From positions 70,182-102,623 of the forward strand of contig CAZWEM010000011.1 of NCBI GenBank assembly GCA_964632315.1: a stretch of 32,442 nucleotides of DNA, in the 5' to 3' direction. Numbering within the stretch: position 1 is the first letter of the stretch; every line of letters begins with the position of its first letter. The position numbers were made by a program, and so were the translations under genes. Under the pieces are notes generated by a model that was given only the letters and a program-made list of their open reading frames with translations, was not told the origin of the DNA and made no database searches. The DNA comes from an uncultured archaeon (lineage in GTDB: Archaea; Asgardarchaeota; Lokiarchaeia; Sigyniarchaeales; SOKP01). This document shows, one piece after another, positions 1 to 32,442 of the stretch.

Positions 1-522
1 ATGAAATCTAAAAAAATTGTATTAATGGGTTTAGATAATAGCGGAAAATCTTCAATTGTATTATCATTAGAGGGAAGCAAAAATCTTCCAGCATTTTTTA
101 ACATGAAACCTACTAAAAATTATCAAATTAGAAAATTTAATCTCTTAGAAACTGATTTTAGAATATGGGATTTTGGTGGACAGGAACAGTACCGAAAAGA
201 TTATTTACTTAAATTTAAAGAGAATATCAAAGAAACCGATAAATTTATTTTTGTTCTCGACATTCAAGATGTTGTTCGATACGATCTTGCCCTAGATTAT
301 TTAAGGAAGGTTAGCCAATTATTAATTGAAAATGATATAAAAGTCGAATTTTCGATCTTTCTTCATAAATTCGACCCAGATTTGCATATTACCAATTCAA
401 AAATAACTGATGAAAGAATAGATGAATTAATTAAAAAAATTGAGATTGTAATGAATAACAATTTGGAATATGATCTATTTAAAACGACTATTTATGCAAC
501 CTTTCAAAAATCGGAAATTTAA
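1..522 (+). CDS. Small GTPase, Rag/Gtr- or Arf-like (Asgard-type); may extend upstream of the window edge
   Basis: G1 GLDNSGKS (Arf-like), G2 PT, G3 WDFGGQ, and G4 HKFD (HKxD as in Rag/Gtr GTPases). The ORF begins at base 1, so the true start cannot be verified. Confidence 0.88.
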   Translation: MKSKKIVLMGLDNSGKSSIVLSLEGSKNLPAFFNMKPTKNYQIRKFNLLETDFRIWDFGGQEQYRKDYLLKFKENIKETDKFIFVLDIQDVVRYDLALDYLRKVSQLLIENDIKVEFSIFLHKFDPDLHITNSKITDERIDELIKKIEIVMNNNLEYDLFKTTIYATFQKSEI

Positions 523-552
523 ACCTTAAATAAGAAAATAATAAGATTTTCA

Positions 553-3522
553 ATGAGTAATATTTCAAGTTATGTTAAAAGAGATATTTATGAATACTTA
601 ATATTTGGACTTGCGTTATTCCTAACATATCTTTCAAGTTTATACAGTTATCTCTTATTTCATTCTATAGCAGAGTTATTTAGCATTATAATTTCCGGTG
701 GGATTTTTTTAATAGGGTGGAACACGCGGAAATACATCAAAAGTTCCTTTTTCTTGGTGTTGGGTGTTTCCTTTATATTCATTGGGGTTATTGATTTACT
801 CCATACTCTCGCATATTCTGGAATGGGGGTTTTTCCCGCCCCAAGCTCTAATTTAGCAGCCCAATTATGGATCGCAGGTCGTTATGTGAAAGCTTTTTCT
901 TTTGTCTTAGCCTTATCTCTAATTCATAAAAAAGTAAATCCCAAATTTTTATTGGTTTTTTATGTTTTCTTGGATACAATCCTAATTTGGCTAATATTCG
1001 GGGGATTTTTTCCAACAACGTATATTGAAGGTTTTGGACTGACTGGATTTAAAATAGCGAGTGAATATGTTGTAAATATCATCTTTGGTCTATCGTTAGG
1101 AATTTTACTTATGATTAGATATGAATTTAGTAGAAAAGTTTTCATTTATTTGGTTATTTTCTTGGTTTCCACTATCATATCTGAACTCTCTTTTACTTTA
1201 TACGTGAATGTGTTTGACTTCTTCAACTTTATGGGGCACATATTCAAGATAATTGCTTTTTATTTCGTATATAAGGCTATTATTGAAACCGGCTTGGAGG
1301 AACCTTTTCAATTAATGTTTAGGAAGCTTAAAGCAAGTGAAAAATCATTACAAAGTCAAACAGACCATTTAAGGCTCGCATATTCTGAATCTGACCAGAT
1401 CTTTAATGCCGCACTTCCACTAAGAATTATAAATACTAAATTTGAGATAATTAAAGTTAATGAAACTTTCTGCGATTTATTTAATATTAAACCTGAGGAA
1501 GTAATTGGGAAAAAATGTAATGAGATATTTCCTCAAAGTTACTGCAATACTGAAGAATGTGCACTTAAAAGGATTCAGATTTTAAAGAGAGCAGTAGAAC
1601 ATGAAAGTGAGTTTGAATTAGATAATGGTACGAAATTATCATTGATTGTCAACTCAGTTCCATATAATGATAATTTTGGTGAATTTAAAGGAATTATTCA
1701 AAATTATACAAATATTTCGAATTTAAAAGAAGCAGAATTAAGTTTAAAACAGTCAGAGGAAAAATATAGATACTTAATCAACAATTCTCTAGAAGGAGTT
1801 TGGGTTTTAGATACTGAAGCTAAAACCGTTCTAGTGAATCCTTCAATGGCAAGCATGCTAGGATATACTGTTGATGAGATGATGGGAAAGTCATTTTTTA
1901 CATTCATGGATAATAGAGCAAGAGAGTCAGCAGCGATTTACTTCAAGGAGCGAATGGAGGGCATACAAGAAGAACACATGTTTAGATTCCAACATAAAGA
2001 TGGAAACGATATATATACTTCATTACGGGCATCTCCAATTTTTGATAAAGATAACAAATTTAACGGAGCAATGGCATTTATTACGAATGTCACGAAACAA
2101 AAAAGAGCTCAAGACAATTTAAAGGAAGCAGAATTGAAATATCATACTGCTTTTGAAGAATCTCCAGATGGAATCGCAATCCTTGATTCAGATTCACTAA
2201 AACCTTTTGAATTTAATGATAGACTTTGTGATTTATTAGGTTATAGCAGATTAGAATTAAATGACTTGAAAGTACAAGATTTCGAAGATACTAACAATCC
2301 GATAAAAATGGAAGAACACCTAAAAAAAGTTTTAGAGAAGGGAATTGATAAATTTGAAACAAAATTTAAAACAAAATATGGTACCGTGAAAGAAATTCTA
2401 GTTACTACAAAACCGATCAAATTAGCAGGGAATACATATTATCAATCAATCTTCCGAGATATCACTGAAGAAAAGAATGCTCTCGAAAAAATTGAAGATA
2501 TGGCAAAATTTCCAGCTGAAGATCCGAATCCCGTGATGCGAGTAAGTAAAAATTATGTACTCTTAGCTAATAAAGCAAGTCAAGATATTTTTAAGGTAGA
2601 TGAAGGTAGTAAAATTCCCCCAATCTTAGTTGATAGGGTTCAAAGGGCATTTTCTGAGAAGAAAAGTGAAGAATTTGAAATTTTCATTAAAAATCAAGTA
2701 TATTCTCTTTTTATAGTTCCGATCGAGGGTTCAAATTATGCAAATATTTACGGAATGGACATTACGATGAGAAAGAAAGCTAAAGAAGATTTAGAGCGTT
2801 TTGTTACAACAGTTTCACATGAATTAAGAACTCCTATTTCCGTACTTGTTTTGAGTATTGAATTTTTAACTAATCATGCTGAACAATTAACTGAGGAATT
2901 AAAAAATCAAATAAACAATAACATTGAAAAAAATGTTTACCTCCTGAAAGATTTAATCGAGGATATCTTAGTACTCTCTCGAATTGATGAACAAAAGATT
3001 AAGATTGAATGGGAGGAATACCATCCATCAACTCTCATTGAAGAATTATTAAATTTGATGAAACCTATGGGTAAAGAAAAAAATTTTACATTTCAAGTTA
3101 AAGTACCCCAAAATCTAAAATTACATGGTGATCTAAAGAGAATGGAACAAGTGTTTAGAATCTTCATTGATAATGCAATGAAATATTCGAAAGACCATGG
3201 AAATATTATTATTCAAGCAACTGACAGTTATGTTGGAAATTATAATAAAGAGGAAAAAGATGGAGTGTTATTTGAAGTTATTGATAAAGGAATAGGAATT
3301 TCAGCGGAAGATTTACCTAGAATTTTTGATAGGTTTTATCGCTCTGAAGAAGTCACTGATATACCAGGTACGGGATTAGGATTATCAATAGCAAAAGAAT
3401 TAGTTAATCTACATGATGGTGATATTTTTGTTACCAGTGAATTAGGAAAAGGTACTAATTTTTCAATATTTTTACCACGGAATAAACAAAAGAACGAAAA
3501 TTATCAAAATTTTTCAAATTAA
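553..3522 (+). CDS. Membrane sensor histidine kinase: MASE3 + multiple PAS + HisKA + HATPase
   Basis: Hydrophobic N-terminal ~245 aa with MASE3 motifs (LLFHSIAELFS, DLLHTLAY, QLWIAGRY), then 3-4 PAS/PAC repeats, H-box VSHELRTP, N-box DNAMKYS, G-boxes DKGIGI and GTGLGLSI. Confidence 0.93.
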   Translation: MSNISSYVKRDIYEYLIFGLALFLTYLSSLYSYLLFHSIAELFSIIISGGIFLIGWNTRKYIKSSFFLVLGVSFIFIGVIDLLHTLAYSGMGVFPAPSSNLAAQLWIAGRYVKAFSFVLALSLIHKKVNPKFLLVFYVFLDTILIWLIFGGFFPTTYIEGFGLTGFKIASEYVVNIIFGLSLGILLMIRYEFSRKVFIYLVIFLVSTIISELSFTLYVNVFDFFNFMGHIFKIIAFYFVYKAIIETGLEEPFQLMFRKLKASEKSLQSQTDHLRLAYSESDQIFNAALPLRIINTKFEIIKVNETFCDLFNIKPEEVIGKKCNEIFPQSYCNTEECALKRIQILKRAVEHESEFELDNGTKLSLIVNSVPYNDNFGEFKGIIQNYTNISNLKEAELSLKQSEEKYRYLINNSLEGVWVLDTEAKTVLVNPSMASMLGYTVDEMMGKSFFTFMDNRARESAAIYFKERMEGIQEEHMFRFQHKDGNDIYTSLRASPIFDKDNKFNGAMAFITNVTKQKRAQDNLKEAELKYHTAFEESPDGIAILDSDSLKPFEFNDRLCDLLGYSRLELNDLKVQDFEDTNNPIKMEEHLKKVLEKGIDKFETKFKTKYGTVKEILVTTKPIKLAGNTYYQSIFRDITEEKNALEKIEDMAKFPAEDPNPVMRVSKNYVLLANKASQDIFKVDEGSKIPPILVDRVQRAFSEKKSEEFEIFIKNQVYSLFIVPIEGSNYANIYGMDITMRKKAKEDLERFVTTVSHELRTPISVLVLSIEFLTNHAEQLTEELKNQINNNIEKNVYLLKDLIEDILVLSRIDEQKIKIEWEEYHPSTLIEELLNLMKPMGKEKNFTFQVKVPQNLKLHGDLKRMEQVFRIFIDNAMKYSKDHGNIIIQATDSYVGNYNKEEKDGVLFEVIDKGIGISAEDLPRIFDRFYRSEEVTDIPGTGLGLSIAKELVNLHDGDIFVTSELGKGTNFSIFLPRNKQKNENYQNFSN

Positions 3523-3541
3523 TAACAGATGTTATGAGATT

Positions 3542-4414
3542 ATGAGACCACTTGTATTAATAGTTGAAGATAATGTTGACTTGCTGTTTAATTTGGATTT
3601 AATTCTAAAATCAAATAACTATCAAACAATTATTGCAAAAAACGGAGTTGATGCCTTAGAAAAATTAAACACGTCAGATCTTAACCCCAACATCATTATT
3701 AGTGATATTTTAATGCCAAAAATGAATGGATATGAATTCTTTGAAAAGATTTCGAATGATCCACGTTGGCATAGAATTCCATTTATATTTCTTTCAGCTA
3801 AGGCAACTCCTGAAGATATTCGGCTTGGGAAATTACTTGGAGCAGACGACTATATTACAAAGCCGTTTGAGGAAAAAGATTTATTAGCTACCCTTACAGG
3901 ACGAATGAATAGGATTCAAAGAATTGAAAAAATAGACCAAAGTCTCTCCGATTTTAAACTTGATAAAACTGAAATTGAGAATATTCGAAAAGAGAATGAG
4001 TACTTACTTTTTGTCATTTGGGATGATAAATTAGGCCCAGAATTAAAGGATTTTTATCCAAAAAAAGAAAAATTTCATATACCACTTGACAATTTAGCTA
4101 ACCAACTCTTTTCAGCTGTAACTTCCATATATGGCCAAAATTCTATTAATAAAGCAGAGGGATTATTAATTAACATTAAGAACGTCGATTTTTATGGTTA
4201 TGTATATTTTGATGCTTATCCAAGTGAGAGTGAAAGATATGGTGAAAAACAGTACATGCTTGCGTTTCTCTCACCCTTTATAAGTTACCTGCATTCTCTA
4301 GAAATTAAATCTGTGCTTGAAGAAATTTCAATAAAGTTAAAAGAAAATTTAGGCTGGAGTATTAAGAATTATTGGAAACTATTACAAGAACTCATGCTTG
4401 ACGTATTAGATTAA
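3542..4414 (+). CDS. Response regulator: REC domain + C-terminal uDENN/longin-like domain
   Basis: REC motifs VEDN, ISDILMP (phosphoacceptor Asp), FLSAK, KPF. The C-terminal ~135 aa start LLFVIWDDKLGPEL and show no HTH. Confidence 0.88.
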   Translation: MRPLVLIVEDNVDLLFNLDLILKSNNYQTIIAKNGVDALEKLNTSDLNPNIIISDILMPKMNGYEFFEKISNDPRWHRIPFIFLSAKATPEDIRLGKLLGADDYITKPFEEKDLLATLTGRMNRIQRIEKIDQSLSDFKLDKTEIENIRKENEYLLFVIWDDKLGPELKDFYPKKEKFHIPLDNLANQLFSAVTSIYGQNSINKAEGLLINIKNVDFYGYVYFDAYPSESERYGEKQYMLAFLSPFISYLHSLEIKSVLEEISIKLKENLGWSIKNYWKLLQELMLDVLD

Positions 4415-4419
4415 TATAT

Positions 4420-5346
4420 CTAATAATCATAGAGGTCAGTCGATAAATATCTTTCGCCTGTATCACACACAACGAAAACTATATTCTCATCTTGTTCAAA
4501 TTGCTGCGATGCCATATGAATTGCTGCCCAAGCGATCGCTCCGGAACTTATTCCTGCAAAAATTCCTTCTTTTTTAGCTAAATTCCGAGCGGTTTCTACA
4601 GCATCATCATATTTTACCATTATTACCTCATCATAAATTTCCGTATTTAAAACTTCGGGAATAAATCCAGCCCCTATACCTTGAATTTTGTGAGGTCCTG
4701 CTGCACCTCCTGAAAGAACGGGTGAATCAAATGGTTCCACAGCGAAAATCTTGACCCTAGCTCCAACAGAATTCTTTAAGATCTCTCCAACTCCAGTTAT
4801 TGTACCTCCAGTACCAACCCCTGCAACAAAAGCATCTATTCGCCCATCTAAATCGTTAAAAATTTCTTTTGCTGTAGTTTGACGATGAATTTCTGGGTTT
4901 GCTTGATTCTTAAATTGTTGGGGGATAAAGACATTTTGTTTTTCTTTTGCTAATTCTTCAGCCTTTACTATAGCCCCTTTCATCCCTCCTTCTTTAGGAG
5001 TTAGAATCACTTCTGCACCATATGCCTTCAAAACTTTAACTCTTTCTAAAGATACTCCTTCGGGCATTGTCAAGATCAATTTATAGCCCTTCGCCGCGCA
5101 TATCATAGCTAAACCAATTCCAGTATTTCCAGATGTAGGCTCAACAATCGTACTCTCACTTGTTATTAAGCCTTCCTCTTCTGCTTTTTGTATCATAGCA
5201 AAACCGATCCTATCCTTCACACTTCCTCCTGGATTAAAATACTCTAATTTAGCATAGAGATTTGGTTTAATTCCTTTCGAGATCCGATTTAATTTCACTA
5301 AAGGAGTCCTACCAATTGTTTCAATTATATTATTATATATTCTCAT
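4420..5346 (-). CDS. cysK: Cysteine synthase A (O-acetylserine sulfhydrylase)
   Basis: PLP-lysine motif NPGGSVKDR, EPTSGNTG, GVGTGGT, HKIQGIG, GISSGA, DTGERYLST. Confidence 0.96.
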   Translation of the reverse strand: MRIYNNIIETIGRTPLVKLNRISKGIKPNLYAKLEYFNPGGSVKDRIGFAMIQKAEEEGLITSESTIVEPTSGNTGIGLAMICAAKGYKLILTMPEGVSLERVKVLKAYGAEVILTPKEGGMKGAIVKAEELAKEKQNVFIPQQFKNQANPEIHRQTTAKEIFNDLDGRIDAFVAGVGTGGTITGVGEILKNSVGARVKIFAVEPFDSPVLSGGAAGPHKIQGIGAGFIPEVLNTEIYDEVIMVKYDDAVETARNLAKKEGIFAGISSGAIAWAAIHMASQQFEQDENIVFVVCDTGERYLSTDLYDY

Positions 5347-5383
5347 TCATATCACTACTCTTTATTTTGTACTTTAATTTATT

Positions 5384-6214
5384 TTAAATTCCTCCCCCAT
5401 AACTTCCATAATATACTTCTATGTCATCTTCTGCTTTATTTGTAATATTTAATTGGCTTTCTAAATTTTTAAGCCTTTCTTCTAATTTTGATATCGCAAT
5501 AGATAAAGGATCGGGAAGATCACCATGTCTGAGATCGACTCTTTTAATTTTCTCTCCTTCCCTTGAGATAATCCTTCCAGGAACCCCTACAACTACAGAA
5601 TTATCTGGAACACTGTGGATTACCACTGAGTTAGCTCCTATCCTAACATTGTTGCCAACCGTGACTGGACCTAAAATCTTTGCTCCAGTACCTATCACTA
5701 CGTTATCTCCGAGCGTAGGATGCCGTTTTTCGTGCTTTAATTCTGTACCACCAAGTACTACTCCAGCATATATGGTGACATTATTTCCTATTATAGAAGT
5801 TTCTCCAATAACCACTCCACCTCCATGATCTATAAAAAAATCACTTCCTATATCTGCTCCAGGGTGAATTTCGATTCCAGTTAATTCACGGGCAACTTCT
5901 GATAGGTATCTTGGAATAAATGGCATATTTAATTTATTAAGAAAATGTGCAACTCGATGGAGTACTATAGCTTTAACTCCAGGATAACTAGTAATTACTT
6001 CCATTAAAGAACGTGCTGCAGGATCTTTTGTAAAGGCAGCTCTTACATCTGATATAAAAAAATCTAGAATTCGCTGAAGATCAGAATCCACATTTGTAAG
6101 ATCTAAATCAAATGTCTTGAAATCTAGACTCATCAAGCAATCGACACAATAACTATGGGAACTTTTATTAGAGATTTTTTTACCACAATTTAGGCATTTT
6201 AAAAATCCTTCCAT
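5384..6214 (-). CDS. cysE: Serine O-acetyltransferase with N-terminal CxxC...CxxC extension
   Basis: DPAA, YPG, TGIEIHPGA, FIDHG, KRHPTLGDNV hexapeptide repeats, VGVPGR. Directly upstream of cysK. Confidence 0.94.
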   Translation of the reverse strand: MEGFLKCLNCGKKISNKSSHSYCVDCLMSLDFKTFDLDLTNVDSDLQRILDFFISDVRAAFTKDPAARSLMEVITSYPGVKAIVLHRVAHFLNKLNMPFIPRYLSEVARELTGIEIHPGADIGSDFFIDHGGGVVIGETSIIGNNVTIYAGVVLGGTELKHEKRHPTLGDNVVIGTGAKILGPVTVGNNVRIGANSVVIHSVPDNSVVVGVPGRIISREGEKIKRVDLRHGDLPDPLSIAISKLEERLKNLESQLNITNKAEDDIEVYYGSYGGGI

Positions 6215-6514
6215 TTTAATCAGTGATGAATTTAATTATTTTCAGTAATTATTTATGATCTTTTTATAGTATAATTTATGGGTAAACAATAAAATTTTGC
6301 CTATTTTTCATAAGTAAACACATTAATTCAATAATTACTATGAAGTCGATTTATAGTTCAATTGAAGTTCATAAGAAAAAGCTATAAAATAGGTTTAAAT
6401 CCAGTTTTGAGCTAAATTCATAACTTTTTTCATTCCTAAAATTATACTAATATATAAATAACTAAAGCTTCACTTGAGTAATAGGGAAGATTGCTATTCA
6501 GAATGTGACAATCA

Positions 6515-9376
6515 ATGATTTTAGATCAAAAAAAAACAGAAAATCTCGTAGCTCGATATAGTAGATTGTTGAATTCGATTAACAATTTGATATTTATAGT
6601 CACATCTAACTCTGATTTCGTAATTGAATATTGTAATGAATGTGAATTTTTAAATAGTTTGGGATATTTATCAGAGGAATTAATTGGTAAGTCTTTCCTT
6701 GAGATTGTTCATCCAGAGGAGAATAGTCTTATTTCTAGGGTTTTAGGACAAGTTTCTGAACCAATAATCCAAACTCAAGAAATTAAAATCCTAAATACTA
6801 AGAAAGAAGCGGTATGGACAGAAATTAAAGTGAATAAGCTCATAAGTGATGATAAAGAACTTCGATTAATAATTAATCTGAGTGATATAACAAAAAGAAA
6901 AAGATTAGAAGAAGAAATCAAGGTAAACGAAGAGAGATTTAAAAAAATCACGAATACAATTCCAGAAATTCGCTTCTGGAAATTATTTAATCCAAAAAAA
7001 TTTGAAGAAGCATTACAAAGCTCTTATGAGCTGTTAGAAATTGTAATGGAAAACATTCCACAATACATTTACTGGAAGGACATGGAACTTAATTATTTAG
7101 GATGTAATGATAATTATGCAAACCTCATTGGACTTGATTCTCCTGAAAGTATAATAAATAAATCCGATGAGGAAATTTTATGGGATGAGACTCAAATAAA
7201 ACATAATGAGACACATGAAAAGAAAGTAATAGAGACAAACAACCCTAAATTTAGAATGACAGAATCTTGGATCTTAAGAAACGGAAAAAAAATGTGGGTT
7301 AATTGCAATCGAGTGCCACTCGTAGATTCTGATGGAAAAGTGGTAGGAATCCTTGTGACTTTTGAAGATATTACAGAACGAAAGTTAGCAGAAGAAACAT
7401 TACAGATGGAACATCAAAAATTAGAACGTATAATGGAGACTAATCCTGCTGGGATTCTGTCTGTTGACAAAGAAGGAAAGATCACTTATATTAACTCTCA
7501 AGCAGAAAGAGTTCTAAAAACGACAAAGTCCAAGCTACTGAATACGTATCTAAAAAATGGTATTTTTAGAATGTTAGACAATAAAGGAAATCCCCTCAAA
7601 CAGAAAAAACGTCCTTATCAAATTATTCACAAAACTAAAAAACCTCTTTATGATCAACAAATCATCTTTGAAACAACTCACAACGAGCGAATATATATCT
7701 CTTTGAATGGTACTCCGTTGTTAGATGCTGAAGGAGATATTGAAAACATTATCTTTACTGTAGCAGATATAACTGAAAAAGTTTTTGCGGAAGAAAGAAT
7801 CAAAGAATCGGAAAAGAAATACAGAGATTTATTAGAAACCTCATCAGTCGGTATATTAGAAATTGAAGTACAAAACGAAGTTATATCTTATGTGAATTTA
7901 ATAGTAATTGAAATCATGGGATATCAAGAAGATGAATTCTTATATGAAAATTTAAACAAGATTATCCACCCTGATGATTTCATGAAATTATTAAAGTCTA
8001 ATGAAGGAATGGATTTAGAATTTCGAATAATTACGAAAGATGGGAAATTAAAGTGGCTACATGGGAAGAGATCAGACCAATATGATGATGATGGAACTCT
8101 TATCTTATTTCGCCTTTGGGTGGAAGATGTTACCGAGAAGAAAATGTATGAGCAACTAATATATGAACTTAATATAAACTTCTTAAATTTCACGACCAAC
8201 ACTCAGAGGAATATCCAATTATTACTGAACACTTGCTTAAAGCTTCTTGAAGGGAATTTAGTGCTATATGTTAACAAGCGAAGTTACGAAGAAAGGGTTG
8301 AATATGTTATCACTACAAATAAGGGTGAGATAGTAAGATATTCGGCAACTGATTTTGAGGAAAAAATCTTCTGCTCCGAAATTTTTCAAGAAAAACATGA
8401 TTTTCCTCAAGAATATTTTAACGTGCATGAAACTGAATATGCTCTTACTGATAAATTCATAAGGGAGAATGATATTCACACGTGTTATGGTAAATTAATA
8501 TTAACCGGAAATGAATTAAACAATGCAATCTGCGTTCTTTATAAAAGCACTCCGATAATCACCAATCAAAACAAGTTAGTATTATTTTTAATCTGTGATG
8601 CTTTAGAAATAGAGCAGAAACGTTGGCAAGTACAAAAACATTTAGAAGAACAAAACAAAATGCTTAGTGAGATAAATAGATTAAAATCTGAACTTTTTTC
8701 TAGGACTTCTCACGAATTAAAAACTCCTTTAATCTCTATTAAGGGATTCACGGAATTATTGCTGAAGTTGCATTCTAACAAATTAGATGATGATGTTATT
8801 TCAATATTAGAAGAGATTAAAAAAGGCAGTAAACGGTTGGAAAATTACATTAACGCAATCGTTGAAAGCTCTCGATTAGAGCAGGGATTAATAAGACTTA
8901 ATAAAACAAGAGAGAATCTCTCATTTTTAATAAATTATTGTGTCAGGCAGCTTGAAGGAATGGCTGAGCTTAGAGATCAGAAGATATTCGTTAATATTTC
9001 AGAAGATATGACATCACACTTTGATAAAGAAAGAATATATGAGGTCGTGTCAAACTTGTTGTTAAATGCAATAAAGTATACACCAATAGGGGGGACTATC
9101 ACCATAACCTCTAAAGATGATGGAAAAAACTATACTATATTATTTAAAGATACAGGAATTGGTCTAACAGATCAGGAAAAAAAGCAATTGTTTACTCAAT
9201 TTGGTAAAATCGAAAGATATGGTCAAGGATGGGATGTTGGCATAGAGGGTACAGGTCTGGGATTATATATTTCAAAAGAAATTGTAGAATTACACGGAGG
9301 TGTTATTTCAGCAACTTCAGAAGGTCGGAACAAGGGAAGCACGTTTTATTTTTCAATTCCAAAAATTGAGGAATAA
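6515..9376 (+). CDS. Cytoplasmic multi-PAS sensor histidine kinase, with a possible GAF-like segment before HisKA
   Basis: About 4 PAS/PAC repeats (IVHPEE, IYWKD...DITERK, IIHPDD), H-box TSHELKTP, N-box NLLLNAIKYT, DTGIG, GTGLGLYI. No obvious TM segment. Confidence 0.92.
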   Translation: MILDQKKTENLVARYSRLLNSINNLIFIVTSNSDFVIEYCNECEFLNSLGYLSEELIGKSFLEIVHPEENSLISRVLGQVSEPIIQTQEIKILNTKKEAVWTEIKVNKLISDDKELRLIINLSDITKRKRLEEEIKVNEERFKKITNTIPEIRFWKLFNPKKFEEALQSSYELLEIVMENIPQYIYWKDMELNYLGCNDNYANLIGLDSPESIINKSDEEILWDETQIKHNETHEKKVIETNNPKFRMTESWILRNGKKMWVNCNRVPLVDSDGKVVGILVTFEDITERKLAEETLQMEHQKLERIMETNPAGILSVDKEGKITYINSQAERVLKTTKSKLLNTYLKNGIFRMLDNKGNPLKQKKRPYQIIHKTKKPLYDQQIIFETTHNERIYISLNGTPLLDAEGDIENIIFTVADITEKVFAEERIKESEKKYRDLLETSSVGILEIEVQNEVISYVNLIVIEIMGYQEDEFLYENLNKIIHPDDFMKLLKSNEGMDLEFRIITKDGKLKWLHGKRSDQYDDDGTLILFRLWVEDVTEKKMYEQLIYELNINFLNFTTNTQRNIQLLLNTCLKLLEGNLVLYVNKRSYEERVEYVITTNKGEIVRYSATDFEEKIFCSEIFQEKHDFPQEYFNVHETEYALTDKFIRENDIHTCYGKLILTGNELNNAICVLYKSTPIITNQNKLVLFLICDALEIEQKRWQVQKHLEEQNKMLSEINRLKSELFSRTSHELKTPLISIKGFTELLLKLHSNKLDDDVISILEEIKKGSKRLENYINAIVESSRLEQGLIRLNKTRENLSFLINYCVRQLEGMAELRDQKIFVNISEDMTSHFDKERIYEVVSNLLLNAIKYTPIGGTITITSKDDGKNYTILFKDTGIGLTDQEKKQLFTQFGKIERYGQGWDVGIEGTGLGLYISKEIVELHGGVISATSEGRNKGSTFYFSIPKIEE

Positions 9377-9445
9377 GAATTATAATTTTAAAAATATTTA
9401 AGGATAAATAGATATAATATATATTAAAGAAAAGAAGGGTAATGA

Positions 9446-9838
9446 ATGCAATTAAGTAGCTTAGAAAATAACAAGTACATTGATAGAATAAATAAGCTCC
9501 TAATTAGAGAAAAGAATTTTAAAGCAATACGTCTACTTAATAAAATCATTAAGGGTAATCCCTCAAATTATGATGCTTGGTTATTACTTGGAATAGCAAA
9601 AAGACGAGTTAACATGTTGAGTGAAGCTATAAAATGTTTTAAAACAGCAACAAATATAGATCCTGAGAAAGAGGAAGCTTGGGGATTATACACGATTACT
9701 CTTATGGATAATGGAAGAGTTGAAGAAGCACAGCAAGTAATCGAAAAGGCAAGTCAATTAAACCCTTTAAACGACAAACTATCGTTCTACAAGGAAAATC
9801 TTATACATGTTTATGAAAGATTTGGTCCATTCTTTTAA
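9446..9838 (+). CDS. TPR-repeat protein
   Basis: TPR consensus patterns: NPSNYDAWLLLG...EAIKCFKTATNIDPEKEEAW...GRVEEAQQVIEKASQLNP. Confidence 0.85.
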   Translation: MQLSSLENNKYIDRINKLLIREKNFKAIRLLNKIIKGNPSNYDAWLLLGIAKRRVNMLSEAIKCFKTATNIDPEKEEAWGLYTITLMDNGRVEEAQQVIEKASQLNPLNDKLSFYKENLIHVYERFGPFF

Positions 9839-9844
9839 TTTATT

Positions 9845-10096
9845 TCAAAAAAATTCAGGATGCTTTTTCTCAATATTGTTTAGGGTAGATACCAATTCAA
9901 AAAGTAATTTTTCATCACGATATTCATTTATCGTGTTTGATAATCGATCCAGGATTTCATTTGCTAACCTAATATCTTCTTTAGTAAGAGAATGAGTTTT
10001 TGAACCTAATAGCTCATCAAATTCCTCTTCAAACCATTTCAACTTTTCCTTAAATTCATGCTTAATGAAATTGAAATCATCAAAATCTAGATTCAT
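9845..10096 (-). CDS. Small acidic helical hypothetical protein
   Basis: 83-aa ORF with typical composition, preceded on the minus strand by a purine-rich GGAG/AAGG tract, and tightly convergent with the TPR gene. Confidence 0.7.
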   Translation of the reverse strand: MNLDFDDFNFIKHEFKEKLKWFEEEFDELLGSKTHSLTKEDIRLANEILDRLSNTINEYRDEKLLFELVSTLNNIEKKHPEFF

Positions 10097-10411
10097 ACCT
10101 TTCCTCCAAGAGGATAGTTTTTGCTAAACCCTTAAACTAAAAATATAATTAAAGTGCCCTTATTTAAACCTATTTGAAAAATCCTTTTTTCTAGTTTTTA
10201 CCGTGAAAAAGTTGATTATTAACTTTCATAAAATAAAACTTTTTATAGACAGAATTGAAACTAAAACCAATATAAGCTTTAATTTAACACTCTAATACAA
10301 AAATCTGGAATAAGATTTTAAAGTCGGTAAATAACTTCCACATTTACTTAATATTTACCGCTGATTTTTTGGATTATTGGACTCCTATTTGTTTAATAGC
10401 TAATATTAGTT

Positions 10412-10681
10412 ATGTTATTTAAGAAAGCTTATTTTTCGAAAAACAATTTTATGTTGACTTTCATGAGTAGCGGAAACGGATTTGAGAAATTGGAGTTAAT
10501 TAAGAAATACTTTCAACGTGTCTTTAATATATTTTCTAAAGAGATACGAGAAGAATTACAAGAATTAGAACCGCAACTTTCTAATGAAGAATTTAAGGAG
10601 ATAAAAAAAGAATTAGCATTTTTACCGAAAGAAAAACAACAAGAGTATTTACATGAATTGAAAGAAGAAATAAATGAATAA
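10412..10681 (+). CDS. Small Glu/Lys-rich hypothetical protein (true start possibly the later Met of MSSGNG)
   Basis: Open 89 codons with a charged helical C-terminal half. Ends 1 nt from the Rieske gene stop. Confidence 0.55.
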   Translation: MLFKKAYFSKNNFMLTFMSSGNGFEKLELIKKYFQRVFNIFSKEIREELQELEPQLSNEEFKEIKKELAFLPKEKQQEYLHELKEEINE

Positions 10682-10682
10682 T

Positions 10683-11675
10683 TTAGGAATCTGATTTTAG
10701 ATTTATTAATTCATGACGAAGTTTACGGTATTGAATAATTGGTAAATCTCCTTGAATTAATTTTTCATCCATCTTTAATTCTGTTTTTATTGGATCCTGG
10801 GTTATTACAACATCTCGATCTTGGTGCAGGATCTTTATATTGAATTTATTTGCAATCCAGTTTATAATACTCTTTAACAATGGAATTCTAATGAACTTTT
10901 GGTAAAATCTCATGTAAAATTTCGTGTGATTTTCATCAATAGGTACGAATGCAATAACGATTCGCACTTTTTCTCCGAGATAGTTTTGCCAGATATGAGG
11001 AAATTTGAAATTTAGATGAAATACTTTCATATCTTCGGTAAATTCCTCTGGTTTTAGTGGTTGCGTCTTTCCATCATCTTTTTGATTGTAAACCCAAAAT
11101 GTAAAGCCATTATTATCATCGTCAAGTTCAACTAAAGGGCCATTAACTAAAGTTTGGTTTCCCCTGCCTATGGTATTATAATGAACAAAGGGTAAGTGTA
11201 CTACGTCAAGTTGGTTTTCAATTGCACGAGAATAATGCACCGGCCATGTTTCAGTATGAGTTTTATAGGAGAATTTATCATCTATATCCTCAAAAAAAGG
11301 GATTAGAGGGTATTCATTGCGAGATTCACCGTACCAGATCCAAATGAAATCATGTTTTTCTTTTACATAAAATGAATTGACTTTAAATCTTTCAGGTATT
11401 TCGGCATTTTTACCATTTGCTGGGATAATAGTGCATTTCCCTGAAAAATCATACCTTAGGCCGTGAAAAGGGCATTCAAGTGTTTCACCATCATCACATA
11501 TCTTTCCAACACTTAATTGAGCACCTCGATGAGCACATTTGTCTCTCAAGCATTTTATATCACCCTCTTTATCTCGCCATAAAACCAATTTCTCTCCAAA
11601 TCTCGTGACGCCTAACAACTTATGTTTTACCAATTCACGAGATTCTAAAACAGCATACCATTGATTCTTAATCAT
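10683..11675 (-). CDS. Rieske non-heme iron oxygenase alpha subunit (VanA/CAO/PaO-like)
   Basis: Rieske ligands CAHRG...CPFHG, mononuclear Fe motif ENQLDVVHLPFVH, distal QD, N-terminal NQWYAV. Confidence 0.92.
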   Translation of the reverse strand: MIKNQWYAVLESRELVKHKLLGVTRFGEKLVLWRDKEGDIKCLRDKCAHRGAQLSVGKICDDGETLECPFHGLRYDFSGKCTIIPANGKNAEIPERFKVNSFYVKEKHDFIWIWYGESRNEYPLIPFFEDIDDKFSYKTHTETWPVHYSRAIENQLDVVHLPFVHYNTIGRGNQTLVNGPLVELDDDNNGFTFWVYNQKDDGKTQPLKPEEFTEDMKVFHLNFKFPHIWQNYLGEKVRIVIAFVPIDENHTKFYMRFYQKFIRIPLLKSIINWIANKFNIKILHQDRDVVITQDPIKTELKMDEKLIQGDLPIIQYRKLRHELINLKSDS

Positions 11676-11950
11676 AATAATGTTAAATTGCTAAATAGAG
11701 GGCTTTTTATCACTTTTTTGATTATATTTTAAAAATATACGGGAGGAAATAATTGGGAGAAATTTGACTATATTTAATAATTCTAATATTTTCCCTGATA
11801 GGAAAAACTGATATAAATCGTAAGATCGAATTTATTAATATACAGCAATGTAAACCCCCAATAATAACAAGAGGATTTAGAAATATTTAAGAAACCAAGA
11901 AATTTATAATGTTGATTGGATAATTTCAACTTTTTTAATGAAAAATAATT

Positions 11951-12079
11951 TTAACATCCAAGGAACCAAATTTTTTCATGAGATTTATGTATGTTAATAG
12001 TATAAAAAAAAAAATTTGTATAACCGCCATCATATTTACTATACACGTCCCCATCCCATACAGTATACTTGTCTCCCAT
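11951..12079 (-). other. Unannotated transcription-unit candidate: 42-aa sORF or G-rich sRNA
   Basis: Open frame MGDKYTVWDGDVYSKYDGGYTNFFFYTINIHKSHEKIWFLGC*. TTTATAAA lies upstream (12103-12110) and an 11-T run lies inside on the minus strand (12004-12014). Confidence 0.3.
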
Positions 12080-12083
12080 CCCA
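12038..12083. repeat. Imperfect tandem repeat (~24-nt period) containing four C3+/G3+ tracts
   Basis: ACTATACACGTC-CCCATCCCA versus AGTATACTTGTCTCCCATCCCA. Confidence 0.7.
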
Positions 12084-12289
12084 CTATGTTATAGTTTTAA
12101 GCTTTATAAAATAGAATTAAATTATTCCAAATAACTTTTTTTTATTTTATGGCTATGGCACTTTATATTTTATAAATTTTGTTGCTAATTATAAAAAACC
12201 ACTCTTTAAGAGGTTTAAGACTTATTTTTGCTTTCATTCCATTCATTTTTTATATGCCAATAAAGACTCATTGCTCTTATTAATAACTT

Positions 12290-13591
12290 TTATTTCGGTT
12301 TCAAGGATTTTGGAATGGTAAAATAGAATATTGAGCCCTTTCCTACTTCACTTTCAAATGCAATACTTCCTCCGTGAAGTTCGACCAATCTCTTTGTTAA
12401 TGAAAGTCCAAGTCCAGTGCCTTCCGTTACTTTCACGTGTGGATGATTGATCCTCGTGAAATCTGAAAAGATTTTATCAAAATTTTCCTTGCTAATTCCT
12501 ATACCAGTATCTATCACGTCAAACCTCCATTCCTTCTCATTATCGTAAATCATTAGGACTACAATACCTTCTAACGTATATTTAAACGCATTACTTAGGA
12601 GATTATACAATATTTCTCTAAATCGAATTGGATCAGCATTTAAAAATCTATTTTTTTCTAACCCTAACACCTTAAAAACTAAATTCTTTTTCTTATATAA
12701 TGGACTTAATTCTCCTTTCATTTTTTGAATAGTGTTTTCGAGATCAATTTGTTCTATGCTTAATTTTAACTTCCCCGACTCTATTTTTGATATATCAAGA
12801 ATCTGGTTTATAATTTCCAATAAATGATTAGCAGAGTCCTTTATATCGTAAATATAAGATTTTTGGGTCTCGTTTAAGGACTTAAACTCATCTTCAATCA
12901 ACAAATCAGAAAAACCTAAAATTGAATTCATTGGAGTTCGCAATTCATGAGACATAATTGCCATGAATCTGCTTTTAAAATGAGAAGCTTTCATAATCTC
13001 CTCTATATAGAGTTCCTTTTTTTCTAATAAATCCCTTAATGCCTTGGTCTTCTCTTCTACTTCATTCTTAAGGCGTTCAGTAAACGTATCTTTTAATTGT
13101 TCCATTTTCTTTCTTTCAGTAACATCTCTAGCAAATCCATAAAATCCTACCTTATTTCCACTATAATCGTATAATAAATCAATCAAGCCTTCAAAATGAA
13201 TGATTTTATTCTTATTCGTGATAATTTTAATCTCCATTGATGGCGGGAATGGAATTTCAGTCTTGAAGACTTTATTAAACTTTTTGTACACATCATTAGA
13301 TGTTTCTTCATTAAAAATGGTTTGATAGTTACTCCCGGTCAATTCTTCCTTTGAATAATCCACGATTTCACAAAAATTAGCATTCACATAAGCAAAATTA
13401 CCCTGTAAATCAACTTCATAATATCCCTCTCCCATATTTTCGATGATTTTTCGATACCTTCCTTCTCTTACTTTCAGTTCAAGTGGCTTGTTATTAAAAC
13501 CCTTAAATTTCCTTTTTATATCAACCATTACGATATTTTTTTCTAACTCAACCTCCTCTTTTATGCTTATAAGCTGGATTCTTAAAGACAC
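12290..13591 (-). CDS. PAS sensor histidine kinase (start may be the downstream ATG of MVDIKR)
   Basis: One PAS domain (RYRKIIENMGEGYYEVD...RDVTERK), H-box MSHELRTPMN, NLLSNAFKYT, DTGIGI, GTGLGLSL. Confidence 0.92.
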   Translation of the reverse strand: MSLRIQLISIKEEVELEKNIVMVDIKRKFKGFNNKPLELKVREGRYRKIIENMGEGYYEVDLQGNFAYVNANFCEIVDYSKEELTGSNYQTIFNEETSNDVYKKFNKVFKTEIPFPPSMEIKIITNKNKIIHFEGLIDLLYDYSGNKVGFYGFARDVTERKKMEQLKDTFTERLKNEVEEKTKALRDLLEKKELYIEEIMKASHFKSRFMAIMSHELRTPMNSILGFSDLLIEDEFKSLNETQKSYIYDIKDSANHLLEIINQILDISKIESGKLKLSIEQIDLENTIQKMKGELSPLYKKKNLVFKVLGLEKNRFLNADPIRFREILYNLLSNAFKYTLEGIVVLMIYDNEKEWRFDVIDTGIGISKENFDKIFSDFTRINHPHVKVTEGTGLGLSLTKRLVELHGGSIAFESEVGKGSIFYFTIPKSLKPK

Positions 13592-14288
13592 GTAGTTTAT
13601 ACTTTATTAGTCTCAATTGTCCATACTAAAATTCCCTTGGAATAATATAGTTTCAGATTAAATAATGGTCTTATTTGTTGAAATATGAAATCTTAATATG
13701 TTCTCAAGAAATTTATCGTATTAATCATATATTCTATTTATTTAACTTTTTGGATAAAGTAATATTGTGACCCGGGATACTGTTACCTTTGAAAATTCCA
13801 ATTCTTAATCTTTCGCCATAGTGCGTCAAATATTAGCTCTTGTTATTCGAGAGTAATTCTTTATATTGACTTATATATTTTAATACAATAAATGAACAAG
13901 TATTACATCCAAGTTTGAGAAAGGTCCTTTCACTTCACTTTAATTCTTCATTTTTCTTTTAAAAGATCCAAGTCCATAAACAGTTCAGAATATTCATCTT
14001 TAAATATAAATGGTTATGAAAGAATGATAGAATGTGTTTTACAAAAATCCAACAAGACATCATTCAAGTAGTCTTTGAATCTCATGAAGATCCAAAGTGT
14101 CCACATAAACCGTGCATCGAAGGATTACAAGATATGATCTAGAAAAATTTGAGGAAAATGTGTTGAAACTCATTTCAAAGGGAGTTTTATATAACTATGT
14201 AAAGAAAAAGTGAACTTTTACTAACTTTTGTTAATTTATTTTTACAGGCTAAAATGAGTAAAATGCAAAATTCCTTAAAGGTGAGCCG

Positions 14289-14411
14289 ATGATGGTACGA
14301 CATTGGACGAGGGAATGGTTTAGGGGAATTACGCCAACCCAAGCTCGTACAGCGTTTTCGATCGGGCTAGTTACATCAATAGAAGAGTTTCTTAATAGGT
14401 TTTTCTCATGA
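14289..14411 (+). other. 40-aa sORF, possibly a transposase C-terminal remnant
   Basis: MMVRHWTREWFRGITPTQARTAFSIGLVTSIEEFLNRFFS*. Preceded by AGGTGA, locally GC-richer, and contains a G-x-T-P-x-Q-A motif. Confidence 0.25.
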
Positions 14412-14537
14412 ATGTTCCTTTAATTCCCAAGTTTCCAAAATTCAGTGCTTCTGTACACCCAATAGATTTAAATTTGTATCTTACTTATCAAGTATCGTTA
14501 AACATAAAAAATTAAACGCAAATTGGAGGTTAACCAC

Positions 14538-15590
14538 GTGAAAAATGATTTTATTCCGTTTGAAGTAGTCGACCTTTCGCGAAATCATTATCGGGAACGT
14601 TCCATTCCACTCGTGAAGCCCGAAGCAGATGTCTTGAACGAGTTGATTTCCTATTATCATAATGACGTGTTTCACGTTCTCAATTTGAGAAAGAAGCTTA
14701 ATACGTTTTGCACCTCAGAGTTTTTTACCATGGCTTTCACCGCTCATCGCGGACGAGTCGCCTCATTAGGATTGTTCAGTCAGACGGGGGAGGTGCTTAC
14801 CGATGCCATCACTAAATTCCCAAATCTTCTTGAGCTATATTTGTTTAACTCGATTCCCGAACCGCGATTTAAAGAAGATGAGGAGCCTTGGCGCCTTAAA
14901 ACACTTCCCGGGAATATTGATAAGTTAAAGTCCTTACAATTAATAGAAATGCAAAATTTTAATGAATTAAAGACCTTACCTGAATCATTCGGGAGATTAG
15001 CTTCCCTCAAAAAACTCGAAATCTCTGGCTGCGGTTTCACTTCTATACCAGAGTGCATAGGAAATTTGAAAAGTTTAAAGGAATTGAGTTTTTGGGCTCA
15101 AGATAAGAAATTAGAACAAATTCCTGAATCCATTGGCAATCTCTCTTCTCTTGAATTCCTCGATTTAGGCGAAAATAGCTTGCAGTCGCTTCCCGAGTCT
15201 TTTGGAAAATTAAAAGCTCTCAAGAAACTATTCCTCCATTATAACCAGTTTGACAGCCTTCCCAGTTCCGTCTGCGAATTGACATTTCTTGAGGAACTAG
15301 ATCTCGACCATAATAATCTCGGAATATTGCCAGATTGCATTGGAAATCTCACCTCATTAACAGAGTTTTCGCTCAAGCATAATAATATCACTTCTTTCCC
15401 CAGCTAATTTAGCAGGCTCACTAATTTAGAGTCTCTATCACTACGGGAAAATAAATTAAGAAGAATTCCTGAGTCCGTTTTTACCTTGCCTTCACCCAAA
15501 TATCTTTATTTAAGCGGCAATCCATCCTTGCCTTTTACTCCAGAAATGCGTAAAAAACTCGAAGATCGAGCTGTGGAAGTCTTTATCTAA
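14538..15590 (+). pseudogene. Leucine-rich repeat protein interrupted by an in-frame TAA at 15405-15407
   Basis: About 9 LRRs of ~23 aa (LPESFGxLxxLxxLxLxxNxL). The frame continues past TAA as FSRLTNLESLSLRENKLRRIPESVFTLPSPKYLYLSGNP...EVFI* to 15590. Probable GTG start at 14538 after GGAGG (14525-14529). Confidence 0.8.
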
Positions 15591-15949
15591 CAAAATCTCT
15601 CTTCCAACAAATTTTTTTCCTTTTCGGTTTTCAAAAAAAAATTTCTTTCATGTAGATACTTTTCTATAATTTTTTTGGTTGAAATTATCAATTATAATAG
15701 TTTTTGCATTCGTTTTGAACCAAACTAATAAATGAGAAATGCAAGGATATATAAAGCTTGTAGATTTGAGATTTAAGTAAGATCCTTCATTTAGATTTGT
15801 AGAAACAATGACAAATTTTTTAATTAGGCACTACTTTACACAACTAAGGATAATTATAATTAAGTTATTAATCAAACTAGTCAATAAGGCTTTAGCAGAA
15901 GTTATTAGAACTAAGTAAACGAATTCTTAAAATAGAATAAAGATTTGAA

Positions 15950-16564
15950 TTGAATATGAGCGATAATGTAGAGAAATATATAAAGCGTAAAGTTTATAAA
16001 GGTACGAGCTCAAAAATCGCGCAGAAATTCGTCGATGCTGGTTTAGAAAAGATTAGAGCATGTATAAACTGTGGAACTTGTAGTGGTTCGTGTCCTTCTG
16101 GAAGACGAACAGCTTATCGAACCCGATCAGTTATCCGTCGTGCTCTAATGGGAGATGAATCCGTGCTAGAAGATATTGATATCTGGTTATGCTCGACTTG
16201 TTATTATTGCTATGAACGCTGCCCGCGTAATATTCCCGTCACAGATATGATAATAAAGCTTAGAAACATAGCTGTGGAAGAAGGTCACATTCTAGATTCA
16301 CATTTTACATTAGCAAATGACATTTTTTATCAAACAGGACACGGTGTTCCCGCTAACGGAGACGCTAATAAAAAATGGAGGGATCTAAGAGAATCCTATG
16401 GATTACCGCCATTACCACCCACAGTTCACACGCATCCTGAAGCACTTAAAGAATGTCAAGAATTAATGAAATCGATTGGATTTAGAAAATTGATGGATAA
16501 CGTAGAGAAAATCAAGGCAAAAGAAAGAAAAGAGAAAGAAAAGGCAGAAAAGGAGGAGAAATAA
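15950..16564 (+). CDS. hdrC: Heterodisulfide reductase subunit C (probable start ATG 15956)
   Basis: Two [4Fe-4S] motifs, CINCGTCSGSCP and WLCSTCYYCYERCPR, followed by TGHG and PPT. First gene of hdrCBA. Confidence 0.93.
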   Translation: MNMSDNVEKYIKRKVYKGTSSKIAQKFVDAGLEKIRACINCGTCSGSCPSGRRTAYRTRSVIRRALMGDESVLEDIDIWLCSTCYYCYERCPRNIPVTDMIIKLRNIAVEEGHILDSHFTLANDIFYQTGHGVPANGDANKKWRDLRESYGLPPLPPTVHTHPEALKECQELMKSIGFRKLMDNVEKIKAKERKEKEKAEKEEK

Positions 16565-16566
16565 AG

Positions 16567-17517
16567 ATGAATGAAAACAAAAAAAGGAAGTATGCCTTCT
16601 TTCTTGGATGTGTTGCTCCAAATCGATATCCAATGATTGAATCTTCAATTCGAGCGGTATTTGATCATCTAGGTGCCGAAATCTTAGAAATGGAAGGTGC
16701 ATCGTGCTGTCCTGCTCCGGGAGTTTTTCGAGCTTTTCACATACCAACTTGGTTGGTAATAGCAGCTCGGAATATTACAATAGCTGAAGAACTAGGCGTT
16801 GATATCATTACTGGTTGCAATGGATGCTATGGAACTTTAAGAGATGCATGGTGGGAATTAAACCATAAACCGGAACTAAAGAAAATGGTTAATGAACATC
16901 TTGCGAAAGTTGGGAGGCAATATAAAGGTAATATTGAACCAAAACATATTGTTCAAGCGTTATATCAAGATATGGGAATGGATTACTTGAGAGATTTTGT
17001 CAAGCATAGATTTAAAGATCTCAAGGTGGCAGTCCATTATGGTTGTCATATCGTGAAACCAAGCGATAAAAGGCCTTGGGGTGGTGAGTATGAATGCCCA
17101 ACCTTTCTTGATGAATTAGTCGAAATGACAGGAGCGAAGAGCATTGATTATAAAGATAAGTTCATGTGTTGCGGGGCTGGTGGAGCGGTTAGAACAGCTG
17201 TAAAAGAAGTAGCCGCAGACTTTTCCCGAGAGAAGTTAACCAATATTCGTGATGCGGGTGCTGATATTATAATAGATTGCTGCCCTTTCTGTCATTTGCA
17301 GCTTGATTTAGGTCAAATGGAAGCAAATAGCGTTTACGGAGCCATGATTGGAGAACCTTTTAAAATTCCTGTTATATACATTACTCAATTACTAGGATTA
17401 TCCTTTGGAATTGATCCAAACCAATTAGGACTAATTAAAAATCATGAATTAGCTGGTGTGTCACCATTCATTCCAATTGAACCATTTATGCAAAAAGTAA
17501 AAGAGGAATTAACTTAG
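16567..17517 (+). CDS. hdrB: Heterodisulfide reductase subunit B
   Basis: Two CCG-type domains: FLGC...SCCPAPG...CNGC and HYGCH...CCGAGG...CPFCHLQLD. Confidence 0.95.
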   Translation: MNENKKRKYAFFLGCVAPNRYPMIESSIRAVFDHLGAEILEMEGASCCPAPGVFRAFHIPTWLVIAARNITIAEELGVDIITGCNGCYGTLRDAWWELNHKPELKKMVNEHLAKVGRQYKGNIEPKHIVQALYQDMGMDYLRDFVKHRFKDLKVAVHYGCHIVKPSDKRPWGGEYECPTFLDELVEMTGAKSIDYKDKFMCCGAGGAVRTAVKEVAADFSREKLTNIRDAGADIIIDCCPFCHLQLDLGQMEANSVYGAMIGEPFKIPVIYITQLLGLSFGIDPNQLGLIKNHELAGVSPFIPIEPFMQKVKEELT

Positions 17518-17521
17518 GAGG
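17516..17521 (+). promoter_or_regulatory. Shine-Dalgarno site for hdrA
   Basis: AGGAGG overlaps the hdrB stop and lies 9 nt before ATG 17531. Confidence 0.7.
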
Positions 17522-17530
17522 AATAGAAAA

Positions 17531-19549
17531 ATGACTGAATCAACAAAAGAAATTAAAGTAAGTAGAAACACAAAACCTAAAATTGGTGTTTATGTATGCC
17601 ATTGCGGAGTGAATATAGCAGGGGTTATCGACGTCGTCAAATTAAAAGATTATGCCTTAACTTTACCCGATGTTGTTTTAGCTAGAGAATATAAATTCAT
17701 GTGTAGTGATAACGGACAGAAATTGATCCGCGATGATATTGAAGCGGGATTGATTAATAGGGTTGTTGTTGCTGCTTGCTCCCCTAGAATGCATGAGCCA
17801 ACCTTCAGGTTAGTTTGTAAAGAAGCGGGGCTAAACCAATTTCTCTTTGAACAAGCTAATATTCGCGAGCATGCTACTTGGGTAAATATGTATGACTCGG
17901 AAGGAGCCTATGATATTGCAAAGGATCACGTGAGAATGGCAGTTGCGAAAGCACGAAGATTATTACCACTGGAGGTACAACGGGTGAAAGTTGAGCCTTC
18001 TACTCTCATTATAGGTGGTGGAATTGCAGGGATGAATGCTGCTTTAGATCTCGCAGATGAAGGTTATAAAGTATATTTAGTAGAGAGAACACCAACTATC
18101 GGAGGTCACATGGCTCAATTAGATAAAACCTTTCCAACAATGGATTGTTCAGCGTGTATCTTGACCCCAAAAATGGTAGATGTTGGGAGAAAAGACAAAA
18201 TTGAAATACTAACTTACTCAGAAGTGGTTGATGTATCTGGATATGTCGGAAATTTTGAAGTAACAATAATGAAAAAACCACATTATGTCGATCAAGAAAA
18301 ATGTACTGCTTGTGGTGCGTGTGTAGAAAATTGTCCAATTACAGTTGGGAATGAATTCGATTTAGGTATGGCAACTAGAAAAGCAGTTTACATTCCCTTT
18401 CCCCAAGCTGTACCTGGACAGTATACTATAGATATGAATGCTTGCGTAAAATGTGGAATATGTGCTCGACCTGATGTGTGTGAACCAGGTGCTATAAATT
18501 ATGATGATAAACCAGAATATATGAAAGTAAAAGTTGGCACAATCATCGTTGCAACAGGTTGGGATTTATATGACCCTACAGAGTTGAAACAATATGGATA
18601 CGGAAGATTTCCAAATGTGATTAATAGTTTACAAATGGAACGGTTATTATCTTCCTTTGGTCCCGTTTTAGGGAAGCCCGTGAGACCTTCAGACTTAAAA
18701 GCCCCCCATAAAATTGCCTTCTTACAATGTGTAGGAAGTAGAAACTTTAGAGAGGGAGGTCATACCTATTGTTCAAGAGTGTGTTGCATGTATGCTACAA
18801 AACAAGCCAGACAATACAAGGAAAAACATCCAGATGCAGAAGTATATATTTTTTACATGGATATTAGAGCCTTTGGTAAAGGATATGAAGAATTTTATGA
18901 ATCTGCATCTGAAAATTATGGGATTAATTATATAAGGGGGAGAATCGCTGAAGTATATGAAGGAGAGAATCACAATATTATAATACGATCCGAAGACACA
19001 CTTATACAAACACCGATTGAATTAGAAGTAGACATGTTCGTACTATCTTGTGGTCTCGAGGCTTGCGCCGATGCAGGAGAAGTAGCAAGTTTGTTGAGCG
19101 TTCAGAGGTCTGCCGATGGATTCTTCATGGAAGCACATCCAAAACTGAGACCGGTTGATACATTAACAGATGGAATTTTTGTTGCTGGAGTAGCTCAAGG
19201 TCCAAAAGACATTCCAGACACCGTAGCACAAGCTAAAGGTGCTGCTTCAAGTGCTGCAGCACTAATGTCTCAAGGAGAAGTAGAAATTGAGCCCTATTAT
19301 TCCGTTGTATTAGAACACTTATGCTCTGGTTGTCGAAGTTGTCAATCATTATGTCCATTTGGGGCTATAGATTTTGATGAGGTAAAGAATGTTGCCGTGG
19401 TCAATCCTGCATTATGCAAGGGATGCGGTACCTGTGTTAGTGCGTGTCCTTCGGGTGCAATGGTTCAAAATCATTTTGCGGGCTTTCAATTGGAATCAAT
19501 AATAAATGTCGCGGTCAAGCAATCTTCCATCGAAAATGGAGGAAAATAA
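17531..19549 (+). CDS. hdrA: Heterodisulfide reductase subunit A (FAD, Fe-S), Cys-type
   Basis: VYVCHCGVNI, ACSPRMHE, ANIREH, GGGIAG, KTFPTMDCSACI, inserted ferredoxin, QCVGSR, CSRVCC, GPKDIP, C-terminal 2x[4Fe-4S]. Confidence 0.96.
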   Translation: MTESTKEIKVSRNTKPKIGVYVCHCGVNIAGVIDVVKLKDYALTLPDVVLAREYKFMCSDNGQKLIRDDIEAGLINRVVVAACSPRMHEPTFRLVCKEAGLNQFLFEQANIREHATWVNMYDSEGAYDIAKDHVRMAVAKARRLLPLEVQRVKVEPSTLIIGGGIAGMNAALDLADEGYKVYLVERTPTIGGHMAQLDKTFPTMDCSACILTPKMVDVGRKDKIEILTYSEVVDVSGYVGNFEVTIMKKPHYVDQEKCTACGACVENCPITVGNEFDLGMATRKAVYIPFPQAVPGQYTIDMNACVKCGICARPDVCEPGAINYDDKPEYMKVKVGTIIVATGWDLYDPTELKQYGYGRFPNVINSLQMERLLSSFGPVLGKPVRPSDLKAPHKIAFLQCVGSRNFREGGHTYCSRVCCMYATKQARQYKEKHPDAEVYIFYMDIRAFGKGYEEFYESASENYGINYIRGRIAEVYEGENHNIIIRSEDTLIQTPIELEVDMFVLSCGLEACADAGEVASLLSVQRSADGFFMEAHPKLRPVDTLTDGIFVAGVAQGPKDIPDTVAQAKGAASSAAALMSQGEVEIEPYYSVVLEHLCSGCRSCQSLCPFGAIDFDEVKNVAVVNPALCKGCGTCVSACPSGAMVQNHFAGFQLESIINVAVKQSSIENGGK

Positions 19550-19550
19550 A

Positions 19551-19607
19551 CTCTTATTTTTTACTTTTTATCTTAAAATAAAATTTATCTTAGATAGGGC
19601 TTTTTTT
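19551..19607 (+). terminator. T-rich archaeal-type terminator region after hdrA
   Basis: T runs (TTTTTT, TTTTT) directly after the stop, and TATCT-T-AGATA followed by GGGC-T7. Confidence 0.4.
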
Positions 19608-19633
19608 AAATCACTTTAAAGTGTGATTTTACT

Positions 19634-20239
19634 TTGATGCAGAATATAATATTTGACTTAGGAAACGTTTTACTTACCTTCAAACCCGAAACTTTTTTAA
19701 TGAACTATACAGATAATCAAGAAACAATTAACTTTTTCATTAATAAGATCATCCGATCGCGTATTTGGTTAGAGATGGATAAAGGGATAAGATCGGTCAA
19801 ATCAGCACGATCCTTCTTTGTTCAAAAATTTAAGGATTATAAATTAATCATTAATATCTTTTTTGATAATTGGATGGACATTTTTAAACCAATACATGTG
19901 AATGTTGAAATTCTCGAGATGTTAGATAAAAAGGGGTATAATTGCTATTATTTATCTAATTTCATCGAAGAAGCTTATGATTTTGTTTATAATAAATTTT
20001 CATTCTTTTCTTTTTTCAAAGGTGGTATAATTTCTGCACTAGTTAAGATGATCAAACCTGAAAAACAAATTTATTTAGCCTTATTGAAAAAATATCAACT
20101 TGATCCCGAAAAATGTATTTTTATTGACGATATTGCAGGTTTCTTACGACCCGCTGAGAAGCTGGGTTTTAATACCATTCATTATACTCCTAAATGTGAT
20201 ATAAAAGAAAACTTAAAGCAATTAGATATTATATTTTAG
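19634..20239 (+). CDS. HAD-superfamily phosphatase (YihX-like)
   Basis: Motif I IFDLGNVL, LSN, KPEKQIY, FIDD...AEKLG. Confidence 0.9.
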   Translation: MMQNIIFDLGNVLLTFKPETFLMNYTDNQETINFFINKIIRSRIWLEMDKGIRSVKSARSFFVQKFKDYKLIINIFFDNWMDIFKPIHVNVEILEMLDKKGYNCYYLSNFIEEAYDFVYNKFSFFSFFKGGIISALVKMIKPEKQIYLALLKKYQLDPEKCIFIDDIAGFLRPAEKLGFNTIHYTPKCDIKENLKQLDIIF

Positions 20240-20250
20240 ACGTGGAATAA

Positions 20251-20880
20251 ATGCTAGATCATTGGTTAGCTAAATCCAAATTCAAAGTATCATACGAGAA
20301 ATTCATACAAAACCTTTTTCGAGACAAATTTACAGCAAATCAACTAACAATTAGTGGTCTCTTTATTGGCTTAATTTGTGCATTTTTCATTTTCTTAAGT
20401 GGACTATTTAAAGAATATTTCTTCTTGTTATACTTGATTTCAATTATAATGATGGTTATATCTTTTATTTTTGATACATTTGATGGACCTGTTGCTCGTT
20501 TAAGAGGAAAAACCAAATTTGGAGGTTATTTAGATATTTTTTGTGATAGATTAGTCGAAATCTCAATAATAATAGCCCTTGCAAGTACAAATCCAAATCT
20601 ATTGATGTATCCAGCACTTTTCTCATTGGGATCAATGGTGTTGTGTATATCAATATTCCTTCTATCTGGTATAGAATCTAATGTTAGTGAAGGAAGAGAG
20701 AAAATCAAAGTAATCTATTTCAAAAAAGGCTTCATAGAAAGATCTGAAACTTTTATCTTTCTATTACTAATAGATTTACTCTATGCATTGAGATCTATTC
20801 TTTTATGGATTTTTGCAATTTTAATCTTAATTACTGCTTTTTTACGTTTAATCAACGCATTTCGAGAATTAGGTACATAA
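20251..20880 (+). CDS. CDP-alcohol phosphatidyltransferase family protein
   Basis: TANQLT, signature DTFDGPVAR...GGYLDIFCDR, ERSET, and several TM helices. Confidence 0.9.
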   Translation: MLDHWLAKSKFKVSYEKFIQNLFRDKFTANQLTISGLFIGLICAFFIFLSGLFKEYFFLLYLISIIMMVISFIFDTFDGPVARLRGKTKFGGYLDIFCDRLVEISIIIALASTNPNLLMYPALFSLGSMVLCISIFLLSGIESNVSEGREKIKVIYFKKGFIERSETFIFLLLIDLLYALRSILLWIFAILILITAFLRLINAFRELGT

Positions 20881-20884
20881 TCAA

Positions 20885-20938
20885 TTCATACCTATGGATA
20901 CATTTATTTCGCATATGGGTGAATCATCCATAGATGAA
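20885..20938 (+). other. Long stem-loop just after the CDP-alcohol phosphatidyltransferase stop
   Basis: TTCAT/ATGAA, CTATGGAT/ATCCATAG and ATTTATTT/GGGTGAAT (with G-U pairs) stems around loop CGCATAT. Confidence 0.5.
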
Positions 20939-21071
20939 GTCAATTATAAGAGATTTTACGTTCAAGCAACATATGGAAATTAATGCTTGCATAATCTAGA
21001 CCTAAAATTTCTGTTTTTAATTATTTTATAAAAAAAATATGGTTTAAAATTCAAAAATTACTATAATTTTT

Positions 21072-22370
21072 ATGAATCATCAAGAAATATTAGATGAAGT
21101 GATTCAAGAAAATGAAGGTAAGATTGGTATAATATGTATCAACTGCCTTATTGTTAGACTTCGATTTAAGGAATTAGAAGAATTCACTTCTAAAAATAAT
21201 ATCATTTTACCTTCTGATAAACAATTAACAAAGTTAGATTATCTAGATCATATCATTGTTCATTATCATCAAAAAATTAAGGATGATCCTCAACTTCAAG
21301 AAAAATATCAAGATCATTTAACTTTCATTGCTGAGGAGCTATTAAGTGATAAAAATATACAAAAATATCTTTCCCGTTTCGACTTTATAGCTGTGCATGA
21401 GTTGATTGAAGCATTTGCTGATTATTGTGCAGATATGGGGATATCGGTATACGATACTTCATACATGGAGGAGGATGAATTTAATACCGACTTGTATCTT
21501 ATTAAAAAAAAACCATTTTTACGAATAGAGGCAGTTTTTGTGCGTACTGGAGCCCAAATGTCTAAAGAACAATACAAAAATACTTTTTATGTATTAAATA
21601 AAGCCTCAAAAATCGCTACTTGGACTGTTTTTGTAACCACTCCAAAAGGAGTTCATAATATTGGATTAAAAAGATTAATTACTGATATGGAAAAATTAAA
21701 CGTTTGGTTTTATGTGGTTGATCCCGTAGAACAAAGAGTATTAGGCATTACAAAAGGAAAAAAATCTAAAGATCAAGAAACTGATTTAAGGGATAAATAT
21801 CTTCGTAAAGTACCAAAAGAACCCATTCGAGCTCCTTCAAGGTTAGTGAATATATCGAATTACCAATTTAGTGAATCAGATTCTTATGATCCCAAGATGT
21901 TTACATTATATGGAATATTGCCCAAGCAAATTGCCATTAAAAGAGAGAAATTAATTGTTAGGAAACCGAAATACCGAGAGATTTTTCGAACATTATTGAT
22001 TATTAATAAAATTTCGGGTTTACCATTGATTACTCATTCTAGAGAAGATTTAAAAATTGATCAAGAGTTAATTTCGGGATTTCTAAGTGCCATGGATTCC
22101 TTCATTACTGAATTAAGTGGAGCAAGTGGAATGTCCGAAATAAATTATAAAGGATTTTATATTATTGGAGAAGTAGGAGATGCTGTAAAAGTTGCTTTAA
22201 TTCTTACAGAACCTGCTTCAAAAAGTTTGAAGGAAAGACTAATTTATTTTCTAAAAGATTTCGAAGATCGCTATGATGAAGAGATAAAAGTATTTTCAAA
22301 GACGGGGAATACAAAAGTTTTTGACGAGAATATAATAATCTCCGATATAAAGGACATTTTGGATGTATAA
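21072..22370 (+). CDS. Hypothetical protein: central restriction-endonuclease-like fold + C-terminal Asgard longin-like domain
   Basis: The C-terminus LLIINKISGLPL...DQELISGFLSAMDSFITEL...EINYKGFYI...FEDRY fits the Asgard longin pattern. The centre has DLYL...EAVFVR...VFVTT...WFYVVD. Confidence 0.75.
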   Translation: MNHQEILDEVIQENEGKIGIICINCLIVRLRFKELEEFTSKNNIILPSDKQLTKLDYLDHIIVHYHQKIKDDPQLQEKYQDHLTFIAEELLSDKNIQKYLSRFDFIAVHELIEAFADYCADMGISVYDTSYMEEDEFNTDLYLIKKKPFLRIEAVFVRTGAQMSKEQYKNTFYVLNKASKIATWTVFVTTPKGVHNIGLKRLITDMEKLNVWFYVVDPVEQRVLGITKGKKSKDQETDLRDKYLRKVPKEPIRAPSRLVNISNYQFSESDSYDPKMFTLYGILPKQIAIKREKLIVRKPKYREIFRTLLIINKISGLPLITHSREDLKIDQELISGFLSAMDSFITELSGASGMSEINYKGFYIIGEVGDAVKVALILTEPASKSLKERLIYFLKDFEDRYDEEIKVFSKTGNTKVFDENIIISDIKDILDV

Positions 22371-22468
22371 TACCATCAAATAAATATTTTTATTCCATAA
22401 ACAGAACTTATAAATATTTTTCTCAATATCTTAGTCCTATAAAAAATATTATATTTGGAATTAAGAAA

Positions 22469-22855
22469 ATGGTAAAAGAGCGTAAAGTTGGAATGTCTAA
22501 TGGTAAATTTTTTCCTTGCCATGAAAAGCAAACATGTGTTTCAACTCATGCAGATGAATCTGATGAATTGCATTACATTAAACCTATTCATTATCAGAGT
22601 TCAAAAGAGGAAGCCATGAATAAGATTGAAAATATCCTAAACTCCTTAAAAAGAACAAAATTAATTGAGAAACAAGATGATTACATGCGATATGAGTTTA
22701 TAACCCTATTTTTACGATTCAAAGATGATGTTGAATTTTATTTTGATGATAACTCAAAAATCATCCATTTCCGTTCTCAAAGTAGGATAGGGGGATATGA
22801 TTGGGGTACAAACCGTAAACGAATGGAAAAGATACGTAGATTTTACATGAATTAA
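22469..22855 (+). CDS. DUF1499 family protein
   Basis: PC...CVST, FKDDVEFYF, IHFRSQSRIGGYDWGTNRKRMEKIR. Confidence 0.85.
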   Translation: MVKERKVGMSNGKFFPCHEKQTCVSTHADESDELHYIKPIHYQSSKEEAMNKIENILNSLKRTKLIEKQDDYMRYEFITLFLRFKDDVEFYFDDNSKIIHFRSQSRIGGYDWGTNRKRMEKIRRFYMN

Positions 22856-23018
22856 ATTAATAATGACTTTTGCACCTTAAATCATTCTAAATGGCTCTAT
22901 AAGATCACTGGATTCAATGGACAATTATGCTCTTAAAAATAAGGTTAATTGAATTAATGAAATATAAAATATATATTAAAAAGAAACTTTACTTTAGATT
23001 TTAAATAGATAAAATATC

Positions 23019-23426
23019 ATGAGTGAAGAAAAAAAATTAATATTTGTATATAATGCCGATTCAGGTGGAATTTTTACTGGATTAAAAGACACCTTGCATA
23101 AAACATTTCGCAAAAGCACATACCAATGTAATCTTTGTGCAGTAACTTTTGGAGCGATTGGAATGAAAAAAGAATGGAAAAATTATGTTAATGATTTAGA
23201 CGTACCTGTAGAATTTAAAAATAAAGATAAATTTAAGTTTGAATTTCTCCATCGAGATGAGTTTAAGGAAAAGTATTTTGTAGAAAATGCAAAATTTCCA
23301 TCTGCATATCTACTGGATGGAGACTCGCTCCAATTATTCATTTCTCAGGAACATATGAATTCTGTTAAAAGCATCGATGAACTGAAAGACATAGTAGATA
23401 GTAAACTTGAAAAATTCGGAATCTAA
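23019..23426 (+). CDS. Conserved hypothetical protein (CxLC motif)
   Basis: LIFVYNADSG...TYQCNLCAVTFG...EWK...FLHRDEF resembles a widespread uncharacterised family. No P-loop is present. Confidence 0.75.
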   Translation: MSEEKKLIFVYNADSGGIFTGLKDTLHKTFRKSTYQCNLCAVTFGAIGMKKEWKNYVNDLDVPVEFKNKDKFKFEFLHRDEFKEKYFVENAKFPSAYLLDGDSLQLFISQEHMNSVKSIDELKDIVDSKLEKFGI

Positions 23427-23440
23427 ATCTTATCTAACAA

Positions 23441-24175
23441 TTAGGTTTTAATTTTTGATCGTTCTATTCTAGATAATCTATCAGCTAAAAAGAGTGGTTC
23501 TGGTTGTCGATTATTATTGGTGAGATAAAGTGCGATTTTGATTGCCAAATCAATATGAATTTTAAATCCCGGACTTATGAATACAGGCTTTTTGCTGTCC
23601 TCCAAACAAATTGCATAACCTAAAGCTTCACTCCCATCCATAACTAGTATTTTCTCTCCTTTAGATCTCTTTAGGGTTTTTAGATCAGAGACTCCTACGA
23701 AGGGATTTTTGGCAACTCCGAAAGTTGGAATATTTAAAGCAAAACCAAGATGGGTAGCTTCTCCAAATCTTCTTGGATGGATGATTCCATGACCATCGCA
23801 TATGATTATGTGTGGTTTTATAGTTAGCTTTTTCAAGCATTTTACGATTAGTGGCACTTCCCTAAAACCTAAATAACCTGGAACATAAGGAAAAGTGATT
23901 TGATCTTTAAAAAATTCTGCTTGTTTCATTTTATTGTTCTTAAAATCCCATTGAACAGCGCAAGCGATTCCATATTCGACATCATCCTTCAAATAATAGG
24001 AAATATCAACAGCAGTAATATATTCTATAAAATTCCATGACTTAATGGTTAATTTTTCTAATTCTTTCGTTTTAAAAAGATGAGAATATTTGATTTGGAT
24101 TTTTTCAGCTTCTGCTAAATCTTTCACTTGTTTTATAAGTTCTATTATTCCTTTATCATCATCTTGATTAAACAT
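23441..24175 (-). CDS. nfi: Endonuclease V (deoxyinosine 3'-endonuclease)
   Basis: AVDISY, FPYVPGYLGFRE, CDGHGIIHPRRFG, GVAK, PVFISPG, RQPEP. Confidence 0.93.
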   Translation of the reverse strand: MFNQDDDKGIIELIKQVKDLAEAEKIQIKYSHLFKTKELEKLTIKSWNFIEYITAVDISYYLKDDVEYGIACAVQWDFKNNKMKQAEFFKDQITFPYVPGYLGFREVPLIVKCLKKLTIKPHIIICDGHGIIHPRRFGEATHLGFALNIPTFGVAKNPFVGVSDLKTLKRSKGEKILVMDGSEALGYAICLEDSKKPVFISPGFKIHIDLAIKIALYLTNNNRQPEPLFLADRLSRIERSKIKT

Positions 24176-24313
24176 TGGTAGATAAAGATCGAATATTGAA
24201 AACTATAAATTCAAAGTACAGCTTATCTTTTAAAATTGAGTAGTTTTGTCAAAAAATATTAAAAGCCTATGATGATTAATAGTTCATGAAATAAACTAAT
24301 AAAATGATTTAAA

Positions 24314-24505
24314 ATGTTTCCAAAATCAATAATAGAAGGTCTTATAAATAATGATGTTTATATCTATATTCGCAACATCGACCGAGAATTTAGTGGAATA
24401 GTCCAAGAGATAACTAGTGACAACATTGTTGTTCTTAAAGATAAATATAATAACCTCATCAATATCCCAATTGATCTAATTGATGTAGTCACTGATAGGA
24501 GATAG
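24314..24505 (+). CDS. Small Sm/LSm-like beta-barrel protein
   Basis: 63 aa: short helix followed by beta strands VYIYI, EFSGIVQEI, IVVLKD, INIPIDLIDVV, matching Sm1/Sm2-like spacing. Confidence 0.6.
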   Translation: MFPKSIIEGLINNDVYIYIRNIDREFSGIVQEITSDNIVVLKDKYNNLINIPIDLIDVVTDRR

Positions 24506-24516
24506 GAATAATAGAA

Positions 24517-26601
24517 TTACACCCTGAAAGGGTTCAAATATTCAATCATTTTTTCAATTTCATTTGTTGGAGGTTTGCATGTCTTATTAACACATACGTA
24601 AGCTGTAGCCTTGTTTAAATATTTGTCAAAAAATTCAGTGTAACTTGCAATTTTATCAATGGAGGGTGGATCTTGCTCAGTGGCTCGATGAATTACCGTT
24701 TTATTTGGTAAAAATTTTTTTCTAATTGAATCAAGCATCATTATCGTGTCAGTTTCTCCACTATCGCCTGAGATGACTAAAGAAAAGGTCGGACCAATGG
24801 CGAAATCAACTGCTATCATTAAAAAAGTGTGTGCAGAAGGATTAATCTTCACACTTTCAGCAAATACACGATTTATCTCATCTGCCTTTATTTCGTATTT
24901 TGATTCACCCGTAATTTGAAATAGACGCAACAAATTCAACATTCCTACTGAATTTCCACTAGGTAATGCTCCGTCATAAATTTCTTTTTGTCGAGTAATT
25001 AATTCTTCACTATTTTCGGTACTAAAGTAAAAGCCCCCGATCTCCTTATCCCAAAAAAGCTCAAGCTGTTTTGATGTCAAATCGATTGCTTTAAAAAGAT
25101 ACGTTGTATCTAAAGTCGCTTCATATAATTCAATTAGTGCCCATATCAAAAACGAATAATCATCTAAAAATGCTTTTATCTCTGCTGATCCCTCTCGATA
25201 ACGATGCAAAAGATCACCCTTATAGTCTATCAAATTCTTAAATATGAAGTTAATAGCTTTTTGAGCTGCTTTTTTATACTTATCGTCCCCAAACACAAAA
25301 AAAGCCTTTGCTAAAGAGGCGATCATTAATGAATTCCAGTCAGTGAGAACTTTATCGTCTAAATGAGGTCTAATCCTATTTTCTCGTGATTTAAATAATT
25401 TCTTTCTTAGCTGTTCGATTTTAGTTGCTAATTCCTCTAAATTTGTATTTAAATCTTCTGAAATCATTTCTAAATTCTGAGTTAAATGAAGAATGTTTTT
25501 TCCAGTGTACTTTCCAGTAGATTCTTCCAGGAAATTTCCATCTGGTTTCACATTATAAACTATTTCAGTTAATTTAATTTCTTCTGGATCTAAAATTGAA
25601 GTTAATTCTTCTAGCTTCCAAGTGTAAAACTTTCCCTCTTCTCCCTCACTATCCGCATCTTCAGCTGAGTAAAAAGCTCCTTCTGGAGAAGTCATATCCC
25701 TTAATATATATTCGAAAATTTCTTCAGCTGTTTTTCGATACTCTGCGTTTTTAGTTGCTTGATATGCTTCGATATATGCCATTGCTAAAAGTGCGTTATC
25801 ATATAGCATTTTTTCAAAATGAGGTACTAACCACTCTCCATCAGTGGAATACCTATGGAACCCAAAACCTACTTGATCGAATATACCACCTTTCCGCATC
25901 TCTTGTAAGGTCTTTTCAACCATGAGTAATGCTTCAGTATTATTCTCCCTTCTATAAACGCGGAGTAAAAAGAGTAAATTATGAGGAGAAGGAAACTTAG
26001 GAGCTCCCCCAAATCCCCCATTTTCATTATCAAATCGAGATGATAATTGAGCATACGCTTTTTCTAAAGTTTTTTTGTTCAAACTCTCTCCAGGTGATTC
26101 TGAACTAACGTCTTGAAGAGCATATGTTATTCTTTCACTCGAGTTTATCAATTCTCTTCTCTGATTATTCCAAAGTTCCTTTATTTTTTTTATTAAATCT
26201 ATTATTCCTATCCTTCCAAATCGTGATTCTTTTGGAAAATAAGTTCCCGCGAAGAATGGTTTCTTATCTGGAGTCATTATTATCGTAAGGGGCCATCCTC
26301 CGGAGTTGTTCATGATTTGACATACTGTCATGTAAATTTTATCTATATCTGGTCTCTCTTCTCTATCTACTTTTATTGAAACAAACAAATCATTCATTAA
26401 TTGTGCAACATTTGGATCCTCAAATGATTCATGCGCCATTACATGACACCAGTGACATGTTGAATAACCTATCGATAAAAATATAGGCTTATTTTCTAAT
26501 TTTGCTTTCTGAAAAGCTTCCTCATCCCATGGATACCAATCTACAGGATTATTTGCATGCTGAAGCAGATATGGACTTTTTTCTGAGGATAAATTGTTCA
26601 T
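24517..26601 (-). CDS. Thioredoxin-domain protein, YyaL/SSP411 (SPATA20) family
   Basis: [70 protein letters not shown]. Confidence 0.93.
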
Positions 26602-26889
26602 ACTAAGAAAAGAAAGAATTGACTATATCAATATACACATGATAAATTATAGATGTTAGTTTTGGTTCGTTTTAATTATAAAATTATATTCCTAATTTTT
26701 CTTGAATCATTATTTGCTTAATAATTATGATTGGATCAGGTAAACCTTTTCCATAGTTGATTTAATTTTTTGAAAAGTTTCATCATTCTCTCCTGATAAG
26801 AAATAAATATGATATGTATTTAAAATAAAAAATTTTTTACGTTAGAAATTTTTAATTTACAATAGTAGTTGTGAGGTAAAATATTTTTT

Positions 26890-28692
26890 ATGAAAATTGG
26901 AAGAGGCAAAATTTCGAAAAAAAAATCAGGAAATCGAGGATATTCAAGTATCTGGTTGTACATTCCAAGCAAGATCGCAAAGGATAGTGATTTTCCATTT
27001 CGAGATAAAGAAGAAGTAATGATAGAGTTAAAAGGAGAGCACATGGAAGTTAGAAAGGTATATAATTTGAGCGATCTCACCAAACCTTACGGAATTGAAG
27101 AACCTACGATTCCGAAACTCATAGAAAGCAAGGCAGTAATGAATAAAGATAAGCCTTTCATATACTTTAAGGACGAAATTTATAGCTATAACGAAACAAA
27201 TCTATTTTCAAATCGTATTGCTAACGGTCTAAAAACGCAAATTAAAAAATTAAAATTGAAAAATCCAAATATCTCCCTACTCTTTCCAAATTGTCCCGAT
27301 ACATTATTTTGCTGGTTTGCTGTTGCCAAAATTGGTGGGGTTTTTGTACCCATAAATTATCATTTAGAAGGGGATCTACTTGAATTCGTTCTACACAACA
27401 GTAAAACAAAAATTTTAATCATAGATTATAGATATTTTGATGCTGTTAATGAAATCTATAAAAAATTAACCCAGATCAAAAAAATATTCATTAAGAATGC
27501 TCCGAAAGATTTCACCTTTACTGGAAAATATGCAGATTTTTCTGAAATCTTTTCTAACAACTCTAAGAACCCCAATGATGTTATCACTAGTTTTCATCCC
27601 CTTGAGATAATGTATACTTCTGGAACAACAGGAAAACCAAAAGGGGTTTTATATAGAAATTATACTACATTGTCGGGAATTAGTGTTGGAAAGTTATTTG
27701 AAGGATCTATTTTCGACGAGGATGTTACTAAATTTTATTGTCCACTTCCTTTATTTCAAGGATTAGAAAGATACTTCTTAATAATTCCAATCATGTTTTA
27801 TGATAAGTCAATAATTATAACGGAAAATTTTGAGATAAAGACATTTTGGAACGATGTTAAAATGTATAGCCCTGAAGTGTTTTGTTATTATGGAGCTCAT
27901 CTTACAACATTAGTAAATCAACCTCCATCAACCTTAGATAGAAATCACTCAATTAAGTTCGCATTTGGCGCAGGTGCACTTAAGGAGATATGGGAATCTT
28001 TTGAACGAAGATTTGGAATACAGATTGTTGAAACTTGGGCTCTTGCTGAAGGAATTGGCATAACAATTAACAATGTGGGTTCTAAAGGTGGAAAACTAGG
28101 TTCCGTAGGAAAACCCGTTCGAGGTGTTGAGATTAAGATAGTTGATTCAGAAGGAGAAGAACTTCCTCCTGGAAGAGATAATATTGGTGAAATATGTGCT
28201 AGAACAAGACTACCCTTTGAACTAGAATATTATAACTTACAAAAAGAAACCATAACAAAAAAGAAAGATGGAAGATGGGTTTTTACAGGTGATTTTGGAT
28301 ACAAAGATCAACAAGGATTTCTCTATTATTTAGGTAGGAAGTCTGATATGATACAAAGAGAAAACGAGACTTTTTTCGCTATAGATATTGAAATTGTTGC
28401 AAATTCCCATCCACTTATTGTGGAAAGTGCTGTGTTTGAGGTCGACAACAGTTCTTTAGAAAACGAACTTAAAATATGTGCAGTGATCCAAAAAGGTGTT
28501 ACTATTACTCCTAGGGAATTTTATAAGTTTTTAAAGAAAAATTTAGCTTACTTCATGGTACCACGATATATTGAGTTCAGAGAAGAATTACCTAAAAATG
28601 CAAATGAATTGATACAGAAATTCATACTAAGGAATGAATGGAATTCAGGAGTATCATTAAAGAATACACATGATATGCTAAAAGTAGATTGA
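26890..28692 (+). CDS. AbrB/MazE-like N-terminal domain fused to a CaiC-like AMP-binding (acyl-CoA ligase) domain with degenerate catalytic motifs
   Basis: N-terminus GYSSIWLYIPSKIAKDSDFPFRDKEEVMIEL, P-loop YTSGTTGKPKGV, FTGD, GRKSD, VPRYIEFREELPK. Confidence 0.85.
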   Translation: MKIGRGKISKKKSGNRGYSSIWLYIPSKIAKDSDFPFRDKEEVMIELKGEHMEVRKVYNLSDLTKPYGIEEPTIPKLIESKAVMNKDKPFIYFKDEIYSYNETNLFSNRIANGLKTQIKKLKLKNPNISLLFPNCPDTLFCWFAVAKIGGVFVPINYHLEGDLLEFVLHNSKTKILIIDYRYFDAVNEIYKKLTQIKKIFIKNAPKDFTFTGKYADFSEIFSNNSKNPNDVITSFHPLEIMYTSGTTGKPKGVLYRNYTTLSGISVGKLFEGSIFDEDVTKFYCPLPLFQGLERYFLIIPIMFYDKSIIITENFEIKTFWNDVKMYSPEVFCYYGAHLTTLVNQPPSTLDRNHSIKFAFGAGALKEIWESFERRFGIQIVETWALAEGIGITINNVGSKGGKLGSVGKPVRGVEIKIVDSEGEELPPGRDNIGEICARTRLPFELEYYNLQKETITKKKDGRWVFTGDFGYKDQQGFLYYLGRKSDMIQRENETFFAIDIEIVANSHPLIVESAVFEVDNSSLENELKICAVIQKGVTITPREFYKFLKKNLAYFMVPRYIEFREELPKNANELIQKFILRNEWNSGVSLKNTHDMLKVD

Positions 28693-29196
28693 AACCTTCT
28701 CACTATTTCAAAAAATTCAACTTTCAATACAACTTTTTATTTTTAGTTAAGAATTATATTTCAAAATTAAATGTTAAATGAAGTAAGATCAATCTAAAGA
28801 TTATTTTCTATTAGAATTGGACTGCTTTCTTTTAAGGCTCTACCCCCATTATTAATAAAAAGTAAAGTGAGAAGCAGACACTACAATCATTATAGTTGTT
28901 TTTTTTAGAAGTTATCCTTTAAATTTAAGTGAAATTTATTAAACAAGATTATCACTTCCTCGGTTAAAAACGTACTTTTAGTATCCCCATTAGTAGATTT
29001 AACTCAAAATTTTTTTAGATAAATTTAAAAAATTTGTTTTAATTTTTCAGAAAGTAAACAAAAAGCCAGAATTTTGGAGTTTTTTATCTAATCCTCATTA
29101 TAATGAAGACTAATGGTTAATTATTGAAATTAAATTAATTATAAATTGCTTTCTGTTAAAAATTGGAAAAAGATTTAAATTGATAAATGGGATCAT

Positions 29197-29226
29197 AAAG
29201 GATTAAAGAGGTTTTTAAAATCCTTT
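29197..29226. promoter_or_regulatory. Inverted repeat upstream of the solute-binding protein gene (operator or 5'-UTR hairpin)
   Basis: AAAGGATT-N14-AATCCTTT, a perfect 8-bp arm pair, downstream of a TTTAAAT box at 29174-29180. Confidence 0.3.
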
Positions 29227-29273
29227 TTGCAAAAAACCATTTTTATTCCTAATTATATAGAAAGTGCATAAAT

Positions 29274-31067
29274 ATGAAAGCCAAAAATTATGTAATTATA
29301 ATGGCTATGTTTTTTGGTATTTCATTTCTTCTGCCAAAATTTAACTCTATCACTCCAATTGTTTTGGATAATAACTCGAGGCTTGAGCGAGATAATTTTC
29401 AGCCTAAAGCTTCTGCGGGAGTCGATCTAACTATCATTGTAACCGATCAACAATTACCTGGAGTACAAGATGTTATTGATGAATTCTTAGTTTCAGCTTA
29501 TGGTTCTGGAGTAAATAGTGTCACTGTGGAATCATCTGGTACGAATGCTAATGATCAATTCACGACATTATCAAATGCAATGATAAATAAAACTACTGAT
29601 TATGACGTAATTGGATTAGACATGACATGGTTGGCACAATTCGTAGAAAATGGATGGATTATTCCTTTTGATAGTTATTTAGAAACTGGTGAAATGGATC
29701 GATATGTTTCTGGTATGGTTGATGCTTGTGCATATAAGGGATATTATTATGCATACCCCTACTCTATGGACCTTGGTATATTATTTTATCGAAAAGATTT
29801 AATGGATAAGAATTTTGGAATTGGTATGTGGTCTGAGTCAGATTTTTCCACATGGGAAGGATTGAACATAACCGCGAACGCCATTCTTAACAATGAAACT
29901 GGTATGTTAACTATAGACGAAGCAGATTTAGTAGGATATATTGGTCAATTTGATACATACGAAAGTGGCACTGTTAACTTTTTCGAGATAAGCGAAAGTG
30001 CGGGAGTAAGCAATATGATATCCGGAAATACCGTAAATATTGCTGGAAATACAGAATTAGAACATGCAATGACTTTTTTCCAAGGATTAGCTGCACCTCA
30101 ATATACTAGTGTTCAAGGAACGCCATTCATAATTCCGAGAAATGGATTAGTGATGGATGAAGGGTCTTCTATTGGAACTTGGATTCAAAATAATTCGATT
30201 TTCATGAGACAATGGACTTTTGGCTATGAAAGCTCGCTTTACAGCGGGATAAAGTTTGGAGTTGCCCCATTGCCCCATTTTGAAGGAATAACGGGTTATA
30301 AAACCAGTTGTGTTATTGGATCATTATTAGCTATTCCGAGCTTTATAGATGAAGCTAATCAAGAAGCAGCCGTTAATCTAACTAAATTTCTAGGTTCGTC
30401 CGTTGCCCAAGAAGCAGAACTAACAGTAGTTTCAAATTTCCCCGCACTTAAATCTGTTTATAGCAACCCACCTCCAGGATTTGAATGGATTAGCAACTGG
30501 ACCGATCAAATTGATCTAACTTTTTCAAGACCCGCTGAAGTTAAGTATTCACAAATATCAAACGTAATATCGAATGAATTTAATAATATTCTTAGTGGTG
30601 GAAAAACGGTCTATAATGCTTTAAATTCAATGCAAGCAACTATAGAAGATTTATTAAAACCAGGAGATTTCACTTTAAATAGCGATGCAGAGAGTCCAGA
30701 TAAAGATGGAATATTTAATTTAATTTGGACATCTTCAATGGGAGCAGATAATTATTCTGTGTATACCTCTCTTAATTACATCACGGAAATAAATCAGAGT
30801 TTAACAATACTCGCTGAACAAAATGCAACTTCCCCATTTTCTATCTCAGGATTGGAAAACGGTACCTATTATTATGTAATTGTTGCTTATAACGAAAATG
30901 GAAACATCGTTTCAAATACTATTAAAATTATTGTTGATATTCCAGAGAAAACTCAAATTATATCTGGATATAATGAATTTCTCTTCGTAGCAATTCTTAG
31001 TTTGACCACTGGGCTCATAGTCTTCAAGCGATTAAAGATGAATTCTAATAAAAAACATAGATTATAA
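29274..31067 (+). CDS. Extracellular sugar-type solute-binding protein + FN3-like domain + C-terminal membrane anchor (Loki-CTERM-like)
   Basis: Signal peptide, SBP family 1 motifs (DVIGLDMTWLAQFVENGW, LFYRKDL, FMRQW, GVAPLP, RP), FN3-like segment (LIWT...ADNYSVY...GLENGTYYYVIVAYN), and ISGY + TM helix + basic tail. Confidence 0.87.
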   Translation: MKAKNYVIIMAMFFGISFLLPKFNSITPIVLDNNSRLERDNFQPKASAGVDLTIIVTDQQLPGVQDVIDEFLVSAYGSGVNSVTVESSGTNANDQFTTLSNAMINKTTDYDVIGLDMTWLAQFVENGWIIPFDSYLETGEMDRYVSGMVDACAYKGYYYAYPYSMDLGILFYRKDLMDKNFGIGMWSESDFSTWEGLNITANAILNNETGMLTIDEADLVGYIGQFDTYESGTVNFFEISESAGVSNMISGNTVNIAGNTELEHAMTFFQGLAAPQYTSVQGTPFIIPRNGLVMDEGSSIGTWIQNNSIFMRQWTFGYESSLYSGIKFGVAPLPHFEGITGYKTSCVIGSLLAIPSFIDEANQEAAVNLTKFLGSSVAQEAELTVVSNFPALKSVYSNPPPGFEWISNWTDQIDLTFSRPAEVKYSQISNVISNEFNNILSGGKTVYNALNSMQATIEDLLKPGDFTLNSDAESPDKDGIFNLIWTSSMGADNYSVYTSLNYITEINQSLTILAEQNATSPFSISGLENGTYYYVIVAYNENGNIVSNTIKIIVDIPEKTQIISGYNEFLFVAILSLTTGLIVFKRLKMNSNKKHRL

Positions 31068-31201
31068 AATTATCAAGATATCTTTTTTTCTATTTCTTAT
31101 TGTTCCAGTTATCAGATATTAAATACTTAGAAATGAATGAGATTCTGGTCATCATTATAAAACACATAACATACTGAAGCTAGATTAAAAACTTCAAGTT
31201 A

Positions 31202-31774
31202 TTATTGAGATTCCAAATTATTACCATATTCATTTATATGGATAATTTTTGAAAGTTCTTTTCTGGGAGGTCGCTGTTTTTCTCCTAACTTCATGTTTTC
31301 GCTCAATACAGGATTAATTTTACTAGAATGTTTACCTATAATAATAAAGGTTATAAGTCGCATTTCTTCTGGAATTCCTAAAATCTGTTTTGCTTGTTCT
31401 TCATTAAATCCAGCTATTGGATGCGCAACAAGCCCTAACTCAGTAGCTCTCAACATGATAAAAGCTACTGCAAAACCAGTATCAAATAGATAATATTGTC
31501 TCTCCTTAATCGCACAATCGAATTTTGGATTTGAAAATACTGCTATCATCATTGACGCTTTTTCAATCCAGTTATTATGTGGTGTGAGTGTCGTAAAAAG
31601 TTTTCGTAGTTGTTCTTCTTTATAGACAAATATAAAACGCCAAGGCTGATTATTACTGCATGAAGGGGCTATTTGGGCTACATGAGCAAAATCAAAAATC
31701 AAATCATCATTTATTTCAATTGGTTCTAATGACCTATATGCTCTTCTATTTTCTATTGCTTCTTTAACGTCTAT
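31202..31774 (-). CDS. Nitroreductase family protein; probable start ATA at 31774 rather than TTG at 31702
   Basis: APSCSNNQPWRF, DTG, RATELGL, IAGF. The upstream in-frame extension (I)DVKEAIENRRAYRSL supplies the conserved N-terminal RRxxR motif. Confidence 0.88.
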   Translation of the reverse strand: MDVKEAIENRRAYRSLEPIEINDDLIFDFAHVAQIAPSCSNNQPWRFIFVYKEEQLRKLFTTLTPHNNWIEKASMMIAVFSNPKFDCAIKERQYYLFDTGFAVAFIMLRATELGLVAHPIAGFNEEQAKQILGIPEEMRLITFIIIGKHSSKINPVLSENMKLGEKQRPPRKELSKIIHINEYGNNLESQ

Positions 31775-31859
31775 TTTACATCACCCTTTAAATTAAATTA
31801 TTATAATAAAGTTTACAAAATTACTGTCTATCCTACTAACATTAAGAAAGAATAAAAAA

Positions 31860-32342
31860 TTAATCATTTAATTCTATTAATTTTGATTTTACTTCCTCGG
31901 CATGTCCTTTTACACTTACTTTAGGCCATATGTAAGCAATTTTACCCTCTGAGTCGATTAAATAAGTACTTCGAATTACACCATTGTAAGTTTTACCTTT
32001 AAACTTCTTTAATCCCCAGGCACCATAATTCTTGAGTACATTTTTTTCTTCATCACTAAGTAATGTTACCTTCAAACTTTTCTTTTCAATGAATTTTCCG
32101 TGTGATTCTGGGCTATCTGGGCTCACTCCTATAACGGTTGCATCTAATTTTTCTAATTCTGGTAATATTCCTGTAAATCCTATCGCTTCTGTAGTGCAGC
32201 CCGGAGTATTATCCGCTGGATAGAAATATAATATCACGTTTTTACCCACATATTCTTTAAGGCATACTTCATAATTATCCTTATCTGGTAAACAGAAATC
32301 AGGTGCCTTATCTCCAATTTTTAATTCGTTTTTTTCAGACAT
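31860..32342 (-). CDS. bcp: Peroxiredoxin, BCP/PrxQ family (likely 1-Cys type)
   Basis: GDKAPDF, YFYPADNTPGCTTEA, GVSPD, LLSD, RSTYLID, GHAEEV. No resolving Cys at the CxxxxC position. Likely ATG start at 32342 (MSEKNEL). Confidence 0.9.
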   Translation of the reverse strand: MSEKNELKIGDKAPDFCLPDKDNYEVCLKEYVGKNVILYFYPADNTPGCTTEAIGFTGILPELEKLDATVIGVSPDSPESHGKFIEKKSLKVTLLSDEEKNVLKNYGAWGLKKFKGKTYNGVIRSTYLIDSEGKIAYIWPKVSVKGHAEEVKSKLIELND

Positions 32343-32442
32343 TTTTATTTCTTTAATTATTAATTGCAAATATCTATCAAGAACAAATAATTTGAATCTT
32401 CAACTTATTAAATATCGATAAATTTAGCCAGACTATTAAGGA

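Follow-up and report, generated by a model that had tools for sequence, protein, structure and literature searches.

Our results point to a three-gene cassette in a Loki-type Asgard archaeon that is probably a phosphorylation-controlled small-GTPase regulator, in which a longin domain fused to a receiver would act as a signal-gated GAP. The sequence-only reading of this DNA, in which a His-Asp phosphorelay is joined to a GTPase switch, is supported by our analysis. The cassette lies at positions 1 to 4414 of the window, the whole stretch of 32,442 nt that was analyzed (uncultured archaeon, GCA_964632315.1 CAZWEM010000011.1:70182-102623), and the ORF listing bears out the trio of co-oriented genes that had been described, spaced exactly 30 and 19 nt apart. 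In the order GTPase, kinase and REC-longin, the genes are as follows.

1 to 522, plus strand: small GTPase P0001 (173 aa), Rag/Arf-like, G domain alone
553 to 3522, plus strand: membrane sensor histidine kinase P0002 (989 aa), from Pfam domains and motifs
3542 to 4414, plus strand: REC-longin response regulator P0003 (290 aa), from Pfam and an AF2 model

On the opposite strand the three genes contain just two short ORFs, of 61 and 67 aa, and Rfam gave zero matches at the cassette. A TATA-like TTAAATAA located 20 to 27 nt upstream of the kinase start may count against co-transcription. Here a bacterial-style kinase and regulator stand beside a eukaryote-like GTPase, which opens a probable regulator and its target to a joint test. 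Moreover, eukaryotic longins of the folliculin, NPRL2 and C9orf72 kind switch Rag and Arf GTPases off, and the same kind of domain is the output of the regulator in this cassette.

The third gene carries the central observation, and its features are listed here.

3554 to 3895, plus strand: receiver (REC) domain, residues 5 to 118 (Pfam Response_reg, 1.9e-23)
3704 to 3706, plus strand: codon of REC Asp55, the conserved phospho-acceptor position
3860 to 3865, plus strand: REC Lys107-Pro108, conserved
4001 to 4402, plus strand: longin domain, residues 154 to 287, beta-beta-alpha-beta-beta-beta-alpha-alpha in the AF2 model
4019 to 4039, plus strand: W160-D161-D162-K-L-G165-P166, comprising the "WD" and "GP" motifs of the beta1-beta2 loop and immediately preceding strand 2
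4235 to 4237, plus strand: codon of Arg232, candidate arginine finger in the beta4-beta5 loop, position from AF2 models

The receiver has the conserved residues of response regulators (acidic pair E9-D10, phospho-acceptor Asp55, S84 and Lys107-Pro108) and matches CheY-like receivers with Z > 20, and its helix 5 continues as a long linker helix (residues 111 to 136). Response_reg is the sole Pfam match of the protein; residues 125 to 290 gave zero Pfam matches at E=10, a profile search of PDB sequences with the longin C-domain likewise gave zero at E=10, and no DNA-binding or enzymatic output was found by Pfam. An hhalign comparison of the longin with NPRL2 was weak (E 0.023, probability 2%, 33 columns) and stops short of R78. 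Sequence-level homology of the C-domain to FLCN or NPRL2 is thus not demonstrable by Pfam, PDB profiles or hhalign.

By structure, the modeled C-domain is a longin fold of the FLCN/NPRL2/SMCR8/C9orf72 kind. AF2 gave the same longin topology for the full-length regulator (pLDDT 83) and for the isolated C-domain (pLDDT 83.4, pTM 0.81). The top Foldseek match of the C-domain in the PDB was NPRL2 in GATOR1 (9v0j_A, E 4.9e-5), and further top matches were Npr2, the Lst4 longin, the Loki Roadblock-Longin 8yqg, FNIP2 and FLCN (8dhb_J, TMq 0.65). VIA-align Z scores were 12.2 for 8yqg_B, 12.1 for Lst4, 11.9 for 6nzd_H (FLCN-FNIP2-Rag-Ragulator entry), 11.7 for 7o2w_A (C9orf72-SMCR8 entry) and 10.9 for 8fw5_C (GATOR1 entry), with roadblock proteins at about 8. 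The nearest ESM Atlas clusters include SMCR8-like and UDENN FLCN/SMCR8-type ones, and in nearby Heimdall and Loki clusters 19 to 23% of members carry PF11704 or PF06218. The output domain is therefore non-HTH, as the sequence-only reading had held, and its nearest structures belong to the families named there (NPRL2, FLCN/Lst4, FNIP2 and C9orf72-SMCR8). The label "longin/uDENN" stands in its first half only: the domain is a longin alone, and "uDENN" was too strong because a DENN module is absent after it; the regulator stops at residue 290, past longin helix 3, without any DENN-type or other C-terminal module.

The GAP character of this longin is suggested by its motifs. In the aligned relatives, W160, G165, P166 and R232 are invariant (30 of 30) and D161 is nearly so; across representatives of the wider family, conservation is 95% for W, 95% for G, 93% for P and 76% for D. 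G165-P166 is a GP motif before strand 2, and such a motif together with an arginine finger is specific to GAP longins, Asgard longins included, and absent from the DENND, TRAPP and adaptin longins (PMC12290439). The weak hhalign match sets this GP on G20-P21 of NPRL2, and the spacing between W160-D161 and G165-P166 (WD-x3-GP) is that of W33-D34 and G38-P39 in C9orf72. Arf GAP activity requires C9orf72 W33-D34 and SMCR8 R147 (PMC8213707). In our model, sheet topology sets the beta4-beta5 loop with Arg232 beside the beta1-beta2 loop, and from this loop topology Arg232 may be the counterpart of NPRL2 R78, the arginine finger that goes with the GP motif in eukaryotic longin GAPs. Counting against a GAP, an Arg at the R232 position is kept by 82 of the 109 family representatives that were aligned (75%).

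These observations also bear on another possibility, which we regard as unlikely though credible, that the longin binds the adjoining GTPase as a GEF, scaffold or effector platform and that REC phosphorylation loads or localizes the GTPase. Most longin and roadblock dimers in the literature serve as GEFs or platforms, as TRAPP, Mon1-Ccz1, DENN and Ragulator do, the longins of DENND1A, DENND10, Mon1-Ccz1 and TRAPP are also among our fold matches (Z 8 to 10), and the synteny and co-divergence described below suit such a role equally. Against it stand the best structural matches, which are GAP-type longins, the GAP-specific GP motif that DENND, TRAPP and adaptin longins lack, and the Arg in the adjacent loop that is invariant in close relatives.

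The putative client of the GAP is the GTPase of the first gene, which bears the following motifs.

28 to 51, plus strand: G1, GLDNSGKS
169 to 183, plus strand: G3, DFGGQ, including catalytic Gln61
364 to 375, plus strand: G4, HKFD, residues 122 to 125
484 to 498, plus strand: G5-like, TTIYA

Its best Pfam match is Gtr1_RagA (2.8e-19, spanning profile positions 1 to 161 of 232), followed by Arf (6.1e-18), and it combines features of both families. From Rag/Gtr G domains it has an HKxD G4 and a TSI-like G5 (HKFD and TTIYA), and the Rag-type G4 that had been proposed is nearly invariant among 40 relatives. From Arf it has the GLDxxGK G1 and the WDxGGQ G3 (GLDNSGKS and WDFGGQ), with HKFD in place of the Arf-type NKxD G4. 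The C-terminal roadblock dimerization domain of Rag/Gtr proteins is absent, as the 173-aa protein stops at the end of the G domain, and the Arf N-terminal amphipathic helix is absent too, with just four residues ahead of the first strand. The closest PDB sequence matches are "GTP-binding protein" chains (8yl2 and 8zla/9m28), and the title of 9m28 is that of an Asgard Lokiarchaeota Rag-like GTPase. Like the clients of eukaryotic longin GAPs, the GTPase is Rag/Arf-type with a catalytic Gln; Gln61 is retained and G1 (GLDNSGKS) offers no arginine of its own, both of which count in favor of a GAP.

The second gene encodes a HisKA-type kinase with MASE3 (residues 29 to 251; 6.7e-78), three PAS domains (about residues 280 to 650), HisKA (747 to 813; 8.2e-12) and HATPase_c (859 to 977; 2.7e-27), and its H-box and HATPase_c boxes (G1 DKGIGI and G2 GTGLGL) are intact.

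2815 to 2835, plus strand: kinase H-box, SHELRTP

We propose that the membrane MASE3-PAS kinase senses a signal and phosphorylates Asp55 of the REC-longin regulator, which would most likely drive or rearrange dimerization via the receiver and its long linker helix. Two longins would thereby form a platform resembling those of the eukaryotic longin GAP complexes, yet homodimeric, and this platform could bind the cognate Rag/Arf-like GTPase, whose gene lies two genes upstream. Its W-D-x3-G-P loop would hold the GTPase and Arg232 would be inserted as an arginine finger beside its Gln61, and the module would therefore be a signal-gated GAP, with the GTPase relaying its state to an effector. Phosphotransfer, dimerization, binding, the direction (GAP and not GEF) and the downstream output are what we infer here; the analysis itself shows the domain make-up, the longin fold with its closest structural relatives, the conserved motifs, and a gene pairing that is conserved and co-diverges.

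The pairing of longin and GTPase is strong as genomic linkage, and the cassette arrangement is far beyond chance. The synteny check called for by the sequence-only reading finds the cassette in many Lokiarchaeial genera, across families, and twice in the host genome, where the paralogous cassette is on contig 24. Two of the refuting outcomes set by the sequence-only reading, a lack of synteny in relatives and a C-domain of another fold, were thus examined, and neither was borne out. Of about 42 small-GTPase ORFs in the host genome, 2 belong to the cassette subfamily (the only ones among 43 hits with >200 bits), and both sit in its only two REC-longin cassettes, a one-to-one relation. The order GTPase-kinase-REC-longin recurs in loci with 44 to 56% longin identity; of the 31 loci in other genomes that could be evaluated, 19 have a Rag/Arf-like GTPase on the same strand within 3.3 kb, and a kinase gene adjoins REC-longin in 22 of 32 sampled loci. 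Cassette types A and B separate in the longin tree and in the GTPase tree alike, each time with 100% support and also within four genomes that carry both types, and the pairing persists despite the gene-order rearrangement between the types.

It is very improbable, in our view, that the GTPase and the two-component pair are just co-located or co-regulated, with the longin binding some other partner or ligand. Such an arrangement would suit the 10 of 32 sampled REC-longin loci that lack a GTPase within 8 kb, the fusion of the same longin family to other N-terminal regions, and weaker fold matches to PAS/LOV sensor domains (Foldseek E about 5e-3, rmsd >10 A), but the one-to-one relation in the host genome, the survival of the pairing through the type A to type B change and the parallel trees all argue for a dedicated partner, as do fusions between longins of similar structure and Arf/Rag-like GTPases in other Asgard proteins.

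The REC-longin protein is almost certainly a member of the published Asgard families with NPRL2-like longins and GP motifs. Fusions of two-component domains to NPRL2-like longins in Asgard archaea, REC-longin among them, have been published (Liu et al., bioRxiv 10.1101/2020.10.19.343400; Nature 2021), and Liu et al. report that conserved neighborhoods are missing for most such genes. PMC12290439 leaves undecided whether the clients of the longins are Arf-related or Rag/Gtr GTPases, and Tran et al. found GTPase-regulator pairs in the cultured Lokiarchaeon strain MK-D1 hard to predict from genome layout. In contrast to Liu et al. and PMC12290439, which describe architectures and motifs without a dedicated GTPase partner, the partner here is fixed by synteny and co-divergence, and our literature search found no paper on a fixed GTPase partner of REC-longin.

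Among known systems, the best structural match is to the longin folds of GATOR1 (NPRL2-NPRL3; RagA/B), FLCN-FNIP (RagC/D) and C9orf72-SMCR8 (Arf). The longin GAPs of eukaryotes are heterodimeric and built from large proteins of the longin-DENN or longin-plus-extra-domain type, whereas the cassette has one small gene, and the absence of such extra domains counts against a GAP. The cassette also differs in having neither a DENN nor an NPRL2 C-terminal domain, in a GTPase that lacks the Rag roadblock domain, and in control by a fused receiver and histidine kinase instead of lysosomal nutrient sensors; a match to the eukaryotic proteins is undetectable by sequence profile, and GAP activity of the cassette is a prediction.

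The sequence-only reading had known of no characterized example of such a module, and this has to be amended: bacterial links between His-Asp signaling and small GTPases exist in the Frz/RomR-MglA-MglB system and the Streptomyces conservon, and therefore the concept is less unprecedented than had been held. In the polarity module of Myxococcus (Frz-RomR/RomX-MglA/MglB), a His-Asp pathway acts on a small GTPase through receiver-domain proteins and a roadblock GAP, but the receivers (RomR and FrzX/Z) are proteins distinct from the GAP (MglB), and the genes do not form one kinase-regulator-GTPase cassette. MglB is a roadblock GAP without an arginine finger, which counts against an arginine-finger GAP here. 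The conservon likewise clusters a kinase (CvnA), a protein of the roadblock/longin superfamily (the roadblock CvnB) and a small GTPase (CvnD), but it has a free roadblock, the extra CvnC, an MglA-like GTPase and no response regulator, in contrast to the receiver-fused longin and Rag/Arf-like GTPase of the cassette, which contains neither a free roadblock gene nor a fourth Cvn-like gene.

The conservon suggests a reverse flow, in which the GTPase would act through the longin on phosphotransfer, dephosphorylation or kinase activity of the two-component system. Its kinase-roadblock-GTPase interactions depend on both catalytic activities, and its GTPase is thought to be an output or partner; moreover, the lack of a DNA-binding or enzymatic output in our regulator and the ArsR-type regulator gene found upstream of the GTPase in 13 of 14 other type-A cassettes are compatible with this direction. 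We consider it quite improbable: REC domains usually act as inputs for the attached output domain, the longin bears GAP-type motifs, and the cassette has a standard HisKA/HATPase_c kinase with its own receiver, whereas the conservon lacks a response regulator.

The searched passages of Galperin et al. 2018 make no mention of a GTPase partner for the thaumarchaeal REC-NitrOD3. As described there, REC-NitrOD3 resembles the signal-gated regulator proposed here in being a response regulator from archaea whose output domain is related to Roadblock/LC7, while its roadblock-like output and its phylum both differ.

The window, positions 70182-102623 of contig 11 in a 4.45-Mb genome of 119 contigs, opens with three co-oriented genes separated by gaps of 30 and 19 nt, as the sequence-only reading had described, and homologues carry the source labels Lokiarchaeota or Promethearchaeota.

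Features of the cassette, its surroundings and its paralogue (window coordinates unless a locus is named)
1-522, + strand: gene 1, small GTPase of 173 aa (Pfam Gtr1_RagA 2.8e-19, Arf 6.1e-18)
553-3522, + strand: gene 2, histidine kinase of 989 aa (Pfam MASE3, three PAS, HisKA, HATPase_c)
3542-4414, + strand: gene 3, REC-longin (receiver domain plus longin) of 290 aa (Pfam receiver at residues 5-118)
4420-6214, - strand: CysK and CysE, convergent downstream (TIGR01139 5e-136; TIGR01172 1e-65)
9615-11893 of L004, the window's own locus with its upstream flank: divergent Lrp/AsnC-type regulator and CysRS, upstream of the window
7281-12377 of L005, on contig 24 of the same genome, - strand: paralogous cassette

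The GTPase carries the motifs GLDNSGKS, WDFGGQ, HKFD, and TTIYA; HKFD confirms the Rag-type HKxD G4 that had been read, and judged by its motifs the protein is a combination of Arf-like G1 and G3 with Rag-like G4 and G5. The 173-aa product has neither a roadblock tail nor an N-terminal helix, and the solved structures that it matches best are chains called "GTP-binding protein" (8yl2 at 1.8e-19, and 8zla/9m28, with 9m28 titled as a Rag-like GTPase of Asgard Lokiarchaeota), followed by Arl6, RagC/D, and Arf1. The second gene is indeed a membrane histidine kinase, whose H, G1, and G2 boxes are all intact. A TATA-like TTAAATAA lies at 524-534, within the 30-nt gap and 20-27 nt 5' of the kinase ATG; the kinase may thus have an internal promoter with a leaderless transcript, and the single operon is putative. 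A search of window 1-6600 against Rfam found no RNA family.

Residues 125-290 of the third protein match no Pfam family at E=10, and this C-domain, used as a profile against PDB sequences, likewise gave no match at E=10. All of its 50 database relatives join a receiver to the C-domain in 284-309 aa, except one 221-aa entry without a recorded receiver. AlphaFold2, run on the full protein with an alignment of 30 rows and on residues 138-290 with one of 29 rows (pLDDT 83; pTM 0.81 for the C-domain alone), ordered the C-domain as strand, strand, helix, three strands, and two helices, the order of a longin. The C-domain was modelled by itself because a fold search using the full-length model gave receiver domains only. 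Foldseek against the PDB then placed NPRL2 of GATOR1 at the top (9v0j_A, 4.9e-5), followed by Npr2, the Lst4 longin, a Lokiarchaeal Roadblock-Longin (8yqg), FNIP2, and FLCN. A second, Foldseek-independent search gave 8yqg_B (Z 12.2), Lst4 (12.1), 6nzd_H from a FLCN-FNIP2-Rag-Ragulator entry (11.9), 7o2w_A from a C9orf72-SMCR8 entry (11.7), and 8fw5_C from a GATOR1 entry (10.9), with the longins of TRAPP, VAMP7, DENN, and Mon1-Ccz1 at 8-10 and roadblock proteins at about 8. The modelled topology and the NPRL2, Lst4, and FLCN matches bear out both the receiver protein with a non-HTH output and the longin fold that had been proposed for that output.

A PAS/LOV-like C-domain was rejected on Foldseek rmsd values of 10-18 Å and TM scores of 0.3-0.4, against 0.5-0.65 for longins. 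An MglB-like roadblock was likewise set aside in favor of a longin, as the core lacks the N-terminal roadblock helix and has two C-terminal helices, and the roadblock reading was also outscored (Z of about 8 versus about 12). Shape searches of the ESM Atlas reached an SMCR8-like cluster, a fungal UDENN cluster of FLCN/SMCR8 type, a Heimdall cluster in which 23% of the members carry Pfam Folliculin, and a Loki-type (Promethearchaeota) cluster in which 19% carry Pfam NPR2; two Asgard clusters combine a longin of this kind with an Arf/Ras-type GTPase in a fusion. A feature search of the Atlas with the C-domain returned only an unnamed archaeal cluster at 0.77 and was uninformative.

Invariant longin-domain residues among the aligned relatives are W160, G165, P166, P173, G198, N214, D224, R232, M239, I255, S263, and K267, and across the wider family (121 representatives) the W and G are each kept in 95%, the P in 93%, D161 in 76%, and R232 in 75%. 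The W-D-x3-G-P stretch occupies the β1-β2 loop immediately ahead of strand 2. This GP corresponds to the GP motif that a 2025 study (PMC12290439) defines as shared by FLCN, NPRL2, SMCR8, and C9orf72 and absent from non-GAP longins; the study finds the motif with the Arg finger in Asgard longins as well, and raises the question of their client GTPases. In C9orf72, W33-D34, neighboring the GP, is needed for Arf1 GAP activity, with SMCR8 R147 as the finger (PMC8213707), and the spacing of W33-D34 to G38-P39 is the same as that of W160-D161 to G165-P166. Aligned by hhalign to an NPRL2 segment identical to PDB 6ces_N over residues 7-84, the family profile placed the GP on G20-P21 with the following helix, a weak match (E 0.023, probability 2%) that ends before R78. 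R232 lies in the β4-β5 loop, which in the 2-1-5-4-3 sheet adjoins the β1-β2 loop, and NPRL2 R78 likewise stands just ahead of a hydrophobic strand; we infer that the two arginines are equivalent.

The synteny that the sequence-only reading had left to be checked in relatives was found, with cassettes at many loci and a paralogue in the same genome. The contig-24 cassette starts with a gene for a 217-aa double-wHTH protein, after which come those for a 180-aa GTPase, a 583-aa PAS kinase that lacks MASE3, and a 303-aa REC-longin; KaiB and KaiC homologues follow directly. A genome-wide HMM search of the window's genome gave 43 small-GTPase matches, only two of them above 200 bits, and the longin profile matches no loci other than the two that contain them. 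We compared 40 more loci from at least 16 genera, bearing in mind that the sampled genomes are related and the locus counts are not independent. REC-longin genes occur in 32 of the 40, with an adjacent kinase gene at 22 of these 32. A same-strand Rag/Arf-like GTPase (cut-off of at least 95 bits) lies within 3.3 kb of the REC-longin at 19 of 31 loci, those cut by a contig end being excluded; the chance expectation is roughly 1%, taking about 10 such GTPases in 4.45 Mb. The same gene order, with an ArsR-type gene in front, recurs at three remoter loci with 44-56% longin identity.

The cassettes fall into two arrangements. In type A, GTPase, kinase, and REC-longin share one strand, while type B has a divergent kinase gene, then the REC-longin, with the GTPase directly after. 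In the eight type-B loci (L052, L054, L057, L058, L060, L077, L081, and L082), the GTPase is a distinct Rag/Arf-like protein of 182-188 aa encoded 22-182 nt after the REC-longin, and six have the opposite-strand upstream kinase; no adjacent kinase was found at L052 or L081. Maximum-likelihood trees of longin domains and of GTPases both separate A from B at 100% support, several sister pairs agree between the trees, and in four genomes holding both types the copies cluster by type and not by genome. On these trees, the A/B divergence is a single ancient split rather than many independent events, and, as their agreement shows, the regulator gene and the GTPase gene have moved together. Of 400 Asgard genomes, 164 encode the longin family; it reaches 121 of 134 genomes in the family to which the window belongs and all 22 in another family. 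In two closed genomes (G135 and G138, about 4.4 Mb and 6.0 Mb) from a sister family of the same order, it is absent or weakly matched (9.8e-9), so not all Lokiarchaeia carry the cassette.

Taken as far as computation reaches, these results support the earlier interpretation of a kinase-longin-GTPase module, and a signal-gated regulator of the GTPase is the best-supported role for the REC-longin. The gene 2 kinase would phosphorylate D55 of the receiver, and the receiver with its long linker helix (REC helix 5 extends to residue 136 in the model) would then alter the oligomeric state of the longin, giving a platform that could bind the GTPase. The REC-longin may act as a GEF (GTPase-on regulator), scaffold, or effector instead of a GAP (GTPase-off regulator), roles with which the pairing would also be consistent; points in favor of a GAP are the two motifs (GP and WD), the conservation of the Arg, structural neighbors of GAP type, and a client GTPase that keeps Gln61 but brings no arginine. 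The proposed GAP mechanism itself is a plausible candidate. By analogy with the Streptomyces conservon, which together with Myxococcus Frz/RomR/MglAB provides bacterial precedent for kinase-GTPase coupling, signals may also run in reverse.

The surroundings hint, through synteny among relatives only, at an amino-acid or sulfur connection of the type-A cassette. Thirteen of 15 type-A cassettes, and none of the eight type-B loci, have a divergent Lrp/AsnC-type regulator gene upstream, and in the window's locus only 107 nt separate it from the GTPase start (L004 11894-12000). CysK and CysE are found again at three other loci (L006, L010, and L079). The constancy of this "feast/famine" neighbor in type A, together with the cysteine-synthesis genes in the lineage, might therefore mean that the cassette reads out amino-acid or sulfur status. 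In 13 of the 14 other type-A cassettes, the GTPase comes after an ArsR-like gene (wHTH protein, about 111 aa), which the window's cassette lacks. It is possible, if rather doubtful, that the cassette is a minimal, prokaryote-wired relative of GATOR1/FLCN-Rag, in which one homodimeric GP-motif longin GAP, switched on or off by membrane-kinase Asp phosphorylation, acts on a dedicated Rag/Arf-like GTPase, perhaps as an amino-acid/sulfur reporter.

Small GTPases number in the dozens in Asgard genomes, as do longin and roadblock proteins, and to our knowledge almost no Asgard GTPase has an assigned regulator. In the cassette, a sensor kinase, a receiver-longin, and a GTPase of 173 aa form a matched set, each small enough for expression. 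If the GAP reading is true, archaea had, as a simple homodimer, the catalytic longin-GAP mechanism that GATOR1, folliculin, and C9orf72-SMCR8 use, and a longin GAP driven by a prokaryotic His-Asp relay would be a concrete intermediate between prokaryotic and eukaryotic signaling; if the nutrient-reporter reading is also true, longin-GAP/Rag nutrient logic is older than eukaryotes. Should the GAP reading fail, the result would still rule out one function for an output domain that is widespread among Asgard response regulators.

What is new here is the fixed pairing of regulator and GTPase, not the domain fusion: a REC fused to an NPRL2-like longin in Asgard archaea has been published by Liu et al., who suggest that Asgard growth control remains two-component-centered (bioRxiv 10.1101/2020.10.19.343400), and a thaumarchaeal REC-roadblock-like regulator is described by Galperin et al. 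(2018). Tran et al. note that the GTPase genes of MK-D1, a cultured Lokiarchaeon, are generally outside operons with longin or roadblock genes, so that pairs are hard to assign. Our full-text literature searches found no paper on a GTPase-kinase-REC-longin cassette.

Several loci depart from the two arrangements. These belong to more distant lineages, where REC-longin genes have GTPases of other types beside them. A Helarchaeal locus (L009) keeps kinase and REC-longin, with a Ras/Rab-like GTPase bearing NKSD two genes downstream (region 9073-10007); a 137-aa ORF beside this homologue showed no similarity to the longin profile by hhalign. A 168-aa GTPase adjoins the REC-longin at L043, with more GTPase-domain ORFs of 180-329 aa nearby, and at L048 the REC-longin lies near three GTPase-domain proteins of 321-416 aa. 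The longin family also forms the C terminus of longer proteins without a recognizable receiver (L044 8001-9683, L047 7452-8456, L059 7986-9236, and proteins P0209, 821 aa, and P0220, 618 aa). In the window's genome, a type-B-like GTPase without a REC-longin partner is encoded on contig 6 (29144-29692). Elsewhere in the window, a 432-aa ORF (21072-22370, + strand) has no Pfam match, and its C terminus showed no similarity to the REC-longin family profile by hhalign. Two more PAS histidine kinases lie at 6515-9838 (+ strand, 953 aa) and 12290-13591 (- strand), the former followed by a 130-aa TPR protein instead of a response regulator.

What the first reader, a model, noticed from the sequence alone, without database searches (positions are those of the whole stretch)
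4001..4414. Response-regulator output domain resembles the C9orf72/NPRL2/SMCR8-type uDENN (longin) fold
Seen: YLLFVIWDDKLGPELKDFYP, and later YFDAYPSESERYGEKQYMLAFL. From memory, the first matches the beta1-(W/F)D-x-x-x-GP-beta2 hairpin that opens uDENN/longin domains (C9orf72 FAYWDNILGP; NPRL2 FSEFHPTLGP). The second recalls the D...ARG..R...aromatic-hydrophobic strand of FLCN/SMCR8. A REC-uDENN fusion is not a standard response-regulator architecture.
Basis: partly seen in the sequence, partly recalled or inferred. Interest (0 to 1): 0.75.

Follow-up and report, generated by a model that had tools for sequence, protein, structure and literature searches.

The report
Receiver-longin regulator beside Rag-like GTPase
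An Asgard archaeon fuses a bacterial-type phosphorylation receiver to a longin domain of the folliculin/NPRL2/SMCR8 kind and keeps it in a conserved gene cassette with a sensor kinase and a Rag/Arf-like small GTPase; this gives a testable regulator-target pair, although the fusion type is already in the literature.

Summary
ORF 3542-4414 (+) encodes a 290-aa response regulator. It has an intact receiver domain and a 137-aa C-terminal domain with no Pfam or PDB sequence match. AlphaFold models that domain as a longin fold (pLDDT 84.7). An exhaustive structure search ranks human folliculin first (Z 13.2). Lst4, a Lokiarchaeota longin, GATOR1, C9orf72-SMCR8 and DENND1 follow, all above SNARE longins and roadblocks. 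The family keeps W-D-x3-G-P with C9orf72's spacing, and an Arg in the beta4-beta5 loop with the D-x3-R-G spacing of folliculin Arg164.

New support for a function:
- In 25 of 27 informative related loci a small GTPase lies beside the gene, even when the gene order changes.
- This genome holds a second paralogous cassette.
- It also holds a single protein that fuses GTPase, longin, PAS and kinase.

Most likely the kinase phosphorylates Asp55 and so controls a longin module that acts on the cassette's Rag-like GTPase, probably as a GAP. No activity was tested.

The architecture is not new: Liu et al. (2020 preprint) reported NPRL2-like longin fusions to two-component domains in Asgard archaea. 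This scan has also found the same cassette in several other genomes.

The parts
1..522 (+). Rag/Arf-like small GTPase, G domain only (173 aa as read). It has a GLDNSGKS P-loop, WDFGGQ switch II and an HKFD G4 motif. Its 5' end abuts a 100-N gap, so the true start is uncertain.
   Evidence: Pfam Gtr1_RagA E 2.8e-19 and Arf E 6.1e-18. Best solved relatives are Lokiarchaeota RagA-like GTPases 8yl2 (E 1.8e-19) and 8zla/9m28, then Arl6 and RagD/C. The gap is shown.
553..3522 (+). Membrane sensor histidine kinase (989 aa): MASE3, three PAS domains, HisKA, HATPase_c. It starts 30 nt after the GTPase stop.
   Evidence: Pfam MASE3 E 6.7e-78, PAS_9 E 4.8e-39, HisKA E 8.2e-12, HATPase_c E 2.7e-27. ORF coordinates.
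3542..4414 (+). Receiver-longin response regulator (290 aa plus stop). It starts 19 nt after the kinase stop.
3554..3895 (+). Receiver (REC) domain, residues 5-118. Asp55 (3704-3706) is the predicted phospho-acceptor. E9/D10, S85 and K107 are also present.
   Evidence: PF00072 E 1.9e-23. D55, E9, D10 and K107 are kept in 90% or more of the 26 homologues. IISDILMP confirmed.
3872..3991 (+). Long helix continuing REC alpha5 (residues 111-136), a low-confidence hinge (138-140) and a short helix (142-150) that link REC to the longin domain.
   Evidence: Full-length AlphaFold model: pLDDT 81.4, pTM 0.50, pLDDT below 50 at residues 138-140.
4001..4411 (+). Longin domain, residues 154-290: beta1 154-161, beta2 165-172, alpha1 182-197, beta3 208-212, beta4 217-227, beta5 235-244, alpha2 249-267, alpha3 274-289.
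   Evidence: AlphaFold models and fold searches.
4019..4039 (+). W160-D161-D162-K-L-G165-P166. The WD sits at the end of beta1 and the GP at the start of beta2.
   Evidence: Conservation. The position matches the GP and WD motifs of GAP-type longins described in PMC12290439.
4235..4237 (+). Arg232 codon, in the middle of the beta4-beta5 loop. This is the candidate arginine finger.
   Evidence: It is invariant in 26 homologues and present in 81 of 113 representative clusters. It aligns with the Arg of ARGG in a folliculin-like Asgard longin family. The spacing matches folliculin D160...R164-G165...Y170.

Best explanation
The gene encodes a two-component response regulator whose output is a stand-alone longin domain of the folliculin/NPRL2/SMCR8/C9orf72 type. 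It is the last gene of a co-oriented cassette: Rag/Arf-like GTPase, MASE3-PAS histidine kinase, REC-longin.

Proposed mechanism:
1. The membrane kinase senses a signal through its MASE3 and PAS domains.
2. It phosphorylates Asp55 of the receiver.
3. The change passes through the long alpha5 linker helix and alters the pairing or exposure of the longin domain.
4. The longin domain binds the cassette's GTPase and sets its nucleotide state. Most likely it stimulates GTP hydrolysis, with Arg232 next to the WD/GP pocket, as folliculin Arg164, NPRL2 Arg78 and SMCR8 Arg147 do.

Shown here: the domain composition, the fold class, the conserved motifs and their places in the secondary structure, the conserved linkage to a GTPase, and GTPase-longin fusions.

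Inferred only: phosphotransfer from this kinase, physical binding to this GTPase, the direction of regulation (GAP), and a homodimeric working form.
For: Fold:
- The model has pLDDT 84.7 and pTM 0.84 with longin topology.
- Folliculin is the top hit of 48,161 chains: Z 13.2, rmsd 2.3 A over 130 residues. Lst4 scores 12.1, the Lokiarchaeota Roadblock-Longin protein 11.9-14.0, GATOR1 11.0-11.7, C9orf72-SMCR8 11.0 and DENND1A/B 10.5. SNARE longins reach at most 9.9 and roadblocks about 8.
- ESM Atlas neighbours are Asgard clusters that partly carry PF11704 or PF06218, plus eukaryotic SMCR8, Avl9 and DENND11.

Motifs:
- WDxxxGP is nearly invariant and sits at the beta1/beta2 junction. R232 sits in the beta4-beta5 loop.
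- PMC12290439 states that the GP motif is specific to GAP longins and lies next to the arginine finger.
- hhalign links this family to a folliculin-like Asgard longin family (probability 70%, E 3.9e-5) and aligns R232 with the Arg of its ARGG motif. All 31 members of that family match PF11704 below threshold.

Linkage:
- 25 of 27 related genome loci with enough flank carry a small GTPase beside the gene. It lies upstream with a kinase between, directly downstream, or convergent.
- This genome has a paralogous cassette.
- 3 of 150 representative clusters fuse a small GTPase directly to this longin.
- A 1125-aa protein in this genome carries an Arf-like GTPase, this longin, PAS domains and a kinase ATPase domain.
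- The GTPase and REC-longin trees share their main clades.

The receiver's catalytic residues are intact.
Against: - No sequence-level membership was found. P0001 has no Pfam hit in the domain, and only 3 of 113 relatives touch PF11704 weakly. Profiles of the domain find no PDB sequence.
- Residue-level 3D equivalence of R232 with folliculin R164 could not be checked, because no coordinates or structural alignments are available.
- R232 is kept in only 72% of the wider family.
- Eukaryotic longin GAPs work as heterodimers of two different longin proteins, and the cassette encodes only one.
- Most longin platforms (TRAPP, Mon1-Ccz1, DENN) are exchange factors, not GAPs.
- Tree congruence and conserved gene order are partly explained by shared descent.
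- Two loci with ample flank (L030, L034) show no GTPase.
- No expression data were found.
Confidence: 0.55

Rival explanations
1. The longin domain does act on the cassette GTPase, but as a nucleotide exchange factor, or as a nucleotide-state-specific platform or effector that recruits or sequesters the GTPase. It does not act as a GAP. Phosphorylation would control binding, not catalysis.
For: The fold and linkage evidence is the same. DENND1A/B, TRAPP, Mon1-Ccz1 and CPLANE longins, which are exchange factors, also match at Z 9-10.5. PMC13408092 notes that roadblock and longin platforms mostly act as GEFs and that RomR-RomX is an effector. The Arg is lost in 28% of the wider family.
Against: The GP motif is reported to be absent from non-GAP longins such as DENND and TRAPP proteins (PMC12290439). 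The best structural match is the catalytic GAP subunit folliculin. R232 is invariant in the orthologous group.
Confidence: 0.27
2. The longin domain has a target other than the neighbouring GTPase, for example another longin or roadblock protein, a membrane or a SNARE-like partner. The GTPase is a neighbour by inherited gene order, or it acts upstream of the kinase.
For: Much of the synteny lies in one clade, where CysRS, AsnC, CysK and CysE flanks are conserved as well. That shows inherited order. The genome encodes many GTPases and longins. Tran et al. note that MK-D1 GTPase genes generally do not lie in operons with roadblock or longin genes (PMC10933270).
Against: The GTPase stays adjacent when the order and orientation change (L003, L031, L033, L035, L036) and in the paralogous cassette, while the other flanks change. 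Direct GTPase-longin fusions exist. No other GTPase was found in the roughly 12 kb of remaining flank of each locus.
Confidence: 0.13
3. The C-terminal domain is not a longin domain. It would instead be another alpha/beta sensor or DNA-binding fold (GAF, PAS, profilin-like), and the resemblance comes from a model artefact.
For: The model rests on only 23 aligned sequences. A few LOV/PAS and LuxR-type ligand-domain chains appear low in the Foldseek list at E above 0.01.
Against: The model has pLDDT 84.7 and pTM 0.84, and the same secondary structure appears in two independent runs. The top 30 or so rows of three searches are all longin or roadblock proteins. No helix-turn-helix or GAF family matched by sequence.
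Confidence: 0.03

Closest known systems
Asgard 'NPRL2-like longin' domains fused to two-component signalling domains (Liu et al., bioRxiv 10.1101/2020.10.19.343400, Fig. 5c; published in Nature 2021)
   Same: The lineage and the type of architecture are the same: a longin domain resembling NPRL2 joined to prokaryotic two-component domains. The authors also proposed that two-component systems stand where mTOR signalling stands in eukaryotes.
   Different: The paper gives the fusion one sentence and one figure panel. In the text I could read it does not describe the fixed GTPase-kinase-REC-longin cassette, the WDxxxGP and Arg motifs of this family, or the GTPase fusions. I could not confirm that this exact family is among their examples, because no supplements are held.
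Eukaryotic longin-domain GAP complexes: FLCN-FNIP (RagC/D), GATOR1 NPRL2-NPRL3 (RagA/B) and C9orf72-SMCR8 (Arf/Rab), together with the GP-motif Asgard longins of PMC12290439
   Same: The longin fold is shared, with folliculin as the best structural match (Z 13.2). So are the GP motif at the start of beta2, a WD five residues before the G as in C9orf72, an Arg in the beta4-beta5 loop with folliculin-like D-x3-R-G spacing, and a Rag/Arf-like GTPase as the likely client.
   Different: No DENN or NPRL2 C-terminal module follows. There is no second longin partner in the cassette. Input comes from a receiver domain rather than from lysosomal scaffolds. No significant sequence match to PF11704 or PF06218 was found. 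Activity is untested.
Lokiarchaeota Roadblock-Longin protein, longin domain dimer (PDB 8yqg)
   Same: It gives the best pairwise structural match in the Foldseek-seeded comparison: Z 14.0, rmsd 2.8 A over 131 residues. It is also from an Asgard archaeon, and its longin domain crystallised as a dimer according to the entry title.
   Different: Its partner domain is a roadblock domain, not a receiver. Sequence identity is only 7-12%, and profiles of this family do not find it by sequence. I found no paper on it.
Myxococcus MglA-MglB polarity module with receiver-domain proteins (RomR-RomX, Frz system)
   Same: A prokaryotic small Ras-like GTPase is regulated by a roadblock-superfamily dimer, with receiver-domain proteins and a phosphorelay feeding in (PMC6785124, PMC13408092).
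   Different: MglB is a separate roadblock protein, not a longin fused to the receiver. The GTPase is MglA-type, not Rag/Arf-like. RomR's output is not a longin domain.
Actinobacterial conservon (CvnA-D): sensor-kinase-like protein, roadblock protein, DUF742 protein and small GTPase in one operon (from my own knowledge; not checked here)
   Same: An operon joins a membrane histidine-kinase-like sensor, a roadblock-superfamily protein and a small GTPase.
   Different: There is no receiver domain and no longin domain, the GTPase is MglA-like, and the phylum is different.

Membership tests
Response regulator receiver (REC, PF00072) | Significant match to the REC profile over its full length | tested here: met
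   E 1.9e-23, 83.1 bits against a cut-off of 30.2, residues 5-118 on profile positions 1-110 of 111.
Response regulator receiver (REC, PF00072) | Phospho-acceptor Asp with the acidic pair, Ser/Thr and Lys of the active site | tested here: met
   E9-D10, D55 (IISDILMP), S85-A86 and K107-P108 are present. D55, E9, D10 and K107 are kept in at least 90% of 26 homologues. Assignment to the CheY positions is by pattern and from my own knowledge.
Longin domain fold | beta-beta-alpha-beta-beta-beta-alpha-alpha topology, with no N-terminal helix packed as in roadblock domains | tested here: met
   DSSP of the model gives E15-22, E26-33, H43-58(+60-65), E69-73, E78-88, E96-105, H110-128, H135-148. The same elements appear in the full-length model. 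PMC10933270 describes this difference between longin and roadblock domains.
Longin domain fold | Structural similarity to solved longin domains well above background | tested here: met
   Z is 9-14 to more than 25 different longin entries, covering about 115-137 of 151 residues. The tool gives a typical best Z of 7-8 for models without a clear Foldseek match.
GAP-type longins (FLCN, NPRL2, SMCR8, C9orf72) | GP motif at the end of the beta1-beta2 loop or the start of beta2 | tested here: met
   G165-P166 open beta2 in the model. They are kept in 108 and 105 of 113 clusters. The motif is defined in PMC12290439.
GAP-type longins (FLCN, NPRL2, SMCR8, C9orf72) | Catalytic arginine finger next to the GP motif | tested here: inconclusive
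   A conserved Arg (R232) lies in the beta4-beta5 loop. Its spacing, (D/S)228-x3-R232-x-G-x3-Y238, matches folliculin D160-x3-R164-G165-x4-Y170. It aligns with the ARGG Arg of a PF11704-like Asgard family. No residue-level structural superposition or distance to the GP motif could be computed.
GAP-type longins (FLCN, NPRL2, SMCR8, C9orf72) | Sequence membership in PF11704 (Folliculin) or PF06218 (NPR2) | tested here: not met
   The window's protein has no hit at E up to 10. A PF11704 search of this genome does not report this ORF. Only 3 of 113 relatives hit PF11704, the best at E 0.0014 and below the cut-off.
GAP-type longins (FLCN, NPRL2, SMCR8, C9orf72) | Heterodimer of two longin proteins forming the catalytic pocket | not testable with these tools
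   No second longin gene lies in the cassette. No multimer prediction is available. A homodimer is possible, as for the 8yqg dimer, but was not tested.
GAP-type longins (FLCN, NPRL2, SMCR8, C9orf72) | Stimulates GTP hydrolysis by a Rag or Arf family GTPase | not testable with these tools
   This needs biochemistry. Only genomic linkage to a Rag/Arf-like GTPase is shown.
DENN-domain proteins (uDENN-cDENN-dDENN) | Central and downstream DENN modules following the longin (uDENN) module | tested here: not met
   The protein ends at residue 290, directly after longin helix alpha3. No DENN family matched. It is therefore a stand-alone longin domain, not a DENN protein.

The most novel reading that the evidence does not exclude
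The cassette is a working, phosphorylation-gated longin GAP for a Rag-like GTPase. It would be a prokaryote-style forerunner of FLCN/GATOR1 nutrient signalling, in which a two-component kinase takes the place of the lysosomal amino-acid sensors. One longin homodimer would supply both the C9orf72-like WD/GP half and the SMCR8/FLCN-like Arg half of the catalytic pocket. The repeated flanking by CysRS, an AsnC/Lrp regulator, CysK and CysE (19 of 37 loci) could mean that the input or output concerns cysteine or sulfur amino-acid status.
Probability: 0.3. Interest if true: 0.8.

Novelty: new member of a known kind. Interest (0 to 1): 0.5.

Why it matters
How the many eukaryote-like small GTPases of Asgard archaea are switched is an open question, and no GAP or GEF for them has been shown. 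This cassette names a specific three-protein set: sensor kinase, receiver-longin and Rag-like GTPase. All three are small or soluble enough to express, and clear point-mutant controls exist (D55, G165/P166, R232). A positive result would show that longin-domain GAP chemistry predates eukaryotes. It would also show that this chemistry was first wired to two-component phosphorelays, which bears on the origin of Rag/mTORC1-type nutrient signalling.

Tried and rejected
- Sequence searches for the C-terminal domain found nothing useful. These were Pfam on the protein, on 23 close homologues and on 113 representative domains, and phmmer or profile searches of PDB sequences. The chance hits were anthrax protective antigen over a linker stretch at E 0.2 and a designed helical protein at E 1.1.
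- A bridge to folliculin through an Asgard intermediate family (A4) worked only in part. hhalign A3 against A4 gave probability 70%, and A4 against PF11704 stayed below threshold in all 31 members. The A4 profile found no folliculin chain in the PDB.
- The language-model Atlas search gave only unnamed Promethearchaeota clusters at scores of 0.77 or lower, which is a lead only.
- No RNA holder was listed for the cassette, and the one run listed is not on record as RNA.
- No paper was found on the 8yqg Roadblock-Longin protein or the LokiRag structures. The Nature version of Liu et al. and the Jansen and Hurley review are not held.
- The '1 TGA' flagged in the paralogue match is simply its stop codon at the end of the ORF.
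- I considered and rejected a DNA-binding output: no HTH family matched and the fold is longin. I also rejected a full DENN protein, because no cDENN or dDENN module is present.
- Tree congruence between the GTPase and REC-longin is reported as weak support only, because shared species history produces the same pattern.

Full report
**What is there.** Nucleotides 3542-4414 (+) form one ORF of 290 codons.
- Residues 5-118 are a full-length receiver domain (PF00072, E 1.9e-23).
- The phospho-acceptor Asp55 is present, with E9/D10, S85 and K107.
- Residues about 140-290 match no Pfam family and no PDB sequence, whether searched alone or as a profile.
- No competing ORF of note lies on either strand under the gene.

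**Family.**
- A word-indexed search of 5.8 billion proteins found 49 relatives. All are about 290-300 aa, and all but one fragment carry PF00072. The sources that name them call them Lokiarchaeota, Promethearchaeota or Helarchaeota.
- An exhaustive HMMER search of 1.84 billion cluster representatives found 152 clusters at E up to 0.001.
- Of the 150 clusters listed, 85 carry a receiver domain before this domain and 3 carry a small GTPase before it. Most of the rest are fragments or short stand-alone forms.
- Other partners include hybrid kinase-REC-longin proteins, RsbRD_N and TPR.
- Conservation across 113 full-length domains is concentrated in W160 (109/113), D161, G165 (108), P166 (105), P173, F223-D224, R232 (81) and M239.

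**Fold.**
- AlphaFold2 on the domain alignment gives pLDDT 84.7 and pTM 0.84, with the order beta-beta-alpha-beta-beta-beta-alpha-alpha. This is the longin topology.
- A full-length run repeats that result. It joins the domain to the receiver through a long helix that continues alpha5 and a low-confidence hinge. At pTM 0.50, the relative domain orientation is not determined.
- Foldseek against the PDB is led by GATOR1 and SEA complex NPRL chains, DENND10, a Lokiarchaeota Roadblock-Longin protein, Lst4 and FLCN-FNIP2.
- VIA-align on those candidates gives these Z scores:

| Match | Z |
|---|---|
| 8yqg (Lokiarchaeota longin) | 14.0 |
| Folliculin | 12.6-13.2 |
| Lst4 | 12.4 |
| GATOR1 chains | 10.4-11.7 |
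| C9orf72-SMCR8 | 11.0 |
| DENND1A/B | 10.5 |
| Ykt6 | 9.9 |
| Sec22b | 9.4 |
| TRAPP sedlin | 9.3 |
| MglB roadblock | 8.4 |

- An independent search of 48,161 PDB representatives, made without Foldseek, puts folliculin first (Z 13.2, rmsd 2.3 A, 130 residues) and gives the same order below it.
- I confirmed that chains 6nzd_H, 6ulg_L and the 8dhb chain are folliculin by searching a short folliculin peptide.
- ESM Atlas structural neighbours are Asgard clusters that partly carry PF11704 (23%) or PF06218 (19%), or are fused to Arf/Ras domains. Eukaryotic SMCR8, Avl9 and DENND11 also appear.
- The domain is therefore a longin domain, closest to the folliculin/FNIP/NPRL/SMCR8/C9orf72/DENN branch. 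The margin over SNARE and TRAPP longins is 1-3 Z units: consistent across searches, but modest.

**Motifs.**
- PMC12290439 describes a GP motif at the beta1-beta2 junction. It is present in FLCN, NPRL2, SMCR8 and C9orf72 and absent from FNIP2, NPRL3, DENND and TRAPP longins. It lies next to the arginine finger, and the authors found it in some Asgard longins. The paper also gives C9orf72 W33-D34 and G38-P39.
- In this protein, W160-D161 end beta1 and G165-P166 open beta2, with the same W-to-G spacing of five.
- R232 lies in the middle of the beta4-beta5 loop.
- The family consensus is D228-x3-R232-G-G-x3-[FY]238. The window's protein has S228 and Y233.
- In folliculin the corresponding stretch reads D160-S-L-A-R164-G165-F-Q-R-W-Y170.
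- The D-to-R and R-to-aromatic spacings therefore agree.
- hhalign aligns the family over the whole domain with a well-conserved stand-alone Asgard longin family, which is encoded on contig C6 of this genome (probability 70%, E 3.9e-5). WDDxxGP falls on YDHxLGP, and R232 falls on the Arg of ARGG.
- All 31 sampled members of that second family match PF11704 below threshold, the best at E 3.8e-5.
- This is a weak but coherent sequence chain that agrees with the fold result.
- That the beta1-beta2 and beta4-beta5 hairpin loops lie on the same edge of the sheet follows from the 2-1-5-4-3 antiparallel longin sheet. This is established knowledge and an inference here, because I could not measure distances.

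**Context.**
- Upstream and co-oriented lie a 173-aa Rag/Arf-like GTPase (1-522) and a MASE3-PAS-HisKA-HATPase kinase (553-3522). The gaps are 30 and 19 nt.
- The GTPase's nearest solved relatives are Lokiarchaeota RagA-like GTPases (8yl2, E 1.8e-19), followed by Arl6 and RagC/D.
- Five loci fetched by exact-protein look-up show the same string, ArsR-type HTH, GTPase, MASE3-PAS kinase, REC-longin, in four cases. In the Helarchaeota-named case the kinase precedes the regulator, and a Rab/Ras-like GTPase follows it after a 137-aa unknown ORF.
- Of 31 further loci from species-representative genomes, 27 have at least 3 kb of upstream flank, and 25 of those carry exactly one small GTPase next to the gene. 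It lies upstream across the kinase in most loci, 36-39 nt downstream in L031 and L033, and convergent 28-34 nt away in L035 and L036.
- No second GTPase appears in the remaining flanks, so this is not background density.
- L030 and L034 show no GTPase.
- The genome of the window holds a second, diverged cassette on contig C24: ArsR-type HTH, Rag-like GTPase, PAS kinase, REC-longin, followed by a KaiC-like ATPase.
- On contig C12 it also holds a 1125-aa protein carrying an Arf-like GTPase, a weak match to this longin, two PAS domains and a kinase ATPase domain.
- Trees of the GTPase and the REC-longin share their main groupings: the same 16-locus clade, the WIN+L001 pair, the L025/L029/L023/L032 clade and the L031+L033 pair. 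This is expected if the cassette is inherited as a unit, but species history alone could also produce it.

**Mechanism.**
- The best-supported reading is a kinase-controlled longin module acting on the cassette GTPase.
- The GP motif, the WD, the conserved loop Arg and folliculin as best structural match all favour GAP activity.
- A GEF or platform role cannot be excluded, because most longin platforms are exchange factors and the Arg is missing in 28% of the wider family.
- Only one longin gene is present, so a homodimer is the simplest working form. The title of 8yqg shows that an Asgard longin can dimerise.
- None of these steps was tested biochemically.

**Novelty.**
- Liu et al. [quoted passage not shown] They drew the inference about growth regulation.
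- PMC12290439 already links GP/Arg-bearing Asgard longins to eukaryotic GAP longins and asks which Asgard GTPases are their partners.
- Tran et al. (PMC10933270) do not mention receiver fusions, and they note that GTPase genes in MK-D1 are generally not in operons with roadblock or longin genes.
- I found no paper describing this particular cassette.
- Earlier follow-ups in this scan reached the same reading for the same cassette in other genomes.
- The finding is a new, well-documented member of a published kind of architecture. Its added value is the fixed GTPase partner.

**Caveats.**
- The window starts directly after a run of exactly 100 N in the contig. The GTPase's true start is therefore uncertain, as is the presence of the ArsR-type gene seen in 26 of 37 related loci.
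- The structural evidence rests on predicted models.
- Z-score differences among longin subclasses are small.

Noticed in passing
G000:C11, 100 N directly before window position 1 (L037:6083-6182): A run of exactly 100 N separates the AsnC-type regulator gene from the GTPase gene. Related loci carry a roughly 111-aa ArsR-type HTH gene at this spot (26 of 37 loci). That gene and the first GTPase codons may be hidden in an assembly gap or a withheld stretch.
   Followed up: partly
window 4420-6214 (-), L037:3797-6075 (-), and loci L001, L005-L021, L024: In the clade that holds the window, the cassette is flanked by CysRS and an AsnC/Lrp regulator upstream and by convergent CysK (PALP) and CysE-like (hexapeptide) genes downstream. 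CysK is present in 19 of 37 loci. In L004 the flank holds thioredoxin, glutaredoxin and thioredoxin-reductase genes instead. This could be inherited gene order or a hint of a link to cysteine or thiol metabolism.
   Followed up: partly
G000:C24:41380-45380 (L038:6381-10377, - strand): A second, diverged cassette lies in the same genome: a 217-aa ArsR/TrmB-type HTH protein, a 180-aa Rag-like GTPase, a 583-aa PAS histidine kinase and a 303-aa REC-longin. A KaiC-like ATPase gene follows (L038:5281-6012).
   Followed up: partly
G000:C12 (L039:2330-5707, - strand): A 1125-aa protein has about 145 unassigned N-terminal residues, an Arf-like GTPase (146-307), a weak match to this longin family (about residues 320-400), two PAS domains and a HATPase_c domain. 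It joins GTPase, longin and kinase in one chain.
   Followed up: partly
G000:C6 (L041:41-4000): A highly conserved 216-aa stand-alone longin has YDHTLGP and DSSARGG motifs, and all 31 sampled relatives match PF11704 below threshold. It lies divergently next to a 495-aa Rag-like GTPase and is followed by a PAS histidine kinase. This is another longin-GTPase-kinase neighbourhood.
   Followed up: partly
G000:C54 (L040:2334-3746, +): A 470-aa protein has an N-terminal folliculin-like longin (FDDDGP and DENARG motifs; PF11704 at 22.6 bits, just under the cut-off), a Gtr1/RagA-type GTPase and a C-terminal extension. It is a longin-Rag fusion of the kind reported for Asgard archaea.
   Followed up: no
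L003:7073-7486 (+): In the Helarchaeota-named locus, a 137-aa ORF with no Pfam match lies between the REC-longin gene and a Rab/Ras-like GTPase gene. By its size it could be a roadblock or longin partner.
   Followed up: no
L013 (DATKTW010000054.1): A contig carrying the full Asgard cassette is labelled as a 'Candidatus Nanopelagicaceae bacterium' MAG. In both trees it sits within tight clades of archaeal loci: sister to L011 in the REC-longin tree and to L006 in the GTPase tree. It is probably a mis-binned contig.
   Followed up: no
window 21072-22370 (+): The 432-aa ORF that another first-stage note calls a nuclease-longin fusion has no significant Pfam hit. The profile of the present longin family did not find it in the whole-genome search.
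   Followed up: no

Follow-up and report, generated by a model that had tools for sequence, protein, structure and literature searches.

A predicted AbrB-type domain joined to an acyl-CoA-ligase fold lacking key catalytic residues in an Asgard archaeon: a candidate self-regulating, metabolite-sensing gene switch

Why would a gene of an Asgard archaeon join a small domain resembling the AbrB family of DNA-binding proteins to a complete acyl-CoA ligase fold, and then lose the residues on which the chemistry of that fold depends? The question is raised by a single open reading frame in a stretch of 32,442 nucleotides (hereafter ‘the window’) from an uncultured archaeon (Asgardarchaeota; Lokiarchaeia; Sigyniarchaeales; SOKP01; assembly GCA_964632315.1, contig CAZWEM010000011.1, forward-strand positions 70,182 to 102,623). 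A first-pass annotation, made from the sequence alone, had described the first ~57 residues as an AbrB/MazE/SpoVT swapped-hairpin domain and the remainder as an apparently catalytically impaired ‘ANL’ ligase, and had inferred that an enzyme was repurposed as a sensor of ATP/AMP, fatty acids or acyl-CoA that controls transcription. The features of the locus are collected in the table below.

Features of the fusion gene and its upstream region (window coordinates)
Position	Strand	Feature	Remarks
26819..26827	+	TATA-like box TTTAAAATA of the gene's promoter (inferred)	A/T-rich; a TATA-like element lies 10-15 nt upstream of the first palindrome in many orthologues too
26837..26848	.	Putative operator O1, TTACGTTAGAAA	One mismatch to TTAC-N4-GTAA; 53 nt before the ATG
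26857..26868	.	Putative operator O2, TTACAATAGTAG	One mismatch; 33 nt before the ATG; in most orthologues the proximal site is an exact palindrome arm pair
26873..26877	+	Shine-Dalgarno-like GAGGT	12 nt before the ATG
26890..28692	+	CDS of the AbrB-ANL fusion protein	600 aa
26890..27060	+	Predicted N-terminal AbrB/MazE-like swapped-hairpin domain	Residues 1-57
27127..28206	+	ANL large (N-terminal) subdomain, Pfam AMP-binding	Residues 80-439; P-loop (A3) at 27613-27645; A4 reads PLFQ and A5 reads WALAE
28387..28605	+	ANL small (C-terminal) subdomain, Pfam AMP-binding_C	Residues 500-572
28609..28611	+	Leu574 codon	Position of the A10 adenylation Lys

The first step was to ask whether the sequence reads as described, and every detail that had been noted is present. 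The reading frame is open, and the translated protein carries the reported N-terminal string at residues 6-56, YTSGTTGKPKG at 242-252, PLFQ (in place of PLFH) at 287-290, WALAE (in place of YG.TE) at 383-387, TGD at 466-468, GR at 482-483, NETF (in place of GENI) at 492-495 and PKNANELIQK at 568-577. Translation of the N-terminus, the failure of which had been named beforehand as a ground for refutation, is supported by the Shine-Dalgarno-like element in front of the annotated start, and by the fact that all of about 115 full-length homologues carry the N-domain in frame and strongly conserved (with I8, Y18, W22, Y24, P26, F35 and F37 invariant in a 54-sequence alignment).

The assignment of the N-domain rests on a predicted fold, on intermediates in sequence space and on a predicted mode of dimerization; direct sequence comparison is weak. 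A Pfam search with residues 1-70 alone returned nothing, and only 1 of 42 orthologue N-domains hit PF04014 (E 0.098). A profile of the N-domain found nothing among PDB sequences at E values up to 10, a profile built from its stand-alone relatives found only noise there (with MazE at E 0.6-1.1), and hhalign comparison with six canonical AbrB domains of the same genome gave the correct register but a P value of only 0.057. An AF2 model, in contrast, displays a beta-beta-alpha-beta-beta topology (strands at residues 7-12, 19-24, 43-48 and 51-56 and a helix at 27-30) with a pLDDT of 89.6. When that model was compared with solved structures, the ten best of 48,161 PDB representatives by VIA-align were AbrB, MazE, VapB, SpoVT (2w1t), the histone-like protein 5itj and C56 of pSSVi, albeit with Z-scores of only 3.9-2.3, and the leading Foldseek hits were MazE, VapB and AbrB with a best E-value of only 1.9.

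A bridge to the canonical family was provided by the N-domain profile, which finds 350 proteins, mostly stand-alone ones of 55-90 residues. Of 68 of these, 22 hit PF04014 weakly, and one protein (designated P0174) is matched both by the N-domain profile (7e-8) and by PF04014 above its cut-off. Two of the stand-alone relatives lie in a Mu-like virus contig and beside an integrase; such small proteins are usually regulators. Finally, an interleaved homodimer is predicted with a score of 0.57 (the best of three controls scored 0.00), a mark that was reached by 20 of 30 proteins solved as pairs of one chain and by 1 of 23 solved as single chains. The runs agree in at least 95% of contacts, the partner's pLDDT is at least 75, and the pairings (beta2-beta2', beta4-beta4' and beta1-beta3') are those of swapped hairpins, although similar dimers have been solved and the pass may therefore reflect likeness to them.

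In the larger part, both ANL subdomains are recognized by Pfam (PF00501 at E 3e-55 and PF13193 at E 6e-8) and full-length Foldseek matches reach E 1e-37 and TM 0.8. The best NCBIfam matches are the PRK06155-type ATP-dependent acyl-CoA ligases and CaiC, with which the protein shares the C-terminal pattern YFMVPR[YF]IEF...LPK....K..K, but its scores are far below the curated cut-offs (278 against 722 bits for PRK06155, and 243 against 651 bits for CaiC), and those enzymes possess no N-domain.

Is the loss of catalytic residues genuine, and is it derived? A HMMER alignment to the oxalate-CoA ligase chain 5ie0_A places Leu574 opposite the lysine of that enzyme's SGK, and alignment to the 46 nearest unfused ligases places it opposite Lys (35) or Arg (11). 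At the A4 His, the A5 Thr and the Asn of the A8 GEN motif the protein carries Q290, A386 and T494, whereas the same 46 ligases carry His in 46, Thr in 43 (Ser in the other 3) and Asn in 46. Position 483 (Arg) is likewise invariant or nearly so in the unfused enzymes, and all of these positions vary or are lost across the fused family, where the A10 position is occupied by Leu in 41 members, Phe in 27, Glu in 17, Met in 9, Lys in 6 and Arg in 3. Basal fused members retain a full motif set, with Arg at A10, while later clades have lost different motifs. Erosion of the catalytic motifs is therefore real and derived, in a pattern that fits an enzyme turning into a sensor; nevertheless, the P-loop (including K251), E387, D468 and R483 are intact here and conserved in the window's clade, such that residual or altered catalysis is not excluded.

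A further line of evidence, which was not part of the first-pass annotation, came from the region upstream of the gene. A 12-bp palindrome, TTAC-N4-GTAA, lies 31-64 bp in front of the start codon in about 28 of 32 orthologues, usually as two copies. An exact copy occurs between -100 and -15 in 23 of the 32 orthologues as compared to 4 of 3251 upstream regions in this genome, and two or more sites with at most one mismatch occur in 18 of 32 as compared to 2 of 3251 (an enrichment of more than 100-fold over genome background), although the orthologues are related and the counts overstate their independence. The position of the distal site and its 20-bp spacing to the proximal one are conserved in Loki-type orthologues, and the window's pair is the only such pair at 20-bp spacing in the 4.45-Mb genome. 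Because each of its two sites carries a mismatch, and because sites with at most one mismatch occur at chance frequency in the window (20 found, 17.75 expected), these two copies rest on orthology alone.

The search was then extended to other possible targets. In related loci collected with an alignment of the whole protein, 11 of 12 further exact sites are intergenic and sit at conserved places in front of neighbouring operons in other lineages. In this genome, by contrast, no second target was found. A weight-matrix scan gave 83 hits of 12 bits or more, mostly inside genes, and 17 of 70 exact sites are intergenic against about 11.6 expected, which is not significant. An attractive perfect palindrome upstream of an HpaB-family gene (position 9107 of the contig designated C53) is absent from the orthologous promoters of seven related genomes, with or without the fusion gene, and is therefore not claimed as a target, and the genome's two DUF2284 genes lack the site. 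The stand-alone relatives of the N-domain do not carry the palindrome upstream, and synteny with the neighbouring DUF255 gene is not conserved in the genus.

Taken together, the first-pass interpretation is supported in both of its halves, with the conserved palindrome as an additional argument, and the best reading (at a probability of roughly 0.6) is that the gene encodes a self-repressing, one-component transcription regulator with an ANL-derived ligand sensor. In this view, residues 1-57 would form an interleaved homodimer whose basic beta1-beta2 loop (KKKSGNRGY), together with the start of its helix, would read the palindrome. Two such operators 20 bp apart would lie on one face of the DNA, between a TATA-like box and the start codon, and their occupancy should block assembly of the pre-initiation complex or the transcription start, giving negative autoregulation. 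The ANL part (residues about 63-600), retaining its nucleotide- and ribose-binding residues K251 of the P-loop, E387, D468 and R483 but having lost residues needed for adenylate formation, would then bind an adenine nucleotide, an acyl-adenylate or an acyl-CoA (a list of possible ligands that could not be narrowed), and its conformation or oligomeric state would tune DNA binding. The architecture, the fold assignment, the loss of motifs relative to the nearest enzymes and the conservation of the putative operator are supported by computation; that this protein binds DNA at that operator, that it represses, that it is catalytically dead and what it senses are all inferred from sequence, and another factor might bind the palindrome.

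The rival that survives best, although it appears unlikely, is a bifunctional enzyme and repressor of the BirA type, in which the ANL domain still makes an acyl-adenylate or acyl-CoA, slowly or with a substitute residue such as the near-invariant K577, and the bound intermediate acts as co-repressor. The conserved nucleotide-binding residues are in keeping with such a scheme, as are the complete motif sets of basal fused members (whose Arg at A10 is shared by 11 of the 46 unfused relatives), the acyl-CoA metabolism genes that neighbour the gene in several lineages, and the fact that the AF2 model resembles adenylate-forming conformations (rmsd about 4 A) far better than thioester-forming ones (about 10 A). 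However, four residues that are invariant or nearly so in the nearest enzymes (or, at A10, always Lys or Arg) are all replaced in the window's protein, K577 aligns with a Lys or Arg that the active enzymes possess in addition to the catalytic lysine and so is not a substitute, and the loss of different motifs in different clades points to relaxed selection on catalysis. The remaining alternative, that the N-domain serves only as a dimerization or protein-binding module for an unusual ANL enzyme, for example a non-adenylating CoA ligase like PtmA3, while the palindrome is bound by another regulator, draws on the weak fold scores, the lack of a direct Pfam hit, the frequency of metabolic neighbours and the existence of non-adenylating ANL enzymes, but is the least likely of the three because the palindrome moves with the gene through unrelated genomic contexts and across Asgard lineages (as is typical of an autoregulated factor), its dyad symmetry fits a symmetric AbrB-type dimer, the stand-alone relatives are of a kind that usually regulates, and the basic, conserved beta1-beta2 loop lies outside the predicted dimer interface.

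Searches of the available literature found nothing on AbrB-ANL fusions and nothing useful on ANL members lacking the A10 lysine, but several systems offer partial comparisons. SpoVT of Bacillus subtilis similarly places a swapped-hairpin DNA-binding domain at the N-terminus of a larger ligand-binding domain; its sensor is a GAF domain rather than an ANL fold of about 540 residues, and the present family is archaeal (Asgard) and linked to PF04014 by sequence only through intermediates. BzdR of Azoarcus sp. CIB (PMC3602430), in which an HTH domain is joined to a shikimate-kinase-like domain that senses benzoyl-CoA, provides a precedent for an enzyme fold that lost its activity and became the effector domain of a regulator; here too basal members look enzyme-like and derived ones eroded, but both folds differ, and the present case is inferred from sequence alone. 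BirA, the biotin protein ligase and repressor of E. coli, has a DNA-binding domain fused N-terminally to an adenylate-forming enzyme, and autoregulation through a palindromic operator with the adenylate as co-repressor would be the mechanistic analogue; BirA, however, is catalytically active and belongs to a different adenylating superfamily with a winged-helix domain. PtmA3, a non-adenylating ANL acyl-CoA ligase (Wang et al., Nat Chem Biol 2018), has reportedly given up the adenylation half-reaction, but it is still an enzyme, has no DNA-binding domain and is bacterial.

A more far-reaching possibility, which remains tentative, is that these proteins constitute an Asgard-specific family of transcription factors caught at several stages of the conversion of an adenylate-forming enzyme into a ligand sensor. 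Basal (Helarchaeota-type) members would still be working ligase-repressors of the BirA kind, whereas derived clades, including that of the window, would have lost different catalytic motifs independently and become pure sensors, and all would act through the same TTAC-N4-GTAA operator on lineage-specific local regulons (a corrinoid-protein cassette, an ABC transporter and a small membrane protein).

Gene regulation in the Asgard archaea, the closest prokaryotic relatives of eukaryotes, is almost unexplored experimentally, and the locus offers a concrete and testable candidate regulator-operator pair, consisting of a defined protein, a defined 12-bp palindrome and defined promoters. It would add the large ANL enzyme fold to the short list of enzymes recruited as sensor domains of transcription factors, and within one family it displays a graded series from complete to eroded catalytic motifs, a ‘natural experiment’ on how enzymes become regulators. 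If the ligand is an acyl-CoA or acyl-adenylate, the protein would be an archaeal analogue of fatty-acid-responsive regulators, built from entirely different parts.

The open reading frame under study is intact and encodes 600 amino acids, and every sequence string on which the first-pass annotation had relied (for an AbrB-like N-terminus, for retained nucleotide-binding motifs, and for altered catalytic motifs that include a leucine at the position of the A10 adenylation lysine) is present in it, so that the original observation holds. Pfam identifies an AMP-binding domain at residues 80-439 (E 3e-55) and an AMP-binding_C domain at residues 500-572, while NCBIfam places the protein nearest to PRK06155 and CaiC-type ligases, but far below the cut-offs of those families. 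A GAGGT sequence lies 12 nt before the ATG. The organism is an AT-rich Asgard archaeon; homologues are named by their sources as Promethearchaeota or Lokiarchaeota and as Thor-, Hel-, Hermod- and Hodarchaeales, and the DNA recurs in salt-marsh metagenomes. The coordinates of the gene, of its upstream elements and of other features noted in the window, in this genome and in related loci are collected below.

Features of the fusion gene, its upstream region, other genes of the window, and loci in this and other genomes
Feature	Location	Strand	Sequence or remark
TATA-like element	26819-26827		TTTAAAATA; upstream of both palindromes
First palindromic site	26837-26848		TTACGTTAGAAA
Second palindromic site	26857-26868		TTACAATAGTAG; upstream of the GAGGT
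Fusion gene	26890-28692	+	600 aa
Leu574 codon	28609-28611		A10 position
PAS-domain histidine kinases	6515-9376 and 12290-13591		953 and 433 aa; about 3 kb apart on opposite strands; no response regulator noted among the ORFs scanned
Leucine-rich-repeat protein	14523-15407		294 aa; LRR proteins also neighbour a fusion orthologue in locus L013
Heterodisulfide-reductase-like cluster	15950-19549		three co-directional genes with 4Fe-4S, CCG and HdrA-like flavoprotein domains
Exact intergenic palindromes elsewhere in this genome	contig C53: 9107, 3644; contig C37: 9905		upstream of three sets of genes
Exact palindromes before the DUF2284 gene (other Lokiarchaeial genomes)	locus L001, about 4290; locus L012, about 2263		TTTACGTCAGTAAA
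Exact palindromes after the fusion gene (distant-clade loci)	L033, L035, L036, L037, L043 and L048, about 1816-1823 nt after the fusion gene's start		
Stand-alone relatives of the N-domain	locus L016, 5001-5180; locus L018, 3240-3473		59-77 aa

The family is conserved but patchy in its distribution. More than 115 full-length homologues of 599-631 aa cover 97-100% of the query, N-terminus included, and in a 54-sequence alignment the N-terminal 60 residues are as conserved as the ligase body, with I8, Y18, W22, Y24, P26, F35 and F37 invariant. The gene is nonetheless accessory: it was found in 11 of 201 sampled genomes of the phylum, in 28 of 81 genomes of the family, and in 2 of 21 other genomes of the genus, with some genomes carrying two or three copies. 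In this genome the N-domain occurs once, beside about 18 ordinary ANL paralogues and 8 canonical AbrB domains.

The assignment of the N-domain as a divergent AbrB/MazE-type ‘swapped hairpin’ rests on prediction and on indirect sequence relationships, because direct sequence evidence fails: Pfam gives no hit, the N-domain profile finds no PDB sequence, and an hhalign comparison with this genome's own AbrB domains gives the right register but only P 0.057. Evidence from the fold is consistent, but weak in score. AF2 predicts a beta-beta-alpha-beta-beta arrangement with pLDDT 89.6; the best Foldseek matches are MazE, VapB and AbrB, at E about 2; and an exhaustive comparison with 48,161 chains places only AbrB, VapB, SpoVT, MazE and related proteins in the first ten positions, with Z 3.9-2.3.

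Transitive sequence evidence is better. The N-domain profile finds 350 proteins among 1.84 billion, and, apart from fragments of the fusion, most of these are stand-alone proteins of 55-90 aa that share the pattern GKGK...YIP...DSxFPF...V.I...LII.K. Of 68 such proteins, 22 hit PF04014 weakly and 7 hit SymE, and one of them (designated P0174) is matched by the N-domain profile at 7e-8 and by PF04014 above its gathering score. Two stand-alone relatives lie, respectively, in a contig with Mu-type portal, terminase and Mu F genes (a Mu-like virus contig) and beside a phage-type integrase, settings in which small regulators are common; they form a family of small proteins that share the FPF pattern, only some of which match Pfam's AbrB/MazE model, mostly weakly. 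A further protein from the representative library (P0131, 222 aa) joins the same type of N-domain (E 2e-17) to a Sigma54_DBD domain (PF04552, E 1e-44), an unexpected partner in a sequence taken at face value.

A homodimer of the N-domain is predicted, with a score of 0.57 against a best of 0.00 among three controls, a mark that was reached by 20 of 30 proteins solved as pairs of one chain and by 1 of 23 solved as single chains. The runs agree in at least 95% of contacts, and the pLDDT of the partner is at least 75. The predicted contacts (beta2-beta2', beta4-beta4' and beta1-beta3') correspond to the interleaved topology of this superfamily, although, because such dimers have been solved, the result shows likeness rather than proof. 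The basic loop at residues 10-19 remains outside the predicted interface.

The ligase fold has lost catalytic residues that its nearest relatives keep. HMMER aligns Leu574 with the lysine of SGK in the oxalate-CoA ligase chain 5ie0_A. The 46 nearest unfused ligases, which are 26-35% identical and come from bacteria and Thermoplasmata, share the C-terminal pattern YFMVPR[YF]IEF...LPKT.T.KV.KYKL, and were compared with the fused family at each motif position. K251, E387 and D468 stay invariant.

Residues at ANL motif positions in unfused ligases and in the fused family
Position	46 nearest unfused ligases	Fused family (115 sequences)	This window
A3 S244	S 46/46	S78, A19, E13	S
A3 T246	T 46/46	T78, V21, A7	T
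A4 H290	H 46/46	Q69, H22, S14, L8	Q
A5 T386	T43, S3	V52, T22, A20, N11	A
A8 R483	R 46/46	R71, K22, N10	R
A8 GEN, N494	N 46/46	T50, I27, V12; never N	T
A10, position 574	K35, R11	L41, F27, E17, M9, K6, R3	L

A tree rooted on the unfused ligases, with moderate support values, places members with arginine at A10 and all other motifs intact at the base (protein P0078 from Helarchaeota, followed by P0106 and P0114). The derived clades then differ from one another: the window's clade (65 sequences) lost the A10 lysine and the A5 threonine but keeps the P-loop and R483; a second clade (29 sequences) lost P-loop threonines and R483, and contains the six members with lysine at A10, which lack those other residues; and a third clade lost R483 to asparagine. 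Erosion of different motifs in different lineages, on a well-conserved scaffold, is what relaxed selection on catalysis with retained ligand binding would produce. The full-length AF2 model (pLDDT 88) resembles adenylate-forming conformations (rmsd about 4 A) rather than thioester-forming ones (about 10 A), which is a property of the model only.

Alignment at the start codon of upstream regions from 32 orthologues revealed a conserved palindrome that may serve as an operator. These regions share little except TTAC-N4-GTAA (with the extended consensus tTTAC-katm-GTAAa) at -31 to -64, usually in two copies that are spaced 20 bp apart in Loki-type sequences and 13 bp apart in the distant clade; six further genome representatives, three of them new, agree. 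The background in this genome is 70 exact sites in 4.45 Mb, and the only 20-bp pair is the one before the fusion gene. An exact site at -100 to -15 was found in 23 of 32 fused orthologues, against 4 of 3251 upstream regions in this genome, and two or more sites with at most one mismatch were found in 18 of 32, against 2 of 3251. The orthologues are related, and these counts are therefore not independent; the flanking sequence has diverged completely, however, so the motif is under selection, and it is not a general promoter element. The basal, enzyme-like Helarchaeota member (locus L014) also has the sites.

Of 12 further exact sites in the fetched loci, 11 are intergenic and at conserved places. 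In two other Lokiarchaeial genomes (L001 and L012), the site lies 82-83 nt before the DUF2284 gene that heads a DUF2284, B12-binding and RACo (corrinoid activator) cassette, of which the fusion gene is the last member; in this genome the fusion gene lies elsewhere, and the two DUF2284 genes lack the site. In L013, a site lies 110 nt before a divergent branched-chain-type ABC transporter binding protein. In the six distant-clade loci, an exact palindrome lies directly after the fusion gene, and in five of them it is 92-119 nt before a conserved gene for a 168-176-aa protein (no such ORF was listed in L043). The 168-aa copy read in L037 looks like a multi-pass membrane protein, the same gene in L015 had no Pfam family on record, and it is a candidate regulon member.

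Beyond the putative autoregulatory pair, no target is supported in this genome, where single sites are no more frequent or more intergenic than chance allows. Exact palindromes do lie in intergenic DNA upstream of three sets of genes: an HpaB-family gene (possibly 4-hydroxybutyryl-CoA dehydratase-like), a divergent NMO / ketopantoate-reductase-like pair, and an acyl-CoA dehydrogenase. The theme is coherent, but the hits are not above chance, and the best-looking of them, upstream of the HpaB-family gene, is not conserved in orthologous promoters. The neighbours of the fusion gene in the window are a DUF255 thioredoxin-fold protein, a solute-binding protein, Hdr-like genes and endonuclease V, none of which suggests a ligand. 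In other lineages, the neighbours often belong to acyl-CoA metabolism (enoyl-CoA hydratase, thiolase, a DUF35-type protein, SDR, CoA-transferase and other ligases), which fits an acyl-CoA-related effector but does not prove one.

AbrB domains joined to sensor domains (SpoVT), enzyme folds turned into effector domains (BzdR), and adenylating enzymes that double as repressors (BirA) are known, and non-adenylating ANL members are on record (PtmA3). A search of the literature found no paper describing an AbrB-ANL regulator, and Pfam does not model this N-domain.

The first-pass annotation had inferred an enzyme repurposed as a sensor (of ATP/AMP, fatty acid or acyl-CoA) that controls transcription, and that interpretation is supported by the present computational evidence. 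The best-supported model is a one-component repressor, in which an AbrB-type dimer would sit on each palindrome, over the transcription start region of its own gene, and an ANL-derived domain that binds but no longer activates its ligand would control DNA binding. The fusion itself, the loss of motifs relative to the nearest enzymes and the conservation of the palindromes are results of the analysis, whereas DNA binding, repression, the absence of catalysis and the sensing of a ligand are inferred. A still-active, BirA-like enzyme-repressor is an unlikely alternative here, and is more likely for the basal members than for this one. An unusual enzyme whose N-domain does not touch DNA is a still less likely reading. 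Across the lineages compared, the gene and its palindromes move together through unrelated contexts, and this is the signature of an autoregulated factor with small, lineage-specific regulons.
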